A stretch of DNA of 63,720 nucleotides, counting the filler, from Lenisia limosa (Eukaryota > Protista > Breviatea): assembly GCA_001655205.1 (NCBI GenBank). It is 14 parts of 14 records of this genome, joined end to end, with 100 filler letters (N's around TTAATTAATTAA, not from the genome) between each part and the next. Parts side by side here need not be neighbours in the genome. Positions count along the whole stretch, not along the records: positions 29,381 to 33,541 come from LPNZ01008789.1; 13 more parts are not named here. One strand, written 5' to 3'. Positions 1 to 63,720 of this stretch are shown piece after piece. Position numbers and translations under genes: made by a program. Position 1 is the first letter of the stretch. Each line of letters begins with the position of its first letter. A model generated the notes under the pieces. That model searched no databases and had not been told where the DNA came from. It was given only the letters and a program-made list of their open reading frames with translations.

Positions 1-14
1 GAATACTACCCCCC

Positions 15-1460
15 TCAAAACCTTGACGCTCTCTTCTTCCTCAGCCTCGATTTTAACTTCGGTCTTATCCTCGCTCTCTGTTTTTGGCTCTTCGGATGAT
101 GGAGATTTTGCAGGTTGGTTATCGGGAACGGGGGATGAGGAGGGAAGGGGGAATTGGTGCGCCTGGATTTCGGGTACAGGTGACATTTGAGGCAGCTGCA
201 AGTCGCTCTATGGGTGGTGAGAGGGCAAGGCGCTCTAAGGATGGTGAGAAGGCAAGTCAATGCGAACTCTCTGATGAAAAAAAAATCATTACCTGGCAAA
301 ATATGGTATTCTTCTACCCGCAAACTGGGACAATTTTCGACAAATCACTTGCAAAGAAAGGGTCATACGGGTGTCCCCCAGCCTTGAGAATGAGAGTACT
401 CCCCCCATCCCGTGCAATTTATTTCAGAAGTCAGTTTAAGAGTTACACGTATATACTTTCCAATATCATCATAAAACACTTGTTTTCAATTTGACAATGC
501 ACTTACAGTGACTGAGATAAATCTTGACCTATTTTCCTTGGGAAATCATAGAGCAAATGGTCAAGTCTTATTCCAGTCACTGTACATGATATGCTGTGTG
601 TGGTATATTATACGAAATGAGAATACCCCTCCCCACTGCCGAAATGTCATTGATGGGAGTGTTGTTCGCCAAACTCTGGATTGTCAGAGAAGTAGGCCAA
701 AAGTGCTTCTATTTTTGTGGTTAGTATCTGAAATCATACGGAGAAATTAAGTAGGGCTTCACTGTGGTTCCAAAAAGACCAGTAAAATATCGATAGTTTT
801 CGAGGATTTATCGAGAATTAATTTTTGAACCGAAGTAAAGCCCTATTAATAAGGTAATTAGCTCCCCTCATACGGTAATGGCGACAGGGATGGGAGGAAG
901 ACTAGCCACTAATTCGGGAGGAAGAGTATCTTCAAATGTGAAGTCTGCGGGAGCTGCAGGGGGGGGGGGGGGGGNNNNNNNNNNNNNNNNNNNNNNNNNN
1001 NNNNNNNNNNNNNNNNNNNNNNNNNNNNNNNNNNNNNNNNNNNNNNNNNNNNNNNNNNNNNNNNNNNNNNNNNNNNNNNNNNNNNNNNNNNNNNNNNNNN
1101 NNNNNNNNNNNNNNNCGCATTGACTTGGGATTCTTATGAAAAAGCGCCCACTATTTACATGGGGAAGCCCATGTGATTATACGGAAATTTGAAGATTATG
1201 GGATTCCAAATACAACATGGGAATCCCAAGTCGATGTGCCGTAGGGATACACCCGTCCTACTCATAGGCGAATAGGACTCGAAAGACGGGAATGGGGAAG
1301 CTCCTCGGAGGGATGATGGTGACGGAGAGAATGATCCTGAAAGGTTCCAAATAAGACGATATTATCACGGTATTTTTGGGGAACGTAAACCACGCCCTCA
1401 TCTTTGGTGACTAACCTGGGCGGAAGTCTGTGGAAAATGAGGGGTCATTTGGGCCTGAAA
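15..1460 (-). CDS. Uncharacterised multi-exon gene fragment (Pro/Ser-rich)
   Basis: Minus-strand exons with GT-AG borders, e.g. PADFTFEDTLPPELVASLPPIPVAIT (~875-955) and KHFWPTSLTIQSLANNTPINDISA (637-708); no family recognised. Confidence 0.4.
752..845. mobile_element. MITE family A (hAT-like, ~95 bp)
   Basis: TAGGGCTTCAC...GTAAAGCCCTA terminal inverted repeats; internal TCGA-rich core shared with 11 other copies; intronic. Confidence 0.85.
1118..1236. repeat. Small inverted-repeat element (MITE candidate)
   Basis: CATTGACTTGGGATTCTTATG (1118-1138) pairs with CATGGGAATCCCAAGTCGATG (1216-1236), 3 mismatches. Confidence 0.6.
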
Positions 1461-1870
1461 TTATTAGATCCCTCGAAATTCATCCTCGAATTTTACTCCT
1501 TTTTTTAACAATCAAAATTGAGTTAATTTGAAAAACAAGGGTTCAGTAGAAACATTTAACGTGGATTCTATGCCATCGTGTTTATCTGAAAACGGCCACA
1601 ATTACCATCATCAAATCAGCCCTTACCTGAGAAATCCAGAGTACTTGAATGCTCGCTCGTGCCCATCAAATTNNNNNNNNNNNNNNNNNNNNNNNNNNNN
1701 NNNNNNNNNNNNNNNNNNNNNNNNNNNNNNNNNNNNNNNNNNNNNNNNNNNNNNNNNNNNNNNNNNNNNNNNNNNNNNNNNNNNNNNNNNNNATATGAGG
1801 GTAAATAACAGCAAAAATCAACTTTGGGGAAAATAAAAAAAAGAGGTTTTAGTGAATAGTGTATTATACC

Positions 1871-1970
1871 TAGAGCTTCCCTACGGTCCCAAAAAAGACT
1901 GAATTTCTTGATAAATCCTCGATAAATATCGATATTTTACCGGTCTTTTTCGGACCGTCGGGAAGCCCAA
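1871..1970. mobile_element. MITE family A copy
   Basis: TAGAGCTTCCCTACGGTCC...GGACCGTCGGGAAGCCCAA; flanks ATTATACC/ATTGCACC (6/8 TSD). Confidence 0.8.
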
Positions 1971-2035
1971 ATTGCACCCATAACCCCCTCCNNNNNNNNN
2001 NNNNNNNNNNNNNNNNNNNNNNNNNNNNNNNNNNN

Positions 2036-2047
2036 TTAATTAATTAA
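2036..2047. other. Artificial scaffold-joining spacer (one of 13)
   Basis: TTAATTAATTAA (stop in all six frames) embedded in N44 on each side; also at 7751, 17110, 18574, 20979, 29325, 33586, 35916, 37214, 42015, 58323, 59799, 61777. Confidence 0.97.
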
Positions 2048-2137
2048 NNNNNNNNNNNNNNNNNNNNNNNNNNNNNNNNNNNNNNNNNNNNTATTGCTTC
2101 CCTATTAATATCGCGTACGATTACTCTTACCTCCACA

Positions 2138-3770
2138 GCACGCAAGAAGGCTGATAATGAAGCTGAAAACAGGATACAGGCGATCGGTATGATGCCGACT
2201 TGATAACGTTATACCATGCATATTACAGCTAATATAGCATAAGGGATCGGAGATATTGATAACTTTTCGATATCATTGTTTGATTTTCTGCTTTTAATGG
2301 GCATACAATATGACTGTTATCTCTTCTTTTTGCGCTTGAGAGCCTGTCCATTCCCAAGTTTACATCTTCAGAATCTTCTATTCCAGCCCTTCAAGATGCC
2401 ATATATGAAGCACTCCACGCCGATATCGGAACAGCGCTGGAAGAGGTATGCAATAGGAACATGGGACGCTCATTTTGACTGTTTATCCACTACTTTCTTG
2501 TTAAATTTTATTGCGTATCGTTCTTATACTATCAAATTCTGTCAAATTAGACTAGTATTTTCGATGTGTTTACAATATGCAAGTATGATGAATTTACGGT
2601 GTAGATGGCGACACACCAGGAAGATACATTCAACAGTTTGGTTGCAAAAAGGCTTCCGTGGGAGGGGTTACTTATTAAAGCCTCACTTTCGGACCTAAAA
2701 TAAATATAAAACAATCTCGAAGTGTATTCAAAGTAAAATTTAATTCTTTATAACCGAAATGTTCCAGAATGTCAGCTGAACCAGTGAAACAAGAAGAATC
2801 ATCTTCTAATTTTCATTAATGCTGATATTTTTTCGTATCAATTAACTAACCACAAGTAGGGATACCAGAGAAGTCTCAACCGACCTTCATATTCTGAAAA
2901 AAGAAGTTGCGACATTATCTGCAACAGTGGAACGGCAGCAAGCTCTGATTGGAAAGCTGCTCCAGAATTCTGTTGGGAGGGGAGGGGGATTATGATTTAC
3001 AAATAAACTATTGTGCAACATCCACATTAACATCTCATAGCACCCGGACAACGCCGTACCTTCGCACGTGCTGGAAAATAATCAGAACCATATTGAGACG
3101 TTGGCCTCCTCGCGCAACGCCAGCACGCCTCAAGTGGGTGTGGAATAGGGCTTCACATCAGTCACCAAAAATGAATTTTGTCAATAATACTCATAGCTAG
3201 CGATACTTTTGTGTCTCAAAATACACCCTGCTCCTTTTTTATCGACTCTATTCTTCCTTTTCCGCTTCCTTTTCTCCATTCCATTTACGACCCACCCCCC
3301 AGCAGAGGAAAGCATCCGAAAAACCACCGGCCCCGCGACTCCTGAATCCGAAGCTGTCGCCAGTTATACACCCCGCAGGCCCTCTGCCGGAGATACCACA
3401 AAGTGGGGTGACGTTCAGTTATTTACCAGATTTATGAGGTTCTGCTATTCAAAGTTGAGGATTTCCCTCCATATCATAATACATAGTATGTGTTTACAAT
3501 GCAGATTTCAATATATTTGTTGTATTCTACTCAATTCCCCACTTCCCTTGTTTCACACGTCGCAGGAAAGAACCTGACAAAACTAACGTCTCGCTTTGAA
3601 TCCATCGTGAGAGAAATGGTAAGTAGTTTGTTTTAATTTTTATGCAAAGCAATGAATAATGGATCGATATTGGAGAAAAGTGACTGGAGATATCCATGAA
3701 CGTTCTGCGTGAATGTACCACCTTCCACCTTATCCTTTCAGCAAGGACTTGAACAGAGTATCACAAGGAA
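2138..3770 (+). CDS. Uncharacterised multi-exon protein with coiled-coil segment (partial)
   Basis: GT-AG bounded exons SLSIPKFTSSESSIPALQDAIYEALHADIGTALEE, DTREVSTDLHILKKEVATLSATVERQQALIGKLLQNS, EESIRKTTGPATPESEAVASYTPRR, GKNLTKLTSRFESIVREM. Confidence 0.5.
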
Positions 3771-4269
3771 GCCTACACCCTCTATTTAATTAATTATGTA
3801 ACATAGCTTCCTGCGTTGTAGAACTGCTAAAATATATTTACTAGGACTCAACATGTTGTAGTTTAACCTTGCTAGGCCAGGTTATACATGATCGTACAAA
3901 ATTATCCTTTCAATAATACAATTTAAAAATAATAATACAATGTCAAAAGACGAGACAATTTCAAGATCAAATGGTCAAATTGTCCTTAGCAAGGACTCTT
4001 TGGTACCAGTTTGGTACATGTACATGTACATGTATTCAAACGAATATACATTCTTATGATAGAGTTGACTTCCGATCAGGGACGTCCGTCCGAGCTATAC
4101 CGTAAAAAAGACAAGGATATAAACCCACGCCGTCACCCATTATTTGTAAACTGTGATACAGTGCTGCATTGTTAATCCACAGTATCAGTTCATTAGCTGT
4201 ATATTTCCAACATAATTCCTTTTATATACAATAGAGGGAAGTGCAATTACGTAGCACTCTAATTCGCGC

Positions 4270-7200
4270 CTCTCTCACAATCTATGATTGTATCCAGATG
4301 TGGAGAAATGATTGATAATAATTGTCCGGATCTTTCTTTGACTTCAATATATCCCAAATTCACCAAATTGAGAATAAAAAACAACATAATCATCAACATA
4401 ACATATTTACAATATCTTTTTAGAACACGCTTAGATATTTAGCGAAGGCCATGAGCCGTTATCTTGACATCTTATCGCGTGATCGTTTAGTGTGGAAGGT
4501 CCCATTGTCTTAGCAATTAAGTAAAAATGATTCAAAGAAGGCAGAAAGGCGATTAAGTAAAAGGGAAGCTAATAACACAGTTTAGAACGAGATATATCAG
4601 ACATGTATTATGAATATTATATGTATGCATGTATCGATATGTATGATAGTATATATAGAGAAATGAGAAAACCAAGATTGTATCTGGCCTGTATACCAAA
4701 TACTATTCCTTATTTCATACCTGGATTGTACAAATTGTTTCCAGAGTTGGTGACGCTGAAGGACAGATGATATTGTAAGATTGGTAGTCCGGCAATGGGT
4801 GACAAGGAAGTACTGAATGTTTACAATTGCACTATTGATAATCGTCAACTGTGTAGTTAAATACCCACTTTTTAGGGAGTTTGATGGCAAGATCGAGTAG
4901 CCTTGAACCCACGCGGAACTGGTAGTGTGAAGCATCCGTTTTAGTTTTATTTTACCATTGATATGCAAGTCCTATGAGTAGATTGATGCCCCAATAATCA
5001 CGATTTCAAATATTGACAAAAAAGAAGAAAGAGCTCTCTGAGATTGCCTTACTTTGACGGAGTATAGCTGTCTATCCACTCTGTGTCAACTTTTAACTTT
5101 GGATAAGTTTCCTCTAACCAAGGAAAAACTAAAGATTTTAGGTTCATAAAAATGATAAAACAATTACACTAAATGACAAAGATCTTCTCTTTTACCTAGT
5201 TGAAAGCTGAGCTCCTGAGTCGAACGATCCCACTTGTCCTAATGAGATAAATTGGAAAAACGTCATTTTGTGGCTTATCAAGTGAATTTCAGTTGTAAAT
5301 AAGTTCATATCCATCATTAATAATCTAGTTTGTATTCAAAACAATAAGAGATTCATCAAACCTCTGATATGGGACATCCGATCAAATTGGATTGACATGG
5401 AGTAATGAAAAGGCCAGGAGTTGTACCATGCTGAAAGTAATAAAACGTCAAGTGTTTCATTGACCTTATATTGGTCATTTCATTGTTCTACTCAAAAATG
5501 GAACATATTTTCAGTAATTTATAATCTGGATTTCACGAAAAGTAATTAACATTTCATTTTCAGCTCACAATAAAATCCACTTGGGAATGTGTTTTAGAAT
5601 CAGGAACTGCGAAGTCGGGAGGACTACAGACCCAAAGAGTAGCGTCACCTAGTACACCAATATCAGCACCCGACCTAAATAATTATTTTCTCTTTTTAGT
5701 TTCAATTTCAATTACCAAAAGAATCATAATAGATCATTATATATCCTATAATATGATGTATATTACATGCGTTTTTCTAAATAAACTAGAAAAGATATCA
5801 TATCATATGCGTATATTTTAATATTGTAGTGTTTTCCTATTTTAACTCATCAAGGTTTACATTTAATGGTGAATATTCACAAACATAAGAAGTAATTTCT
5901 GCGGTTTGTCAAAAGCAGCAAAGTCGTTATAAACAAATGTTGCTTGCAGTGTTATGAGTAGAGTACTGTCAAGTGTGTCATCTCTGGATGAGTAAGAAGG
6001 CAATCCTAAAATTCTTATCGTTTACACACCCAATCAGTGGCCAGGTTGGATCTTGGAGTTCGAAGACAGAGTCAATCAGGGTCAATGGGGGCCAATATTT
6101 ACTTATTAGTACGCCAGAACTAGAGTCAGCGCCCTGTCAGGGTTAATTTCAATGTTGAATTCTCATTATTTGTATTGATCCAAATTGAAAACTATGAAAT
6201 TGTAACACTGGAATATGTAATAAAACAGTTTAGCCGAATGTATCAGAGTTACGTTTTGGCGTATATCCTTGCGGTCCTAAATTAGGTCATTAATTGTTAT
6301 TTTGAGTTTTAAAGCCGCAGAAACCAGTTTTCATAACACATCAATTTCTGAGTTGTTTTGGGTTTTTCGGGGTTGTGTTTTTTTCACGAACAGCGTTTTG
6401 GATGAGTTGCGTGCCTTTTTCCGACTAAAAAAGTTAGTGGCCATTATAAACGACTCAAGTAGATTTAGTGGAATCCAAGGCTAAATAAGCAAGTTGAAGA
6501 TAAAAATCAACACTTTTCTGTGAAAATTTCTGTCATTACCGAAAGGACTTGCCTTCTATGGAAAAACAACGGAACATTCCAAAAATCAGTATTTTATTAA
6601 CATCTTTGACAGGTTTCGACTTAAGGGAGTTTACATAGCGGAAACAACTTTCTATAGAAAGTAATTGCTACATTTTGATGATTTTGACAGAAATACAATT
6701 TTTTGGGGTTTTTGGCCAAAAACCACAAATTTGATGACAGCTTATTTCGAGCCTATCTCAAAGATGTTAATAAAATACTGATTTTTGGAATTTTCCGTTG
6801 TTTTTCCATATTAGGCAAGTAAGTCCTTTCGGTAGTGATAGAAAGTTTAACAAGGAATGTTGTTTTTTATCTGCAACTTGCTTATTTAGCCTTGGGTTCC
6901 ACTAAATTTACTTGAGTCATTTATAATGGCAACTAATTTTTTTAGTCGAAAAAGGGCATGTAATTCATCCGAAATATTGTGAGTGAAAAAATTAAATTTG
7001 AAAAACTCAAAATAACCCAGAAATTGAATGTGGTATGAAAACTGGGCTAAAAATGGATTTTTGCGTCTTTAAAACTCAAAATAACAATTAATGACCTAAT
7101 TTAGGACCACGAGCATATGAATATATCACTGCGGCTGAAATGTAGATCGATGAAAACGACCAAAATATGGATAGAGCAACACAAAACATCCAATAGCTAA

Positions 7201-7376
7201 GCCATGTCACCTCAAAGTTGAAATTCTTCAAATGGAACGCTGTCATTAATAAGGGATCTGAAGCGGTGTATTTCTGGGCAATAACCCCGGTTAGACACCC
7301 AGGGCAGTCAATAACCCCTGATGCTCGCACACTGATAAAACGGGCAGAAGATGATAGCGCTCCAACTAGCACACCT
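4270..7376 (-). CDS. Uncharacterised multi-exon gene (partial), foldback element in an intron
   Basis: Minus-strand exons GVLVGALSSSARFISVRASGVIDCPGCLTG...KNFNFE, SGVLISKYWPPLTLIDSVFELQDPTWPLIG, HGTTPGLFITPCQSNLIGCPISE with canonical borders; ends and frame links uncertain. Confidence 0.4.
6273..7108. mobile_element. Foldback-type element: ~340-bp inverted arms with ~150-bp spacer
   Basis: Left arm 6273-6609 (GGTCCTAAATTAGGTCATTAATTG...CATCTTTGA) is the degenerate reverse complement of 6758-7108; no ORF; no TSD found. Confidence 0.9.
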
Positions 7377-7964
7377 GAAAACTACATCGATAAATGATTT
7401 TAACATATCGTAGTCCTTTGAAGTAACAGGTAGTTTTGGTATTAACATATTTGAGCGGATTTCAAACAGTTGGAAAGGCAGTCTACATGTACTATAACTT
7501 TTTGCGTATCAATATTCCTTACTTTGTACCAAACCTACATCATTATTTGACATGCCATATATTGTATAGTTGACTGAAACTTCAAATCGCTCAATCTATG
7601 AAATAACAATCAAATACCAGTCTGATGTGGTATAACCAGCATATAGCATATGCTGCTGCACCAAAACCGTGTCATTAATTCAGAAACCGTGTCATTAATT
7701 ATTTTTNNNNNNNNNNNNNNNNNNNNNNNNNNNNNNNNNNNNNNNNNNNNTTAATTAATTAANNNNNNNNNNNNNNNNNNNNNNNNNNNNNNNNNNNNNN
7801 NNNNNNCCAAGCCTAGTGACCAAAAACGACCAATTAACACCTGCACTTTGTCTAATCACAATTGAGTAAGCCTTGGCTATGCTAGGAGGCGTATATATTA
7901 TACTTCAATTGACATTCTCCTCCTTGGGCTGTGACATATCTTACAAACCTAGGAATGTCAGTCT

Positions 7965-8550
7965 TGTCATTTCGGAAGAAAAGTCAATATTCCACATTAT
8001 CTCTTGTTGTCGGAATAATGATCCTCATAACGGCACTTATGAAGTTTGGAGGTGGATATTAAGTGTTGGATAGGCCTCAATTGTCAATTAATGTTTCCAG
8101 CTTTTTCTCAACCCTTGTAATAGAAGACCCCGAGTTTGTTCCATCTTCATTCTTTGCTTCGATTTTTGTATGCAAGGGAATGAGGTCGTTTCTCGCTGAC
8201 TTTTAGATCCTTCAAATTGTGTCCTTTTTCCTTGTACTTCTCGGCTACATTTATGCACATGAGGCCCGCGCCATTACGAGGGAATATGNNNNNNNNNNNN
8301 NNNNNNNNNNNNNNNNNNNNNNNNNNNNNNNNNNNNNNNNNNNNNNNNNNNNNNNNNNNNNNNNNNNNNNNNNNNNNNNNNNNNNNNNNNNNNNNNNNNN
8401 NNNNNNNNNNNTTTAATTTTAAATCTAGGAGTAAATGTTTTGTCGTTAATAGCTCGTGTGGTCTACGTTTTCGTGTACATTGATTATCATCCTTCTGACT
8501 ACTCGTCGTTTTGACTCCGTCTGTGAGCAAGGGTTTGGGGGTTCTATTGT
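7965..8550 (+). CDS. Putative multi-pass membrane protein (partial)
   Basis: Spliced reading RKKSQYSTLSLVVGIMILITALMKFG-EDPEFVPSSFFASIF-ILQIVSFFLVLLGYIYAHEARAITREY with hydrophobic helices. Confidence 0.4.
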
Positions 8551-9966
8551 TTTCTACAGAAGGAATGAAAAGGATGATAAATGCTGTACAGTTTGCATAT
8601 TAACGTTTAATCCAAAATATAAATACATTGATAAATGAAAAGCTGTCTTTTCAAGATTGTATCCATGGAAGTATTCATATAAATTCCCATACTATATTAC
8701 ACAAGCATTTATAATTTTATTTACTTCGCCCACTCAGTAGTTGATTTCATTTTTAAATAACTGATCCAGGTACGGTGCTTGCCTGTTAACAAAAAGGCTT
8801 GAGCTATAATGGTAACTCATGTATCAGCTTCGCCGTGTCGCCCCTTCCGAGAGGGTTTCCATATTATTATGTAATTTGTAATTTTCCTTTTCCTAATAAA
8901 GGTAGCTTGAAGGCAACAAGGAAGCTTGGGTTAAATTATGTTGCTAACCACGAAGAGAACAATCTGTGGCGCTCCAAACAAAGGTAAAGTGTGAGACAGG
9001 CACGAGCAAGAGTAGACCAATCTCCCCTTCGAATATCTCCCCAAACGACCACTTGAAGAAATATATTACAACCATGATTTACTATAATTCAATATCTCAT
9101 ATAAACGTGATGGTGGACGGCTTCGGCCAGATACATCCTTGTTTTATTTTTCCCATTGCTAAATATATATCGATATATTACAACCAAACATTCAAAACAA
9201 ACCTATTGTCACAGCAGAAGAAAAATACACCAAGAAACCTTAATAACCGAAAATATCAGGATAAGATTGGGCCATAGTAACAGACTCTTGGTAGAGGGCC
9301 AAATCTAAACAATGAGTGCTCATTGACGGGAATTCCTTTCAAAATTGAACAAAATAGGCTGTACAAATAAACCCATTGTAGGTTAAGAAACCAAATGATT
9401 CCATGATGTACCTAACTATGTTTCGCGGTGAATTTTAGGACATAATCATAATATAAGGCACATCCTTGGCAGCCGCCACTCAAAAAAAAAATCAGTAACA
9501 AAGCCAAAAACACTTTTGAAGAGGTATATCTGGGGGGAATTCCCCCTGATATCCTCTTGCCCAAGATTCGGAGAGTTTAATAAATAAAATTAATATACTT
9601 TAAAACTTTATACGGTCATTCATCGGAAGCACTCAAATATGATTTTTAGAGCCTCTTATTCCCCTGATCTTACAGCACTGAAAACTGTATTTTTCTGTAA
9701 TATATCTATTCTAGAAGATAACAAAGGTGATAGACTTCTCAGAGAGTATCCTCGAAATAAATAGCTTCTCATTCGAAAAATCTTTCAAACTAAGAGCTCT
9801 TATTTGGAGGCTTCTTGTTTGATAGTATTCTAACAATTGAATAATTATGTTAATTATCAAACCTAATAGCTTTGGTTGGAGGGAAAGGCCTTAACAGTTG
9901 TCTTCCCAGATATACCTATTCAACAGCCCCTGACAAAACCAATCTATAACCCCACCCTCTTCTTAC

Positions 9967-10586
9967 CAAAATCAGTTGCAAGAGGGAAGGCTGCCTGGAA
10001 CTGACCCACTCGCTGTTGCGGATTCAACTGTGCCCATTATTCGAAAACAAAACAGAGCAAATAGTGAGACAGATGAAGAACGGTTAGCGCCACAAACTGA
10101 GCAAACAACTTCAGCAAATTGACCAACGGGAATGGGTTGGGAATTTACGATCTGCCAGGTTAGTGTTTTCATGTTGCGATTTCCTGAAAAAGAGAAAATG
10201 AAAGCGCAGCATGAAAGCGACAAAAAGAGTGGCGGTTAGGTCTGGGCTGGTAAGGACATGATAATCATTTATTGCAAATTTAGAACATCATAACCTTCAA
10301 GGCAAGAGTGGAAAAAAAAAAAAAAATCCAAGGTAACCAAGCACCTGAACAGCGCAATACCAAAATGGAGAGGGTTCAGAGGAGAGTAATACGATAGCAG
10401 AATATGGCGCGCTCCTTACCTCGAGCTCTCCATCTCCTAAATTGAGAGTAATTCGACCATTTGCTGATGTTTTCACCTACAGCAGCATAAGCAATGCAAA
10501 ACCGTTCAACCAACCTGACCAACAACCATCACAACTCGTCCAAGGTAGGAATCAATATCCTTAGCAAGTATACGAGGGGTTGCCAT
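9967..10586 (-). CDS. RPA3: Replication protein A 14-kDa subunit (last exon not resolved)
   Basis: Four phase-consistent exons (10586-10515, 10476-10420, 10151-10098, 10027-9967) give MATPRILAKDIDSYLGRVVMVVGQVKTSANGRITLNLGDGELEIVNSQPIPVGQFAEVVCSLNPQQRVGQFQAAFPLATDF, matching the RPA3 OB-fold pattern (TPR..., EV.G.V, DFD). Confidence 0.75.
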
Positions 10587-11312
10587 GACTGACGCGGCGT
10601 TTACTGATGATTAAAAATCAGTGAAACAAAAAAAATGAAGCAAAATCCGAATTAGAAAGATTATATCAGGATTATAAATTCTAAAATGTTTGTTCAACTT
10701 AAAACAACCGTGAAAACAATGTGAATGAACTAAAAACAAAACATCCCAGCCCAGAACCTGGGGATGAACACAGGCAGACATACTACAAAAATTGGGGATT
10801 TCTTTTTTGCGAGTTCTGGGTTAAGTCTGGGAGCATAATATTTATTAATAATCAGAACTTTATTTATTATAACGTGATAAAGCAAAATGTCAATGTTGAC
10901 CGTCAAAATTATCCAGGCCCGTAACCTGATCGTCCAAGACCGCCTTACCCGTATGTAGGATAAAATAAAAACTTCACTTGCTTGATATGGTGTCGCTTTC
11001 TTTTCATAATAGTAACTTCAACTAGGTTCTTCCGACCCTTATTGCATCCTCCGCCTTCGTGGAAAGAAACAGAAGACTAAGGTGGGAAAATGTAGTTGAA
11101 TGTGAAGAACAAATCATCTAGCCAATTTACTCACTTTTTAGGTGATCAGTGAAAACCTTAACCCACTTTGGGACAATGAAGTGTTCGAATTCAATCTCAA
11201 AGACATCGGTATGCAGTCGTTTTGATCCGCTCTGATATTTTAGTGGTTTCCCCTTAAGATTTTTTGCATTATGTTTTTAGGAGTTGGTGATGGTGACGCT
11301 CTAACTTTCACC

Positions 11313-14300
11313 ATGATGGACAAGGTAAATAATATTGTGTTTGAGAATGAGTTTTTTTTTTTTTGGTTTTTTTTTTTCCTCTTCTTTTCCCTTGTACTCG
11401 GTTATTCNNNNNNNNNNNNNNNNNNNNNNNNNNNNNNNNNNNNNNNNNNNNNNNNNNNNNNNNNNNNNNNNNNNNNNNNNNNNNNNNNNNNNNNNNNNNN
11501 NNNNNNNNNNNNNNNNNNNNNNNNNNNNNNNNNNNNNNNNNNNNNNNNNNNNNNNNNNNNNNNNNNNNNNNNNNNNNNNNNNNNNNNNNNNNNNNNNCAA
11601 GGATGAATCTGGAAGTCCTGTCGAACAGCGGTGAGCATTTGGCTGTTATTATTATGGCAAATGCAACCTTTTGAATTTTAAAGAGATTTTTTAGGGTTTT
11701 ATTATTGTTTCGATTCTATTCTATTGTTTTTTTTTGTTTTTTTTTTTTNNNNNNNNNNNNNNNNNNNNNNNNNNNNNNNNNNNNNNNNNNNNNNNNNNNN
11801 NNNNNNNNNNNNNNNNNNNNNNNNNNNNNNNNNNNNNNNNNNNAAGAAGGTAAGACTCCTCAAACTTCACTTCGTTTTCTTTTTTCTCGTCACAATTGTA
11901 GACTGGGTTTGGCTCAAAAATGAAGAACCTTGTTGGAGGTCTGAGGGTGTTCAGTAACCTGATTCGTTTTTCTTCTTTTGGTAATCAAATCCTAACTTGG
12001 CAGGAGGTAAGAAGGAGGACGATGATGAGGCCTGGAGAGACACCAATGTCGGTGGCATCGGCAGCTCTGAGGTNNNNNNNNNNNNNNNNNNNNNNNNNNN
12101 NNNNNNNNNNNNNNNNNNNNNNNNNNNNNNNNNNNNNNNNNNNNNNNNNNNNNNNNNNNNNNNNNNNNNNNNNNNNNTCTCATCAATAAGGACAAGGCAC
12201 TTCGCAAGATGGCAGCTGAAGGAGAGAAGGCCTGGAAGAATGCGGGCACTGCTCCTGGTGTTAAAGTCTGGCATATTGAGAAGTTCAAGGTTTGCCCAAG
12301 ACAATTTTAATCCCCCCGGTTAATCGCGAATTATTTGTCGCAAGACACTCAAGAGTTTTTGGATGAGGCTGACCCCCTTCCCTAACCACCACAGGTCAAG
12401 GACTGGAAAAAGAAGAAGTATGGCAGCTTCTACTCTGGTGATGCCTACATTGTCCTCAGTACCTACAAGGTTTTTTCGTTATGGCAACATTTGGGTTTAA
12501 CCACCATTTAGGAAAAGGACAGCGATAAGCTTCTCCATGATGTCCATTATTGTGAGGAGCGTGTTGTTTTGTAGATTCCTTTTTTTTCGTGCATCANNNN
12601 NNNNNNNNNNNNNNNNNNNNNNNNNNNNNNNNNNNNNNNNNNNNNNNNNNNNNNNNNNNNNNNNNNNNNNNNNNNNNNNNNNNNNNNNNNNNNNNNNNNN
12701 NNNNNGATGAACGTGGTACTGCAGCTTACAAGACCGTTGAGCTTGATGACTTCCTTGATGGTTGGCTCACTTTGCTGTAAAACTTCAATGTTCAATGAAC
12801 ACACAATAAGGTGCTAACCTCTCCAGGAGTACCAGTCCAACGTCGTGAAGTTGAAGGATTTGAAAGCTCCCTCTTCCTCGGATACTTCCCCCCTGCCCTT
12901 CGTATCATGGATGGCGGTGTTGACTCTGGTGGGTGGTTTGAACCAGTTCAATGCTTGTTCTTAGTCCCGCTGATAGTGTTGGACTACTGGACCACATAAT
13001 TAGCCAACCTGAGCTTTTTCTTCAAACCACTGTGTATCTATCTTGGGATTAATTAAAAACCTTGGGATTAATTAATGTTTTCCAAATTTGCTTCTTTTTA
13101 TTTACTAAACCTCTTTGTTGTCCTTCTGGTGTTTATTATGCCTTCTTAGGATACTATTAACTCTATTGTACACATGTATCCGAAACATTCATTTAAACTC
13201 TGAATTTCCTTGTAAGAATAACTCAAAAAAAAATGTATCAAAATGGGAAACAATGAGAACTTAGCCCCTTTTCTTTGGCTTTTTTTTTGGCTTTTGGTGC
13301 CTTTTCGGTCTTACGACAGCATGACTTGTCTGGGGACAAATTATAATACCATCTGTAGTGGTAAGCTTAACATTTCTTGTTACAAACGGTTTCACTTCAT
13401 TCAAATTGGCGATTAGCTAAATAATAAACAATTGAATGGTGCAATGGACAGAGGAAGAATGAAGGGCGCTCCAGAAGGGCTACGTAACGAAATATATTTT
13501 CATAATAGAGCTATTTAGAGGTAAATGGTAAAAAAGATAGTAGTTTGGATGGTAAAATTTATGACTTCAGAAACAGTTTCAAAGACTTTCTAGTGCTTCA
13601 AATTGCATAATAAGACGCATTATAAACCCCCCTATGCCCATTTTTGGGTTGGACGCTTTTTTTCTTCTTTTTGGAGCAGATTCCGCTTAGCTCTATGAGG
13701 GACTAGTAACTAATGTTACAATTCATAATTTAACAGTATTACAGATAAAATCAAGCACTTTATTCACGACTTTACGGGCAAAAAGACCAAAATTTAATTG
13801 AATCCAAGGTTTTTAATTAATCCCAAGGTTTATGCGGAACAGCGTATGTTTTGTCAAGAGANNNNNNNNNNNNNNNNNNNNNNNNNNNNNNNNNNNNNNN
13901 NNNNNNNNNNNNNNNNNNNNNNNNNNNNNNNNNNNNNNNNNNNNNNNNNNNNNNNNNNNNNNNNNNNNNNNNNNNNNNNNNNNNNNNNNNNNNNNNNNNN
14001 NNNNNNNNNNNNNNNNNNNNNNNNNNNNNNNNNNNNNNNNNNNNNNNNNNNNNNNNNNNNNNNNNNNNNNNNNNNNNNNNNNNNNNNNNNNNNNNNNNNN
14101 NNNNNNNNNNNNNNNNNNNNNNNNNTCCGCGAAGTTGAACTGAAGGCTACCTCTCTCAACCATGGCGACTGCTTTGTCCTTGATCACGGCCTCATTATCT
14201 ACCAGTTCAATGGGTGAGCTTGTGATTCTTCTTTCCCCTTCTCTTTATGCGTCTTCATTTCCCCCATTATAACCAACATTACTAAAGTGTTGTTACATTA

Positions 14301-15103
14301 TAAGACGTAAGTCGTCCCCCTGGGAGCGCCGCCGTGCCGGCGAGGTCGTCAGCGCCATTGACAGCGAACGTGGCGGTCAGCCCGAGGTGAGTGTAATACC
14401 TTTTGTCATTCAGAATTGTATTGGATTTTTTCATGCAGCTTCCGGTATTATAGACGCTTATTTCCTTTCACCGTTTTTAGGTTATTGTCCTTGATGATGA
14501 TGGTAGTGAGCCCAAGGCCTTCTGGGAGGTAGCAGGGTTTAGAGGTATTCGCTCTATTTTGCCACATGGTCTCTTCCCCCTTACCACCCGCAGGCTCTCC
14601 GTGGCTCGGCCGCGGACGTTGCTGAAGACAGCACCGAAACCGACGCTGAAGCAGCAGCACAGGCCCAGCCTAAGCTCTTCAGAATGTCAGACAGAACCGG
14701 CAAGATGACCTGTACCAGGTGGGTGGTCTTTGACTGTTTTCTTGGTCAGTATAAAGGTTTACGATTTTAGAGTCAGCCCTGATGCCCCTCTCAAGAAGTC
14801 CATGCTCAATTCTGATGACGTCTTCATTCTTGATATTGGCTGCGAGATCTTTGGTGAGAATCGTGTTTATCATACAATTTTACAATTCTTTTGCCTTTAC
14901 TTGTTTTGAGTTTGAGTCTTTCCATTTCACCTTAACCCCTTCCCGCAGTCTGGGTTGGCAAAGGAGCTTCCAAGGCCGAAAAGCGTGAGGCAATGATGAA
15001 GGGTGAGCGCTATATCGTGGAGCAAGGCTACCCCAGCCATCTTCCCCTTACACGTCTTCTGGAAACAGGAGAAACTGACCTTTTCCTTTCTGCCTTCGAG
15101 TAA
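11313..15103 (+). CDS. Severin/fragmin-like three-domain gelsolin-family actin-severing protein
   Basis: AWRDTNVGGIGS, PGVKVWHIEKFKV, GSFYSGDAYIVL, DERGTAAYKTVELDD, VQRREVEGFES, SLNHGDCFVLD, LNSDDVFILD, VWVGKGASKAEKREAM, ends DLFLSAFE-TAA. Confidence 0.93.
13042..13827. mobile_element. ~790-bp non-coding element with 34-bp terminal inverted repeats in gelsolin intron
   Basis: CTTGGGATTAATTAAAAACCTTGGGATTAATTAA (13042-13075) inverted at 13794-13827. Confidence 0.7.
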
Positions 15104-15355
15104 ACGTTTCTTTATATTTATCATTATAATTGTATCATAGTTGCCGTAGTACAATTATGGCCCACTTCAATAACAACAACAAAAAGCAAAACCCCGGTCA
15201 TTGTTTTTAATAATAATAAATTTGAGAATGCCACCACATCAGTGAACGCCACCACATCAGTGACTTAGAAAAAGTAGAGAACCTAGCAACCAATACACAC
15301 CAACATAAACAAAATCGAAACAAAAAATAATAATAGAATCAAAAAAACAGAGGAA

Positions 15356-17065
15356 CTACGGCTCCCTAGGTCGCTTTAGAGACGACAAAAATGGGGGAAG
15401 AGACACATCGAGAGGTGACAATGAGGGGACAACATGAGCCCCAACTGAGGGCTGTAGACTCGGCGATACTGCAACATCAGAAGGTGACAATGGGGGGCTC
15501 AAAGGGTTGAAGGAGGAAACAAATATCATCTTCACTTACAGTTAACAGTTGAGTGCACTTGAGGAATCGGCTAAAATTGTTAAAACAAGAACACATAGAC
15601 ATTAGAAAGTTTGATAGGGTTTCTCGTTAAAAGTATTGCAACTTTGTAGTATTGTATAAGTTACCCAAGTGAAGATACCCTTGCAATACCTAAAAAGTGC
15701 TTACCTGGAGAGGAGGCGAAGGAAGTTGGGGAAGGCTGGACGGGAGGAGATAGGGCAATGAGAATGCGTTGGCCATTGACATGGCATTGGGCCCAATGGA
15801 ATCGTGGAAGAGAGTCGCCATCGGAACCTGGAAAGTGATAACCCTGGAAATTGGCATATGCTTTGATTCTGATTCCAATAGAAGATACACTAACAATTAT
15901 GATGGAACTAGTTGTCATAACTTCTGCGAGACAACAGAAATCAGGATTAACCAAAGCTGTCAACACAATCATGAAGAAAGTGAAATTAATGATGTGTTTT
16001 CACACACTTCGTTAAGAAATAAATGAGCCAGAATTCTCTTTTTTGCTGCATTTATTGATATTAGGGCTTCCCCACGGTCCGAAAAGATCAGTAAAAACTC
16101 GATATTTATTGAGGAGTTCTCGAGAAATGCAGTCTTTTTTTTGGGACCGTAAGGAAGTCTATTTATAATACATCTACTATATAAAAGTGGACTTATTCAA
16201 AGTCCACGCGTTATACATGTGGGACAATGTGGACAACTGGACATGGTGTCAACAGGATTAACATCACTTCTCTTTAAATAAAAAACAGAGAAGCTGTTTC
16301 ATTTACTCACTTTAGGGTTGTCAAAGATGCCAGAATTGGATGAAGTGTCCGTATGGTTTTCCGTAGGAGGGTTCGTGGATGACTGGACTGGAGTCGGGAG
16401 CGGCGTCGGCAGCGGTGAAGGTACTATTCCGAGGCCCATGACAGAGGGTGGATTGTTGATGAAGGCAGTGGGGTCGAAGTTCAGCGCCATGCTACTGACT
16501 GATTGCGGAATATTGGCCGACATAATCTGAGGTAGGTGAATATTTCAATGAACAACAAGTTATCAAGCTATTTGCAATTTATGAAAGGCGAAATGGTCAT
16601 TGCATACTTGGGGGAAGGTGAAGATGTTTGGAAGGATTTGGGAACCCAAAAGGCCAACAGGCGGCTGGGATGAAGGCGGCACACTAACCAGAGGGTCTAA
16701 GGGGAATTGCATTGGAGAAGCATCCGTCCTGCAGGGTAGTATCAACTCGTGTCTTTTATAGTGATAGCCACTATTGGCTTCCTCTATTGTATTTGAATAT
16801 TAAAAAATTATGAAGGGTATAATATTCAAAAAATAAAATAAAAATAATAAACACACACGGTATCGATATTATATAATGTGCATGATAAGTTTGTAAATTA
16901 GGCAACATAAAACAATATCGAACTATATGCACTAGCTGTAGAGCCTGACTTTCAGGGCCTGACCAGTACCTCTGCCTACTTTGTTAACCATTGTAGAGTT
17001 GGCGGCTTGGCTAGATCATAGATCGGCCCCGCAGAGCCGTCGGTCGGAACTGTCCCCTCTTGTAG
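15356..17065 (-). CDS. Pro/Ser-rich low-complexity protein, C-terminal part
   Basis: Spliced exons DASPMQFPLDPLVSVPP..., MSANIPQSVSSMALNFDP...DNPK, VPMATLFHDSIGPNAMS...PPLQ, ...LKRPREP-TAG. Confidence 0.5.
16062..16161. mobile_element. MITE family A copy
   Basis: TAGGGCTTCCCCACGGTCC...GGACCGTAAGGAAGTCTA, intronic. Confidence 0.8.
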
Positions 17066-17230
17066 NNNNNNNNNNNNNNNNNNNNNNNNNNNNNNNNNNN
17101 NNNNNNNNNTTAATTAATTAANNNNNNNNNNNNNNNNNNNNNNNNNNNNNNNNNNNNNNNNNNNNAGAGTAAAGATCATGTATTAATAAAGCAAACACCA
17201 TCAAGAAGCTCAGTCGAGAAGGAAGCAAAC

Positions 17231-18372
17231 CTGTGAGAGGCCTTGCGAAACCACGCTGCATGTCCTGAGCCTCCTTGATCTGCTCAGCTGTGCCGTGGCA
17301 CCACTCCAACTGCAGCGTTAGAGATGGCCAGCAATGTATTCATATCAGAGCGTGAAGGGCACAATAACAGATTACAATGGCCCCTGAATACAAAGTAATA
17401 AGATAAGTAAACATGTGCAGGTCTAAGAAGAAGCTCATGGTTAAAAAGCCCCCACCCTCCGCACCGAATAAGTTGACTTGAACATTGGACAGGCATTGAC
17501 CACAGTCATTTGGTCCACTGCCTGTGCGTCCACTCCTTGTGACTCCTGGCTCTCCTGATGGATGAAAAACAGAGCAAAAAAAAACATAAAATCCGCTCAA
17601 ATGAAGTTCCATTGCTCAAATACAGACACAAACCTGAGAGTCTTCTGGCATCTCTTCAATGGAAGGCTTAACTGACGCAGCTAAAGGGTCAAAACAATCC
17701 GTGGGTAAGTATAGCCCTAAAAATAGCCCTTTGTGCCTCAGTCGTAAGCACCACTCACCCTCGCGCTTCTCCTTATCAGTACTAATGATGTAGGCAAGTT
17801 CAAGAGCGGAAGTGCAGTATGGGATGACTCGGCCGCGAAAAAGTAAGACAAGCGAAGGTTCCGACTTTTTCTCATCATGTGCCTCAGGACCATCAAGTGA
17901 GGATAGACTACAAAATCAGAACAGCTTCATGATACAAAGTCAGAACAGCTTCATGATACTGGCTTTTTCCAGTCACCCTCAAACTCATCAAAAGTCTCTT
18001 CTTCCTCAGACTCGGCATCAGCGTCATCTTTCTGCAGTGTCAACATATTATGTTCAGAAAGATGTTGAGAAAGATGTTCAGAAGAAAGATGTTCAAAAAG
18101 ATGATAAATAGGTTCTAGAGCCTTGCCAACCTTCAACACTTTCTTCTCGAGAACACTAAGGAAGATTTGGACGGACGCCAAAGAGTCGACATAGAGGCTG
18201 AAGGTCATTTTGCAAGACTTGTCTTCGGGCTCAAGGAGGAAGTTCAGCTGCAGGGGTGGTGAGAATAGGAAAAAAAAAAAAAAAAACACGTGAGAGAAAA
18301 TCTCCATACCTGTTTAGTTAGACTCGTCAGCGAGGTGTGGAGTTCCTGAGAAGGGCCGTTCTGGCCTGGTAC
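17231..18372 (-). CDS. TRIP12/UPL3/Ufd4-like HECT E3 ligase, internal fragment upstream of the HECT domain
   Basis: SLTSLTKQ-LQLNFLLEP..., SLYVDSLASVQIFL and LVLLFRGRVIP resemble the conserved pre-HECT blocks of this family; HECT domain itself not in scaffold. Confidence 0.5.
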
Positions 18373-18716
18373 CTACAAACGTCAAACATGTTACAATAGG
18401 CACATTAATTAGCAGACTCTGTGTCTGGGTATAATGCATCGAATCAACATTGAATAACCTGGTCATAGTATATCATTTAGGGCTCCGTGCAATTAATTGC
18501 AATTATTGCCGGCAATTTTTTTTTTTTTTNNNNNNNNNNNNNNNNNNNNNNNNNNNNNNNNNNNNNNNNNNNNTTAATTAATTAANNNNNNNNNNNNNNN
18601 NNNNNNNNNNNNNNNNNNNNNNNNNNNNNTAACGATAAGCAAGGGGTGGGTGTAAGAATAACGATAAGCAAGGGGTGGGGTGTAAGTGGACGAATGGGAA
18701 TTTTCCTTAGAGAGCA

Positions 18717-20529
18717 GGACCCACCTCAGTCCTATTTGCGAGGATGCTGTCAGGCGACTGCGCTCTAAAGATGGAGGGAATAAAAGACCCTGGCAAGGTG
18801 AAAAAAAACAAAAAAAAAACAATATGTTTGAAAATAAAATAAAAAACGAGGATTCATTGTAAATGAAACAACCCCTTCCTCCCAGTAGAACTTGGTACAC
18901 ATGTTTACATAAACACTTCAACAAAGACCATCACACAAGCTATAATAATTCCCTCACCTCAATAATCTTCCCTCACAACCAAAGACCCCCCACCCCCAAG
19001 ATTCAAACCTCACCAAGAAGCACGGGGTAGGCAATGCAAGAACCCATGGTGTAAAACATGATGAAGGCCTGAACGAACTTGGCCGTGTTCTTTGACCAAA
19101 TCGTGTTGGCGACTTCGAAGTAACTACTGGCGTTCGTTTGTTTACCTGGGGGGGGGGGGGGGNNNNNNNNNNNNNNNNNNNNNNNNNNNNNNNNNNNNNN
19201 NNNNNNNNNNNNNNNNNNNNNNNNNNNNNNNNNNNNNNNNNNNNNNNNNNNNNNNNNNNNNNNNNNNNNNNNNNNNNNNNNNNNNNNNNNNNNNNNNNNN
19301 NNNNACCCCCCCACAGCATTTGGCAAGGCAAAGTAATCCGTAGTTAGATAGAAGCATAATAGTCAGCAACACCTGTGGAGTTGAGAGGGAAAATGATGAT
19401 AATGATGTGGAGTTATCAAGATTGGCTAAACTACGAATGCGGCCTCCATTCGAGCCCCACCTGGGATCTAAACAAAGCCCACCTGATCAGATAACAAGGC
19501 AGCGAATACACCCCCCCATACGGCAATTCCCGCGCCGAGCCCCGTGCATTTGAAGGCATAAGGCAGTGCTAACACTCCAGCTCCTGTGGGGTAAACAAAG
19601 GAGATGTTCAATGAAGAATACTGGAGAAATTAAAACCCTTCATGAGTTGAATATGCAAATAAATGGGAATAAATAAAAAAAAAAAGCTTCATTTCTGAAA
19701 CTAATTTTGAATCTCAGGATCATCAACTTTACAAGTGCAAAGTAAAGCCCAAAACCAAACCGTAATAATCTTGTTCAAACAAAAAAAAGAGAACTATCAA
19801 ACCCACAACACATACCTACAACCGTATTGGCGAGGTTGAAAGTGGCTCCCGGAACCCCGGCATTTCCAGCCGGCTTTGAGGCTGGGGAAGGTAAGATAAT
19901 TGGGCTTGGTATGCTTATTGTAAGGCTCGGAGGGCAGAAAGCTGTACAGAGTTGAAAGACAACAAATGATTGGGTGAATTAATATGATAGTGTAACCCAA
20001 TATCTATTATAAGCGTGAAGGTGTGGATGACCTTCGATAAAACCTTGTTTAATTTCTCATCTTTTGACATTTTGGAGGAAGGGTTAACTTGTTGCAAAAG
20101 CAAAACTATTTCTACGTTCATAATCATGGTTAGAGCACCCAATAAAGAGTCTTGAATAATAGGAAGTTAAATCTAAAAGAATGAACAGGTGAAATGTGCA
20201 CAACATAGCTGGGGAGTAGCCGGGAGTAGCGATGTTCGTTGATTGATATATTAATTTGACTGTAACACATGCAGCCCCTAAAGAAGAGCACACGCGGAAG
20301 CAATAAACAAATGGAATGACATCACAGAGCACATTGATCTGATGGTAATGGCCGTTTTATCGGACCCAACATCCACTATCCAATCACAAGCATAAATTTT
20401 GGAATAAAAAGCACGATAGACCAGAGAAATGCGCGATCTCCCACCGATTTCTGAAGATTGGATTGAACCAGCAGCTACTGACGGGTCAATAGGCGGCTCA
20501 TTGAGAAGTGGAGTCTGTTCAGAACTCAT
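18717..20529 (-). CDS. AAAP/SLC38-like amino-acid transporter, paralog 1 (3' end missing)
   Basis: MSSEQTPLL..., GATFNLANTVVGAGVLALPYAFKCTG, SSYFEVANTIWSKNTAKFVQAFIMFYTMGSCIAYPVLLGE. Confidence 0.9.
19934..20065 (+). repeat. Intronic repeat family B
   Basis: GCAGAAAGCTGT...ATGATTGGGTGAATTAAT...TATAAGCGTGA...CTTGTTTAATTTCTCATC shared with 32018-32104 (+), 60556-60615 (-) and 30825-30878 (3' part). Confidence 0.75.
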
Positions 20530-21138
20530 ATTGAGAGCAAATCAACGAACGCGGGTCTTATTAGAACGCTGAGCGCTTCAGAACCTGGATGGACGTTGAG
20601 TTTTCACCTTTTCTTGGGCTAATTATTAACCGCGTGCTACACTACTAACTTTGCTACACCAAAGTCTTTTGAAAAAGGAATCTTCTGGAGTGATTATTTT
20701 CGATTAAACTAACTTAATCAAAACCAATCAAAAAATCTGATCTTTGGGTTCATCTAAAAAGAAAACTGCTTAACATGCATCTCTATAGCCTCTGTGTGAA
20801 GCCGATATTCGTAAAACGTCAAAATGTAACACTCATATAGAGGCTGTACATGATCGATATCGATATCTTGATAGTCAATTGTTCAAAAACATGATAAACA
20901 TTGCATGTAAATGTGTAAATCAGATGAAGACAGTNNNNNNNNNNNNNNNNNNNNNNNNNNNNNNNNNNNNNNNNNNNNTTAATTAATTAANNNNNNNNNN
21001 NNNNNNNNNNNNNNNNNNNNNNNNNNNNNNNNNNTTTTTTTGAAAAAATATCACATTTCCAAAAAATATCACATTTCTGGACTCTACAGATATACATATC
21101 ATATGTATAATTCTTTGTTGAGGTTAAGAAACCATTTC

Positions 21139-22074
21139 TCACCCAGAAGGACACTGAAAGCGATGCAAATTCCAGATGTGTAGATCATGATCAGGAATTG
21201 GATCAGAACGGCAACTTTATTTCCCCAGGCAGCCCTGGCAAGTCCGAGATACGAAAAAGTCCCCGTACGTTCACCTGAACTCAGTGAACACGAATAGGAA
21301 AAGATTGTGAAAATAAGCAATGTAGAAGTCCCTTGCTTACACAATTTAATAATTGCTTGCATGGACAAGTTTGAAACGGTGCATACAAAAAAAAGAAGCT
21401 AGGAGGTTAGGGATAACGTAGTGACAAAGGGTTTGCTTACTCCAAGTCCGACTGAAAGTCCACTGCATTTGAGAGCAAAGGGCAGAGTCAGAATCCCACT
21501 GTAACGTCAATTAAAACATCCAAAAGTCCATTGCATTTGAGAGCAAAGGACAGAGTCAGAATCCCACTGTATAACGTCAATTAAAACATCCAAAATTAAA
21601 CAAGAGAACAATCTCCAAAAGAAGACTCATAAAGTGACTATCCGAAAGACACAATGACCAACCAAATCTGTAGTCCAAACGTCAAACGCAAAACAATCTC
21701 CACAACAAAATATTCCAATATTACTATCACCTATTTTCAAATGAGTAACACTGGTTCTAAAGCTGATTGACAATGAAAAGGACCAACATACACATCAGTG
21801 AAGCACAACCAAAGAGCACAACCTCTCTCCGCCTACGCTCCTATGATAGTATTCGACAAATTGAATGTGGCAGACGCTACAGAGGCATTGGCAGGTTCGT
21901 CAACAAATTCGACGGGGGGATCCTCTCCTGCAGAAAGTTAAGATAAATATATGTTGTAATTAAACCATTTCTGTAAACATTAATACCTTTAATATCCACA
22001 ATGGCATTCTCATTGGAGAGAAGTGACGCTTTTTCATCCACTCTCTCAGTGTTAATTGCTTCCTGACTGCTCAT
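21139..22074 (-). CDS. AAAP/SLC38-like amino-acid transporter, paralog 2 (3' end missing)
   Basis: MSSQEAINTERVDEKASLL..., SATFNLSNTIIGAGILTLPFALKCSG, TFSYLGLARAAWGNKVAVLIQFLIMIYTSGICIAFSVLLG. Confidence 0.9.
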
Positions 22075-22424
22075 ATTGTTTATGTAAATAATATACTGCC
22101 CATAAAGAAAGTTACAACCCAAAAACCCAAGTTAAAAAGCCTGAAGGCTCGGAAACAACATTCCTTCTTCGAAGCTCTAGCAAATTCTTGACCGTCCGCT
22201 GGGTTCCCATTCTTCTGAAGCATGGACAACAAAATGCTGAAGTCCTCTTCTCTACAAAACACCAACTCAACAACTCCCTTGCTTGCAGCACAGATCAATC
22301 GGATAAACCACCACCACCAACCCCAGTTTTACGACGCTTTCTTTATTACAAGTTTTGATACACGCCAAATTTGATAGTAAATTATAAATAGATAAATCCA
22401 AAAGGATTAGAGTGAACCCAGCAT

Positions 22425-23105
22425 TTAGGAAACGTGAACGAGAACCTCAGAGACGAGCTTGCCGTCCTTGAACTACACAATTAGTGTTAAATGCAAATAG
22501 ATGATAGAAAGAGTAAAAAAATAGGATAGAGCTAGCAAAGCCCAAAAATTAAGAGTAAACGCCAGCTTACGTGAGACTGGATGGTTTCGGGGACAGCAGA
22601 TTCAATCATGTCATCATCCTCCTTGGGGATGTTGATGTTGGTCTCAAAGCTTCCAGTGGTGTAGAATTCACAGTTGATGGACTCCTAAGGAGTAAAAAAG
22701 CGGAATAATGGTGATTAGTTGTTTTACGGGAATGACAGAAATCCACAAACCTTGTTAAGATAGACGACAGTGCCCTCAGATTTCTCAATGTTGAAAGCAG
22801 GAACAGTTCCTTGGACCTGGAGCTGGCACTTCTTACATTTGATGACCTCAACGGGGGCGATGCAGCTTTCGAAGACAACTCCGACCTTCTCACAGGACTC
22901 AACAATGACGTTACCGCACTTTCCCTTGATAACGACGGTGGATTCCTTGCAATGAGTGATCATGACGGATTGCTTGATGCAAGTGGTCTCAATTTCAATA
23001 GGCTCCTCCTTCTTGTCGAACTTCTCCTAAAAAACAATAATTAGGGGAAACAATCATATTTCAACTTACGACAATGTGGCGGGTCTTTTCCATAGAGACG
23101 GACAT
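22425..23105 (-). CDS. CAP: Stand-alone C-CAP (CARP beta-helix domain of cyclase-associated protein)
   Basis: MSVSMEKTRHIV-EKFDKKEEPIEIETTCKQSVMITHCKESTVVIKGKCGNVIVESCEKVGVVFES...FNIEKSEGTVVYLNK-...EDDDMIESAVPETIQSH-FKDGKLVSEVLVHVS-TAA; ~154 aa. Confidence 0.85.
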
Positions 23106-23493
23106 TTTATAAGTTTATAAACACAACAAACGTGGAGTGATTTTGAAAAAAAAAAATCCGACAAAAAAGCGGGAAATCCTTATCATCCTCTCGATATATT
23201 TTCGATATACTTCGAAATTTGACATCTCTCTATCATCCACCTCCACACTGTCCACACTGCTCAACACCTCAACACTCTGCTTGCGCTGCCACACTGCTGC
23301 CACATAGCCACCCACATAGTAGCACAGCAGAACAGCAAGAAGCCAAAGTGGATTCAGCCTTCCTCCACCCCCCCCCCCCAAAACTNNNNNNNNNNNNNNN
23401 CACGTATTATAGCTTATTATCATCGAATCACTCTATTGGAATCACCTGTTTGCACAAGAAAAACGAGCTTATTTTGCTCTTTGCGTTCTCTAA

Positions 23494-26400
23494 ATGGCAG
23501 TTCTTGAGGAAGGTATACAGCTATCAACAAAAGAAAACTATTGTATTCAAAAATTATTTCTTAACATATAAATCATAAATCCAATGGTGAACATTACCAA
23601 CCTTTATAGATGAAATGGCAGTGGCCCTGAATCAGCAGGAATACTGGGAGAGCCAAGTCAGAATCATTCGAAATCAACTGGTGGGGGGGGGGGGGTTTNN
23701 NNNNNNNNNNNNNNNNNNNNNNNNNNNNNNNNNNNNNNNNNNNNNNNNNNNNNAAATTTATAAATATACATGTTCATCACTGTAGCAGTCTAATTCTTGA
23801 TAATTATTCGGACTCCGTTTAATTAATTTTTCAAATTAATTTGAGAGAAAATTTGAATTCATGAATCGGACCTTGTGAATATAACTCCATTTCAGATAAT
23901 TTAATTTCGAAAATTAACATGAAGAAATACAAGCACAGAGTCCAAAATTATTCGAAATTGCATAGAGTCCGAATTATTATGTTTCCTGCCCCTTTCTTCA
24001 CTCTGCGTCTTGTGATCCTTGATTACAGTCAGGTTAATGCTCAAAAAGAAGCAACTGCCGCCTCAAAGAGAGTTACACAACTGGAGAAGCAAGCAGCTGA
24101 GGTCAGTCAATGGGACCACGCGGGAGTTCCCTTCAAGTATTTCTTGCGTCCGGATTTTAACCCACCAGCTTGAGAACCGCAAGACTGATTGGGCTGCCTC
24201 ATTTGAATGGTCTGAAAAAGTCCAAACTGTCACTAAGTCTGTTTTTGGAATTAGTCACTTCAGACCTTTCCAAATCGAAGTCTAAGGGGCATGAGAGTTA
24301 TAGTACTACTTTATGGTTTTCCCAAGAGATTGAATTTGACGAATCCTCGATTCGACATTCTGCTGTTATTTTTTGATTGTGAAGTAAAGAGCATTCTTCT
24401 GTTTTGAGTTCACTGCTATAGGCTGTTAATTCATTGCTCTGCAACAAAGATGTTTTTGCAATCCTGCCAACAGGATCTGGGAAAAGGTATTTTGGAAACT
24501 GTAATTTTATGGTTTAGTTTGATTTATCAGGTCACGGCTTTGGTCTCTGGAGGGGTGACCATTGTCATTTCACCTTTGATTGCGCTTATTGAAGATCAAG
24601 TTGCCAATTTAAGTAAGTATATTGCTAAATGCATAATCTACACCTAAAATTCCGATTATTTATTACCTAGAACAGCTCAATGTTAGCGTTGAAGGACTTA
24701 CATCAGCCACATCAAAAGAAGAAGTAAGCTAAGAATGGATTTTTCGAAATAGGAATGATTAGATTGGTTTCTCAGCGATTTAGGTTACCCGTATTTTGAA
24801 CGAACTCACAAACCCAAAGTCCACTTTGAAACTGATTTATGTCACCCCTGGTTAGGATTCCTGTGTTTGAAGTTACCAAATAATTGGCGACCTTGAAGAT
24901 GGCAATGTAAAAACGGGGTTTAAAGTAAATTAGTACTTTACTCTATCAATACTGTACTTTGTGACACCTATGGGGTCAATCGCATTTGGACAAACCAGTG
25001 TACATAGCAGTATGTATTGTGGTAACAAACTCAATACGATCCATAATCTGAATGAATTCTTAACTTACTCTTCAGAGCGTTTCTCCAAATCACAGAGGTT
25101 TAAGGCAAAGCTTGAGAAAGTCTACCAGCAAAATCGCCTCGATTGTTTTGTTATTGATGAAGCTCACTGCTGCTCTGAAGTGGGTTCCTTTATAGCTTAG
25201 CATTTCTTTGAAAAGTTTCGGGGTTCATTGCACTCCAGTGGGGTCATGACTTTCGCCCAGACTACCTTAAGCTTGGTATCCTCAGAACCTCTTTCCCTAA
25301 CGTAAGCTTCTATGCTTTAAGACAATTGTCATATCGTAATCAAGATTGATACTCAATTTTGCTTTAAGAACAGACCTTAGTAGTTTTTCAAAGTGTTCCG
25401 ATAGTTTTATTGAAAAGGGGGGAAGCAATATTTCTTAGTCTTCAGGTAAAAATTCTATGCTGCACTGCTACGGCAACACCAAGTACTGTAGGTATGATAA
25501 CCTCTTTGGGATAAGTACTACATAGTATGTAATATATCTTCACGCTAAACAATACTTGATTTTGGTTGTGGAAGGTATAATCCAAATACCCATCAGGGGT
25601 GGAGGGGTAAGGGTATTGTATGTGGAGTGGGGGGGGGGTGGAGGTATAGGGTTGGTGGTGAAATGATCTTGACAGTCTGCAAATCCCCCTCCCCCAACTG
25701 ATTGCCCCAGTTCTCTTTCAGAGTTTAAATTAAGATATTTAGATGATGTAGTAGATATTTTGACACTCAAACAACCGGTTCTCTTCAGGTCCTCTTTTGA
25801 GCGAACTAATCTCAACCTTTCGGTTAGTTACATATTTTGAAACAGTTCCTTGATGCAATGAAATGTGGAAATTTGATACTATACATAGTATACTATATCA
25901 TATGATATCATATATTAATTTCGACATTTTATGATATATCATGTATTATACTTAAGAGAAAAAAAATATTGCATGCCTGGTTATTTTTTTATTTGTCTGT
26001 TTCTGTTTTCGCTTCTGCTGCAATGATATATTATGTAGGTTCTTGCAAAAGATGAGTCTTCCCCACATGACCAAATTGCAAGAATTATCCGCACTAGTTT
26101 TCACAGTAAGGCTGCCCCTTGTTTCGTTGTATTTTATGTTGAGTGAAAGGGAAAATGATGTAAATCGTTTAATATTATTGAATTGTAGACCAACAAGGAA
26201 TCATTTATGTCATTTCACGTTCTGACGCGGAGCACTTTTCTGAGGTATTCATGTTTATTTTGATTTGTGAAAATAATAATATACATATTACATAATATAT
26301 TATATCATATAGTATAGTATATATATATTAGTACCATATATAACGTGATACGTTAAGCACCTTCGACTCAACGGCATTTCTTCTTCGTTTTACCATGGGA

Positions 26401-28392
26401 ACTGTACACCGGAATGGAGGCAGTCCGTGCATTCTGAGTGGCGAACTGGGCACATCAAGGTATGCTAATCTGACCTCTTGTACTTTATAATATTTGAAGC
26501 TATTACTAAACGAAATTTATTTGTGTGGTGGAAATTTAATCGATAAGGTCGTTGTTGCAACAAACGCACTAGGAATGGGCGTTGATATGCCTGAAATCCG
26601 ATTTGTGTTCCATGCCTCAGTGCCTAAGGCGCTCTTCTCGTACTACCAAGAAGCTGGTCGAGCCGGGCGGTTAGCTAGCATTGTGCATTTTTTCCTGCAT
26701 GTCTCATATAGTAAACTAAATCATGAATTAACCCAAAAGGGACGGGAAAGAGGCCTGGTGTATACTGTTTTTCAGTCTTGCAGATTTTGTTCGACAGTCA
26801 TCAATCGTATGCTTTGGTTGTTAAGCCACTTTTGTGATATATTTTTATTGCAATATTCAGTGGTAAAAATAATGAGAATATATGTTTATTGTTTAGTCAT
26901 ATGGCGAGAGACACGCATCAAGTCATCAACATTCTGTTCTGAGATACGTTGAAACATCAAGCTGCAGGTTTGAGGAGAATTTCTTCAAACCTCTTGCGGT
27001 GGCTTGCATTAAACCAACTCTGTACCCACTTCATTAGGTGGGAACAAATGGCACAAGAATTCCATGAACCCTGGGAGTCCACTCGCGTTTGCAGCTGTGA
27101 TAATTGTCGATCTCCTCAGCCTGAAAGGTAAACGAACGGGGCAATGGAGGGTATTATTATTAGAGGCATTTCTTGTTTTACGCTTTCCAGTACCTTCCCG
27201 TCTTCTTTGTGTCATCAGCTTATTGATTGCCTGAATGGAATTTCAACAAAACAAGCGAAGTGGGTATTCTATCAACATGCTTTGTGACTGATGACTGTTT
27301 AGAGTGACAATTGCGTTTCTTCTCGATGTTTTTTCTGGTAAATTCATTCGAAAATGGCCTGATAGTAAGCTATTTTTCTTGGTATTCAATCTTCTAAACG
27401 TTTAGTCCAAAGAAATGCAAATATTTCAAGAGCAATATTGGATCGCTTGACCATTCAACTTCTCCTTACTGGTATGCGGGGGTCTTTGAGTTTCAATCTG
27501 AACGCCAGTCTTCCTTGTATTGGATGCATACCATTTGAACATAAACTTTCAAGGACACCTTGCCCAGTACTTTGTATTTTCGCCATATGGTACTAACGCC
27601 TATGTCCGGACACGGCATTCAAAGTCTCAGTTACCCACTACGTACTTGAACCTTCCAGCGGTTGGGAATGGATTTCTCTTTATATCTCTTCAATTTTTTT
27701 TCAAAAATCTTCCAAAATAGTGTCCACCCCAGGAGGCGTACATCGATATATTCTTACGAATGGGCAGTAAAGATGCGCCTTTTAGGGGTGAAACCAGTGG
27801 ATTCAATTCCCGCACTTGTCAGCTTTTTATTATTTCAAAAACAAACTTGTTTTAGTGTGAGTTTCAGTATCAAACGTAACAGCTGCAAAGAGGTGTTGAT
27901 TTCTGAAGGCAAGAAAGTGTAACAATCGATTTAAAACACTTTCGCAACTTCTTCTGATCAACTTCTGATGGATATTATTCAACATTTAATAAGCTCTTGA
28001 ATATTGCTTCTTATTTCTCATTACAACTAAAATAATATGTACAATTGAAGGCTCGGTTAATGTCAGATTTCGCTCAGTTTTCTGGCACCTGAGTTGCCTT
28101 TTCTCGGATTTTTTTATTTTGAACCTGAGTACGTTTTCCTCAATTCCGCCTCTGTAGAAACTCCAGTCACAAAATTTAAGGATTTCACCTTGACTCGCCA
28201 TACTTTGTATATCATATTATATATACCTCCTAAATCCATCAATTTTTCATGTTTTTACTTTCAAGGAAATCGCAGATGGAGAGCTGCAACAGTCTCAACA
28301 GTAAGCGACTTCCAGACTTGGCTTTACCTTTCAGGACTAAAAAGAGGGCTCTTATTGAGTTATCTGATGATGATGAGTTTGAATTGTCCTGA
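23494..28392 (+). CDS. RECQL: RecQ DNA helicase, RECQL1-like
   Basis: [89 protein letters not shown] Zn motif; short N-terminal coiled coil. Confidence 0.93.
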
Positions 28393-28596
28393 ATGGAAAC
28401 TGCTACGCTGACGATAATGAAGGAGCCGTATTTTGTGGAAAGTAGCACGATTTGGCATTTGTATTAGACGTGGTTGAATTATTTAATTGGATGGCTTAAA
28501 AAGTTTGAATAAAGATCAAAAAAGAAGAATTTTGAGCAAGTGTAATTCATCCCACTTATATAAGTTCACAAAACTTTGGGAAATAAATAATAAAGT

Positions 28597-29280
28597 TTAG
28601 AAGTCAATTTCGTCCCACTCGGGGTCATCTTCACCCTGTTCCTTTGCTTGTTGCNNNNNNNNNNNNNNNNNNNNNNNNNNNNNNNNNNNNNNNNNNNNNN
28701 NNNNNNNNNNNNNNNNNNNNNNNNNNNNNNNNNNNNNNNNNNNNNNNNNNNNNNNNNNNNNNNNNNNNNNNNNNNNNNNNNNNNNNNNNNNNNNNNNNNN
28801 NNNNNNNNNNTGTTGTCCGGCGGCGAGACTGTCAAAGTCGTCCTGGGCGTCACCCTTGGCCTTCACGGCGGCAAGAACCTTGGTCACCTGGGGAGGGGTG
28901 AATTACGAGCAAAATCATATTAACTCTATTGGCGAAANNNNNNNNNNGAGAAGAAAAAAAAAACGAGGGGGGGGGAGGGGGGCAAACCAGATTATTCTTT
29001 CAAAACCTGCAAACCTCATCGGCTTCGATCTCTTCAACGCCTTCACCAAAGAAATGGACGTACTTCTCAGCCGACATCACGAGGGCCGACAGGGACGCGA
29101 CAACCTCTGCTTCTTTTGTAGCCTACAGCGGGTTATGGTGTGAAGTATTGAAGATGTAAATCAAGAAATATGACAAAAATGGGCAACGGTAAACGGAATA
29201 TTACTGTTAAAAAATCACCTTGAGTCCGGTCTCAGCAAGTTTACGAGCCTTCTTGAGGCATTCAATCAGACGGTCTCCGT
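28597..29280 (-). CDS. VPS35: Retromer subunit VPS35, C-terminal fragment (divergent)
   Basis: DGDRLIECLKKARKLAE...SAEKYVHFFGEG...EWDEIDF-TAA aligns to the VPS35 tail (DGKRVLECLQ.AL.IA...NRY.YF...Y..I). Confidence 0.7.
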
Positions 29281-29399
29281 NNNNNNNNNNNNNNNNNNNN
29301 NNNNNNNNNNNNNNNNNNNNNNNNTTAATTAATTAANNNNNNNNNNNNNNNNNNNNNNNNNNNNNNNNNNNNNNNNNNNNGGTCGAAAATTGAGTAAAT

Positions 29400-32300
29400 A
29401 TCATAATGTATATTTGGACGACCGTCATGTGGAGAGTGAATTGAAAAAATTGCTATGTGTCTGGGAGGAAGGTAACTGAAAAACAAACTGCTCTCTTTTT
29501 TTGGACATCAAGGAAGCCCTACTTGTAACCCTTTTATTAGATCTCTGACGAATACGAGGACATTTTGGAGAACCTTAACAAGGCGGATACCAGGCTTGAA
29601 GAAGCCCTCACGTGGGGGGTGTAACCCTAGATATAATATTATTAATTGTTTTAATTTTGTGTAATTTTTAATATTTAAGGTATTTCTTTGCTCTTAAAAA
29701 GGGGCTTTGATTACTCCGTTCATTTTTTATTCCTCACTTCTACAAACATACAGTGACCGGGATAAGTTTTGACTGATTTGCTATGCTGTATGATTTTTCA
29801 AGGAAAATCGGTCAAGGCTTATCCCGGACACTGGGCATATTACATATTATCTCAAGAATCTCTGGAGCAAAGATCGAGTTTTTGAGCCTCACTTTGATCC
29901 ATCCTTTCACAAACGAATCGAACTTGTACATCTTTAATTGTGTTTCATTTCTGCCATATTCACATTTGAAACTTCCTTCTTTTTATTCATTATCCATCTC
30001 TGGAGTGCTCTTTCCTTTCTTAGCTGCCCTTCTTTCTTCTTTTGTTCTTTGACATGTTTCCTTCATTCTAGTCTTCGAAATACAAGTGACATTCGACACA
30101 ATATACCCAATCACATGAATGTCAATAAAAGTGATATAACATATAAATAATATTACCTAGGGAAGAGGCGGCGCTCAGACGGCATATCTCCGACCTCCAG
30201 GAAAAAGAGAACAGAACAAAAGAGGCTGTAGCCGAGGTTGAGGCTCGGATTGCTCTGGCTCGGATAGAGGAGAAAGACGCACGAGACGACTCAGAAATGG
30301 TATTAGGGGGACTGCTTAGCCTAGTCATTGAATCGAAAAAGAATTTTAACGCCGGCGTTAGAATAACGTGAGAAATTGACAGACTGAGGGGATCTATTCA
30401 TATAAGGGGGATCGTGTTTTGCTAACCAAAATTGTTGATTTTGTCATAAATTTTCCACTTTTATCGTGTTTGTTGTTACCTGTTTTTTGTTTGGAGTTTC
30501 AGATTATTCGGTTCGTAATTAGTACCTTTACGGCTAATATTCTTCATCGAAATTTCCTTCGTTTTACACCCCCCCCCCTCAGGTTAACAGGGACCTGAGT
30601 CGACTGAGGGAGTCACGGAAGGACATTGAAGAAGAGTCCCTCGCCCTGGCTGATGTACTTGATAAACTGAAGGTGGGTGGATTGGTATGGAACTCAAATC
30701 CAATATCTCTAAAAAGCGTGCGTGATGGTGTGGGCGGCTTCAGCCAGATACTATAATCCAATATCCCTGATAAGCATGATGGTGTGTAGACCAGATACAA
30801 CCATATTTACTTTACTATTATCTTTATTAACGTGATGAAGGCTTCGACCGGATACAAACTTGTTTAATTTCTCATCCCAGTGGTGATGATTTTAGGAAGG
30901 AATAAAATTCGTCCACTTATCCTAAGTCAATTTGAAACATTATACCAGTCTATGATAAAAACCTTTAATTCCCGCAGAAAATCATCCCAGGAATACAACA
31001 ATATTCCCTAAATACCTGCAGATAATACCAAGAATATAACACTGTTCCTTTTGTAAAAAGAGCACTATTATCCCACCTATCCCACCTCCATGGTTTGTTC
31101 TGCTTCCAAATTCACCACCCCACCACCCCTCATAGAAGGAACACACGACTGTTTTGTCATCTCTTGCTGCGTCTACCAACCATGCTGAAGAGGCCCTACA
31201 AGTGGGGAGGGGGGTACCATTGAAGAGGGCGTACAAGTGGGTAGAGCTTCACTTTCAGTTCCGAAACACCTATAAAATATATCGGGGATTTATCGAGAAT
31301 TCAGTCTTTTTTGGAACCGAAAGTGAAGCTTTACAAGTGGGGAAGGAATCTATTGAATTGTAGTTTGCGGTGTAGGGATGGTGATGGGTAAGACATAAGC
31401 TCTGATATGTATAATATGCAGAAAGCAGTGAAATGGTTTATAATCAGATTTCTGCACCTTCTCCACTTACCATATTAGGAAGTTTCGCACCTTGTCGACA
31501 CCGTCGGAGCAGACGAAACAGCGCTCTTTGCGTCATTGGACGCCACGCGCTCGCTCAGAACGCAAGCTTCTGCACTGCAGGAGGAGGCGGAATCGTGGGG
31601 GAGGGGGATATTCTTTTTTTTTTGGGGGGGGGTTCTCATCTCTTTTTTATGGTCTGTGTATCGGAGTTGGGGTTTTATTGTGGTTGAGGGCTCTCACTTA
31701 ATCTTCACTTCGTTTCNNNNNNNNNNNNNNNNNNNNNNNNNNNNNNNNNNNNNNNNNNNNNNNNNNNNNNNNNNNNNNNNNNNATACCAATATAATATCG
31801 ATACTTTTCGATGATTATTCGAATAATTCAGGTTTTGTTGTTATCAGCCGTCGTGTATTGGCAGCAAACAGAGTTGATTTTGGGCTATATTTTTTTAATC
31901 CCCCTCCAGTGAAATGCAGGAAGCCCGAAATCGACTAGAAGCTGTCATAGCAAAAGCCGAAGACACTGAATTGATCTACCATGTGGGGGGGCCAGGTATA
32001 TTACTTAATGGTTTGCACGCAGAAAGCTGTGTACACAAAGTTGTAAGGCAAATGATTGGGTGAATTAATATAATACTATAATTAATATCGCTTATAAGCG
32101 TGATANNNNNNNNNNNNNNNNNNNNNNNNNNNNNNNNNNNNNNNNNNNNNNNNNNNNNNNNNNNNNNNNNNNNNNNNNNNNNNNNNNNNNNNNNNNNNNN
32201 NNNNNNNNNNNGATCCACAAACTCAGTATATTTTACTCAAAATACTCCAAATTCATCATAAAACTGATCACTCGGTCAAAACTAGGGCTTCACTTACACA

Positions 32301-33541
32301 CCGAAGTGAAGCCCTCGTCATAGCACCATAAATCTATCATAAAACTGATCACTCAGATCACCTCACAAGTCGTTGAAATGGTCAACAATCGAGACCTTGG
32401 CCCGACTGATGACGTCACCGTGCTGGCCGGCCGGACCTACGACCAATTATGCCGCGATGCGGGGTGGGGGGGGGGAGGGGTAACTGGAAACGATATTTTT
32501 ATAATAATTATAAATAACGGACTACGTGCAGTAAATTTTTTGGAGAAATTAATTGACATTGAAATCAAAATGTCTGAAATTGAGTTTACATTGCGTTATG
32601 TCGCACTTCAAATTTTGTAATTATATATAGTATTCTAAATTAATTTCACGGAGCTCAAATAATAACGCCATCATTACGGCTTCACTTTGGTTCGAAAAAC
32701 ACCAGTAAAATATCGATAATTTTCGAAGATTTATCGTGAAATTCAGTCTTTTGCGAAGTGAAGCTCTACTTACCATTATGGAATACTTCCCCCCTCACCC
32801 CTTCAGGCAGGAGCCGGAACATTTGAGCTACGGTCACTCTCAACAAAACTCATCGGTAAGGGGATGACGGGATAAAATGAGCTTTATTGTTCTCTGTTGA
32901 TATTGTTATGTTGATATTTTATTGAAAGAGGGAATACAAATACATAATTGTTTTCTTTTGTTGAGGATGATCATTTACCTTCCAGGCCGACAGAGGCGAC
33001 TATAGAACGCGACTCTCTGAGGAAAACGTGAGTTTGCTTTTGTGCTCTGTTGCTGATGTCAAAAAGCGTTTTCACCTTTCTTTATACATTTTCAGTTTAT
33101 AATAAATACAAAAACAATTACTTCTCATCCCTCCCTCTGTCATTAAGTGTTTGAAAAGTGAACTAATTATAACTATCCTCACTCATCCCCCCAGTCCCCT
33201 CCCGTATTGAATCGGCCGTCTACATTCGACTCAATCGGAGCGGACGTCTCCCATCTTCTTGCAGGTGTGTGTCCTTCACTTCGGTTCAAAAAAAGACTGA
33301 ATTTCTCCAAATATCCTCGAAAATCATCGGTTTTTTATCGGTCTTTTTCAAACCGAAGTGAAGCCCTAATTCTCTCCAATCCTCGGAAGCTCTGACTCGT
33401 ATTCTCACAACCTTATCCAGAATGTAATAGAATATTATACTTATCGAGGATTTATCAAGGATTTATATATTTTCGCCTTTCTATGTACTCTATATTTTTT
33501 CAACATGATATTATTCCTCACCTCTCCCCACAGCATCCGAG
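29400..33541 (+). CDS. Uncharacterised coiled-coil protein (partial, about 10 exons)
   Basis: Phase-consistent exons ISDEYEDILENLNKADTRLEEALT, EEAALRRHISDLQEKENRTKEAVAEVEARIALAR, VNRDLSRLRESRKDIEEESLALADVLDKLK, EMQEARNRLEAVIAKAEDTELIYH. Confidence 0.7.
29751..29832. mobile_element. MITE family C (Tc1/mariner-like, ~75-82 bp)
   Basis: CAGTGACCGGGATAAG...CTTATCCCGGACACTG, preceded by TA. Confidence 0.8.
30481..30582 (+). repeat. Intron 3'-end cassette family D
   Basis: TTTGGAGTTTCAGATTATTCGGTTCGT...CTTCATCGAAATTTCCTTCGTTTTAC-C-tract-CAG; homologous to 58963-59070 (-), shorter matches at 38842-38879 (+) and 62649-62684 (-), each ending at the acceptor AG. Confidence 0.85.
31242..31333. mobile_element. 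MITE family A copy with perfect 8-bp TSD
   Basis: CAAGTGGG at 31234-31241 and 31334-31341 flanking TAGAGCTTCAC...GTGAAGCTTTA. Confidence 0.9.
32283..32316. mobile_element. MITE family A, internally deleted (TIRs only)
   Basis: TAGGGCTTCACTTACACACCGAAGTGAAGCCCTC. Confidence 0.75.
32675..32768. mobile_element. MITE family A copy
   Basis: TACGGCTTCACTTTGGTTCG...GAAGTGAAGCTCTA. Confidence 0.85.
33269..33368. mobile_element. MITE family A copy (left end degraded)
   Basis: CTTCACTTCGGTTC...AACCGAAGTGAAGCCCTA immediately after a splice donor. Confidence 0.8.
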
Positions 33542-33723
33542 NNNNNNNNNNNNNNNNNNNNNNNNNNNNNNNNNNNNNNNNNNNNTTAATTAATTAANNN
33601 NNNNNNNNNNNNNNNNNNNNNNNNNNNNNNNNNNNNNNNNNATATATATATATATATATTGAAAGCTGAATGTTCTCCTTTCCTCAAATCGGTTTATTAT
33701 TACTGACTCTAAACAACCTACAG

Positions 33724-35848
33724 GTCCATGAATTAACATGTATTACGGCCGCTAGTCAGGTCCAGAAGTATGTTGTCACTGGTGATGCTGGAGAAGAAGC
33801 CATGCTTGTTGTCTGGGATGTGGAGGCAAGGTTTGAAGATGGTGTCATTTTCTTTCGCATTAATTCAAAATAGTGGTCTACATTTTATTTCATTATAGGG
33901 CACCCATCAAGTCTATCTTCCAGCCACATGGGAACGGAATTGTTGCTGTTGCCATGAGTGCTGATGCCAAGTATATCGCATCACTTTCAGCACGTAGGAT
34001 CCAATTAGTTGTACTTTGTATTAATCATCAACACTTACCTTTTTAGCTCAAAATGGTGAAGCACAAGAACTTGCTGTGTGGGACTGGACCAACTCGGACG
34101 AACCGCTTATTGTGTCAGACATTGTACCAGGCTCTTCTCTCCATGTAGGCATTTATCTTGCTTTTCGCACTCTTTGTTGCATCGTATGGTGTATTCGTTT
34201 ATCCTCTAACACACCAGCATTGTATAGTCTTCAATAAATGGGACAATTCAGAGTTCGTTACCAATTCTCCGAAAAAGGTGGGTGGATACATACAATATTT
34301 TGATGAGCCGAAACCTTTGATTTTAAATTTAGACACTTACCCTTCAGCTGACATTCTGGAAGTGGGATACGACAGGGCTAACAAGCCAATCACCAAGCCT
34401 CCGCCCTGCTGATCTACGACAGCCTGTTGCCGACCTCACGGTCACAAATTTCTTGAGTGTATGGGGGAGGGAAATGCTAGCGTTGGAGTTCCTTCTGTTT
34501 CTAATGACATTTTGGAATAGCTGTATCATAATCAACTTGTCTGAGCTTTGTTTTTCTTTTCCTTTTGAGTTGATGGTTTTAAATTAATTGTTGAATTCCA
34601 TTTTACAAAAGAGTTATAATTTTCCTAAATTTTCATTTCTTTCCAATGAGAATATTTTAATGACTTAAATCACATTTGTAGTCTTCAGTTAATTCTCTTA
34701 CCCCCACCCAGAGCGATATGGTGGTGACAGGAACGTGCGAGGGAGTTGTGATCATGTGTCAATATGCAACCGGTAGTTCCGAGCCACCAAACCCAGAATC
34801 CGGCCCAGCACTCCGTCCCAGACTTCCAGTGAAGGTAGTGGAAAGCTATCTACTTTTTTTATATGTGGGGAGAGAAAGTGTAATGCTCCAGGTGCTGCCT
34901 CTGCATAACTCCTCTGTTGTTGGCCTCTATGGGCACGGGTCTCTCCTAATTACCTGTATGCCACATGAGCAGGAAATAGCTGGAAATGGAATTCGGCGCT
35001 ACAGAGTCTGGACTTCGGTTTTTTTTTTTTATTTTTTATTTTTTTTATTTCAATCCCCTATATCTGAACTTCATAAATACCCATTACACCCCCCCCCCCC
35101 CAAGGNNNNNNNNNNNNNNNNNNNNNNNNNNNNNNNNNNNNNNNNNNNNNNNNNNNNNNNNNNNNNNNNNGTCTGACTGGCTGGGTTGAGGACCTTCAGT
35201 TGCCTGATAGGTATGTACCCAAGGGATATTACTCCAGGATCTCATGGACCGATTATATTATACTAACCATTTTGTGTATTAACTGCTTAAGAGTCGAACT
35301 CTCCAATGCCAAAGAAGGTGAAAAGGGTTGGGGTGTCAACTCAATGACTCTTGCTCCCATTCTCACTGAAGAAATCCCAATTCATGAAAAGGTGGCGAGG
35401 ATTGGACTTCCTGAACAATTTGGTTTTCTCACCAACTGCTTTTCTTTCATTATAATGATGTCGCTTCAAAATTGACTGCCCTGGGCTTTGTATACAATCC
35501 CTTTGAGTTGATTAGTTGTTTTGCTTGCTTTCTCTTTCTCTATATTTTTTTTATCCCTCAGCTTCTTGGAAATGCTAGCCTTACACCACCCGGACTTCTT
35601 TTGGCGACTACAAATGCCTTAGTTGTTGAGGTTTACAGGGCTCTGCGTTAAATTCAGAATCATTATCGTTACTTTCCGATGTAACACATCAACTCCCTTC
35701 CAACAGTGTTTAGGTATCAGCAGATAGTTGGTTGTTGTGTGATGATCAAAGTGCCTCCCCTGCCCCTACATCTTGTTCAGTACTCATCGAGGGTGACGAG
35801 GGAGCAATTCAAGCAGTTGCTGCGCATCCTTCTCTGAGCGTTTTCGCA
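33724..35848 (+). CDS. CFAP251: Cilia- and flagella-associated protein 251 (WDR66), internal fragment
   Basis: YVVTGDAGEEAMLVVWD, GTPIKSIFQPHGNGIVAVAMSADAKYIASLS, QELAVWDWT, FNKWDNSEFVTNS, GDEGAIQAVAAHP. Confidence 0.8.
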
Positions 35849-35971
35849 GTGAGGGGGAATTGGAAAATTCANNNNNNNNNNNNNNNNNNNNNNNNNNNNN
35901 NNNNNNNNNNNNNNNTTAATTAATTAANNNNNNNNNNNNNNNNNNNNNNNNNNNNNNNNNNNNNNNNNNNN

Positions 35972-36481
35972 TCCCCATCCACTCCCTGCCACAAAGTTGG
36001 CTTTGGTGCGAAACATGGTGCAGCGATGAGAGCCTCGGTATGTTAAGTCAAAAGGGTGTTGTTAAGACCAAGACATTTCTCATCTCTATATCGTCATAAT
36101 ATCTTCTGAGTTGATTATTCAGCCGACGCCAAGACTGTTGACCTCTGCAACAATCCCCTGACTAAGGTGGAATGGTGTCTTTCTTCCCCTTTTGCTACTT
36201 TTCCTGCCTCATTTCTATCCCTACCCACTGAAAGAGGCTTTGTTTTGTTGTATCAACTCTCGTGTGTTATCAGCCAAATAGTTGATTTTGTGCTCTTTTG
36301 TTTCATAAATTTTCAAAATTCACCCCCCCCCCCAAGTCTGTGCAAGTAGGCACACACCCTCAGTGTTTAATCCCCATTGACCTCATACTCCCAGGCCCCG
36401 AAACTCGACGTTGCCAGGCGGTTACTTCCCGAATGGGCCAAATACGACGCAGTGCAGCAGAATATCACAAACGCCGTCTAG
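35972..36481 (+). CDS. UGGT: UDP-glucose:glycoprotein glucosyltransferase, C-terminal exons
   Basis: [54 protein letters not shown], the GT24 signature. Confidence 0.92.
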
Positions 36482-36599
36482 AACTACTGGTATCGAGACG
36501 TCCCCCCTTTGCTGATGTCATTTATTGTTTCCTTCAATGCGTGGCGGGTGTTATATAGCAGAAGAAGGTGTGGCGGACTTTGAACCTGTTGATTATGTA

Positions 36600-36670
36600 C
36601 AGTGACCAGGATTCTTGACCGATTTGCTGGGTGATTTCCGAAGGAAAATAGGAAAATTACCCGGTCACTA
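36600..36670. mobile_element. MITE family C copy with TA on both sides
   Basis: TA|CAGTGACCAGG...CCCGGTCACTA|TA. Confidence 0.8.
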
Positions 36671-36890
36671 TATGTTTGATGGCGCGGGTAAAAAGGGAAA
36701 TCTTATAAGCACTGTGTGTGTATGGGTGGACAGTAATATCACTCAGAGGATAAAACACAAAGAGATTGAAAGTAAAAAGCAAAACCGGATAACACTGTGC
36801 TTCCAATCCACCTCGTCATTTTATTCGCTTTCCCCAAGGACCTTCCCTCGTGACAAACAACATACTGTACATTAAATGACCATAATAAAA

Positions 36891-37169
36891 CTACAGCTCT
36901 TCCTCGTAAAGCTCATCCGGGTTCTCCCTGTTAATCTTCTCGAAAAGGGTTGTGACCGACAAGCGATCTGAAAACTGGTTGTTGGACGAGAAGAAATCTA
37001 AGTTGTGAGGTTGTTGGAGGGAGAAGAAATCTAATAAAAAAGAAGAAAGCAAGCCCTCCAAACCCCCCCCCCTCTCCGAACGTTTTCTGCAGCATTTCAG
37101 GAGGTTGCAGGCATGCAGGTACTTCTCCTTTCGCTCGTCAACTGTTTCATTTTCGTCGTAGGGAACCTC
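36891..37169 (-). CDS. Uncharacterised protein, last two exons
   Basis: EVPYDENETVDERKEKYLHACNLLKCCRK-FFSSNNQFSDRLSVTTLFEKINRENPDELYEEEL-TAG. Confidence 0.5.
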   Translation of the reverse strand, partial: EVPYDENETVDERKEKYLHACNLLKCCRKRSERGGGLEGLLSSFLLDFFSLQQPHNLDFFSSNNQFSDRLSVTTLFEKINRENPDELYEEEL

Positions 37170-37343
37170 NNNNNNNNNNNNNNNNNNNNNNNNNNNNNNN
37201 NNNNNNNNNNNNNTTAATTAATTAANNNNNNNNNNNNNNNNNNNNNNNNNNNNNNNNNNNNNNNNNNNNCCCCCCCCCCCCCCATGTTTCATAAATTATC
37301 CAATTTTACTCCCCCTCCAAGGTTTATATTTTACCCCCCGCAG

Positions 37344-40300
37344 AACGCAGCGAAACAGCGTCCGCTTACCTCGGTCAAGGACCATATTCCATCAGCAGTT
37401 CGACGCAGACATTTATCCCAAACAAGGTGTGTGGACTTTGGGCATGTCCGTGGCCTCATGGCGTGTCTAACTACTGAATTGTATTTTTTTTTATTTTCAC
37501 GAACAAAATAAAAAAGGTCAATTTTGCAACTACAGACGCTTTCACGAATACCACATGGTGCCACGCTCCATCAGCAGTTTGTCAAAGACAAGGATTGCGG
37601 ATTTATGGATTGCTGAAAATGTCCCACCTTCATGCAGTAGTTATGTCCGAGTCTCTACCCAAAGTAAATATCAATGGTAGTGTAGCGTCTACAATGAAAC
37701 GTGATATGAGCATAATTTTTTCGAATGAAGGTCAATTTTTTGCAACTACAAACGTTTTGACCGATATTTTTCTTACCTGAGTGACTCCGTACTTATCACC
37801 GTATAGGCCGCAACCACGACCACAGACAGGCAATACCGCATCTGAGCGGCTTGAGTCCCTCATCAGTTTGCAGGGATTCTTCAAGAACGTTCTGATGATG
37901 GATGGTCATCTCAACATTTTGTATCTTTCACATGCCGTTCTTAATTCAACTACATATCACGCTAATAAGATTAATTAGTTTTGAAAATTGAAGTGTGCCT
38001 TTTTGTAACAAGTGAGAGCAGTGTGAAGATTTTGCAATCACCTTGATAAGTCCTGAAACGGATGTTGGGCTTTTTCTTCAGTCAACCGTGTCAAAACCTG
38101 GCGCGGTCACTGTGTATTATATACATGTACAAATCGCAACAAATCTTGTAACATTCACAGGAGATCTCCCAGATCTTCCATTATCATATACGAGGCCAAA
38201 GACTTCTCCCGAGAGGCAAACCGTCAGTGTCACAAATGGTTTGCTGAGAAGATAGTAGCTTTTGTCACTGCTCTTAACGTTTCATCCGAGACTCCCCTAG
38301 GACACTATGCTCTTCTATAAATCCCCCCCCCCTTCACATGATTTTTTTGCTTTTTGTAACAATTTTCAATTTTACTCCCCTCCTCCCACAGAACCCCTGA
38401 AATCCGCCCCTCCAGACACTATACGCCCGTCGCCGTTCCGACCAATCACCAGCACCAAAACGCCAAGAGCAGCGTCGAACCCCCGGGTTCTAAGTTTAGA
38501 ACCCTCATTGCTCCCGGACAAATACACCGTCACTACCATCCACAAGTTTGAGGGGGTATTATAGGATGTGTAATTAGGGCTTCACTTTGGTTCGAAAAAG
38601 AGTGATAAAATATCGATTTTTGTCGAAGATTTACCGAGAAATTCAGTCCTTTTTGAACCGAAGTGAAGCCCTATATTTGATATGATATGTAACACATGTA
38701 CAATTACATAATTATCATTTTTGGAGGTGTTAGTCTTGGAGAGAGCTGTAGATTGTATTCATAAATTCCTAGTTCACTCTGTTGGTGAGAAGTACCTTTG
38801 TCCATAGACATAATATATCATGTAGCATGTACTATTATATCCTTCATCGAAATTTCCTTCGTTTACCCCCCCCCCCTAGAACAAGACCGCCTGAAGCGAA
38901 CGACTCAAAGTGAGTTGGGGATGTTAAAGCAGGTACCCAAACTAGACTCATTAATCTTAATTGAACCCCAAATCCTTACTATCAGTTTTAATAAAACAAG
39001 ACATCATCTCCCCTCTTTCTTCGCTTTAACACTTTTTTATGCTAATTGAAAAACCTAGCCTTTCAGTCCCTTTCGATACAAACAAATCCTTCATATCAGT
39101 TTTTGCACTCTATTATACGGCTTCAGACTAGGACTTCACGGTTCGAAAAAGACTGACTTACTCGATAAATCTTCGAAATTTATCGATATTGTACCGGTAT
39201 TTTTCGAACCGAAGCCCTACTTCACACACAGGTACATTATATAATGTCGTGTAGGTACCATGTTGAAATGACGGGTAACAAATGGGCAGTGCAGCAGTTT
39301 CCATCACTTCAGTACGAGGATCATAAGGGCTTATCTTTTCCCGAATTTCTCCCTAAAGATGAACTCATCATTACATAAGGAGTCCCTTTTCAGTTCATGA
39401 TATACCTATGTATCGCTAGATTTTGCGTTTGTGTTTATGTACTGTGACCGAGATAAGTGCTGACACGATTGACTCAAGATAAAGCAAAAATCTGTGTTAG
39501 TACGCTGTATTGCTTTTATTCATCATTGACCTTCTTCAGACCCAGTGGACGCGAAGAAATAAAAATGCTCATTGACACTTTCGACCAGATGATTCTGGGT
39601 GAGCTTCCATGTCACATTCTTCTGGGATTAAGAGGAGTGTTGAATACCATAAAATGGGATATAAGTAACTTTTCTACACACTGACTGGATAAGTCTTGAC
39701 CGATTTGCAATGTGGTTTCCCTTGGAAACTTGGTCAAGACTTATCCTGGTCATTGTATACACCATATGATATTTATGACTGCATACAAATATTCAACTTC
39801 TGCACATCACTCTCTATAACCATTGTGTTTTGAAATTCACATTACATTGACTTTGAGTACTGTTAACCTGTGATTATTTTGTATGCCTGTTCCTGTTGCG
39901 ATGTTGCTAAAACCGTAGAATTGCCCTCAGACGAGAACCCGTCTATCGACGATCTTTTCCAGGTAAGTCGATACTCTTTTATTTGACAATAAACATAATT
40001 TAAATATAAAATAATACAAAGGGACACCACAAGATTTCGCTAACGTCCCCGCACTTCAATACACAAGTTGAACACCGAATTTCTCGATAAATCCTCGATC
40101 AATCCATCATCAATCCTCGATATATATCAATCAACAATAATGTTGTCATACATCCTCCAGGATTAAAACCCCCCTCCGTATCGATGTGGGGTTTAATGAA
40201 ACGTAATCTTTGTGTATTTGTAAAAGAGCTTCTCAACGGTCCAAAAAAGACCTGTAAAATAACGGTATTTATCAATGATTTATCGAGAAATTCCGGGGTT

Positions 40301-41970
40301 TGGGGACCGTAGTGAAGCATTGCGACAATTATCTCTTTATATATATATTACATGTATATATATACATGTATATGTTGACCACCTTCTTAGATTATGAACA
40401 GCGAAGCCTCGGTATACAGCACAGTTTTCCATGAGTTGATACGCCAAGGTTTGATAAATTAGTATCTTTTGGCCTGCTCTCTTTTTTAATACTCGATGTA
40501 ATCCTAAATACTTATCATATCATATAAAAACAGGACTGTTCAATTAATTGAGATTATTTTTTATGTAATAAGGGATAAATAGCAATCACTTTTTCATTTT
40601 GCTCCCCCACAGTGACAGTGGAGTGCGCGCCACGAGGCCAGCTTTTGGCGCGAATCCGCCATGCCTACGCAAGCATGTTCACCAGTATAGCTTCAAGAGT
40701 GTCACTGCTACATGACGAGTNNNNNNNNNNNNNNNNNNNNNNNNNNNNNNNNNNNNNNNNNNNNNNNNNNNNNNNNNNNNNNNNNNNNNNNNNNNNNNNN
40801 NNNNNNNNNNNNAAATATCGATATTTATCGATCGAGAAATTCAGTCTTTTTTCGAACTGAAGTGAAGCCCTAGTAGTGACATGATCTTTTGTGTTTAAAA
40901 AAAATGGTTCTAATAAATTTAGTAGTTTATTTAAAACAAATAATATACATTTGATATCTTGGGAAATAAATAAATACATAGGGATACAATAAACAAATTA
41001 CCATGTTAGTAGTAGTGCCTTGTTTAAAAGATATGACTAGCATATATGTATAGTGACCGGGATAGGTCTTGTCCGATTTTCCTTGGGAAATCATGTTGCA
41101 AATCGGTCAAGAATTATCCGGTCACTGTTTTTTTCAGTGGAGGTTGGGTAGTGTGGTTGGGGGTGTTGTAATGAATTTAAATGGATAAACTATTATATCT
41201 ACAGAAATGGAAACAAAATGGATACCACCATGATCCAGCTCAACTCTAACATTTTCAGCTCACCTCTGACATCTTTGTTTTTTTTAACAAGAAATAATAA
41301 TACCAGGTGGAAAGAAGCAATGGCTGCGGAAGAAACTGCAACAGTTTCAGGTATATTGGCTGTCTTGTTTGGATAGTGCGTAATATGAATACCAAAAGAA
41401 ATAAGTTTTGAGTTAGTTACTATAAAATAAAAGATGAAGCATAGTTCAACTATAGTTACTATCTCATATTTTATTATTCTTCCCGAATTAATAAAGTATG
41501 AGATAGTTACAGTTGAACTATGCTTCATTTTTATGCCCTAAGATTTAAGCTAATATAGGTCTCAAAATCCTTACGTTTTCAGTTAAAGATGCTTCGGCAG
41601 TTATTCGTCAGACAAAAGATGATTTGGAAAGCCTTCACAACGAGGCTTCTCGTCTGAAGAAACAGCTCTATGAAGCAACAAAGGCAACTCAAGAGTGAGG
41701 GGGGCGAGAGTGTTGTATGGTATGGAATTGTTTTCTTGTCACAACTCACTTTTAGGGCTTCACTTGGGTTCGAACAAAGACTGAATTTATCGATAAATCC
41801 TCGAAAACTATCGATATATTATTGGCCTTTTTCGAACCGAAGTGAAGCACTACTCAATTTGCACAAAATAATAATTTTTCTGTTAACTGAATAGGGCTGT
41901 GGAAGAGAAAGAAAAATATATACAGCTGCTTCACGAATACCATGATCTTAACGCTCTGCACAGACAAAGG
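37344..41970 (+). CDS. AXDND1: Axonemal dynein light chain domain-containing protein (AXDND1-like), partial
   Basis: PSGREEIKMLIDTFDQMIL and [35 protein letters not shown] match the p28/AXDND1 FxELIRQVxxxCxxRGxLL motif, followed by coiled coil. Confidence 0.75.
38575..38673. mobile_element. MITE family A copy
   Basis: TAGGGCTTCACTTTGGTTCG...AACCGAAGTGAAGCCCTA. Confidence 0.88.
39129..39219. mobile_element. MITE family A copy with 7/8 TSD
   Basis: CTTCAGAC / CTTCACAC flanks. Confidence 0.88.
39679..39755. mobile_element. MITE family C copy
   Basis: CACTGACTGGATAAGTCTTGACCGATTTGC...GGTCAAGACTTATCCTGGTCATTG|TA. Confidence 0.8.
40224..40322. mobile_element. MITE family A copy (degenerate)
   Basis: AAGAGCTTCTCAACGGTCC...GGGACCGTAGTGAAGCAT. 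Confidence 0.7.
40813..40872. mobile_element. MITE family A, right half next to a gap
   Basis: ATCGAGAAATTCAGTCTTTTTTCGAACTGAAGTGAAGCCCTA. Confidence 0.75.
41051..41127. mobile_element. MITE family C copy
   Basis: TA|TAGTGACCGGGATAGGTCTTG...CAAGAATTATCCGGTCACTG. Confidence 0.8.
41434..41528. repeat. Inverted-repeat hairpin (MITE candidate)
   Basis: ATGAAGCATAGTTCAACTATAGTTACTATCTCATA pairs with TATGAGATAGTTACAGTTGAACTATGCTTCAT. Confidence 0.7.
41753..41852. mobile_element. MITE family A copy with 7/8 TSD
   Basis: CTCACTTT / CTCAATTT flanks. Confidence 0.88.
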
Positions 41971-42156
41971 NNNNNNNNNNNNNNNNNNNNNNNNNNNNNN
42001 NNNNNNNNNNNNNNTTAATTAATTAANNNNNNNNNNNNNNNNNNNNNNNNNNNNNNNNNNNNNNNNNNNNTTGAAAACAAAAGACCAAAACAACTCACAA
42101 AGGGTACGGGGAGTATGGACACAGACACAAAAGCAAGAAAGCTGGACCCCCGCCAC

Positions 42157-43195
42157 CAGAGAGGAAGGTTGCCACCAAAAGTGTAAGAGCCCATGATGGG
42201 CTCCCATTGGTACTTGCTGGTGTACATTCCGATCTTGTGTCCATGGTGGCCAAGTGCGCCGACAAGTCTGGGATAAAAATAAATCCTTCAAGCCTTATAA
42301 TTGAATATAGTATCCATTAATTCACCTCATCCTTCAGAAAGAGCCCCCCCCCCCATACTGAGAAACAAACTGTCTGTTGTAAGTGTGATCTTTCCAGTAC
42401 TGGGTGCCTTCAACATCCTAAACGGTCATATTCAGACATTTGAAGATGAATTTATACTATATTAATGTAGTAATATCCTCTGTCCAACCCCCCCTCACAA
42501 TCCAGATCATATCGGCGTGAATCTTGTGGGAGCTCATGTGATTCAAAAGCTCATGAGCCTGTTGAGTAAATCACTAAATTGACAAGTATCATCGCATCGC
42601 AAATAGATATAGTTAAGCTGGAAAAAGGCAAACCTGGACTGTGGCGTTTTTGGAGCAGTGGGGGCAAGGGAACATGTAAACATCCACATATGGGAAATTG
42701 GCTGACTAATTAGATATTTCAACAGTAGGAAAAAAGCTGACAACGAAACCGCGGGTTGTGAGTGGACAAAAGACAAAAGACAAAACCACAGTCTCATACA
42801 AATGTCACGTAAAACAGTTATATTTTGTAACCTCACCGGCTCTGGCGTTGGCAACGTTAGTGGCGCATCCAGAGTCGACTGCTCCGTTGGACTTATAGCA
42901 GCGAGGAATAGCGAATGAGTAGCCGGACTGTCTGAGACACTTCCATGCTAGATATTCAGTTGTTGTAGAGTAATGGAAGAAGGCAGAGACAGAAAGGAGA
43001 ACAAATAAATTTATCCGAAGGTTTCTTCAAAATGTGTGATTAGTGATATTATTTACCCAGATCCGACCCAGATCCTCTTCAGCAAACCATACCTGTCAAT
43101 CCAAAAGCTTGAGAGACATCAACACCGAGAGTAGCAACGCTGAAAGAAGCGATGCTCAAGAGCGTGGCTAGAATGAGTACGTATTTACTAAGCAT
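42157..43195 (-). CDS. GH25-related protist-type lysozyme with signal peptide (3' end missing)
   Basis: MLSKYVLILATLLSIASFSVATLGVDVSQ, WKCLRQSGYSFAIPRCYKSNGAVD, VDVYMFPCPHC, MIWIDVEG, IGMYTSKYQWEPIMG...LPLW. Confidence 0.87.
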
Positions 43196-43692
43196 ATCCT
43201 TTTATCCTGTGAGAAAAAAAGAAATAGAACAATTAAATAAAAAGATATACTGGGGTTGAGGTTACATCAAATATTGGTATTTCTCCGAGCCATTCGAAAG
43301 GCCATCCCAATGCCGCCTGGCGCGTATTGAACTTGCAGTCCACACATTCTTCCTTCAAAAATGTTAAATAAAACCTTGTAAATAATCCACCCTACGCAAT
43401 CGAGAAGGTGGCCGGATTTCTGTTTTTGATTTGATGTTTTCGTTGGCTTTGAAATCTGTCAGACAATCGCTTCCAACGACGACCTAAAGTGATTCGTATT
43501 ATTGTAAGAACACTGCAAGCAAGCAAGCAATTCTTATCTGAACAATGGTGTCTCCAGCTGTTCACTCTCAATTGAATTTCTTATCCGAGGCGGAGTCGGA
43601 TAAGAAGAAATAATCGTAAGTGGTCGTTACAGTATTCTTATGTATACAGCTTGAGAGTAAGGAGATCTAACAGTTTTTAGCTGGCCTCAGCC

Positions 43693-46600
43693 ATGAATTT
43701 TGTTGTATTCTTTCGGGCCATTGTCTTCGTTTTGATTACGACGGTACATGCTTTGAGGTACTTCGTTTTCGGGGAATGGTGTAACAGACAGCAGTCATGG
43801 TGATGAATACACTTACACTTTGCATGAAATTAGCAGTCATTGCGAAAGAATGCTGTCCTTGAGTATATTATTATCAGCGTCGTGTCAATTTCCCGAAATA
43901 ACACCGTAGAGTTTCCCCCTATGCGAAAATCAAGATAGTTGCAGATGTTGATACAATGACAACAGAAAAAAGTAGCGTCAAATTGCAAGTCTCGGAGGAG
44001 GTTTGTGGGTGATTTTCAGTTTAAAATTTGGGCTCGGGGAAACACAATTTTTTGAAAAAAAAGCAATGTAAATTCAACCCCCGTCATCTGTCACAACAAT
44101 AACTATTGGCATGCGAACTTGAACCGTAATAACGAAACAGCTATTTGTAACTGTAGGGGGATGAAAATTTTGATATCATATGCAGTATTTCTGCCTTCAT
44201 TATTTGATTGTTATATCTCATGAAGTCATTGAAATCACTATTTTCAGATTGCACAACGTGTTCTAATTCAGCATTTATTTCCACTAAATGTACAGAGGTA
44301 ATCTATTACTTAAATAATTCTCAACATTTGGCCTTACCATAATGAATGAATATATATAATTATATTATATATGCTCGAGGTCCTAAACTATGTCGTTAAT
44401 TCGAATTATTATTGTCGTTAATTCAATTTTCTGTGACTGTCTCTTTTTCATGTTTAGGTCAACTGCACAACAATTTAACTTGTAAAAAAGATCATATGAG
44501 AAAAATGTGAGCATAAACTGAAAAAAAAAAATAGGCGAGCATGGCGCTAAAAAAAGTAAAAAATTTGAAAGGTTATTTTTTTCTTTGTTTCCCTTCATAA
44601 ACAAATAAAGTGTGTATATCTCAGAAATAATTACTGTTTTGAAGGAGAACAGCTGATTTGGCGCCCGTAAATAATTAGTGTAATATCTATAACACACCTT
44701 CAACTTTCTCACTTCACAAGTCTGTGGACTCATCATGCACTGAATGTAATGTTCGCCACCGAGATGGGTACAATGGAGTGCTGTGTGGCCATTGTTCTGA
44801 GGGACACTTCAACATCGATTCGGGATCTGACTATAGCATTGATGACTGCAATAGTTTGTTCGGTGAAGTGAATCAATAATTAAGAGCGCTTTGTGCAATT
44901 AACTTTTTGAATCCATTAATTGATGAATTAGCAATATAATGTCTGAAATTGGGTTTACAGTAACATATGTATCACTTCAATTTTCAATTAATTATCCAAT
45001 TTTTTCAATGGCGTACTAATAATACTAAGTTTTGTCACAAAAATTGAAAATATACGCAAATTCCAATACATTTTCAAGTAATCAGAGGCTTAACTAATTT
45101 ACAATTGTAGCTTGTAGTACTACTTGCTCGTCATCAGAGTACATACATTCTGAATGTAAATCAGCTGCGGACATTGTCTGTGAATTGTGTTCATCTCTGC
45201 ACCGAGAATATGGGACTGGTTTGAATGGGACAAGCAGTAATTAACACTGGATTCTTTTTCATCATTTACTTATTCACTAGATCACAATGCAAATCAAGTA
45301 ATTTACTTAATATGTAAAAAGTTGCCCTTTACTTCAGCGACAGTATGACCAATCTGAATTTGTGATAAAATACCTTCCGTTTAGCCAATAAAAACATACA
45401 GTCTCTTTTCAATATGTTTTCTTATGCTTAGGACTTACCTGTGGAATATGTCAAGATGGCTACTATCATGCAGGTGATGGAAATTCTACAGCAAACACGG
45501 AGTGTTCGGGTCAGTTTATGATTGGGTATTTGACACATTATTTTCAAATCTGCAATGCAAGATAGGATTAATGTCTTATAACAGTTGTACGATACCTTCA
45601 GCTATGTATCAGATGTGCTGACACTGTTACAGAATGTTCTTCAGCTGACGACAATGAGTTTCACATAGTGGAATGCACAAAGACAGCCGACACTCTCAAA
45701 GAGTATTGGATCAATATCGGTCGAGAAGATGAAGCGGGCCACTCATGCGGCCCTTGCATAGCTTTGCAATATTACTGCACTTGTTTGATAGAGTGAACGT
45801 TTTTGGTTCAGTCGTATTACTGTATGTCAGCAAGTGTGTAACGTCTTTAGCTGGAGGGGACAGCAGCGGTACAACATTGTGTAGCTGTGGGTGATGGTTA
45901 ATTCGATTATATCATTTTGTTTTCGTGACATTCATGGGTTTACATTTATATTCCTGTCTCACAATTTAGTGTGTAAGTATGGCTGCAGTGGAGAAGAGCA
46001 ATACCAAAGTGAATGCACGTATAGGGGTACAATACTGTTTTGAATCTGTGTTGATTTGAATATCTTGTTTCTCAAGCCTCTGCATTCATGTTTGCCTTGG
46101 TTTTCTGTGAGGACTGTTTTTACTAACTAATTTATGGAGATTACAAATTATACCTTGCGGCAACCTGATATTTATCATTCTAATAATTTAGTCAGACTAC
46201 GAACATTCAGTGTCTCTTTTGTAGCAGTTTGCACCGAGCTGGGTTTGAGTGACTTTACCAAAATTCCAATTCCCTGTGAAAGCAAGATCACTTGATTAGA
46301 AGGTTTTGTAGGATATATATCAATAATACAACGTGGTTGATAATCAAGTTTTGTTGTTCTCCCGCTGTAATCTCAGCTTAAAATACGTTGCGTTTGAGCT
46401 CGAGCATTCACATGTATTCACATTTCCCCAGGTACAACAACGTGGTTTGCGGAAACTGCGACGTGGATATACATCACCATCTGGACTGTCTAGTGTCATT
46501 GACTATTGTGAAGGTAAACGAGGCTGCAATTGCGCTAATCCGTCGTCTGCACCATACCAGCTCTCATCTAGCAGAATGTGTCACTCAATCACTCACAAAT

Positions 46601-46988
46601 TATGTGAAAGAAGAGTGTACGAAAGATACCCAAGGTTTGAAGGTTTCTTACACACAAGCAACAAATAGCATTTCACCAATTTAGCTATTTGGTACGACTG
46701 TAATTCAGATTTCCACCGCGACAACCACGTTCTCAACCAATGCGGCAACTGCCTTGCGGGGTGGTTGTCAAGTGACATATCGGGGCAGTCCGCTTGTACT
46801 TATGAGTAATTTTGAAAAACAGAACGTGAATGGAGATGATGGGTTTAACCGTGAATTTCTACCAAAACGGCAAATGAGACAAATGATATTTAAAGCTTAT
46901 TATCATATTATTAGATAGTCCGCCAAAACTCGGTTGCCTACCAAATACACAGAGTAGTCACCACCGTTTCAGGTTAAATATGCATTAG
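43693..46988 (+). CDS. Secreted/surface cysteine-rich protein with TNFR-like repeats
   Basis: Signal peptide MNFVVFFRAIVFVLITTVHAL; many small exons such as CTTCSNSAFISTKCTE, CSTTCSSSEYIHSECKSAADIVC, CGICQDGYY, ECTKTADT; 3' end tentative. Confidence 0.55.
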
Positions 46989-49566
46989 TTCGAAGCGGGA
47001 CACTCATAAACAATTATCATCTTATCGTCACTCACTGACACAAGTTGCAACGGGTTGTTGGGGTTCCAGGCCACTCCCCATACCTTAGTTGTTAGATGGT
47101 GTGTGTTTCTGTAGAGCGAAGAAAGGCATTAGACCAAAGGGAGCTCTTGTAATTACTGAAACATGTCTTTTCATAATTACTTGAAAACATTTGTCATATC
47201 TAGCTTGAAAACATTTGTCATCATATCTAGCTTGAACCACAATACAATACACGCAAATGTTTTGGAACTCCATTCTTACCTGGTCTGAATGTTCTGAGAA
47301 GACGAATTGTTGTGTTTTTGACTTTTGGTTCACGTCCCAGATACGCACACTCTTATCTGAAGAACTACAACCATTATGGTCACAAAAATGAAAACAAATT
47401 CAGTTCGATTAATATCAATACAATGTTCAAGAAGTGTAAAGATCAATTGATCACTAATCAGCCATAACCAAAACCCTGCAGACCAAGAAGCAAGCCTCTG
47501 ATTATCCGGTGAGAAAGCAAGTCCCATGACCCATCCTGAGTGCCCGCCCAGACAGGCCACGTGGTTGCCCTCCATGTCATGCACATGGATGAAACGATCT
47601 TCTGACCTGAAAATGTGACTCTATGTTGGAGTAACGTGAAATGTTATTTGAATTGTGTATTTCACAATATCAGTCAAACAAAAAAAAAAAAAAAACNNNN
47701 NNNNNNNNNNNNNNNNNNNNNNNNNNNNNNNNNNNNNNNNNNNNNNNNNNACTCCAGTGCAGCCAAGGGGGGAAGCACTAATGTCCACTGAAATGGATGT
47801 GGTGAATTAGATGGTCACATATTCAAAACCAGCGAAAGGCCCAAAACAACAATATTTTTTTAACAAAAAATGTCTAATACACTTGCTCAACACCACCAAC
47901 CCGCTGGCAATGTAGCGTGAGTCTGGAGAGAAGGCAAGGCTACGCACTGACACCGAATGTTTGGTGAGGGAGTGCACAATGCGCTGAGGGGTTATTGCTA
48001 TGAGGAAATATGGCATGCACTACCACTTAGGGATAAAAACATTGCCAAAGTCATTGGGGCGTATTGGCACTAATATCATTTTTGGTTCCCAAAACGACTC
48101 TCAAATACTCTATATAATATGATATATCTACATGTGCTGTTACAAAGCACACTGTTCTATTTTCAACATTTTCACAAGGCCCACTTTTTCGGTCCGGTCA
48201 AAAACGGAAACAACGCCATCGGAAGCACCCACTGCCAAATACTAGATGGGGTAAATATGCAGGAACAAGGGCAATACACTATAGGGAAGAAGCTCTATCC
48301 AATAAATTATGGATATTCATATTGTAGACATGATTCACAATGGAATAGAGCATGCAGACCTTTCCATCTGGTGAGAAGCACACACTCATGACAAATTTTC
48401 CGTTTGCAATTTGAACTGTCTCCTCAACTTGGCCATCCTCCACATTCTGAGGCGTCAAGATAGGGAGAAGAGGAAGAGAAAACAGTAAAAAGAAATATGT
48501 TACACATATACCTGTATGCGTATCAAAACAATGTGACCCCCTTCCTCGCAACGCATACCCAAATGTTGACGTTTCCACTGTGAGTACCGGTGGCTATGAA
48601 GCCGCCACAAGGACTGAAGTCAATGGTCCACGATTCCACTAGATGGTCACGGGTAAAGCTGGTTTGTTATAAGAAGGTAACTAGACGGTCACGGGTAAAG
48701 CTGTGTTATAAGAAGGTAGATGGTCAAGGGGTTCTAAAGTTCCGTTCAGCCACAGTTGGAGAGTGGTGAAAAAAATGATCTAAAGACTCCATTCCCTCTT
48801 TACAGGATTTAATGACTAAATTTGAAATGCAAAAAAGAAAAAAACAATGAAAAGGAGAACCAGCGAGGCTCAGGGAATTCGAGGAAATTATTATGTGCTC
48901 CATCGCATACATTTATTTCATCAGCCACCCCCACTCACGAGGGCTTGGTTCAAGGATTTTCTCCAACGACGCCTCCTGGGTGTTGATCAGCCGGATCTGG
49001 GAGTCTAATCCGGACGCGGCCAGGGCTGAAGGTAAGAATGGACTACTCTGCACTTGAAGAGTTGTACTACCTGGAATGCAGCAAAATTGGGAGCGTTTAA
49101 AAATAAAATGATGAACAAACTAATGGATACTGTAATTAAGAGTACTGAAGACGAATGGAAGTAAAAGAGAGATACTCATACAAACCCGAACAAAAATATT
49201 ATTCCTTAATCCCCTTACTGTTTTCATGGAGGGCAAGCGACAGAACTCCCAAACGATGTCCTTCAAAAGAGCGATCAAGGGTGATTCGCTCATCATTTGT
49301 GAAATTCCTGCAATATGATAGGGTGAAAAGGCAACCTCTGCCATGGTTGAGATAATATAATAATGTTCCCGTTATAACCAGAGATTGGCTAGAAGAAGAG
49401 AAGAAGCAGTCCTCACCATGCTTTTACAGTTTCATCAACTGAACCTGTGTAGATATGGTCTTTTGCCCAGACTACAGACCAAATTCCATCTTCATGAGAC
49501 GCATCAAAGGACGCAACACGACGAAACTGGGCAGTAAGATTAACAACCACCTCTTTGACTTACCAT
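46985..49566 (-). CDS. WDR61: WD40 protein WDR61/SKI8
   Basis: HEDGIWSVVW, ASGLDSQIRL, ESWTIDFSPCGGFIATGTHSGNVNIW, GKFVMSVCFSPDGK, HSVSVRSLAFSPDS, GHSGWVMGLAFSPD, HSDQVWGVAWN...SVSDDK. Confidence 0.9.
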
Positions 49567-50052
49567 TATATCTTATCTTGCCTAGATTGATAATTTACTT
49601 CAATAAATAGGTTGGTTAGCAGAACCAGAGCAGAACTCAAGCAGAACTAGCAGACGCAGAGACGCAGTTTGCTATATAAGTATAATCTAATTTCGTAAAG
49701 TGTTAATTCTGCCTCCTCTTACTGCTCTTGCCGCCTCTTCCACGCTTATCAACAAGGATAACAACTTTCTATAGCATCATAATTAAGTATTATTGAAGAA
49801 GACGTCTCCAGGGCACCTTTTTTCAAGTCGGAACAGATTATCTCCTTATCTGATGTGAAGCCTTTTCACAGAAGAAAATTACAGCAAAGTAAGCGCTGGG
49901 TAAGTGGCAAAAGTAAAACAGTAACATATTACTGTTTCCTTCTTTTTTGTCTCAAACAGACTAACAGTTTGTTTTATCAACTGTTTTCAAATACAGTCCA
50001 GTGAAATTTTTTTGTTCTCTCATGGTCATTTTGATATCGGGTTAAGAAGACA

Positions 50053-53000
50053 ATGGAGTACATGCATGAGACACCCGGGCGACAGCGTTTACTCCCACCC
50101 CTTACTCCTTTCGTTGCTCATCCACGGTCTGAATCCGTAAGAGGGTTGAGGGCTGCGACTTGAAATTAATTACCACGATTGATAATACAAGGCTATTCAG
50201 AAAAAAGCATCTTTGCAAAAATAACAAATATATCTTTTGAAAGAACAATAAATGAATTTTAAAGCAACATTTAGTAAAAATAAAACGTTGTTAATGACTG
50301 GATACAACAATTTCATATTTCTTAACTGAATGAAGATAGCATTCTTAATATCGTTGCAGCATATTATCACAGAGGATTTGATTGGAGCAGTGGGTTGGTA
50401 CCCGATATTTACCTTAAACAAGTTATATGTTTGTTTCATTTCGCCAAGCTGACCGATCTGGCGGAGTCGCAGGTGTCAACTGCAATATCCGGCACACTAC
50501 ACTCCATCCAACAAAGTCTGAGTGACACGTCATCGATAGGACGGATGGCCAGTGAAGTGGACTGGACCGTTATTGACGAGCTGGCGTCGGATTCGTCACA
50601 GACCGTTGGGGGTTAGGATGCAATTGACAGGATTGTTTTCTTTGAATTGATTAATATTTGTAGTATGATTCCTCAGTTAATTACTTTCGTAGCATTCACA
50701 CTTCAGCATTTTCTATGCCAACCTCACTCTTCCATTGTTTCTATGCTAACCCTCATTGTTTCTATGCCAACCTCACTCTTCAACTGTGATTGTCTCAGCG
50801 TACGCCAAGGTCCGAAGTTAACAGGAACCTTTTTGCAAGTCCCACTGCCACCAACGCCACTCTCCATTTCAGGTAGCTTTCTTTTTATCGCTATCAGATC
50901 AAATGATGATACTTCTTTTGTTTCGTCACCCCCCCCCCCCNNNNNNNNNNNNNNNNNNNNNNNNNNNNNNNNNNNNNNNNNNNNNNNNNNNNNNNNNNNN
51001 NNNNNNNNNNNNNNNNNNNNNNNNNNGGTGCCACTTCCAATCTTGCCAGTCAGACTCCTGTTGCTCTTTCTTCCACCACCCACCCGAAACAGCCGACCCA
51101 CGCCGCAACTCCAGGACTGCCCTCGAGGGCCAGCCGCCGTGCCAGTCTTTTGGCCCAAATGCGAAGCGATATGGCGAAGATGGCCAAAATTGAGCCGGCG
51201 GACGATATCCAGTCAGTCAGTTCCCGGGGGCTGCATTCAGCCCCGCGATCTCCGATCTCGGAACGGGTGCCTCCTCAGTCCATCCAAAGCCACCGCGTTC
51301 ACTCAGTTAAGATGTCCCCACGCGCCTCACACAGTTCCCATGTTACCACGCAGACACCAGAGCATGTGGCAGTTCAGACAAGCTTTCAAGGGTCTGAAGA
51401 AAGGAATTCTATCGATGATGTTCCGAAAGAGCCAATAGAGTCCAAGAACCATGGCGCTTCTTTGGTGGGGGTGGGGGGGGGTGTTATTGAAGACATCGGT
51501 TATCGATTCTGGTTTCAATGCCGATTAGTTGTCTTCATACAGAATCAAATTTTGGGGTTACTTTTGATCGTTTTCGCATTTAAGTGAGTTCCTCGTCCTA
51601 ACCTTGCGTTACTTTTTAATCTTTGATAGAATGACTTGAGTGCCCTTTCGCTTGACCAGTACCTCCCTGACCCCGCCCATTTCCATCTTCCCAATGTGGG
51701 CCAAGATTTGCGAATATTTAGATGGTGTTGAGCGGTTCAATCCAATGTCATCTTATTCACATTTCAGGAAACACAAGAAGTTGAAACACCAAATCAATAC
51801 ACGGTCTGGAAGTGACTTTGTCTGAATGTGGATTGTTTTATTTTCATTATCCCCTATCCTTTTCATCGAATAGCTGTTTTCCTTAAAAGCACACATAATA
51901 ATCGCATTTACTCTAAACTACCGAAAAGGATCCTAATTTCAATGTGATTTTCGTGGTTAACCACTAATCATGCTACCAGGCCTCCAATGACCCTCAGATG
52001 TCTCCCCCACCTTCAAGATTGCCCCGCCGCTCTGTACCTCCGACCCCCCAGGTTTGTACATTTTTTACTCGCTTTTAGGGGCCCTTGGTATTTATACAAC
52101 TCTCTTTTGTAAAACAAAGTTAAACAACATTTAGAACAGGTCAAGTACAGTGGTTAATCCTTTTTATCATTGTACTGGGTTTACTGACTGATAATGTTTC
52201 CACAATAGACGGATAAATGTCGATGTTTCTCAAGGGATCGTTTGAGCCCATTCTTTTGCAACCTGATAGATGAAAATGTCTCCAGTTTTCATAGTCAAGG
52301 TGACTCATATGTCGCCACGCAGTCCTATTGAAATGGAATATTTTGATGATGAAGAGGTGGGATTTGATTGTTTCATTTCGTACACCCTTATTTCAAATCG
52401 CTGGTGCGTCAACTTTTGGTTGTTTTTGCCCCTTAATCTCCTCTTGTTTGCCTTTGGGTTCAACAATGCTCAAAACCTAAAAGTCTCTTAGACACTTTCA
52501 AATGTTGTTTGCCGGTGTTAGCGGAACTCATTGTTTAAATTAAGTGCCACAGGAAGCACTGAAAGTATAATGGTGTCATCTCACATTGTAGCATGAAGGC
52601 GACGGTACCAATGTCCATGCTGTTGTTGACGGAGCCATTTGCAGTGACACGGATTTAGGTAAATGGACAGAAGGGCATGCTTGTAAATCATACAAGTTTT
52701 ACTTGCATATGATATGGAATCATGTTGGGAGAAATATTATTCATGCCAAAAAAAGTCTCTTTTCTGTGATTATTCTTAGTTCTTATTGCACAGTTGTAAT
52801 TTCACCTGTAAATTGTTATTATGTAATAATTGATGAGGTGAAGCTTTGTCTTTAGATTCATCTACGATACTTGCTTTTAATGCAACAGGATCGGGTACCA
52901 TGTCAGGTGGTTATGGAGACCTCGAAAATCCATCACATCAGTAAGTGGTCATTTATCATTTTGCATAGGCCGTACTTCTATTTAACACATTTTATGACTT

Positions 53001-55893
53001 ACTTTTTCTGAGTGTAACCTTATAGAAGCAGCACGCCGTCACAGGTGTCAGAAGCCAGCACTCCGGCTGTCTTCGTGTCCCTCAAGGATGAGCTGGCAGC
53101 CTCGTTTGAGAGCAACCTAGAATCTAGCTTTGAAGCCCTCCCAACAGTGCGGAGGAAGCCGCAGCGTATTGCAAACAGGTGAACAGGGGTGTCTCTTAAA
53201 ATGACAATACCATTAAATTCTCTTTTCGACGTAACAGTTTCAGCCCCCAAACTGAGGAACAACCAGTCTTTTCCCCCTCAGCTTTTGTTGCCATGGAAGA
53301 CCTAAAAATGGAAACAATGGAGTTTGATGACCGACCTTTGGCATCTCAAAGTTGGGGCCTTTTGCTTCACCAAACGAAAATGACTAATGGTTATTCATTT
53401 TTTCACACGGCTGTTTTTACCAATTCAGATGGCAAAAAGGCTGCAGTAAATGAACGGCCCCCAATATCGTCGAAATATGACACACCGCTTGATAACAATG
53501 CCGGCCTGAACGTTCATCACGGTGTCGATCGAAACATTTATGGTTTGCCAAGCCAGGAAAGTTGAAATGGAATCAAAAGTAGTATGAGGTTGTATTTGAA
53601 GCCGTCTTCGCCCTAATTATTGCATAGACGGTGTAATACAAGGTACAATATACTCAATTTTGCAAAAAGACAAGTTAACCTTGACAGACCAATCCGATCC
53701 CTCTGGGGATGAGTCTGACAACCATGAGACATTCCACACCAAACTCCACCGCAAGAGACACAGGGAAATTATGAGACGGCTTGGCAGAGGTCTGAGTACT
53801 GCAGGTTAGTGATGAATTCTCTGCCCTCCTTGTCCATTATCTTCTATTTCGCCTGTTTTCTACATGTGGATATAATTTTTGAATCAGTAACAACCTATGA
53901 TTAAAACACTCGCAATCCTACTGTATTTCGTAATCTTCACTTTCCTCATTGTACTCCATAAGGTGTGACATCCACACTCATTGACCGTGTAGTTGCAGTT
54001 GATCCTCCTGACACACACGACCCTGAGTGGATTGAGGCTGTTTCTTCTGATCCTGTCTACGCACACCATCTTCGAGCAATGGTACTCGGAGAGCAGTGAT
54101 TGACATGGCAATGTGAAGCTGTTTTTTTTTTGCTTGCTTTGTTCTGATTCACACAATATGTTAACATGAATAAGCCTTTTTTGTTTGTTTTTTGTCATCG
54201 AAACAACTGTTTTGGGCTGGTGAGGGGCGTTATAGTATGTTGCCTGACTTGTAACGGTTTAACTGATCAGACCGCGATTCGACGAGTGATTGCGGATATC
54301 ACTGGTCAACCCGCCCCTCGACCTTTCGCCGAATCTGCACCGAAAACTGAAGTGCTACAAATACCCCCTTATACCCAGGTAAATGATTGATTCCGAGTGT
54401 CTTCAATAATTGTTTATTGTATGACCTTTTTCATTTCTTTGGGTATTGTTGAGCAACAGCTAGCGGGGAAATATATGTGCATCACATATTTCAGGCTCAA
54501 CAGTCAACCGACATGCAACCACACGCCAGCCATTCTGCTAAGTCTTCCCAAAAGGCAGCTGTCGACCTTCCCCAAAAGGAAAGAACCCCCCGATTAGATT
54601 ACACCCATCAAACGCTAATTTCGGATACCTCTTCTGAAACCACAAAAGTTAGCTCCTTTCAAGGGATTATTAATTGTTATGGCAGTAATCATTTTATAAT
54701 ACTGCACCTGAAAATTTCGGTAGACACTGTTACTAGTAAAAGCAACATGATAACAATAATGTCCAGTATTCCGCATTTCCTGACCACCAGGCTCGAGATG
54801 GCACCCCGGACATTTTGTCCCCGGCCGGACCTGGGGGCTCAATGGAACAGTCTCAAGGTGGGTTGGCTATTGGTAGTTGATAGATGACTGAGTGGTCTGA
54901 TTCCAAATAGCAGGGTGACAAAATAAGATGACTCGTTCTTCTTACTTTTTTTGTTTTCTTTGATATAGTCCTGAATTATTGACATCTTAGACTATGGGCC
55001 TTCCTTCCGTCCGCATCAGCCTGATATTGTGCCTACTTTTGGTAGGCCTTTTTAATCCGTCAATTCTCTTACATTATCACCTCTTCATCGAAAACATGTG
55101 GCAGATAGGCCTTTACATTGCAGTGAAAATGTATACACGTGTTCCCACACATAGACAGTTGCATACCATTATAATTAGAAATAATTTCAATCTTGTTTAC
55201 TACTTGTCCCTGCTTTCGTCACCCCCCCCCCNNNNNNNNNNNNNNNNNNNNNNNNNNNNNNNNNNNNNNNNNNNNNNNNNNNNNNNNNNNNNNNNNNNNN
55301 NNNNNNNNNNNNNNNNNNNNNNNNNNNNNNNNNNNNNNNNNNNNNNNNNNNNNNNNNNNNNNNNNGCCCATTTTCGGCACGAAGTCGGCAGCTTCGGTGA
55401 GCGGTCTGGACCTCGTGTCTCCTTCTGGAACTGTAATCTTTACATCAAAAATAAGTCTGACTCAAAATGCTATTGGATGAAATATCAATGGATATGTAAT
55501 ACTCCTCATGTGAGAATGCTGTAGCTGCCTAATCACGTAGAATTCGGAGAGGGCCGAAAAGAGCCTTCGTTTTTCCAGTCCGTTAGGGGTTCAGTCTCAT
55601 CGTCAAACGGAATACCCAGCTGGTTTGTGGGGGGGGGGGGGGANNNNNNNNNNNNNNNNNNNNNNNNNNNNNNNNNNNNNNNNNNNNNNNNNNNNNNNNN
55701 NNNNNNNNNNNNNNNNNNNNNNNNNNNNNNNNNNNNNNNNNNNNNNNNNNNNNNNNNNNNNNNNNNNNNNNNNNNNNNNNNNNNNNNNNNNNNCACAGTG
55801 GCTCAGGCCAAGTACCGCGGTATGGTCATTTCTATGCCTATCTTGAAGACAACAGATATCAGTATAAAAGACATATCATCGCTAAAACGATGA
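50053..55893 (+). CDS. Large Ser/Pro/Thr-rich low-complexity protein, uncharacterised
   Basis: MEYMHETPGRQRLLPPLTP..., long exon 51028-51464, terminal exons NSERAEKSLRFSSP...EYPA-VAQAKYRGMV...SLKR-TGA; middle exons not fully linked. Confidence 0.5.
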
Positions 55894-55895
55894 TG

Positions 55896-57100
55896 CTATA
55901 TTCTTGTTATAATACGTTTTTGCCCCCCCCCCATCTTCCAACTCAGTGTCACACGTATAGGATTGAGCACCTCAGTAGTTGCTGTCCATGAGACAACAAA
56001 CTCCCTAGTTAAAATGGCTACCACACCTTCAGGACCCGTTGACAAACTCTCAGTGAGTGTGGTTGCTGAATTTTCTAATCTACCAGATTTTTGACTAATT
56101 TTGCAATTATCACCATCCAGCCCCTTCCCCATTTGAGCGATTTGTTGCCTTCTCATCCGGAGTTCAAAGTACTGTCCAGTCTCTTCAACAGTCTTGGGTA
56201 TGGATGGATCATGATCAAGTAATACTACTTCGAAATTGAATGGACAGGTACATATACTGCTGCTTCGCTTGTTTTATCCCTTTTCTGAATGATCACACAC
56301 TTTAGATACACTTGCAAAAGACCCCCCTCCCCATAGTAAACTGTTACAAGTTTATTTACCTACACCTTATCAAATTCTTCTGCACACAGATTCAGAAAGA
56401 TGCTCTTCTGTTGTCTTATTAACACAACTAGACGCACCATTGTCCATGCACTGAAGATCTACTCTGGTCCACTACCCAGCGTTTCAGCCACTCGGTTTGT
56501 TCCCATTCCACCTTCAACCACGACAAAATAATACGAGTTAACGTATTTGTTCTAAGTCCGACTTTCCCAGCAATCGATATAGAGCACAGCTATTTTTTTG
56601 TCATCGAAACAGTTTTGTCTTCCAGTTTTAACCTATTTAGAGTGGTTCTCTACTCAGCTCCTTTCAATGAAGTAACTAACACTGTAAAAACTGGCCAAAT
56701 TGCAAGCCAATGTGGGAAGTTATCTTTTGTCTAAGAAATGCAATGGAAATTGTATTTAATTTACCCTATAGACCCATGTCGAGTGTCAACAACCCTGCAT
56801 ATTGCAGACCAAAACGCGCCAATTTCATCACAGGTAGGTAGGTATTTTGATCAGCGAATAACAATGCCAGTGCAGACAAACTATCATTATTTAGTATGCT
56901 TTGTTCATCCCCCCCCCCCCNNNNNNNNNNNNNNNNNNNNNNNNNNNNNNNNNNNNNNNNNNNNNNNNNNNNNNNNNNNNNNNNNNNNNNNNNNNNNNNN
57001 NNNNNNNNNNNNNNNNNNNNNCACCCAAATGGTCGGTTTTTGTCTCTTTCGATTCCATTTCGCCAAACAAGGTCCATCAAGGGGACCCCGCTCCACATTT
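55896..57100 (-). CDS. Uncharacterised multi-exon gene
   Basis: Minus-strand open exon FEVVLLDHDPSIPKTVEETGQYFELRMRRQQIAQ and a GT+G-tract donor near 57020; structure unresolved. Confidence 0.3.
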
Positions 57101-57720
57101 ATACCACCATACACCACCGCCACCACCAAAACAACTTCACCCCGTACACCACCACTATTTTTGCTGTACACCACGTGCGATTTAAAAAAAATCGAATAAT
57201 TTTGAAATTTTTTTGAAATTTTCTGAAATTTCCACCTTTATATAGCTGACATCTCTTTTCCAATTTTCGAAATTATATTTGATGACCTGAGGATCTCCAG
57301 ATCTCTGGCAGATCTCCGCAGCACCAAAAAACCACCACCATTGTACACCACCACCAAGTTTTGAGTGGTGGTTGGATCACCTTTGAAAGCCCATCACTGC
57401 CCAGGTACCACGACTGAAGACCTCGGTGCACGACCACGCGCATATTGAGCGTGAGGCGCCAGGAAGATGGGTTGCCGCATGCAGTGACGGATATTTATTG
57501 GGCGACCCCTCCCTTTTACAACCCGTGTATCTTGTGGAGTATCGAGGGGTCTTGCATTAGAGTGTTATTGTATTATTGTATTGTATTATGTCATACGGAT
57601 AATAGGTTTTTTGTCTGAAATTCCTGGGATAATGTCAAGTTTCAGGGTCCGGCTTTGAAAGAATATTGGAAATCGCAAGAAAAATATGTAACACTGCAAA
57701 TGTGACCCCCACGAAATAGT

Positions 57721-58075
57721 TTAATCTTCATCATCCGGGGGCACAAACTCTAGGATCTCTTCCAAAGCGATGTGGACCGAGTTCTGTGGATGACCCTTCA
57801 GAGTGTCCTCATTCTGGGACACCTTGCACTAATGTGTAAAAACATGATGGCAATGACCCGATAAACTCGAAACCATTCATATTTCGAAGCCATTCATACA
57901 ATATGGTCATAGTATGTCTTTTATTGTAATTATAACGAGCGCATACTGCACCAGCAGCGTACCTTGAAGTGAAGGGCTTCTAAGGAGCCTTCAATAGCGC
58001 CGATAACAATACCAGAGTACTGAAGATGTGCGTATTGGCTCGGAATGGAAACAAAGTCCAGGATAGGCTGGTCAG
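57721..58075 (-). CDS. TRAPPC3: TRAPP subunit BET3, C-terminal exons
   Basis: QPILDFVSIPSQYAHLQYSGIVIGAIEGSLEALHFK-CKVSQNEDTLKG...ILEFVPPDDED-TAA. Confidence 0.82.
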
Positions 58076-58652
58076 CTGAACAGAGTTAACACATTGTTGT
58101 TTTGTCAAGAATGACTTAAAGCAATTGTGTTTTGCTAAAACTTAATATAGCTATACGGTGATGAAAGAACAAATGAAAAACCTCATATTTTACCATTAGG
58201 ACAAATTTTTATTTCCTCGCGTATTCCTTCACTCCAATAATATTCATGCGTATTCCTTCACTCCAATAATATTCATGCNNNNNNNNNNNNNNNNNNNNNN
58301 NNNNNNNNNNNNNNNNNNNNNNTTAATTAATTAANNNNNNNNNNNNNNNNNNNNNNNNNNNNNNNNNNNNNNNNNNNNTCCAATCAAACACGCTTCTGTT
58401 GGGGTTAGTGGGAACAAGGGAGGGAAGAGGGGTGGCGAAGTAAGAAACAAAAAATCTATTACACACACAGGGCTTACAATACCTCTCTCCCCCTCCCCCT
58501 TATAAACATGTATTAAACGTAATTCGTACACTCGCGTATAATTCGTACACCCGCGACGCTAGGCTGACTATCATCACTATCACCATAACTATCATCACTA
58601 TCATCATCATCACTATCATCACAATAACTATCATCACTAATATCCCTCCCAC

Positions 58653-59638
58653 CCGCGACACTAGGCATGACAGTGGCGCAGCGGCCGATGCATTGAATCG
58701 CCATCGACACAAACTCCTTATCCACGTCTGTCACGTATACCTGGGGGATGATGATGATAACGGTGTGAATAACTGTGGGTAGAAATATTACACACTGTCA
58801 AAGCATTGCTAACACTACATTGAAATGTAACAACACTTTCATAGCAGCATACTATAATATATGATCTGTATGCAACACCATACCTGCATTTCCTGGAGGA
58901 TTCTGTGGATGGTGGTTTCATTTGCGAGAGAGGCCAAGACGTCCAACTTCAATTGTTTGACACTGCGGGGGGGGGGGGTAAACCGAAGGAAATTTTGATG
59001 AAGAATATTGGCGTAAAGGTTTAATCACGAACCGAATAATCTGAAACTCCAAACCAACAAAAAAGGACAATTGTATAAAACAAAGGCAAAATCTAGAACT
59101 CTATCATGACCCTCTATCCAACATTCCTTACGCATTTCACCCCTAAAAAACAGCCACAAAAACCGTATTCTACCTCCACCCCAATGCCACGTACCCAATG
59201 GGGTCAGTTGAATAGATGAAGAAGTCTGTGAGATTGTCCTTGAATATAGACTAGAGTGTCAATAGGGGGGGGGGTGCTTTAAATCGTATACTAATAGGAC
59301 TGTGATATGAAATAACAAATACTATATAGCCATTTTGATATTAATATATACTACTATGTATTTACATGTAACATATGATATGTAAATAATATAACGCTTT
59401 TGTATCAACATAATAAAAAACGCAGACTGGGTACTGTGATATTATCCGAACCACCAAAATGACATAGAAGAAACTGGAAGAATGCAATGAAGAATAAAAC
59501 ACTTCAAAAAAAAACAGAAACTGAAAAAACTGAAAAAAAAACTGATAAAAATCTCCCTACCGGGTGTTGGGCGCAAAGAACGGTGATATTTGATAGGACG
59601 ATATAGCGGATTTCGGGGATACTTCTCATGGACCGGAC
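58653..59638 (-). CDS. AP3B1: AP-3 complex beta subunit, internal fragment
   Basis: IPEIRYIVLSNI, FFIYSTDP, LKLDVLASLANETTIHRILQEMQVYV, DKEFVSMAIQCIGRCA. Confidence 0.9.
58963..59070 (-). repeat. Intron 3'-end cassette family D copy
   Basis: Reverse complement matches 30481-30582 and ends at the AP3B acceptor C-tract-GCAG. Confidence 0.85.
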
Positions 59639-60011
59639 CTGAACAGATTAGCTCAAACTGATTTCTTGGTCACAGTCGTCGTCATATTAATATATTATAT
59701 CAATATATCGATATACTATATGATAATATCATATCATATAAAATGATTCTTAAANNNNNNNNNNNNNNNNNNNNNNNNNNNNNNNNNNNNNNNNNNNNTT
59801 AATTAATTAANNNNNNNNNNNNNNNNNNNNNNNNNNNNNNNNNNNNNNNNNNNNGATGTAATGTGGGTTGGTGACCGTTCTGTTCCTTTACAGACTCGTG
59901 TTTTATGCAGTTGTTATGACAGTATATTTTCAACCACCACACCTGTCCTTTTAATTTTGTTCTTATCTCTCCATACCAACCCATACTCCACTCAGCTTAG
60001 TCCTAACCCAG

Positions 60012-61551
60012 CAGCAATCTCGGTTTACTGGGGTGTTGTCAGCCATTGACACTCTGCTGCTTTCGATCTTCGTGTTTGAGATCCTGTTCAAGTGGTACTA
60101 CTCCTTTTGGGACTTTTGGAAGACGGGATGGAACGTTTTCGACTTTCTTATTGTCGCCGTGTCCCTCTTGGGCCCTANNNNNNNNNNNNNNNNNNNNNNN
60201 NNNNNNNNNNNNNNNNNNNNNNNNNNNNNNNNNNNNNNNNNNNNNNNNNNNNNNNNNNNNNNNNNNNNNNNNNNNNNNNNNNNNNNNNNNNNNNNNNNNC
60301 TTTCAGACGTGTCGTTCATTTCATCTGGTCGAGTGTTGAGGGTGTTGCGAGTTGTCCGGGCGCTACGGACGATTTCGGCCCTCGCCGGCCTTCAAAGTCG
60401 GTCCCGCTTGCAATATGGGGTAGTCTTTTTGATATTATGCTATCTTGGGGTGTGGACGGGGATATATTTATATATATATATATTACAATGAGAAATTAAT
60501 CCAAGGCTGTATCTGGCCAAAGCCGTCCGCACTTTCAGAGATATTGTTTTGTAGTGTAACATTAATTCACCCAATCGTTTGCCTTACAACTCTGTGCACA
60601 CAGCTTTCTGCGTGCCTCCCCAGATACACAAATATATAGCATATGCATATGACTACTTTCACCCTTTTCTGACAAAGGTTGCCTTTTTGGTTCAAAATAC
60701 TGTTTTGTTAGATTCTCGTAGGAATACAGGAGCTGAAGGAAATGATCCATTAATAACCCTGCAGTTATTGTGCAAACGATTCTTCGGTCCATGCCGGATA
60801 TGGGCAATATTCTGCTCCTGCTCTTCATCGTGATGTTCATCTTTTCCGTTATTGGTGTCAATATCTTCTCGTCGGTAAGCATGGGTTGTGTGATCCAGAT
60901 ACAAATGAATGTTTGTTGCCATGTTTTCCCTGTACAATCCCCGGCATTTTTATGGTCCCTTGGTCAGCTGCTAAGAATTTACTTCCTGTTACTTTGGTTT
61001 TTATCACTTCCCCTTTTTATCTTGCAACAAAGAGTTATCCCCTTTTTATCTTGCAATATCCGTCAATTATTTGTAATATGAAAACTAACATCAGATATAT
61101 TTTCTTGCTGTTGCGTGTATTTATTTGTTTTGCCCGAACCCCCTTATTGCCCAGACCTCTCCGAAATACTTTGGATCCATGGATACGACCCTCTATACCC
61201 TGTTCATCTGCGTCACCCAAGATGGATGGGCTAAAATATTCACTGTTTTGGAGGTATGGGGGGGGGGGGGTNNNNNNNNNNNNNNNNNNNNNNNNNNNNN
61301 NNNNNNNNNNNNNNNNNNNNNNNNNNAATATTTCGCCACAGAAGAGGCTTGATATGTTTCACAAAAGTAAATTCACGTGTTTGTCGCAATTATTCCCTCC
61401 TTTGTTATTTAGTTGTTTTATCCAATATCTTAGAAACGTGATGGTGTTAACGTCTTCGGTACAACGCTATTGTTTATCTCGTTACTCGTTTAGGAGGGAG
61501 GCATGTTCGAAGCGGCAGCTATATATTTCACAGCTTTCATTACGGGTGGGA
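60012..61551 (+). CDS. CATSPER4: CatSper4-like cation channel pore subunit, partial
   Basis: WKTGWNVFDFLIV, S4 RVLRVLRVVRALR, RSMPDMGNILLLLFIVMFIFSVIGV, pore LYTLFICVTQDGW, AIYFTAFITVG; TQDGW filter is the CatSper4 signature. Confidence 0.85.
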
Positions 61552-62586
61552 AGTGCTTCTTTGATTCTTTTGGTGATGATTTTTCTCTCATATTTATTTT
61601 TGTCCATTTTTGGCGTTAATTTTCCTACATATTATCCTTTTTTCAGACCAAACACTAGAGTTGTATTGTCACCTGGAAATCATTGAAAGCCGTTCACACC
61701 ACATTAAAGTCTCACCCCCCCCCCCCAGTTGGNNNNNNNNNNNNNNNNNNNNNNNNNNNNNNNNNNNNNNNNNNNNTTAATTAATTAANNNNNNNNNNNN
61801 NNNNNNNNNNNNNNNNNNNNNNNNNNNNNNNNATTACGAGCTACGCCTCAACGGGGGGGGGGGTCACAGACATTATTTTATTACCCACCTCAGTGTCCGT
61901 CACAATGGAAGGCTCCACTTCAGATAAAGAATTCTAAAGACTAAGCGCACTTGTTCGGTTTACATGAGAACGTTCCAAATATGAACGTACATATCAAAAA
62001 CCTTCCAAACACTTGTCCCCTATCCACCTGCTGTGGAACACGGGGCTTCTGCGTGGGTGAAGACGGGGCTGAGACAAGGGGTGCTTGCAGCGTAGCCCTT
62101 TTGGAAATAAAAAAAAAATAAAAAAATAACGAAAAAAGGAGAAGACACGTCGCAATGAAAATTCCAAAACCATCAGTGGGGGTTGGCCCCAAAGGATTAA
62201 GCGTAAAATCAAATCGTAAACTCTTTTCAATGAAACAACTGAATATTACTATGCCCCTGTTTGAACCCACGATTGTGGGACAATAAGTGGGGGTGCGGCG
62301 GTGCTGAAGTCAACTTGGCGCTGAGCTAGGGCGCGCGGCATAGATTGGCGCTTTCCCCTGAGGGATGAGAGTGACTCAATCTCTTGCCCACTGGGAATAC
62401 ACAAGGCTATATGCATAATATATGATATGAAAATTTTATGACCTTAATTATTTCATAGTGCTAGTATTATCTGTACCTAGGACCCCCCCCCCCCCCNNNN
62501 NNNNNNNNNNNNNNNNNNNNNNNNNNNNNNNNNNNNNNNNNNNNNNNNNNNNNNNNNNNNNNNNNNNNNNNNNNNNNNNNNNNNNN

Positions 62587-63646
62587 GCCGGTGACGTCAG
62601 CGACAGTGTCGGTGTCGCCATGGGCGTCGCGTTGGTAATGCCGGTCTTCTGGGAGGTAAACGAAGGACATTTCAATGATGAAAATTGGCATAAAGGTAGA
62701 TAATCATGATAATCGCGGTGACATTTCATCTGGTTTATTGTATAAAATGAGGGAGAGAGAATCCCAAAATGCTCACGTTTTCGGTGTTTTCGTCCCATTT
62801 GATCGTTTTGGAGACAAAAGAGGTCCGGGCTACAAAGGTCAAACTTGGTAGAAAAGACAAGCAAACAAACGAACAGGATGACAATTCAACTACGAGTGAA
62901 ACACATTTTCAATAATATACTATGATATAGCTATGTCATAAGATATGCTATATTCAAGCTGGAGATTTATCTTAGTTCCCACTGAAAGTTCTGAGAGAGG
63001 ATTTCCTAGGTTGGCTTCTCCGCAGTTTGTGTGGAGTGTGAACCCTATAAAGTGTCAGATCTCACGTCAGCATCCAATTATCGACCGGCATCACTTTGAG
63101 CCGATTTTAGGAAAGAGTAGGAAGTTGACATATCATAGAAATTTCTGAGAGGAGAGAAAAGAAGAATATGAAAGTAACAAACTTGCACGGAATTATATGT
63201 CTTTCTGTACTCTTCACTATTCTCATTGTGCTATATAGGGAAGTTAAGTTACCCAACCCACGCGCGTCTTCTTGATAGTAACTCGCGGGCAGAAGCGGAC
63301 AGTTCGTCTGCCTTCCTAATTGACTGGCTTAGACTCGAATGTTTGTTGGTTACGGCCTGATACATCAATCATGCAAGCTTAATCCACTGCATATTGGAAT
63401 ACCAAAAATTGGCCAAACCTATCACTGTTCAAGGTACAACTAGATATCATATGTCGTAATTATATGTATCATATGCCATTTTATCCGGCTAATAATGTCA
63501 AAATCGAAACTGAAACGCGGTGACTATCTGAATATGGCTTCCCACCTTGGAAGGAGTCGGAGGGGTCGGGATTTTGAAGTCGACGGGTTCGTCATCTTGG
63601 CTGTCCAGGCCGGGGGCATCAAATTCAATGATGCTTGCGTCGAGGT
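62587..63646 (-). CDS. Uncharacterised multi-exon gene fragment (acidic/low complexity)
   Basis: Exons EAPDLDASIIEFDAPGLDSQDDEPVDFKIPDPSDSFQ and an exon following a family-D acceptor at 62649. Confidence 0.4.
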
Positions 63647-63720
63647 CCGGGGCCTCCACTATAGAATGAAAATAAGGCTCTTTGGCCGAATGTTAATAAG
63701 GGATACTGATGGTGTTAAAT

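Follow-up and report, generated by a model that had tools for sequence, protein, structure and literature searches.

Polarised G and C runs at the intron ends of a Lenisia limosa gene, and a repeat whose homopolymer tail faces the exon at two of them

Why should the introns of a protist gene open on runs of G just inside the 5' GT and close on runs of C just before the 3' AG? The question arose from a sequence-only reading of a window of 63,720 nucleotides of Lenisia limosa DNA (GCA_001655205.1; parts of the genome joined end to end), which proposed either that the G and C runs of an intron pair and loop it out or that they are the decayed termini of an intron-generating transposon. We analyzed positions 29,400 to 33,541 of this window, with the gap-free 8.5-kb contig L023 (ENA ERZ3820729, NODE_2076) as the reference for the continuation of the locus. 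All the locus evidence comes from this one 8.5-kb locus, in which RNA contigs cover two introns.

The piece contains a multi-exon gene (Table 1), whose exon chain runs past the end of the piece onto L023 and reaches a stop codon, for a total of 12 exons and 378 amino acids. The product is a coiled-coil-like protein with no family match: Pfam gave no match for the exons of this gene or of a second, tentatively modeled gene on L023 (gene 2), and exon 2 had no match in a library of 1.84 billion proteins. At the junction 29611>30161, one poly(A) RNA contig fits positions 29541 to 29611 exactly, and its last 29 nt explain the depth at 30161 to 30189; a second RNA contig joins the two sides of the junction 33264>33534. 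The RNA run was small and confirmed the splicing of these two introns, i.e., two of the ten junctions in the piece, one of them with a GT+G6 donor. The region 29381 to 29540, an open frame ending in GTAACT, was rejected as an exon, having no in-frame join and being skipped by the RNA contig; it is probably an intron. Both N gaps of the assembly are intronic and leave the reading frame untouched. The length of gap 1 was obtained from a Logan contig and from L023 (2378 to 2382), and positions 32101 to 32211, which include gap 2, correspond to 135 nt on L023.

Table 1. Features of the locus, in positions of the window (a slash marks an element boundary)
Feature	Position	Strand	Basis or remark
Multi-exon gene	29541-33541	+	Single open frame across all junctions; RNA contigs at two
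Exons 1-6	29541-29611, 30161-30299, 30583-30672, 31136-31201, 31479-31594, 31910-31982	+	Frame
Exons 7-11	32357-32463, 32807-32855, 32986-33027, 33195-33264, 33534-	+	Frame
Donor GT+G6, then TGTAAC	29612-29619	+	RNA contig ends exactly at 29611
Donor GTATTA+G5 (displaced run)	30300-30310	+	Sequence
Element A: ~60-nt core ending ...CCTTCGTTTTACA, C10 tail, TCAG	30509-30582	+	Repeat comparison
Acceptor C10TCAG of intron 2, end of element A	30582	+	Sequence
Donor GTGGGTGG (weaker run), truncated start of family B copy	30673-30790	+	Sequence, repeat comparison
Acceptor C4ACCAC4TCATAG	31118-31135	+	Sequence
Donor GT+G4AG6	31202-31214	+	Sequence
MITE1, ~95-nt palindrome (TA/GGGCTTCACTTCGGTTC...GAACCGAAGTGAAGCCC/TA)	31241-31334	.	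Repeat comparison
Donor GT+G5AG5, then T10 and G9 (G9 at +29)	31595-31632	+	Sequence
Assembly gap 1	31717-31783	.	Truly 5 nt (AAAAA), inside MITE1 copy, intron 5
Acceptor C5TCCAG, TTTTTAAT before	31900-31909	+	Sequence
Donor GT+G7	31983-31991	+	Sequence
Assembly gap 2	32106-32211	.	Mid intron 6; T10, T19, G17, (GT)n on L023
Donor GT+G10AG4, then TAAC	32464-32480	+	Sequence
Acceptor C6TCAC4TTCAG	32789-32806	+	Sequence
Donor GTAA+G4 (displaced run)	32856-32863	+	Sequence
Acceptor C6AG	33187-33194	+	Sequence
Acceptor C4ACAG	33526-33533	+	RNA-confirmed

The polarity that had been claimed for these introns is real. The six GT+G-run donors of the sequence-only reading (29612, 30673, 31202, 31595, 31983, and 32464) read as described, that at 30673 being weaker, and so do its three C-run acceptors (30582, 31909, and ~32807, which is 32806); to these we added two donors with a displaced G run (30300 and 32856) and three acceptors (31135, 33194, and 33533). 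Run positions are strongly asymmetric. All 17 intronic runs of at least four G lie in the first half of the intron and none in the 3' half, 10 of the 17 being no more than 15 nt from the donor, while all eight runs of at least four C fall in the last 20 nt before the acceptor (Mann-Whitney, 2e-6). No sense-strand C run was found in the intron interiors of this gene. Six G runs begin at +3 of the donor GT; six of the nine GTGGG occurrences in the piece are predicted donors (Fisher, 3e-7), and 6 of the 11 AG dinucleotides with CCCC within 16 nt upstream are acceptors (2e-6). The runs are placed at +3 to +11 at donors and at -3 to -20 at acceptors, and vary in length from 4 to 17. A broader gradient of GC skew accompanies them, with G exceeding C in the first 50 nt of 9 of 10 introns and C exceeding G in the last 50 nt of 10 of 10. 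The C runs occupy the position of the pyrimidine tract, following a branch-like yTTAC/yTnAy motif and preceding the AG; introns with no C run have the branch-like motif 5 to 10 nt from the AG. The runs are identical in Logan contigs and in an ENA contig, although these may derive from the same underlying reads. Downstream on L023, beyond the piece, we found the donors GTAT+G13, GTACC+G12, GTAA+G5, and GTATGGAGAA+G7, as well as C6TTTC5 and C12T14 at acceptors.

Two of the run-bearing splice sites share a repeat, element A. At the acceptor end of intron 2 it reads ...TTTTACA-C10-TCAG/exon, and at the donor end of intron 11 it is present reverse-complemented, as exon/GTAT-G13-TAAAG... (L023, 4390 to 4454). 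The sequence at 30509 to 30578 plus C10 and the reverse-complemented L023 segment plus its G13 align over 70 nt with 81% identity (blastn E of 9e-14; nhmmer E of 2.5e-26 and 9.8e-23), and the element may extend upstream to about 30412. The DNA word depth over element A sums to 99,434 (unique sequence, 17). Two further copies, in loose ends of RNA contigs, end in C9-TCACAG and Cn-ACCAG. In 4 of 4 copies the junction of repeat and run, TTTAC(A)/Cn, is precise; the tails in these four copies are C10, C13, C9, and Cn. The AG follows the tail by 2 to 4 nt in all three sense copies, and in the antisense copy of intron 11 the tail is 2 nt from the GT. Among these four copies, that of intron 11 is shorter than those of intron 2 and the RNA contigs. 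Since element A occurs at both types of intron end with its tail toward the exon, the polarity is, at least in part, the homopolymer tail of a single, highly abundant repeat.

At only 2 of the ~14 run-bearing splice sites does homology to element A reach past the run itself, the others giving nhmmer E values above 1. In a post hoc comparison, 8 of 51 runs were immediately preceded, on the C strand, by the motif ..TTAC(A/T) or ..GTA, versus 5% of controls, and seven of these eight runs adjoin splice sites. Candidate target-site duplications around element A overlapped sequence common to both copies and were dropped, inverted termini were not established for it, and neither an internal promoter nor a LINE partner was recognised. 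As a hairpin MITE, element A was rejected, as it has no hairpin fold (z of -0.5). A metagenome scan for its pattern returned 22 chance matches with no extended similarity; two word-index protein searches with the open reading frames over element A and a palindromic repeat gave no matches; and Rfam yielded only sub-threshold miRNA-like matches on a palindromic repeat and none on element A.

Other repeats also adjoin splice sites. Family B, whose summed word depth at 30673 to 30790 is 16,671 (baseline, 17), lies at donor 30673 and has other copies at 32016 to 32105 and at L023 4500 to 4585. The palindrome MITE1 recurs at 32673 to 32771, 33270 to 33371 (9 nt past donor 33265), and 31700 to 31840 (across gap 1), with a hairpin remnant at 32281 to 32318; its copies have depths of 2x10^4 to 7x10^4. 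The introns are mosaics of several repeat families, MITE1, family B, and the element A module being all that they have in common, and no whole-intron similarity was found among the introns of this locus. The proposal of transposon termini gains direct support at two intron ends, where element A sits; the mosaic structure argues against simple introners made of one element.

The reading that we favor, with about even confidence, is that the polarity stems from the exon-facing tails of repeats, element A among them, filtered by splicing, and that the two ends of an intron act independently. The G and C runs would then be one feature read on opposite strands, a homopolymer that faces the exon and is set back 0 to 5 nt from the splice dinucleotide into the intron. 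In the sense orientation of element A, the intron would end ...TTTTACA-Cn-(N2-4)AG/exon, the homopolymer being the repeat's own terminal tail, and in the antisense orientation it would start exon/GTAT-Gn-TAAAG.... A sense C tail together with the branch-point-like TTTTAC could supply branch point and pyrimidine tract in one piece, and such a tail would be tolerated, and would probably help, only if a true AG follows closely. An antisense G tail would be harmless in the 5' half of the intron and, next to the GT, would probably act as a G-run enhancer. The runs at the remaining splice sites may have the same origin, so that the overall polarity would reflect tailed repeats, or their decayed and slippage-altered remains, sorted by what splicing tolerates, with the 5' and 3' ends working without mutual pairing. 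Element A may either generate introns or land in existing ones, and its exact arrival at splice sites may reflect targeting, intron creation, or selection. If the locus is typical, the depth of element A (a few thousand times the baseline) is too low to account alone for runs at about half of the intron ends. We consider unlikely a bolder form of this account, in which short poly-C-tailed, retroposon-like repeats land at or create junctions throughout the genome, always with the tail toward the exon. One orientation would bring a branch point and a C-type pyrimidine tract to 3' ends and the other a G-run enhancer to 5' ends, and such mobile "splice-signal cassettes" would have changed the intron grammar across the entire genome of a protist.

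In the most serious rival account, selection has shaped the runs where they stand as splicing signals peculiar to the lineage; they would not derive from transposons, and element A would home to them. The G run just inside the donor would be an intronic enhancer or would extend the 5' splice site, perhaps with a U1 5' end altered to fit, the C run would be a C-type pyrimidine tract before the AG, and the tail of element A would anneal to the runs during insertion. The very precise placement of the runs at both types of site, the position of the C runs exactly between the branch-like motif and the AG, and the lack of repeat homology at most runs fit this view. Intronic help is also plausible because donors have a poor consensus on their exon side (CAC/, AUG/, CAA/, AUC/, and CAU/), and intronic enhancers rich in G or in C are well established for vertebrates (PMC2481429). 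The mosaic structure of the introns likewise means that element A may have landed on pre-existing runs, the runs being primary and the repeat secondary. Against it, the precise junction in all four copies of element A indicates that the run belongs, at least in part, to the repeat as its tail, run lengths vary widely, and run-free canonical donors are present and work in the same gene. We regard this explanation as possible, if rather unlikely.

That the runs are a functionless by-product, arising by replication slippage that lengthens short G or C stretches already beside splice sites, or from a transcription-linked strand bias, and with no transposon origin, is improbable. The great variability of run length, the broader skew gradient, and the mid-intron G runs (G9 and G17) agree with it, but slippage leaves unexplained the six exact starts at +3, the absence of interior sense-strand C runs, and the attachment of a 60-nt repeat to the run at two intron ends.

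Some GT+G-run donors could instead have been miscalled, the true donor being the GTA after the run and the run itself coding for a Gly-rich stretch. A second GT does follow the run at 29621, 30685, 31214, 31996, and 32480, and the frame is also kept by the second GT just past the run at donors 30673, 31202, 31983, and 32464, so that 29612 is the one GT+G-run donor at which RNA verifies the cleavage site. There, however, the RNA shows the first GT in use; moreover, the run of intron 11 is continuous with a noncoding repeat, and the alternatives at 31996 and 32480 would also require shifted acceptors. Miscalling is very improbable.

Least probable of all is that an intron's 5' G run pairs with its own 3' C run to bridge the splice sites, a highly improbable account against which both the co-occurrence and the duplex tests speak, albeit with the low power of 11 introns. 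Co-occurrence of the two runs within introns above chance, the test that the sequence-only reading had set for its proposal, was not supported here: three introns have both, five only G, three only C, and none neither, so 8 of 11 carry a single kind of run (both runs in 3 of 11 versus 4.4 expected; odds ratio of 0, p of 0.18), and inclusion of the tentative gene 2 gave an odds ratio of 0.375 (p of 0.38) in a still small sample. Cognate ends formed duplexes no better than non-cognate ones (means of -14.5 and -16.0 kcal/mol, respectively; permutation p of 0.85), and the end duplex was better than that of shuffles in 1 of 10 introns, 31595-31909 (z of -3.75). Introns with both runs do give strong duplexes (-19 to -29 kcal/mol), the minimum-free-energy fold of intron 32464-32806 joins its two ends (z of -2.4), and bridging of this kind has a precedent (PMC4691745). 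Intron 31595-31909, the only one with a specific terminal inverted repeat, carries GGAGGGGGAT, a perfect 10-bp inverted repeat of ATCCCCCTCC at 31898 to 31907 (z of 4.4). The stem predicted for pairing of the two runs, however, would bury donor positions +2 to +9 as well as the pyrimidine tract. Further readings that came into consideration were an A(G)n addition of the telomerase type and an altered 5' end of U1.

Were the pattern genome-wide, exon-facing repeat tails would offer a simple, non-adaptive account of complementary intron ends that would otherwise suggest RNA bridging. The tails of transposable elements would then give 5' and 3' intronic splicing signals depending on their orientation, tying the unusual homopolymer-rich, repeat-built introns of this organism to a concrete mechanism. 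In practical terms, the pattern accounts for assembly breaks inside the introns of this genome, and gene prediction should expect GT+G-run donors to be real despite a canonical-looking second GT just downstream, as the RNA verified at 29612.

Among the closest known systems are the teleost (AC)m-(GT)n and the proposed human (GGG)m-(CCC)n bridging introns (Lin et al. 2016, PMC4691745), which also carry complementary simple sequences at opposite ends, the human ones having G on the 5' side and C on the 3' side. Here, in contrast, the runs do not co-occur above chance within the introns of this small sample, and they overlap the splice signals, beside which they lie in bridging introns. Intronic splicing enhancers of vertebrates, made of G triplets or C-rich sequence, were reportedly described by McCullough and Berget in 1997/2000. 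They act additively and independently, and pairing between them was judged unnecessary (Murray et al. 2008, PMC2481429). As in vertebrates, sense G runs lie just inside the 5' splice site here, with the 5' enrichment that characterizes G-run enhancers (10 of 17 runs within 15 nt of the donor), and C-rich sequence lies near the 3' end. Unlike in vertebrates, they are homopolymers of up to G13-G17 and C10-C12 that abut GT and AG in AT-rich protist introns, and at least some are tails of an interspersed repeat.

Introners, i.e., introns generated by transposons, are said to have been reported from Micromonas, Aureococcus, and others by Huff et al. in 2016 and Gozashti et al. in 2022. A transposon model has also been put forward for the U12-type introns of Physarum (bioRxiv 10.1101/2020.10.12.336362). 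Both resemble our locus in having the terminus of a high-copy repeat at splice sites, with opposite orientations at the two ends that produce complementary intron termini. The description of the Physarum polycephalum genome (Schaap et al. 2015, PMC4758236) presents the same picture as this locus, but describes neither a 5'-G/3'-C polarity nor a repeat at splice sites that ends in such a run. The termini of element A coincide with splice sites in its four copies, as those of introners do; unlike introners, the shared unit here is a ~65-nt terminal module plus tail, present at one end per intron, and the introns are mosaics with no whole-intron family. No convincing target-site duplication and no sign of recent gain turned up. 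Non-LTR retroposons (SINE/LINE-like) carry a homopolymer 3' tail. Although its tail is of C and not of A, element A may resemble them in having one constant end with a variable homopolymer (C9 to C13 in four copies) and in the copy of intron 11, which looks shortened at the other end.

The gene lies on the plus strand, and its model was built by picking GT and AG sites so that a single frame stays open. A gap-free contig of the same locus, L023 (8,518 nt; ENA assembly ERZ3820729, reached by lookup with the window ORF 32378-32617), aligns to the window at 100% identity in its two outer blocks and 99.7% in the middle one; since the two may come from the same reads, L023 counts as a second assembly and not as independent data. 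With L023 added, the model comprises 11 introns followed by a stop codon, and its 378-aa product looks from its sequence like a coiled coil. A Pfam search of the product gave no match, and an exon 2 query found no relative in a library of 1.84 billion proteins. The stretch 29381-29540 was rejected as an exon because an in-frame join is impossible; it is probably an intron.

The public reads came from two runs, X1, which is DNA-like, and X2, a small run of poly(A) RNA; the X1 contigs reproduced all homopolymer runs with zero differences. Both assembly gaps are intronic and leave the reading frame unaffected. Gap 1 (31717-31783), spanned by an X1 contig with only 5 letters, has a true length of 5 nt on L023, within a MITE copy, while 32101-32211, which contains gap 2 (32106-32211), measures 135 nt there and includes T10, T19, G17, and (GT)n. 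L023 itself begins with G13, so the ERZ3820729 assembly likewise broke at a run.

Gene model and repeat copies (window positions unless marked L023; a slash marks a splice site or insertion boundary)
Feature	Position	Strand	Remark
Gene	29381-33541	+	Range that holds the gene; exons short and GC-richer, introns AT-rich
Exons 1-4	29541-29611, 30161-30299, 30583-30672, 31136-31201	+	Frame-continuous model
Exons 5-8	31479-31594, 31910-31982, 32357-32463, 32807-32855	+	Frame-continuous model
Exons 9-11	32986-33027, 33195-33264, 33534-	+	Frame-continuous model
MITE1			Palindromic, ~95 nt, TA/GGGCTTCACTTCGGTTC...GAACCGAAGTGAAGCCC/TA; four copies and one remnant
Family B	30675-30790, 32016-32105, L023 4500-4585
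Palindromic high-copy repeat	29738-29848, L023 6810-6900		CAGTGACCGGGATAAG...CTTATCCCGGACACTG
Element A, sense copy	30509-30578		3' end of intron 2: ...AAATTTCCTTCGTTTTACA-C10-TCAG/exon
Element A, antisense copy	L023 4390-4454		Intron 11, sense-strand reading: exon/GTAT-G13-TAAAGCGAAGGAAATTT...
Element A, RNA copy 1			Ends ...TTTTACT-C9-TCACAG
Element A, RNA copy 2			Ends ...Cn-ACCAG, then GC-rich sequence

The polarity proposed by the sequence-only reading, a G run after the donor GT and a C run before the acceptor AG, was borne out and goes well beyond what chance would give. Every one of the 17 intronic runs of at least four G's falls in the 5' half of its own intron, six of them starting at +3, and each of the 8 intronic runs of at least four C's falls in the final 20 nt (Mann-Whitney test of positions, 2e-6). 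GTGGG occurs nine times in the piece, six times at a donor (Fisher, 3e-7), and 6 of the 11 AGs with CCCC no more than 16 nt upstream are acceptors (Fisher, 2e-6). Over the first 50 nt, 9/10 introns have a positive GC skew, and over the last 50 nt 10/10 have a negative one; on the exon side, the donors of this gene show a poor consensus. The pattern recurs on L023 outside the window, where intron 11 starts with GTAT+G13 and a tentative second gene has the donors GTACC+G12, GTAA+G5, and GTATGGAGAA+G7, with C6TTTC5 and C12T14 preceding acceptors.

Other runs and simple repeats were seen on L023. At 7048-7187 there are two runs of G12 with a spacing of 89 nt, the first in ACAG/GTACC+G12 and the other directly after a good acceptor, CAG/GTTCCT+G12; judged by sequence, the second may either be coding (a Gly run) or mark a nested splice site or an exon of zero length. 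The 3' untranslated region opens with TAATCT-C5-T-C5 directly after the stop codon (4725-4740) and has a T25 run ~130 nt further on (4860-4885), so homopolymers are not limited to introns. A 27-nt tandem repeat (GTGGTGGAGTAGAAGATGGATAGCTT) stands just past a GTAAGC donor (5536-5615), and a long (ATT)n microsatellite with scattered TCATT, past a GTGAGA donor, runs to the contig end (8255-8518).

The 70 nt that precede TCAG in intron 2, C10 included, belong to a high-copy repeat, element A, and their reverse complement stands right at the beginning of intron 11 with 81% identity (blastn E 9e-14; nhmmer 2.5e-26 and 9.8e-23). Two more copies form the loose ends of RNA contigs. The repeat and run join at the identical point, TTTAC(A/T) before Cn, in 4/4 copies, and the run is therefore at least partly the element's own tail; in 4/4 copies this tail faces the exon, 2 to 4 nt from the splice dinucleotide. 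Because it does so in both orientations, the G run after GT and the C run before AG can be one object, flipped. The idea that the runs are transposon termini is supported for two intron ends so far, those of introns 2 and 11. A comparatively abundant poly(A) X2 contig (740 nt, depth 43) begins inside an element A copy other than the one in the window (matching 30501-30567), crosses C9-TCACAG, and goes on for 640 nt in different sequence; it could represent intron retention, a 5' UTR copy, or a transcription start inside the repeat.

Summed over DNA words, depth reaches 10^3 to 10^5 in about half of the intron sequence, versus about 17 in unique parts. Four families are prominent (MITE1, family B, a palindrome, and element A), and no mutual similarity among intron termini was found beyond these four. 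Donor 30673 is the exact point at which family B is truncated, and a MITE1 copy begins 9 nt past donor 33265. The palindrome gives weak, sub-threshold microRNA-precursor-like Rfam matches and is probably merely a MITE hairpin. Two splice junctions show local repeats. Exon 31136-31201 ends in 21 nt that, together with the donor (TGAAGAGGCCCTACAA/GTGGGG; 31186-31209), recur 35 nt downstream (31221-31244), with G-rich GAGGGGGGTA between, and partly again just after the MITE1 copy (31321-31344), so that TACAAGTGGG stands on both sides of MITE1; either a long target duplication or local copying of the splice junction could lie behind this. A 25-nt direct repeat (92%) flanks the MITE1 hairpin remnant (32249-32273 and 32330-32354), with the acceptor in the second copy (...CTGATCACTCAG/ATC) and ...CACTCGG in the first; acceptor-proximal sequence was thus duplicated, the AG being missing upstream.

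The mechanism that we favour, with evenly balanced confidence, is one of tailed repeats passing a splicing filter. On the sense strand, a C tail after TTTTAC would supply a branch point and a pyrimidine tract; every C run has a branch-like motif on one side and the AG on the other, and introns that lack a C run have such a motif just 5 to 10 nt from AG. The same module in an intron interior would create a cryptic 3' splice site, which would account for interiors free of sense-strand C runs yet containing G runs (G9, G17). The strong G-run excess at +3 to +11 would call for targeted insertion beside junctions or a benefit as a G-run enhancer. Element A, at a few thousand times baseline word depth, is too low in copy to account on its own for runs at roughly every second intron end, and none of the remaining run-bearing ends matched its model above noise (E > 1). 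In a post hoc test, ..TTAC(A/T) or ..GTA directly preceded 8/51 runs in C-strand reading, versus 5% of controls, and splice sites adjoin 7 of those 8, a weak hint from sequence at a shared repeat origin. The main rival, on the unlikely side in our estimate, is that the runs are selected signals to which element A only homes. Neutral slippage is improbable.

Mis-called donors are a poorer explanation still. A second, more canonical-looking GT(A) lies 9 to 16 nt past 5/6 GT+G-run donors (29621, 30685, 31214, 31996, 32480), and several would keep the frame; these could be alternative 5' splice sites or just a conserved terminus (G-run+TGTAA/TAAC) belonging to the tailed repeat. GGGG-TGTAAC, GGGG-TAAC, and G13-TAAAG are the reverse complements of GTTACA, GTTA, and CTTTA plus a C run, hence the second GTA past several G runs. 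One X2 contig fits 29541-29611 exactly, its last 29 nt being placed at 30161-30189 by neighbour-bin depth arithmetic (3.01 x 29/139 = 0.63), and a second extends to 33264 and then passes directly to 33534-33541 (CATCCGAG...). RNA therefore confirms 2/10 window introns, including one GT+G6 donor and one C4ACAG acceptor. At 30673, 31202, 31983, and 32464, a second GT just past the run also keeps the frame (in two of the four only if the acceptor shifts too), so the exact cleavage site there rests on analogy.

Bridging between intron ends is the least probable explanation, and the proposed terminal G:C pairing was not supported. Both runs occur in 3 introns of this gene, G only in 5, C only in 3, and neither in 0 (odds ratio 0, p 0.18, a small sample); with the tentative second gene the odds ratio is 0.375, and this absence of co-occurrence had been set beforehand as the refuting result. 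Cognate ends had no advantage: the predicted duplex between the first 30 and last 40 nt averaged -14.5 kcal/mol within introns versus -16.0 for ends from different introns (permutation p 0.85). Intron 31595-31909 alone carries a terminal inverted repeat, perfect over 10 bp (GGAGGGGGAT/ATCCCCCTCC), and the ends of intron 32464-32806 pair in the minimum-free-energy fold (z -2.4), in a predicted stem that would bury donor +2 to +9 and the pyrimidine tract. By folding prediction, end pairing is thermodynamically feasible where both runs are present; in this small sample, nothing favours bridging.

Transposon-generated introns occur in algae and other organisms. A transposon origin has been proposed for Physarum U12-type introns (bioRxiv 10.1101/2020.10.12.336362), and the Physarum genome paper reports repeat-built introns flanked by splicing signals and assembly-breaking homopolymers, but describes no G-at-5'/C-at-3' polarity (PMC4758236). 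In human introns, G-rich and C-rich enhancers act additively, and pairing was judged unnecessary (PMC2481429); Lin et al. showed that (AC)m-(GT)n repeats bridge introns in fish, and noted that structured human introns have G triplets in the first 40 nt and C triplets in the last 40 nt (PMC4691745). Our literature search, of incomplete coverage, turned up no report of a protist with homopolymer runs directly next to GT and AG, nor of splice sites that carry a run-tailed repeat. The finding merits a genome-wide census, and we rate the pattern as belonging with known intronic G/C enhancers and transposon-borne splice signals, as a variant of both.

Follow-up and report, generated by a model that had tools for sequence, protein, structure and literature searches.

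Target-primed reverse transcription of the L1 type is characterized by a TT/AAAA nick, variable target-site duplications and a poly(A) tail, and a long oligo-G run at the 5′ junction is not usual for such insertions. Introners, described in Micromonas, Aureococcus, dinoflagellates and fungi (Gozashti et al. 2022, PMC9860276; 2025, PMC12130899), are high-copy mobile sequences that occupy intron ends in both possible orientations and belong to genomes with introns crowded by transposon copies. The screens that identify introners require similarity beginning and ending at the exon-intron boundaries (PMC12130899; PMC9860276), with reverse-complement similarity of opposing intron ends being accepted as the product of opposite-orientation insertions (PMC9860276), and about 5% of the classified introner families are non-LTR retrotransposons (PMC12130899). 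Antisense Alu and SINE copies, such as the canine SINE near acceptors (PMC6091007), represent a different contribution of poly(A) retroposons to 3′ splice signals, namely, pyrimidine-rich sequence that is used by the spliceosome; in the case of Alu, the oligo(T) derived from the tail becomes the tract, and the outcome is new, mostly alternative exons. Bridged introns, finally, start and finish with simple repeats that complement each other, in teleosts (AC)m-(GT)n and in human (GGG)m-(CCC)n, the predicted pairing of which would join the splice sites (Lin et al. 2016, PMC4691745).

Here, we examined an intron of the breviate Lenisia limosa that resembles each of these systems in some respects and departs from each in others. 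The window, that is, the whole stretch of DNA that was analysed, comprises 63,720 nt, filler included, and the piece considered below is positions 29381-33541 (LPNZ01008789.1). As with introners, the intron ends in a high-copy mobile sequence that occurs at intron ends in either orientation, and the introns around it are crowded with transposon copies; however, an introner makes up the whole intron, with both boundaries, whereas here only the last 100 nt are shared, the remainder of the intron is unrelated and the AG is host sequence. As with antisense Alu copies, a poly(A) retroposon in antisense would offer pyrimidine-rich sequence to the spliceosome, but it is the 5′ oligo-G end that abuts a putatively constitutive acceptor, as judged from the reading frame, with 100 nt between it and the T tail further upstream. 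As in bridged introns, G runs follow the donor and C runs precede the acceptor, with predicted pairing that would join the splice sites; here, however, the runs are long homopolymers, and a mobile element, not the expansion of simple repeats, accounts with its ends for at least two of them. Likeness to L1-type insertion lies in the poly(A)/T tail, the sharp 3′ end, TT/AA outside the 5′ junction in both copies that we could place, and insertion beside A or T runs elsewhere on the same contig; the long oligo-G 5′ junction, along with the failure to recover a target-site duplication at these two old copies, sets it apart. We estimate at roughly 0.55 the probability that intron 3 of this gene ends in an old copy of an abundant poly(A) retroposon that inserted in antisense at the end of the pre-existing intron and took over its splice signals.

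The coiled-coil gene and its third intron

A multi-exon coiled-coil gene on the + strand occupies part of positions 29381-33541. Its inferred exons, at 29541-29611, 30161-30299, 30583-30672, 31479-31594, 31910-31982, 32811-32855, 32986-33027, 33195-33264 and from 33534 onward, leave the spliced frame open. Exon C (30161-30299, + strand; …EEAALRRHISDLQEKEN…DDSEM), delineated by ORF continuity and covered at a depth of 35.8, ends in phase 0 and is followed by the donor GTATTA. Intron 3, a GT..AG intron of 283 nt (30300-30582, + strand), lies in phase 0 between …DDSEM and VNRDL…, the latter being the beginning of exon D (30583-30672, + strand; VNRDLSRLRESRKDIEEESLALADVLDKLK), which was likewise delineated by ORF continuity. 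The AG at 30582 joins exon C to exon D within one coiled-coil frame that stays open over ten exons, and the acceptor predicted at this position is assigned from frame continuity only. Both exons flanking intron 3 have zero depth in the poly(A) RNA run X2, the one RNA run available, which comes from the same study as the DNA run X1, in which this locus is represented; this weighs against our preferred reading, in which the splice junction is a working one. Pfam searches with eight exon or ORF translations returned nothing meaningful, and exon C had no match among 1.84 billion representatives, with no orthologue found.

Intron 3 contains a run of five Gs at +7 to +11 from the donor (30306-30310) and a run of ten Cs at -14 to -5 from the acceptor, the latter within the final 102 nt of the intron (30481-30582) that the first-pass annotation singled out as a cassette shared by introns of unrelated genes. 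The sequence of these 102 nt reads as described there and terminates in AG. Equally borne out was the observation that the shared sequence does not extend to the 5′ parts of the introns, which differ, this portion of intron 3 being unique or low-copy (depth 36-320): positions 30300-30340 are at single-copy depth, positions 30342-30473 are at 3-9 times that depth, and, judged by the depth of DNA contigs, the 180 nt from the donor to a T-rich tail lie outside the repeat family. At the other end, the tetranucleotide TCAG (30579-30582, + strand), that is, the acceptor AG and the two bases before it, also lies outside the repeat unit, with a depth of about 60 that drops to 36 from position 30584.

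Part of what follows draws on an 8,518-nt contig of an independent ENA metagenome assembly (metaSPAdes; hereinafter L004), which was present in one sample only and was retrieved by way of an identical match to a spurious ORF of 80 aa from the analysed piece. L004 is identical to the analysed piece base for base, closes both of its N gaps and adds 4.3 kb. Called ORFs of this contig, clustered at 90%, were all singletons. The N gaps of the scaffold are sized differently in this re-assembly, and homopolymer runs are error-prone, so one could suppose that the runs and the repeat junctions were made in the library or during assembly. Yet one single-copy contig spans 30551-30749 with zero mismatches and so reads straight from the repeat through the AG into the exon, and contigs span a second single-copy stretch, 30100-30510, both at a depth of 36; moreover, the two assemblies agree at every base, though possibly from the same reads, the runs show consistent polarity within introns, and the exon frames are intact. 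We therefore regard such an artefact as very improbable.

Structure and abundance of the repeat

Contigs of runs X1 and X2 were aligned to positions 30100-30750 at a likeness of at least 80%. On this 651-base stretch, 3,160 contigs of the DNA run X1 aligned, 1,331 of them at least 95% alike over the fitting part, both counts including the contigs of a second dispersed repeat that begins at 30697. The summed depth is 50,000-243,000 across 30474-30583 versus about 36 on both flanking exons, and over 30481-30578 it corresponds to about 1,400-6,800 single-copy equivalents per bin. A 26-nt core of the sequence was absent from all of 100 shuffles and is thus more than chance would be expected to produce. 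The repeat is thus both high-copy and dispersed, with flanks that are unrelated between loci. Positions 30481-30578 are a repeat common to thousands of loci, far from anything that chance would produce. The notion of a mobile element stands, on a scale that had been understated, at thousands of loci rather than four; the estimate of about 85% identity made by eye also holds for four of the listed contigs, the alignments of which to 30481-30578/80 contain 10-13 mismatches and 1-6 gap letters, or about 83-89% identity. The repeat occurs in poly(A) RNA contigs, too, and some contigs carry cassette copies head to tail.

Within 29381-33541 the core occurs a single time, with no other copies in the piece. 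Exact-pattern scans gave one match among the JGI metagenomes (L001), of only about 24-27 identical bases in a contig with other, unrelated repeats, which we treated as chance; two bacterial matches among the GTDB genomes, also read as chance; and zero matches in IMG/VR for either of two patterns. Among the spurious ORFs that cross repeats, the one in the cassette had no match, the one in a MITE had no candidates, and the one in the second dispersed repeat matched only itself.

The boundaries of the repeat are sharp, at 30481, 30483 or 30486 on the left and at 30577 or 30578 on the right. Alignments of other copies begin at 30483 or 30486, with T25-29 directly before these positions in the consensus (52 + 53 = 105 contigs), and end at 30577 (52 contigs) or 30578 (130 contigs), within the C10 run, beyond which the consensus has further Cs and then diverges to an agreement of 0.37, the consensus of the flank past the C run having 70-73% G+C. 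Read on the minus strand, the unit consists of oligo-G, a body of about 86 nt and poly(A), and the 3′ end of the element is …CTGAAACTCCAAAC-poly(A). In intron 3, the C10 run of the gene strand (30569-30578), the length of which varies among copies, represents the oligo-G 5′ end of the element on the minus strand; the body (30483-30568, minus strand), defined by summed depth and sharp boundaries, is antisense to the gene, the strand of which has a pyrimidine content of 68% here; and a stretch that is T-rich on the gene strand and A-rich on the minus strand (30455-30482) probably represents what decay has left of the poly(A) tail, matching the T25-29 of other copies. Because the depth of this stretch is only 100-320, it is not part of the conserved body of the repeat.

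A tract of T25-29 abutting a sharp end in 105 contigs is what is expected of a non-LTR retroposon with a poly(A) tail. We found no pol III head, that is, no similarity to tRNA, 7SL or 5S RNA; Rfam gave no match to the cassette at E<=1, ARAGORN detected nothing tRNA-like in it, and its fold shows no stable structure (z 0.10). We know of no LINE partner for this repeat. We therefore refer to the repeat as SINE-like and not as a SINE in the strict sense.

The second dispersed repeat, family B (30697-30800, + strand), is situated close to the start of the following intron, with a depth of 35,000-39,000 from 30716 and about 1,000 copy-equivalents. At least 8 contigs join the C-run end of the cassette to family B, and, in view of these joints and of the head-to-tail copies, some members of the cassette family may be units of a composite or tandem repeat. 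Taken further, the same recurrent joints and head-to-tail copies, together with a contig crowded with MITEs, no target-site duplication and the missing pol III head, could suggest that the cassette is no retroposon at all but the terminal part of a DNA transposon, a MITE or a composite repeat, in which the T and C runs are internal. However, more than 100 contigs have a pure T25-29 run abutting a sharp end, as is classically seen where a poly(A) tail was inserted, and neither locus has an inverted cassette partner in its flank, which makes this origin quite improbable. Ends of the piggyBac-like type, with TTAA next to CCC…GGG, were also considered and rejected, the runs not adjoining TTAA.

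Splice signals and homopolymer runs at intron ends

The repeat occupies positions -5 to -100 relative to the AG and therefore covers the region in which a branch point and a pyrimidine tract are to be sought. Four YTNAY motifs are present 16-52 nt from the AG, all of them within the repeat, with candidate branch-point adenosines at 30530, 30537, 30546 and 30566, and the pyrimidine content inside the repeat is 72-75% over the last 40-60 nt, that of the last 40 nt of intron 3 being 75%. On this geometry, the branch point and the pyrimidine tract of intron 3 very probably lie inside the repeat. The AG itself does not, given that the repeat ends at 30577/30578, within C10. Thus, of the branch point, tract and AG that the first-pass annotation had the element supply, the first two very probably belong to it and the third is host sequence. 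Other copies can be followed beyond the C run in three RNA contigs, in which the run precedes TCACAG, ACCAG or …GCGCAG (a YAG within 3-10 nt), and in the 52-contig consensus, in which an AG comes immediately after the C run.

For the ten introns of the gene, we recorded all runs of five or more Gs or Cs (n=15), which are homopolymers of 5-17 nt. Six of the 11 G runs start no more than 12 nt after the donor, and three of the four C runs end no more than 12 nt before the acceptor, the fourth ending at 16 nt; altogether, 9/15 runs lie at the intron end that fits their polarity and none is reversed (permutation p<1e-5, for ten introns of one gene). Several G runs of L004 are mid-intron. As in bridged introns, complementary repeats are accordingly enriched at opposite intron ends with fixed polarity in this one gene, and at least two of the runs come from a mobile element, the ends of which they form. 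Minimum free energy (MFE) folds of introns 3 and 5 are predicted to be closed by stems of G runs and C runs, with the 5′ G run pairing with the 3′ C run in intron 3, and the overall stability of these folds is not above that of shuffles (z 0.53 and -1.63, respectively).

These data bear on the simplest alternative, namely, that the cassette is an ordinary intronic repeat without a role and that its adjacency to an acceptor reflects ascertainment and chance among thousands of copies. Copies do number in the thousands, G runs do occur mid-intron, and the fold of intron 3 is no stabler than shuffles. However, both copies within 8.5 kb (the second is described below) are placed 4 nt from a junction, in the polarity that fits, whereas the expectation for falling within 10 nt of the appropriate intron end is about 3% per copy; the association of runs with splice sites is likewise far beyond chance, and an insertion that pushed the tract and branch point away by about 100 nt could be neutral only if it replaced these signals. 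We consider a repeat without a role to be improbable.

A second copy and possible routes of insertion

A second, inverted copy of the repeat, composed of a G13 run and 70 nt with 81% identity, lies some 3.1 kb further downstream in this gene (L004 4389-4454). In the last intron of the gene, the G13 run starts 4 nt past the donor GT (…CACCCG|GTAT-G13-…), just as the C10 run of the first copy ends 4 nt before the acceptor AG. Hence, the oligo-G end adjoins a splice junction in 2/2 verified copies, the donor if the copy is sense and the acceptor if it is antisense, and intron 3 ends in the reverse complement of the sequence with which the last intron starts, a match of opposing ends that involves one end only of each intron (n=2). 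As at the acceptor, the donor GT of the second copy is outside the repeat. The claim that all copies are sense-oriented with respect to the host gene thus fails on the neighbouring copy, which is inverted at a donor, so that orientation is not fixed. The introner interpretation is also not supported in its usual form: because only one intron end is shared, the repeat being confined to 30481-30578 with a 3′ boundary 4 nt short of that of the intron, and with the splice dinucleotides outside it, the similarity does not run from boundary to boundary.

The hexamer GTTAAC has only two sites in the 8,518 nt of L004, each a short way beyond the oligo-G end of one of the copies: the first is the first six bases of exon D, and the second is 11 nt before G13. 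This placement was noticed post hoc and would arise by a fair test roughly 1% of the time; it is suggestive of a TT/AA-type target. Together with the 4-nt junction in both copies, it suggests a preferred target and a staggered cut. Splice sites might have been recruited from a duplicated target, but no target-site duplication is detectable around either of the two old copies (p 0.7-0.9), and no duplicated exon sequence was seen at the intron ends.

From the structure of the repeat, its copy number, its position and the second copy, all of which were observed directly, we infer the following course of events. Intron 3 is taken to predate the insertion, and 30483-30578 would be a copy of a short, non-autonomous poly(A) retroposon, related at about 83-89% identity to the relatives listed. 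Pyrimidine-rich in antisense and ending in C10 four bases before the host AG, the insertion would have replaced the original region of the branch point and pyrimidine tract and, judging from its geometry, probably serves as both now. Base pairing between C10 and the G5 run after the donor, of a kind also open to G and C runs at the ends of other introns of the gene, may draw the splice sites together. The distance to the AG would be fixed by the place where the oligo-G 5′ junction forms, 4 nt inside the intron in both copies, and the GTTAAC sites 4-11 nt further out may mark a preferred target, with a TT/AA nick and a staggered cut across the junction. Subsequently, those copies that took over splice signals would have been retained. 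Against this scenario, neither copy has a target-site duplication, though both are old; the flank consensus of 70-73% G+C could mean that some of the copies belong to a longer element, and not that exons follow; and the copies seen in their genomic context are two.

Alternatively, the repeat might be an introner of the retroposon type, or an element that seeks junctions, such that insertions led by oligo-G land at exon-intron junctions or create them. Sense copies would then show up at donors as GT-(N0-4)-Gn and antisense copies at acceptors as Cn-(N0-4)-AG, and many GT-Gn…Cn-AG introns of this genome, possibly including intron 3, would be products of such insertions. This possibility accommodates the oligo-G ends exactly 4 nt from a junction, in the predicted orientation, in both verified copies, as well as the opposing-ends signature, which the introner screen accepts for opposite-orientation insertions (PMC9860276), and the polar G and C runs hugging the splice sites. 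It is also compatible with the YAG after Cn in three RNA contigs and the AG after the C run in the 52-contig consensus, with the G+C-rich consensus of the flank, with the finding that nearly all of intron 3 consists of low- or high-copy repeats by depth, and with the three further copies that were annotated as abutting acceptors elsewhere in the window, in AP3B, AXDND1 and the scaffold-14 gene, outside the analysed piece. On the other hand, the similarity is limited to one intron end, the 180 nt from the donor to the tail fall outside the family, AG and GT are not within the repeat, exon sequence is not duplicated at the intron ends, and only two copies are known in context. We thus find an element of this kind unlikely, and equally doubtful is the broader proposition that a family of oligo-G-led poly(A) retroposons integrates at junctions, or is retained only there, rebuilding the start of an intron as GT-N-Gn where the copy is sense and the end as Cn-N-AG where it is antisense, and over time yielding GT-Gn…Cn-AG introns with ends that pair. 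The capture of a pre-existing intron end by an antisense retroposon copy remains our preferred reading.

The broader meaning depends on how the repeat is distributed over the genome. If hugging of junctions is true genome-wide, this would be a retroposon that routinely replaces functional intron ends or makes new introns, linking mobile DNA to the unusual G-run/C-run intron architecture of this organism and offering a testable system for the renewal of splice signals and the spread of introns. It would also represent a retroposon route to the remodelling or creation of introns, distinct from the introners known so far, which are mostly DNA transposons. If not, we are dealing with an abundant SINE-like repeat that took over one acceptor region, a useful but unremarkable annotation.

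L004 as a whole is crowded with MITEs, and elsewhere along the contig insertions adjoin A or T runs. By self-comparison, further copies of family B are located at 32040-32105 and at L004 4494-4590.

Family B and two MITE families

Family B, the second dispersed repeat of this locus, has an abundance of ~1,000 copy-equivalents and is confined to the opening 25-110 nt in three introns, at window 30697-30800 and 32040-32105 and, on L004, the 8,518-nt metagenome-assembly contig that matches and extends the piece, at L004 2600-2735 and 4494-4590 (the contig's own coordinates). Its terminus reads …GGCTTCGGCCAGATACAACC, followed by a T run in two of three copies, and in several contigs it is joined to the C-run end of the cassette, the high-copy SINE-like repeat at the acceptor end of intron 3.

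MITEs of ~95 nt, with inverted ends GCTTCACTT…AAGTGAAGC, are densely spaced, occurring at least seven times in the 8.5 kb of L004, always within introns; copies lie at window 31242-31334, 32673-32771, 33270-33371 and 32280-32318, and at L004 6394-6491 and 7745-7780. A tandem array at window 31186-31344 comprises three partial MITE right ends, each followed by ACAAGTGGGG. The end of exon B and its donor (GAAGAAGCCCTCAC/GTGGGGGG, ~29595-29619) resemble that motif. A second, hairpin-forming MITE of ~110 nt, with ends CAGTGACCGGGATAAG, is found at window 29751-29833 and L004 6793-6912; against Rfam, it yielded only weak, sub-threshold miRNA-like matches (E 0.2-0.8).

Homopolymer runs, simple repeats and scaffold gaps

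The 8.5 kb of L004 contain 11 G/C runs of at least 7 nt and five T runs of at least 10 nt. Long homopolymers stand back to back at three sites, namely, T10G9 at L004 2275-2293 (window 31614-31632), T10-C-T19-AATT-G17 at L004 2735-2785 and C12T13 at L004 8061-8085, an arrangement that would fit oligo-G-led insertions beside A/T tracts. Two more junction-like sites, CAG/GTACC-G12 and CAG/GTTCCT-G12, in which a G12 run lies 5-6 nt past a GT, fall at L004 7040-7160, in a neighbouring, unannotated gene region.

An (ATT)n microsatellite, long but imperfect, takes up one end of L004 (8250-8518), and the opposite end is a G13 run; simple repeats are places where assembly breaks, as at both of these ends. 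The scaffold gaps differ in size in the re-assembled contig: 67 N at window 31717-31783 correspond to 5 bases, and 106 N at 32106-32211 to 135 bases, of which one tract is T-rich and another is a G17 run.

Details of the coiled-coil gene model

The start of the piece (29381-29540) holds an open stretch of 30 codons (GRKLSKYHNVYLDDRHVESELKKLLCVWEE). Splicing at the obvious GT…AG (29472-29540) does not connect this stretch to exon B in a continuous frame; the stretch may come from another gene model, or the present model may lack a small exon. Further downstream, at the tandem acceptor TTCAG/GCAG/ (window 32803-32810), only the second AG, with the exon starting at 32811, keeps the reading frame.
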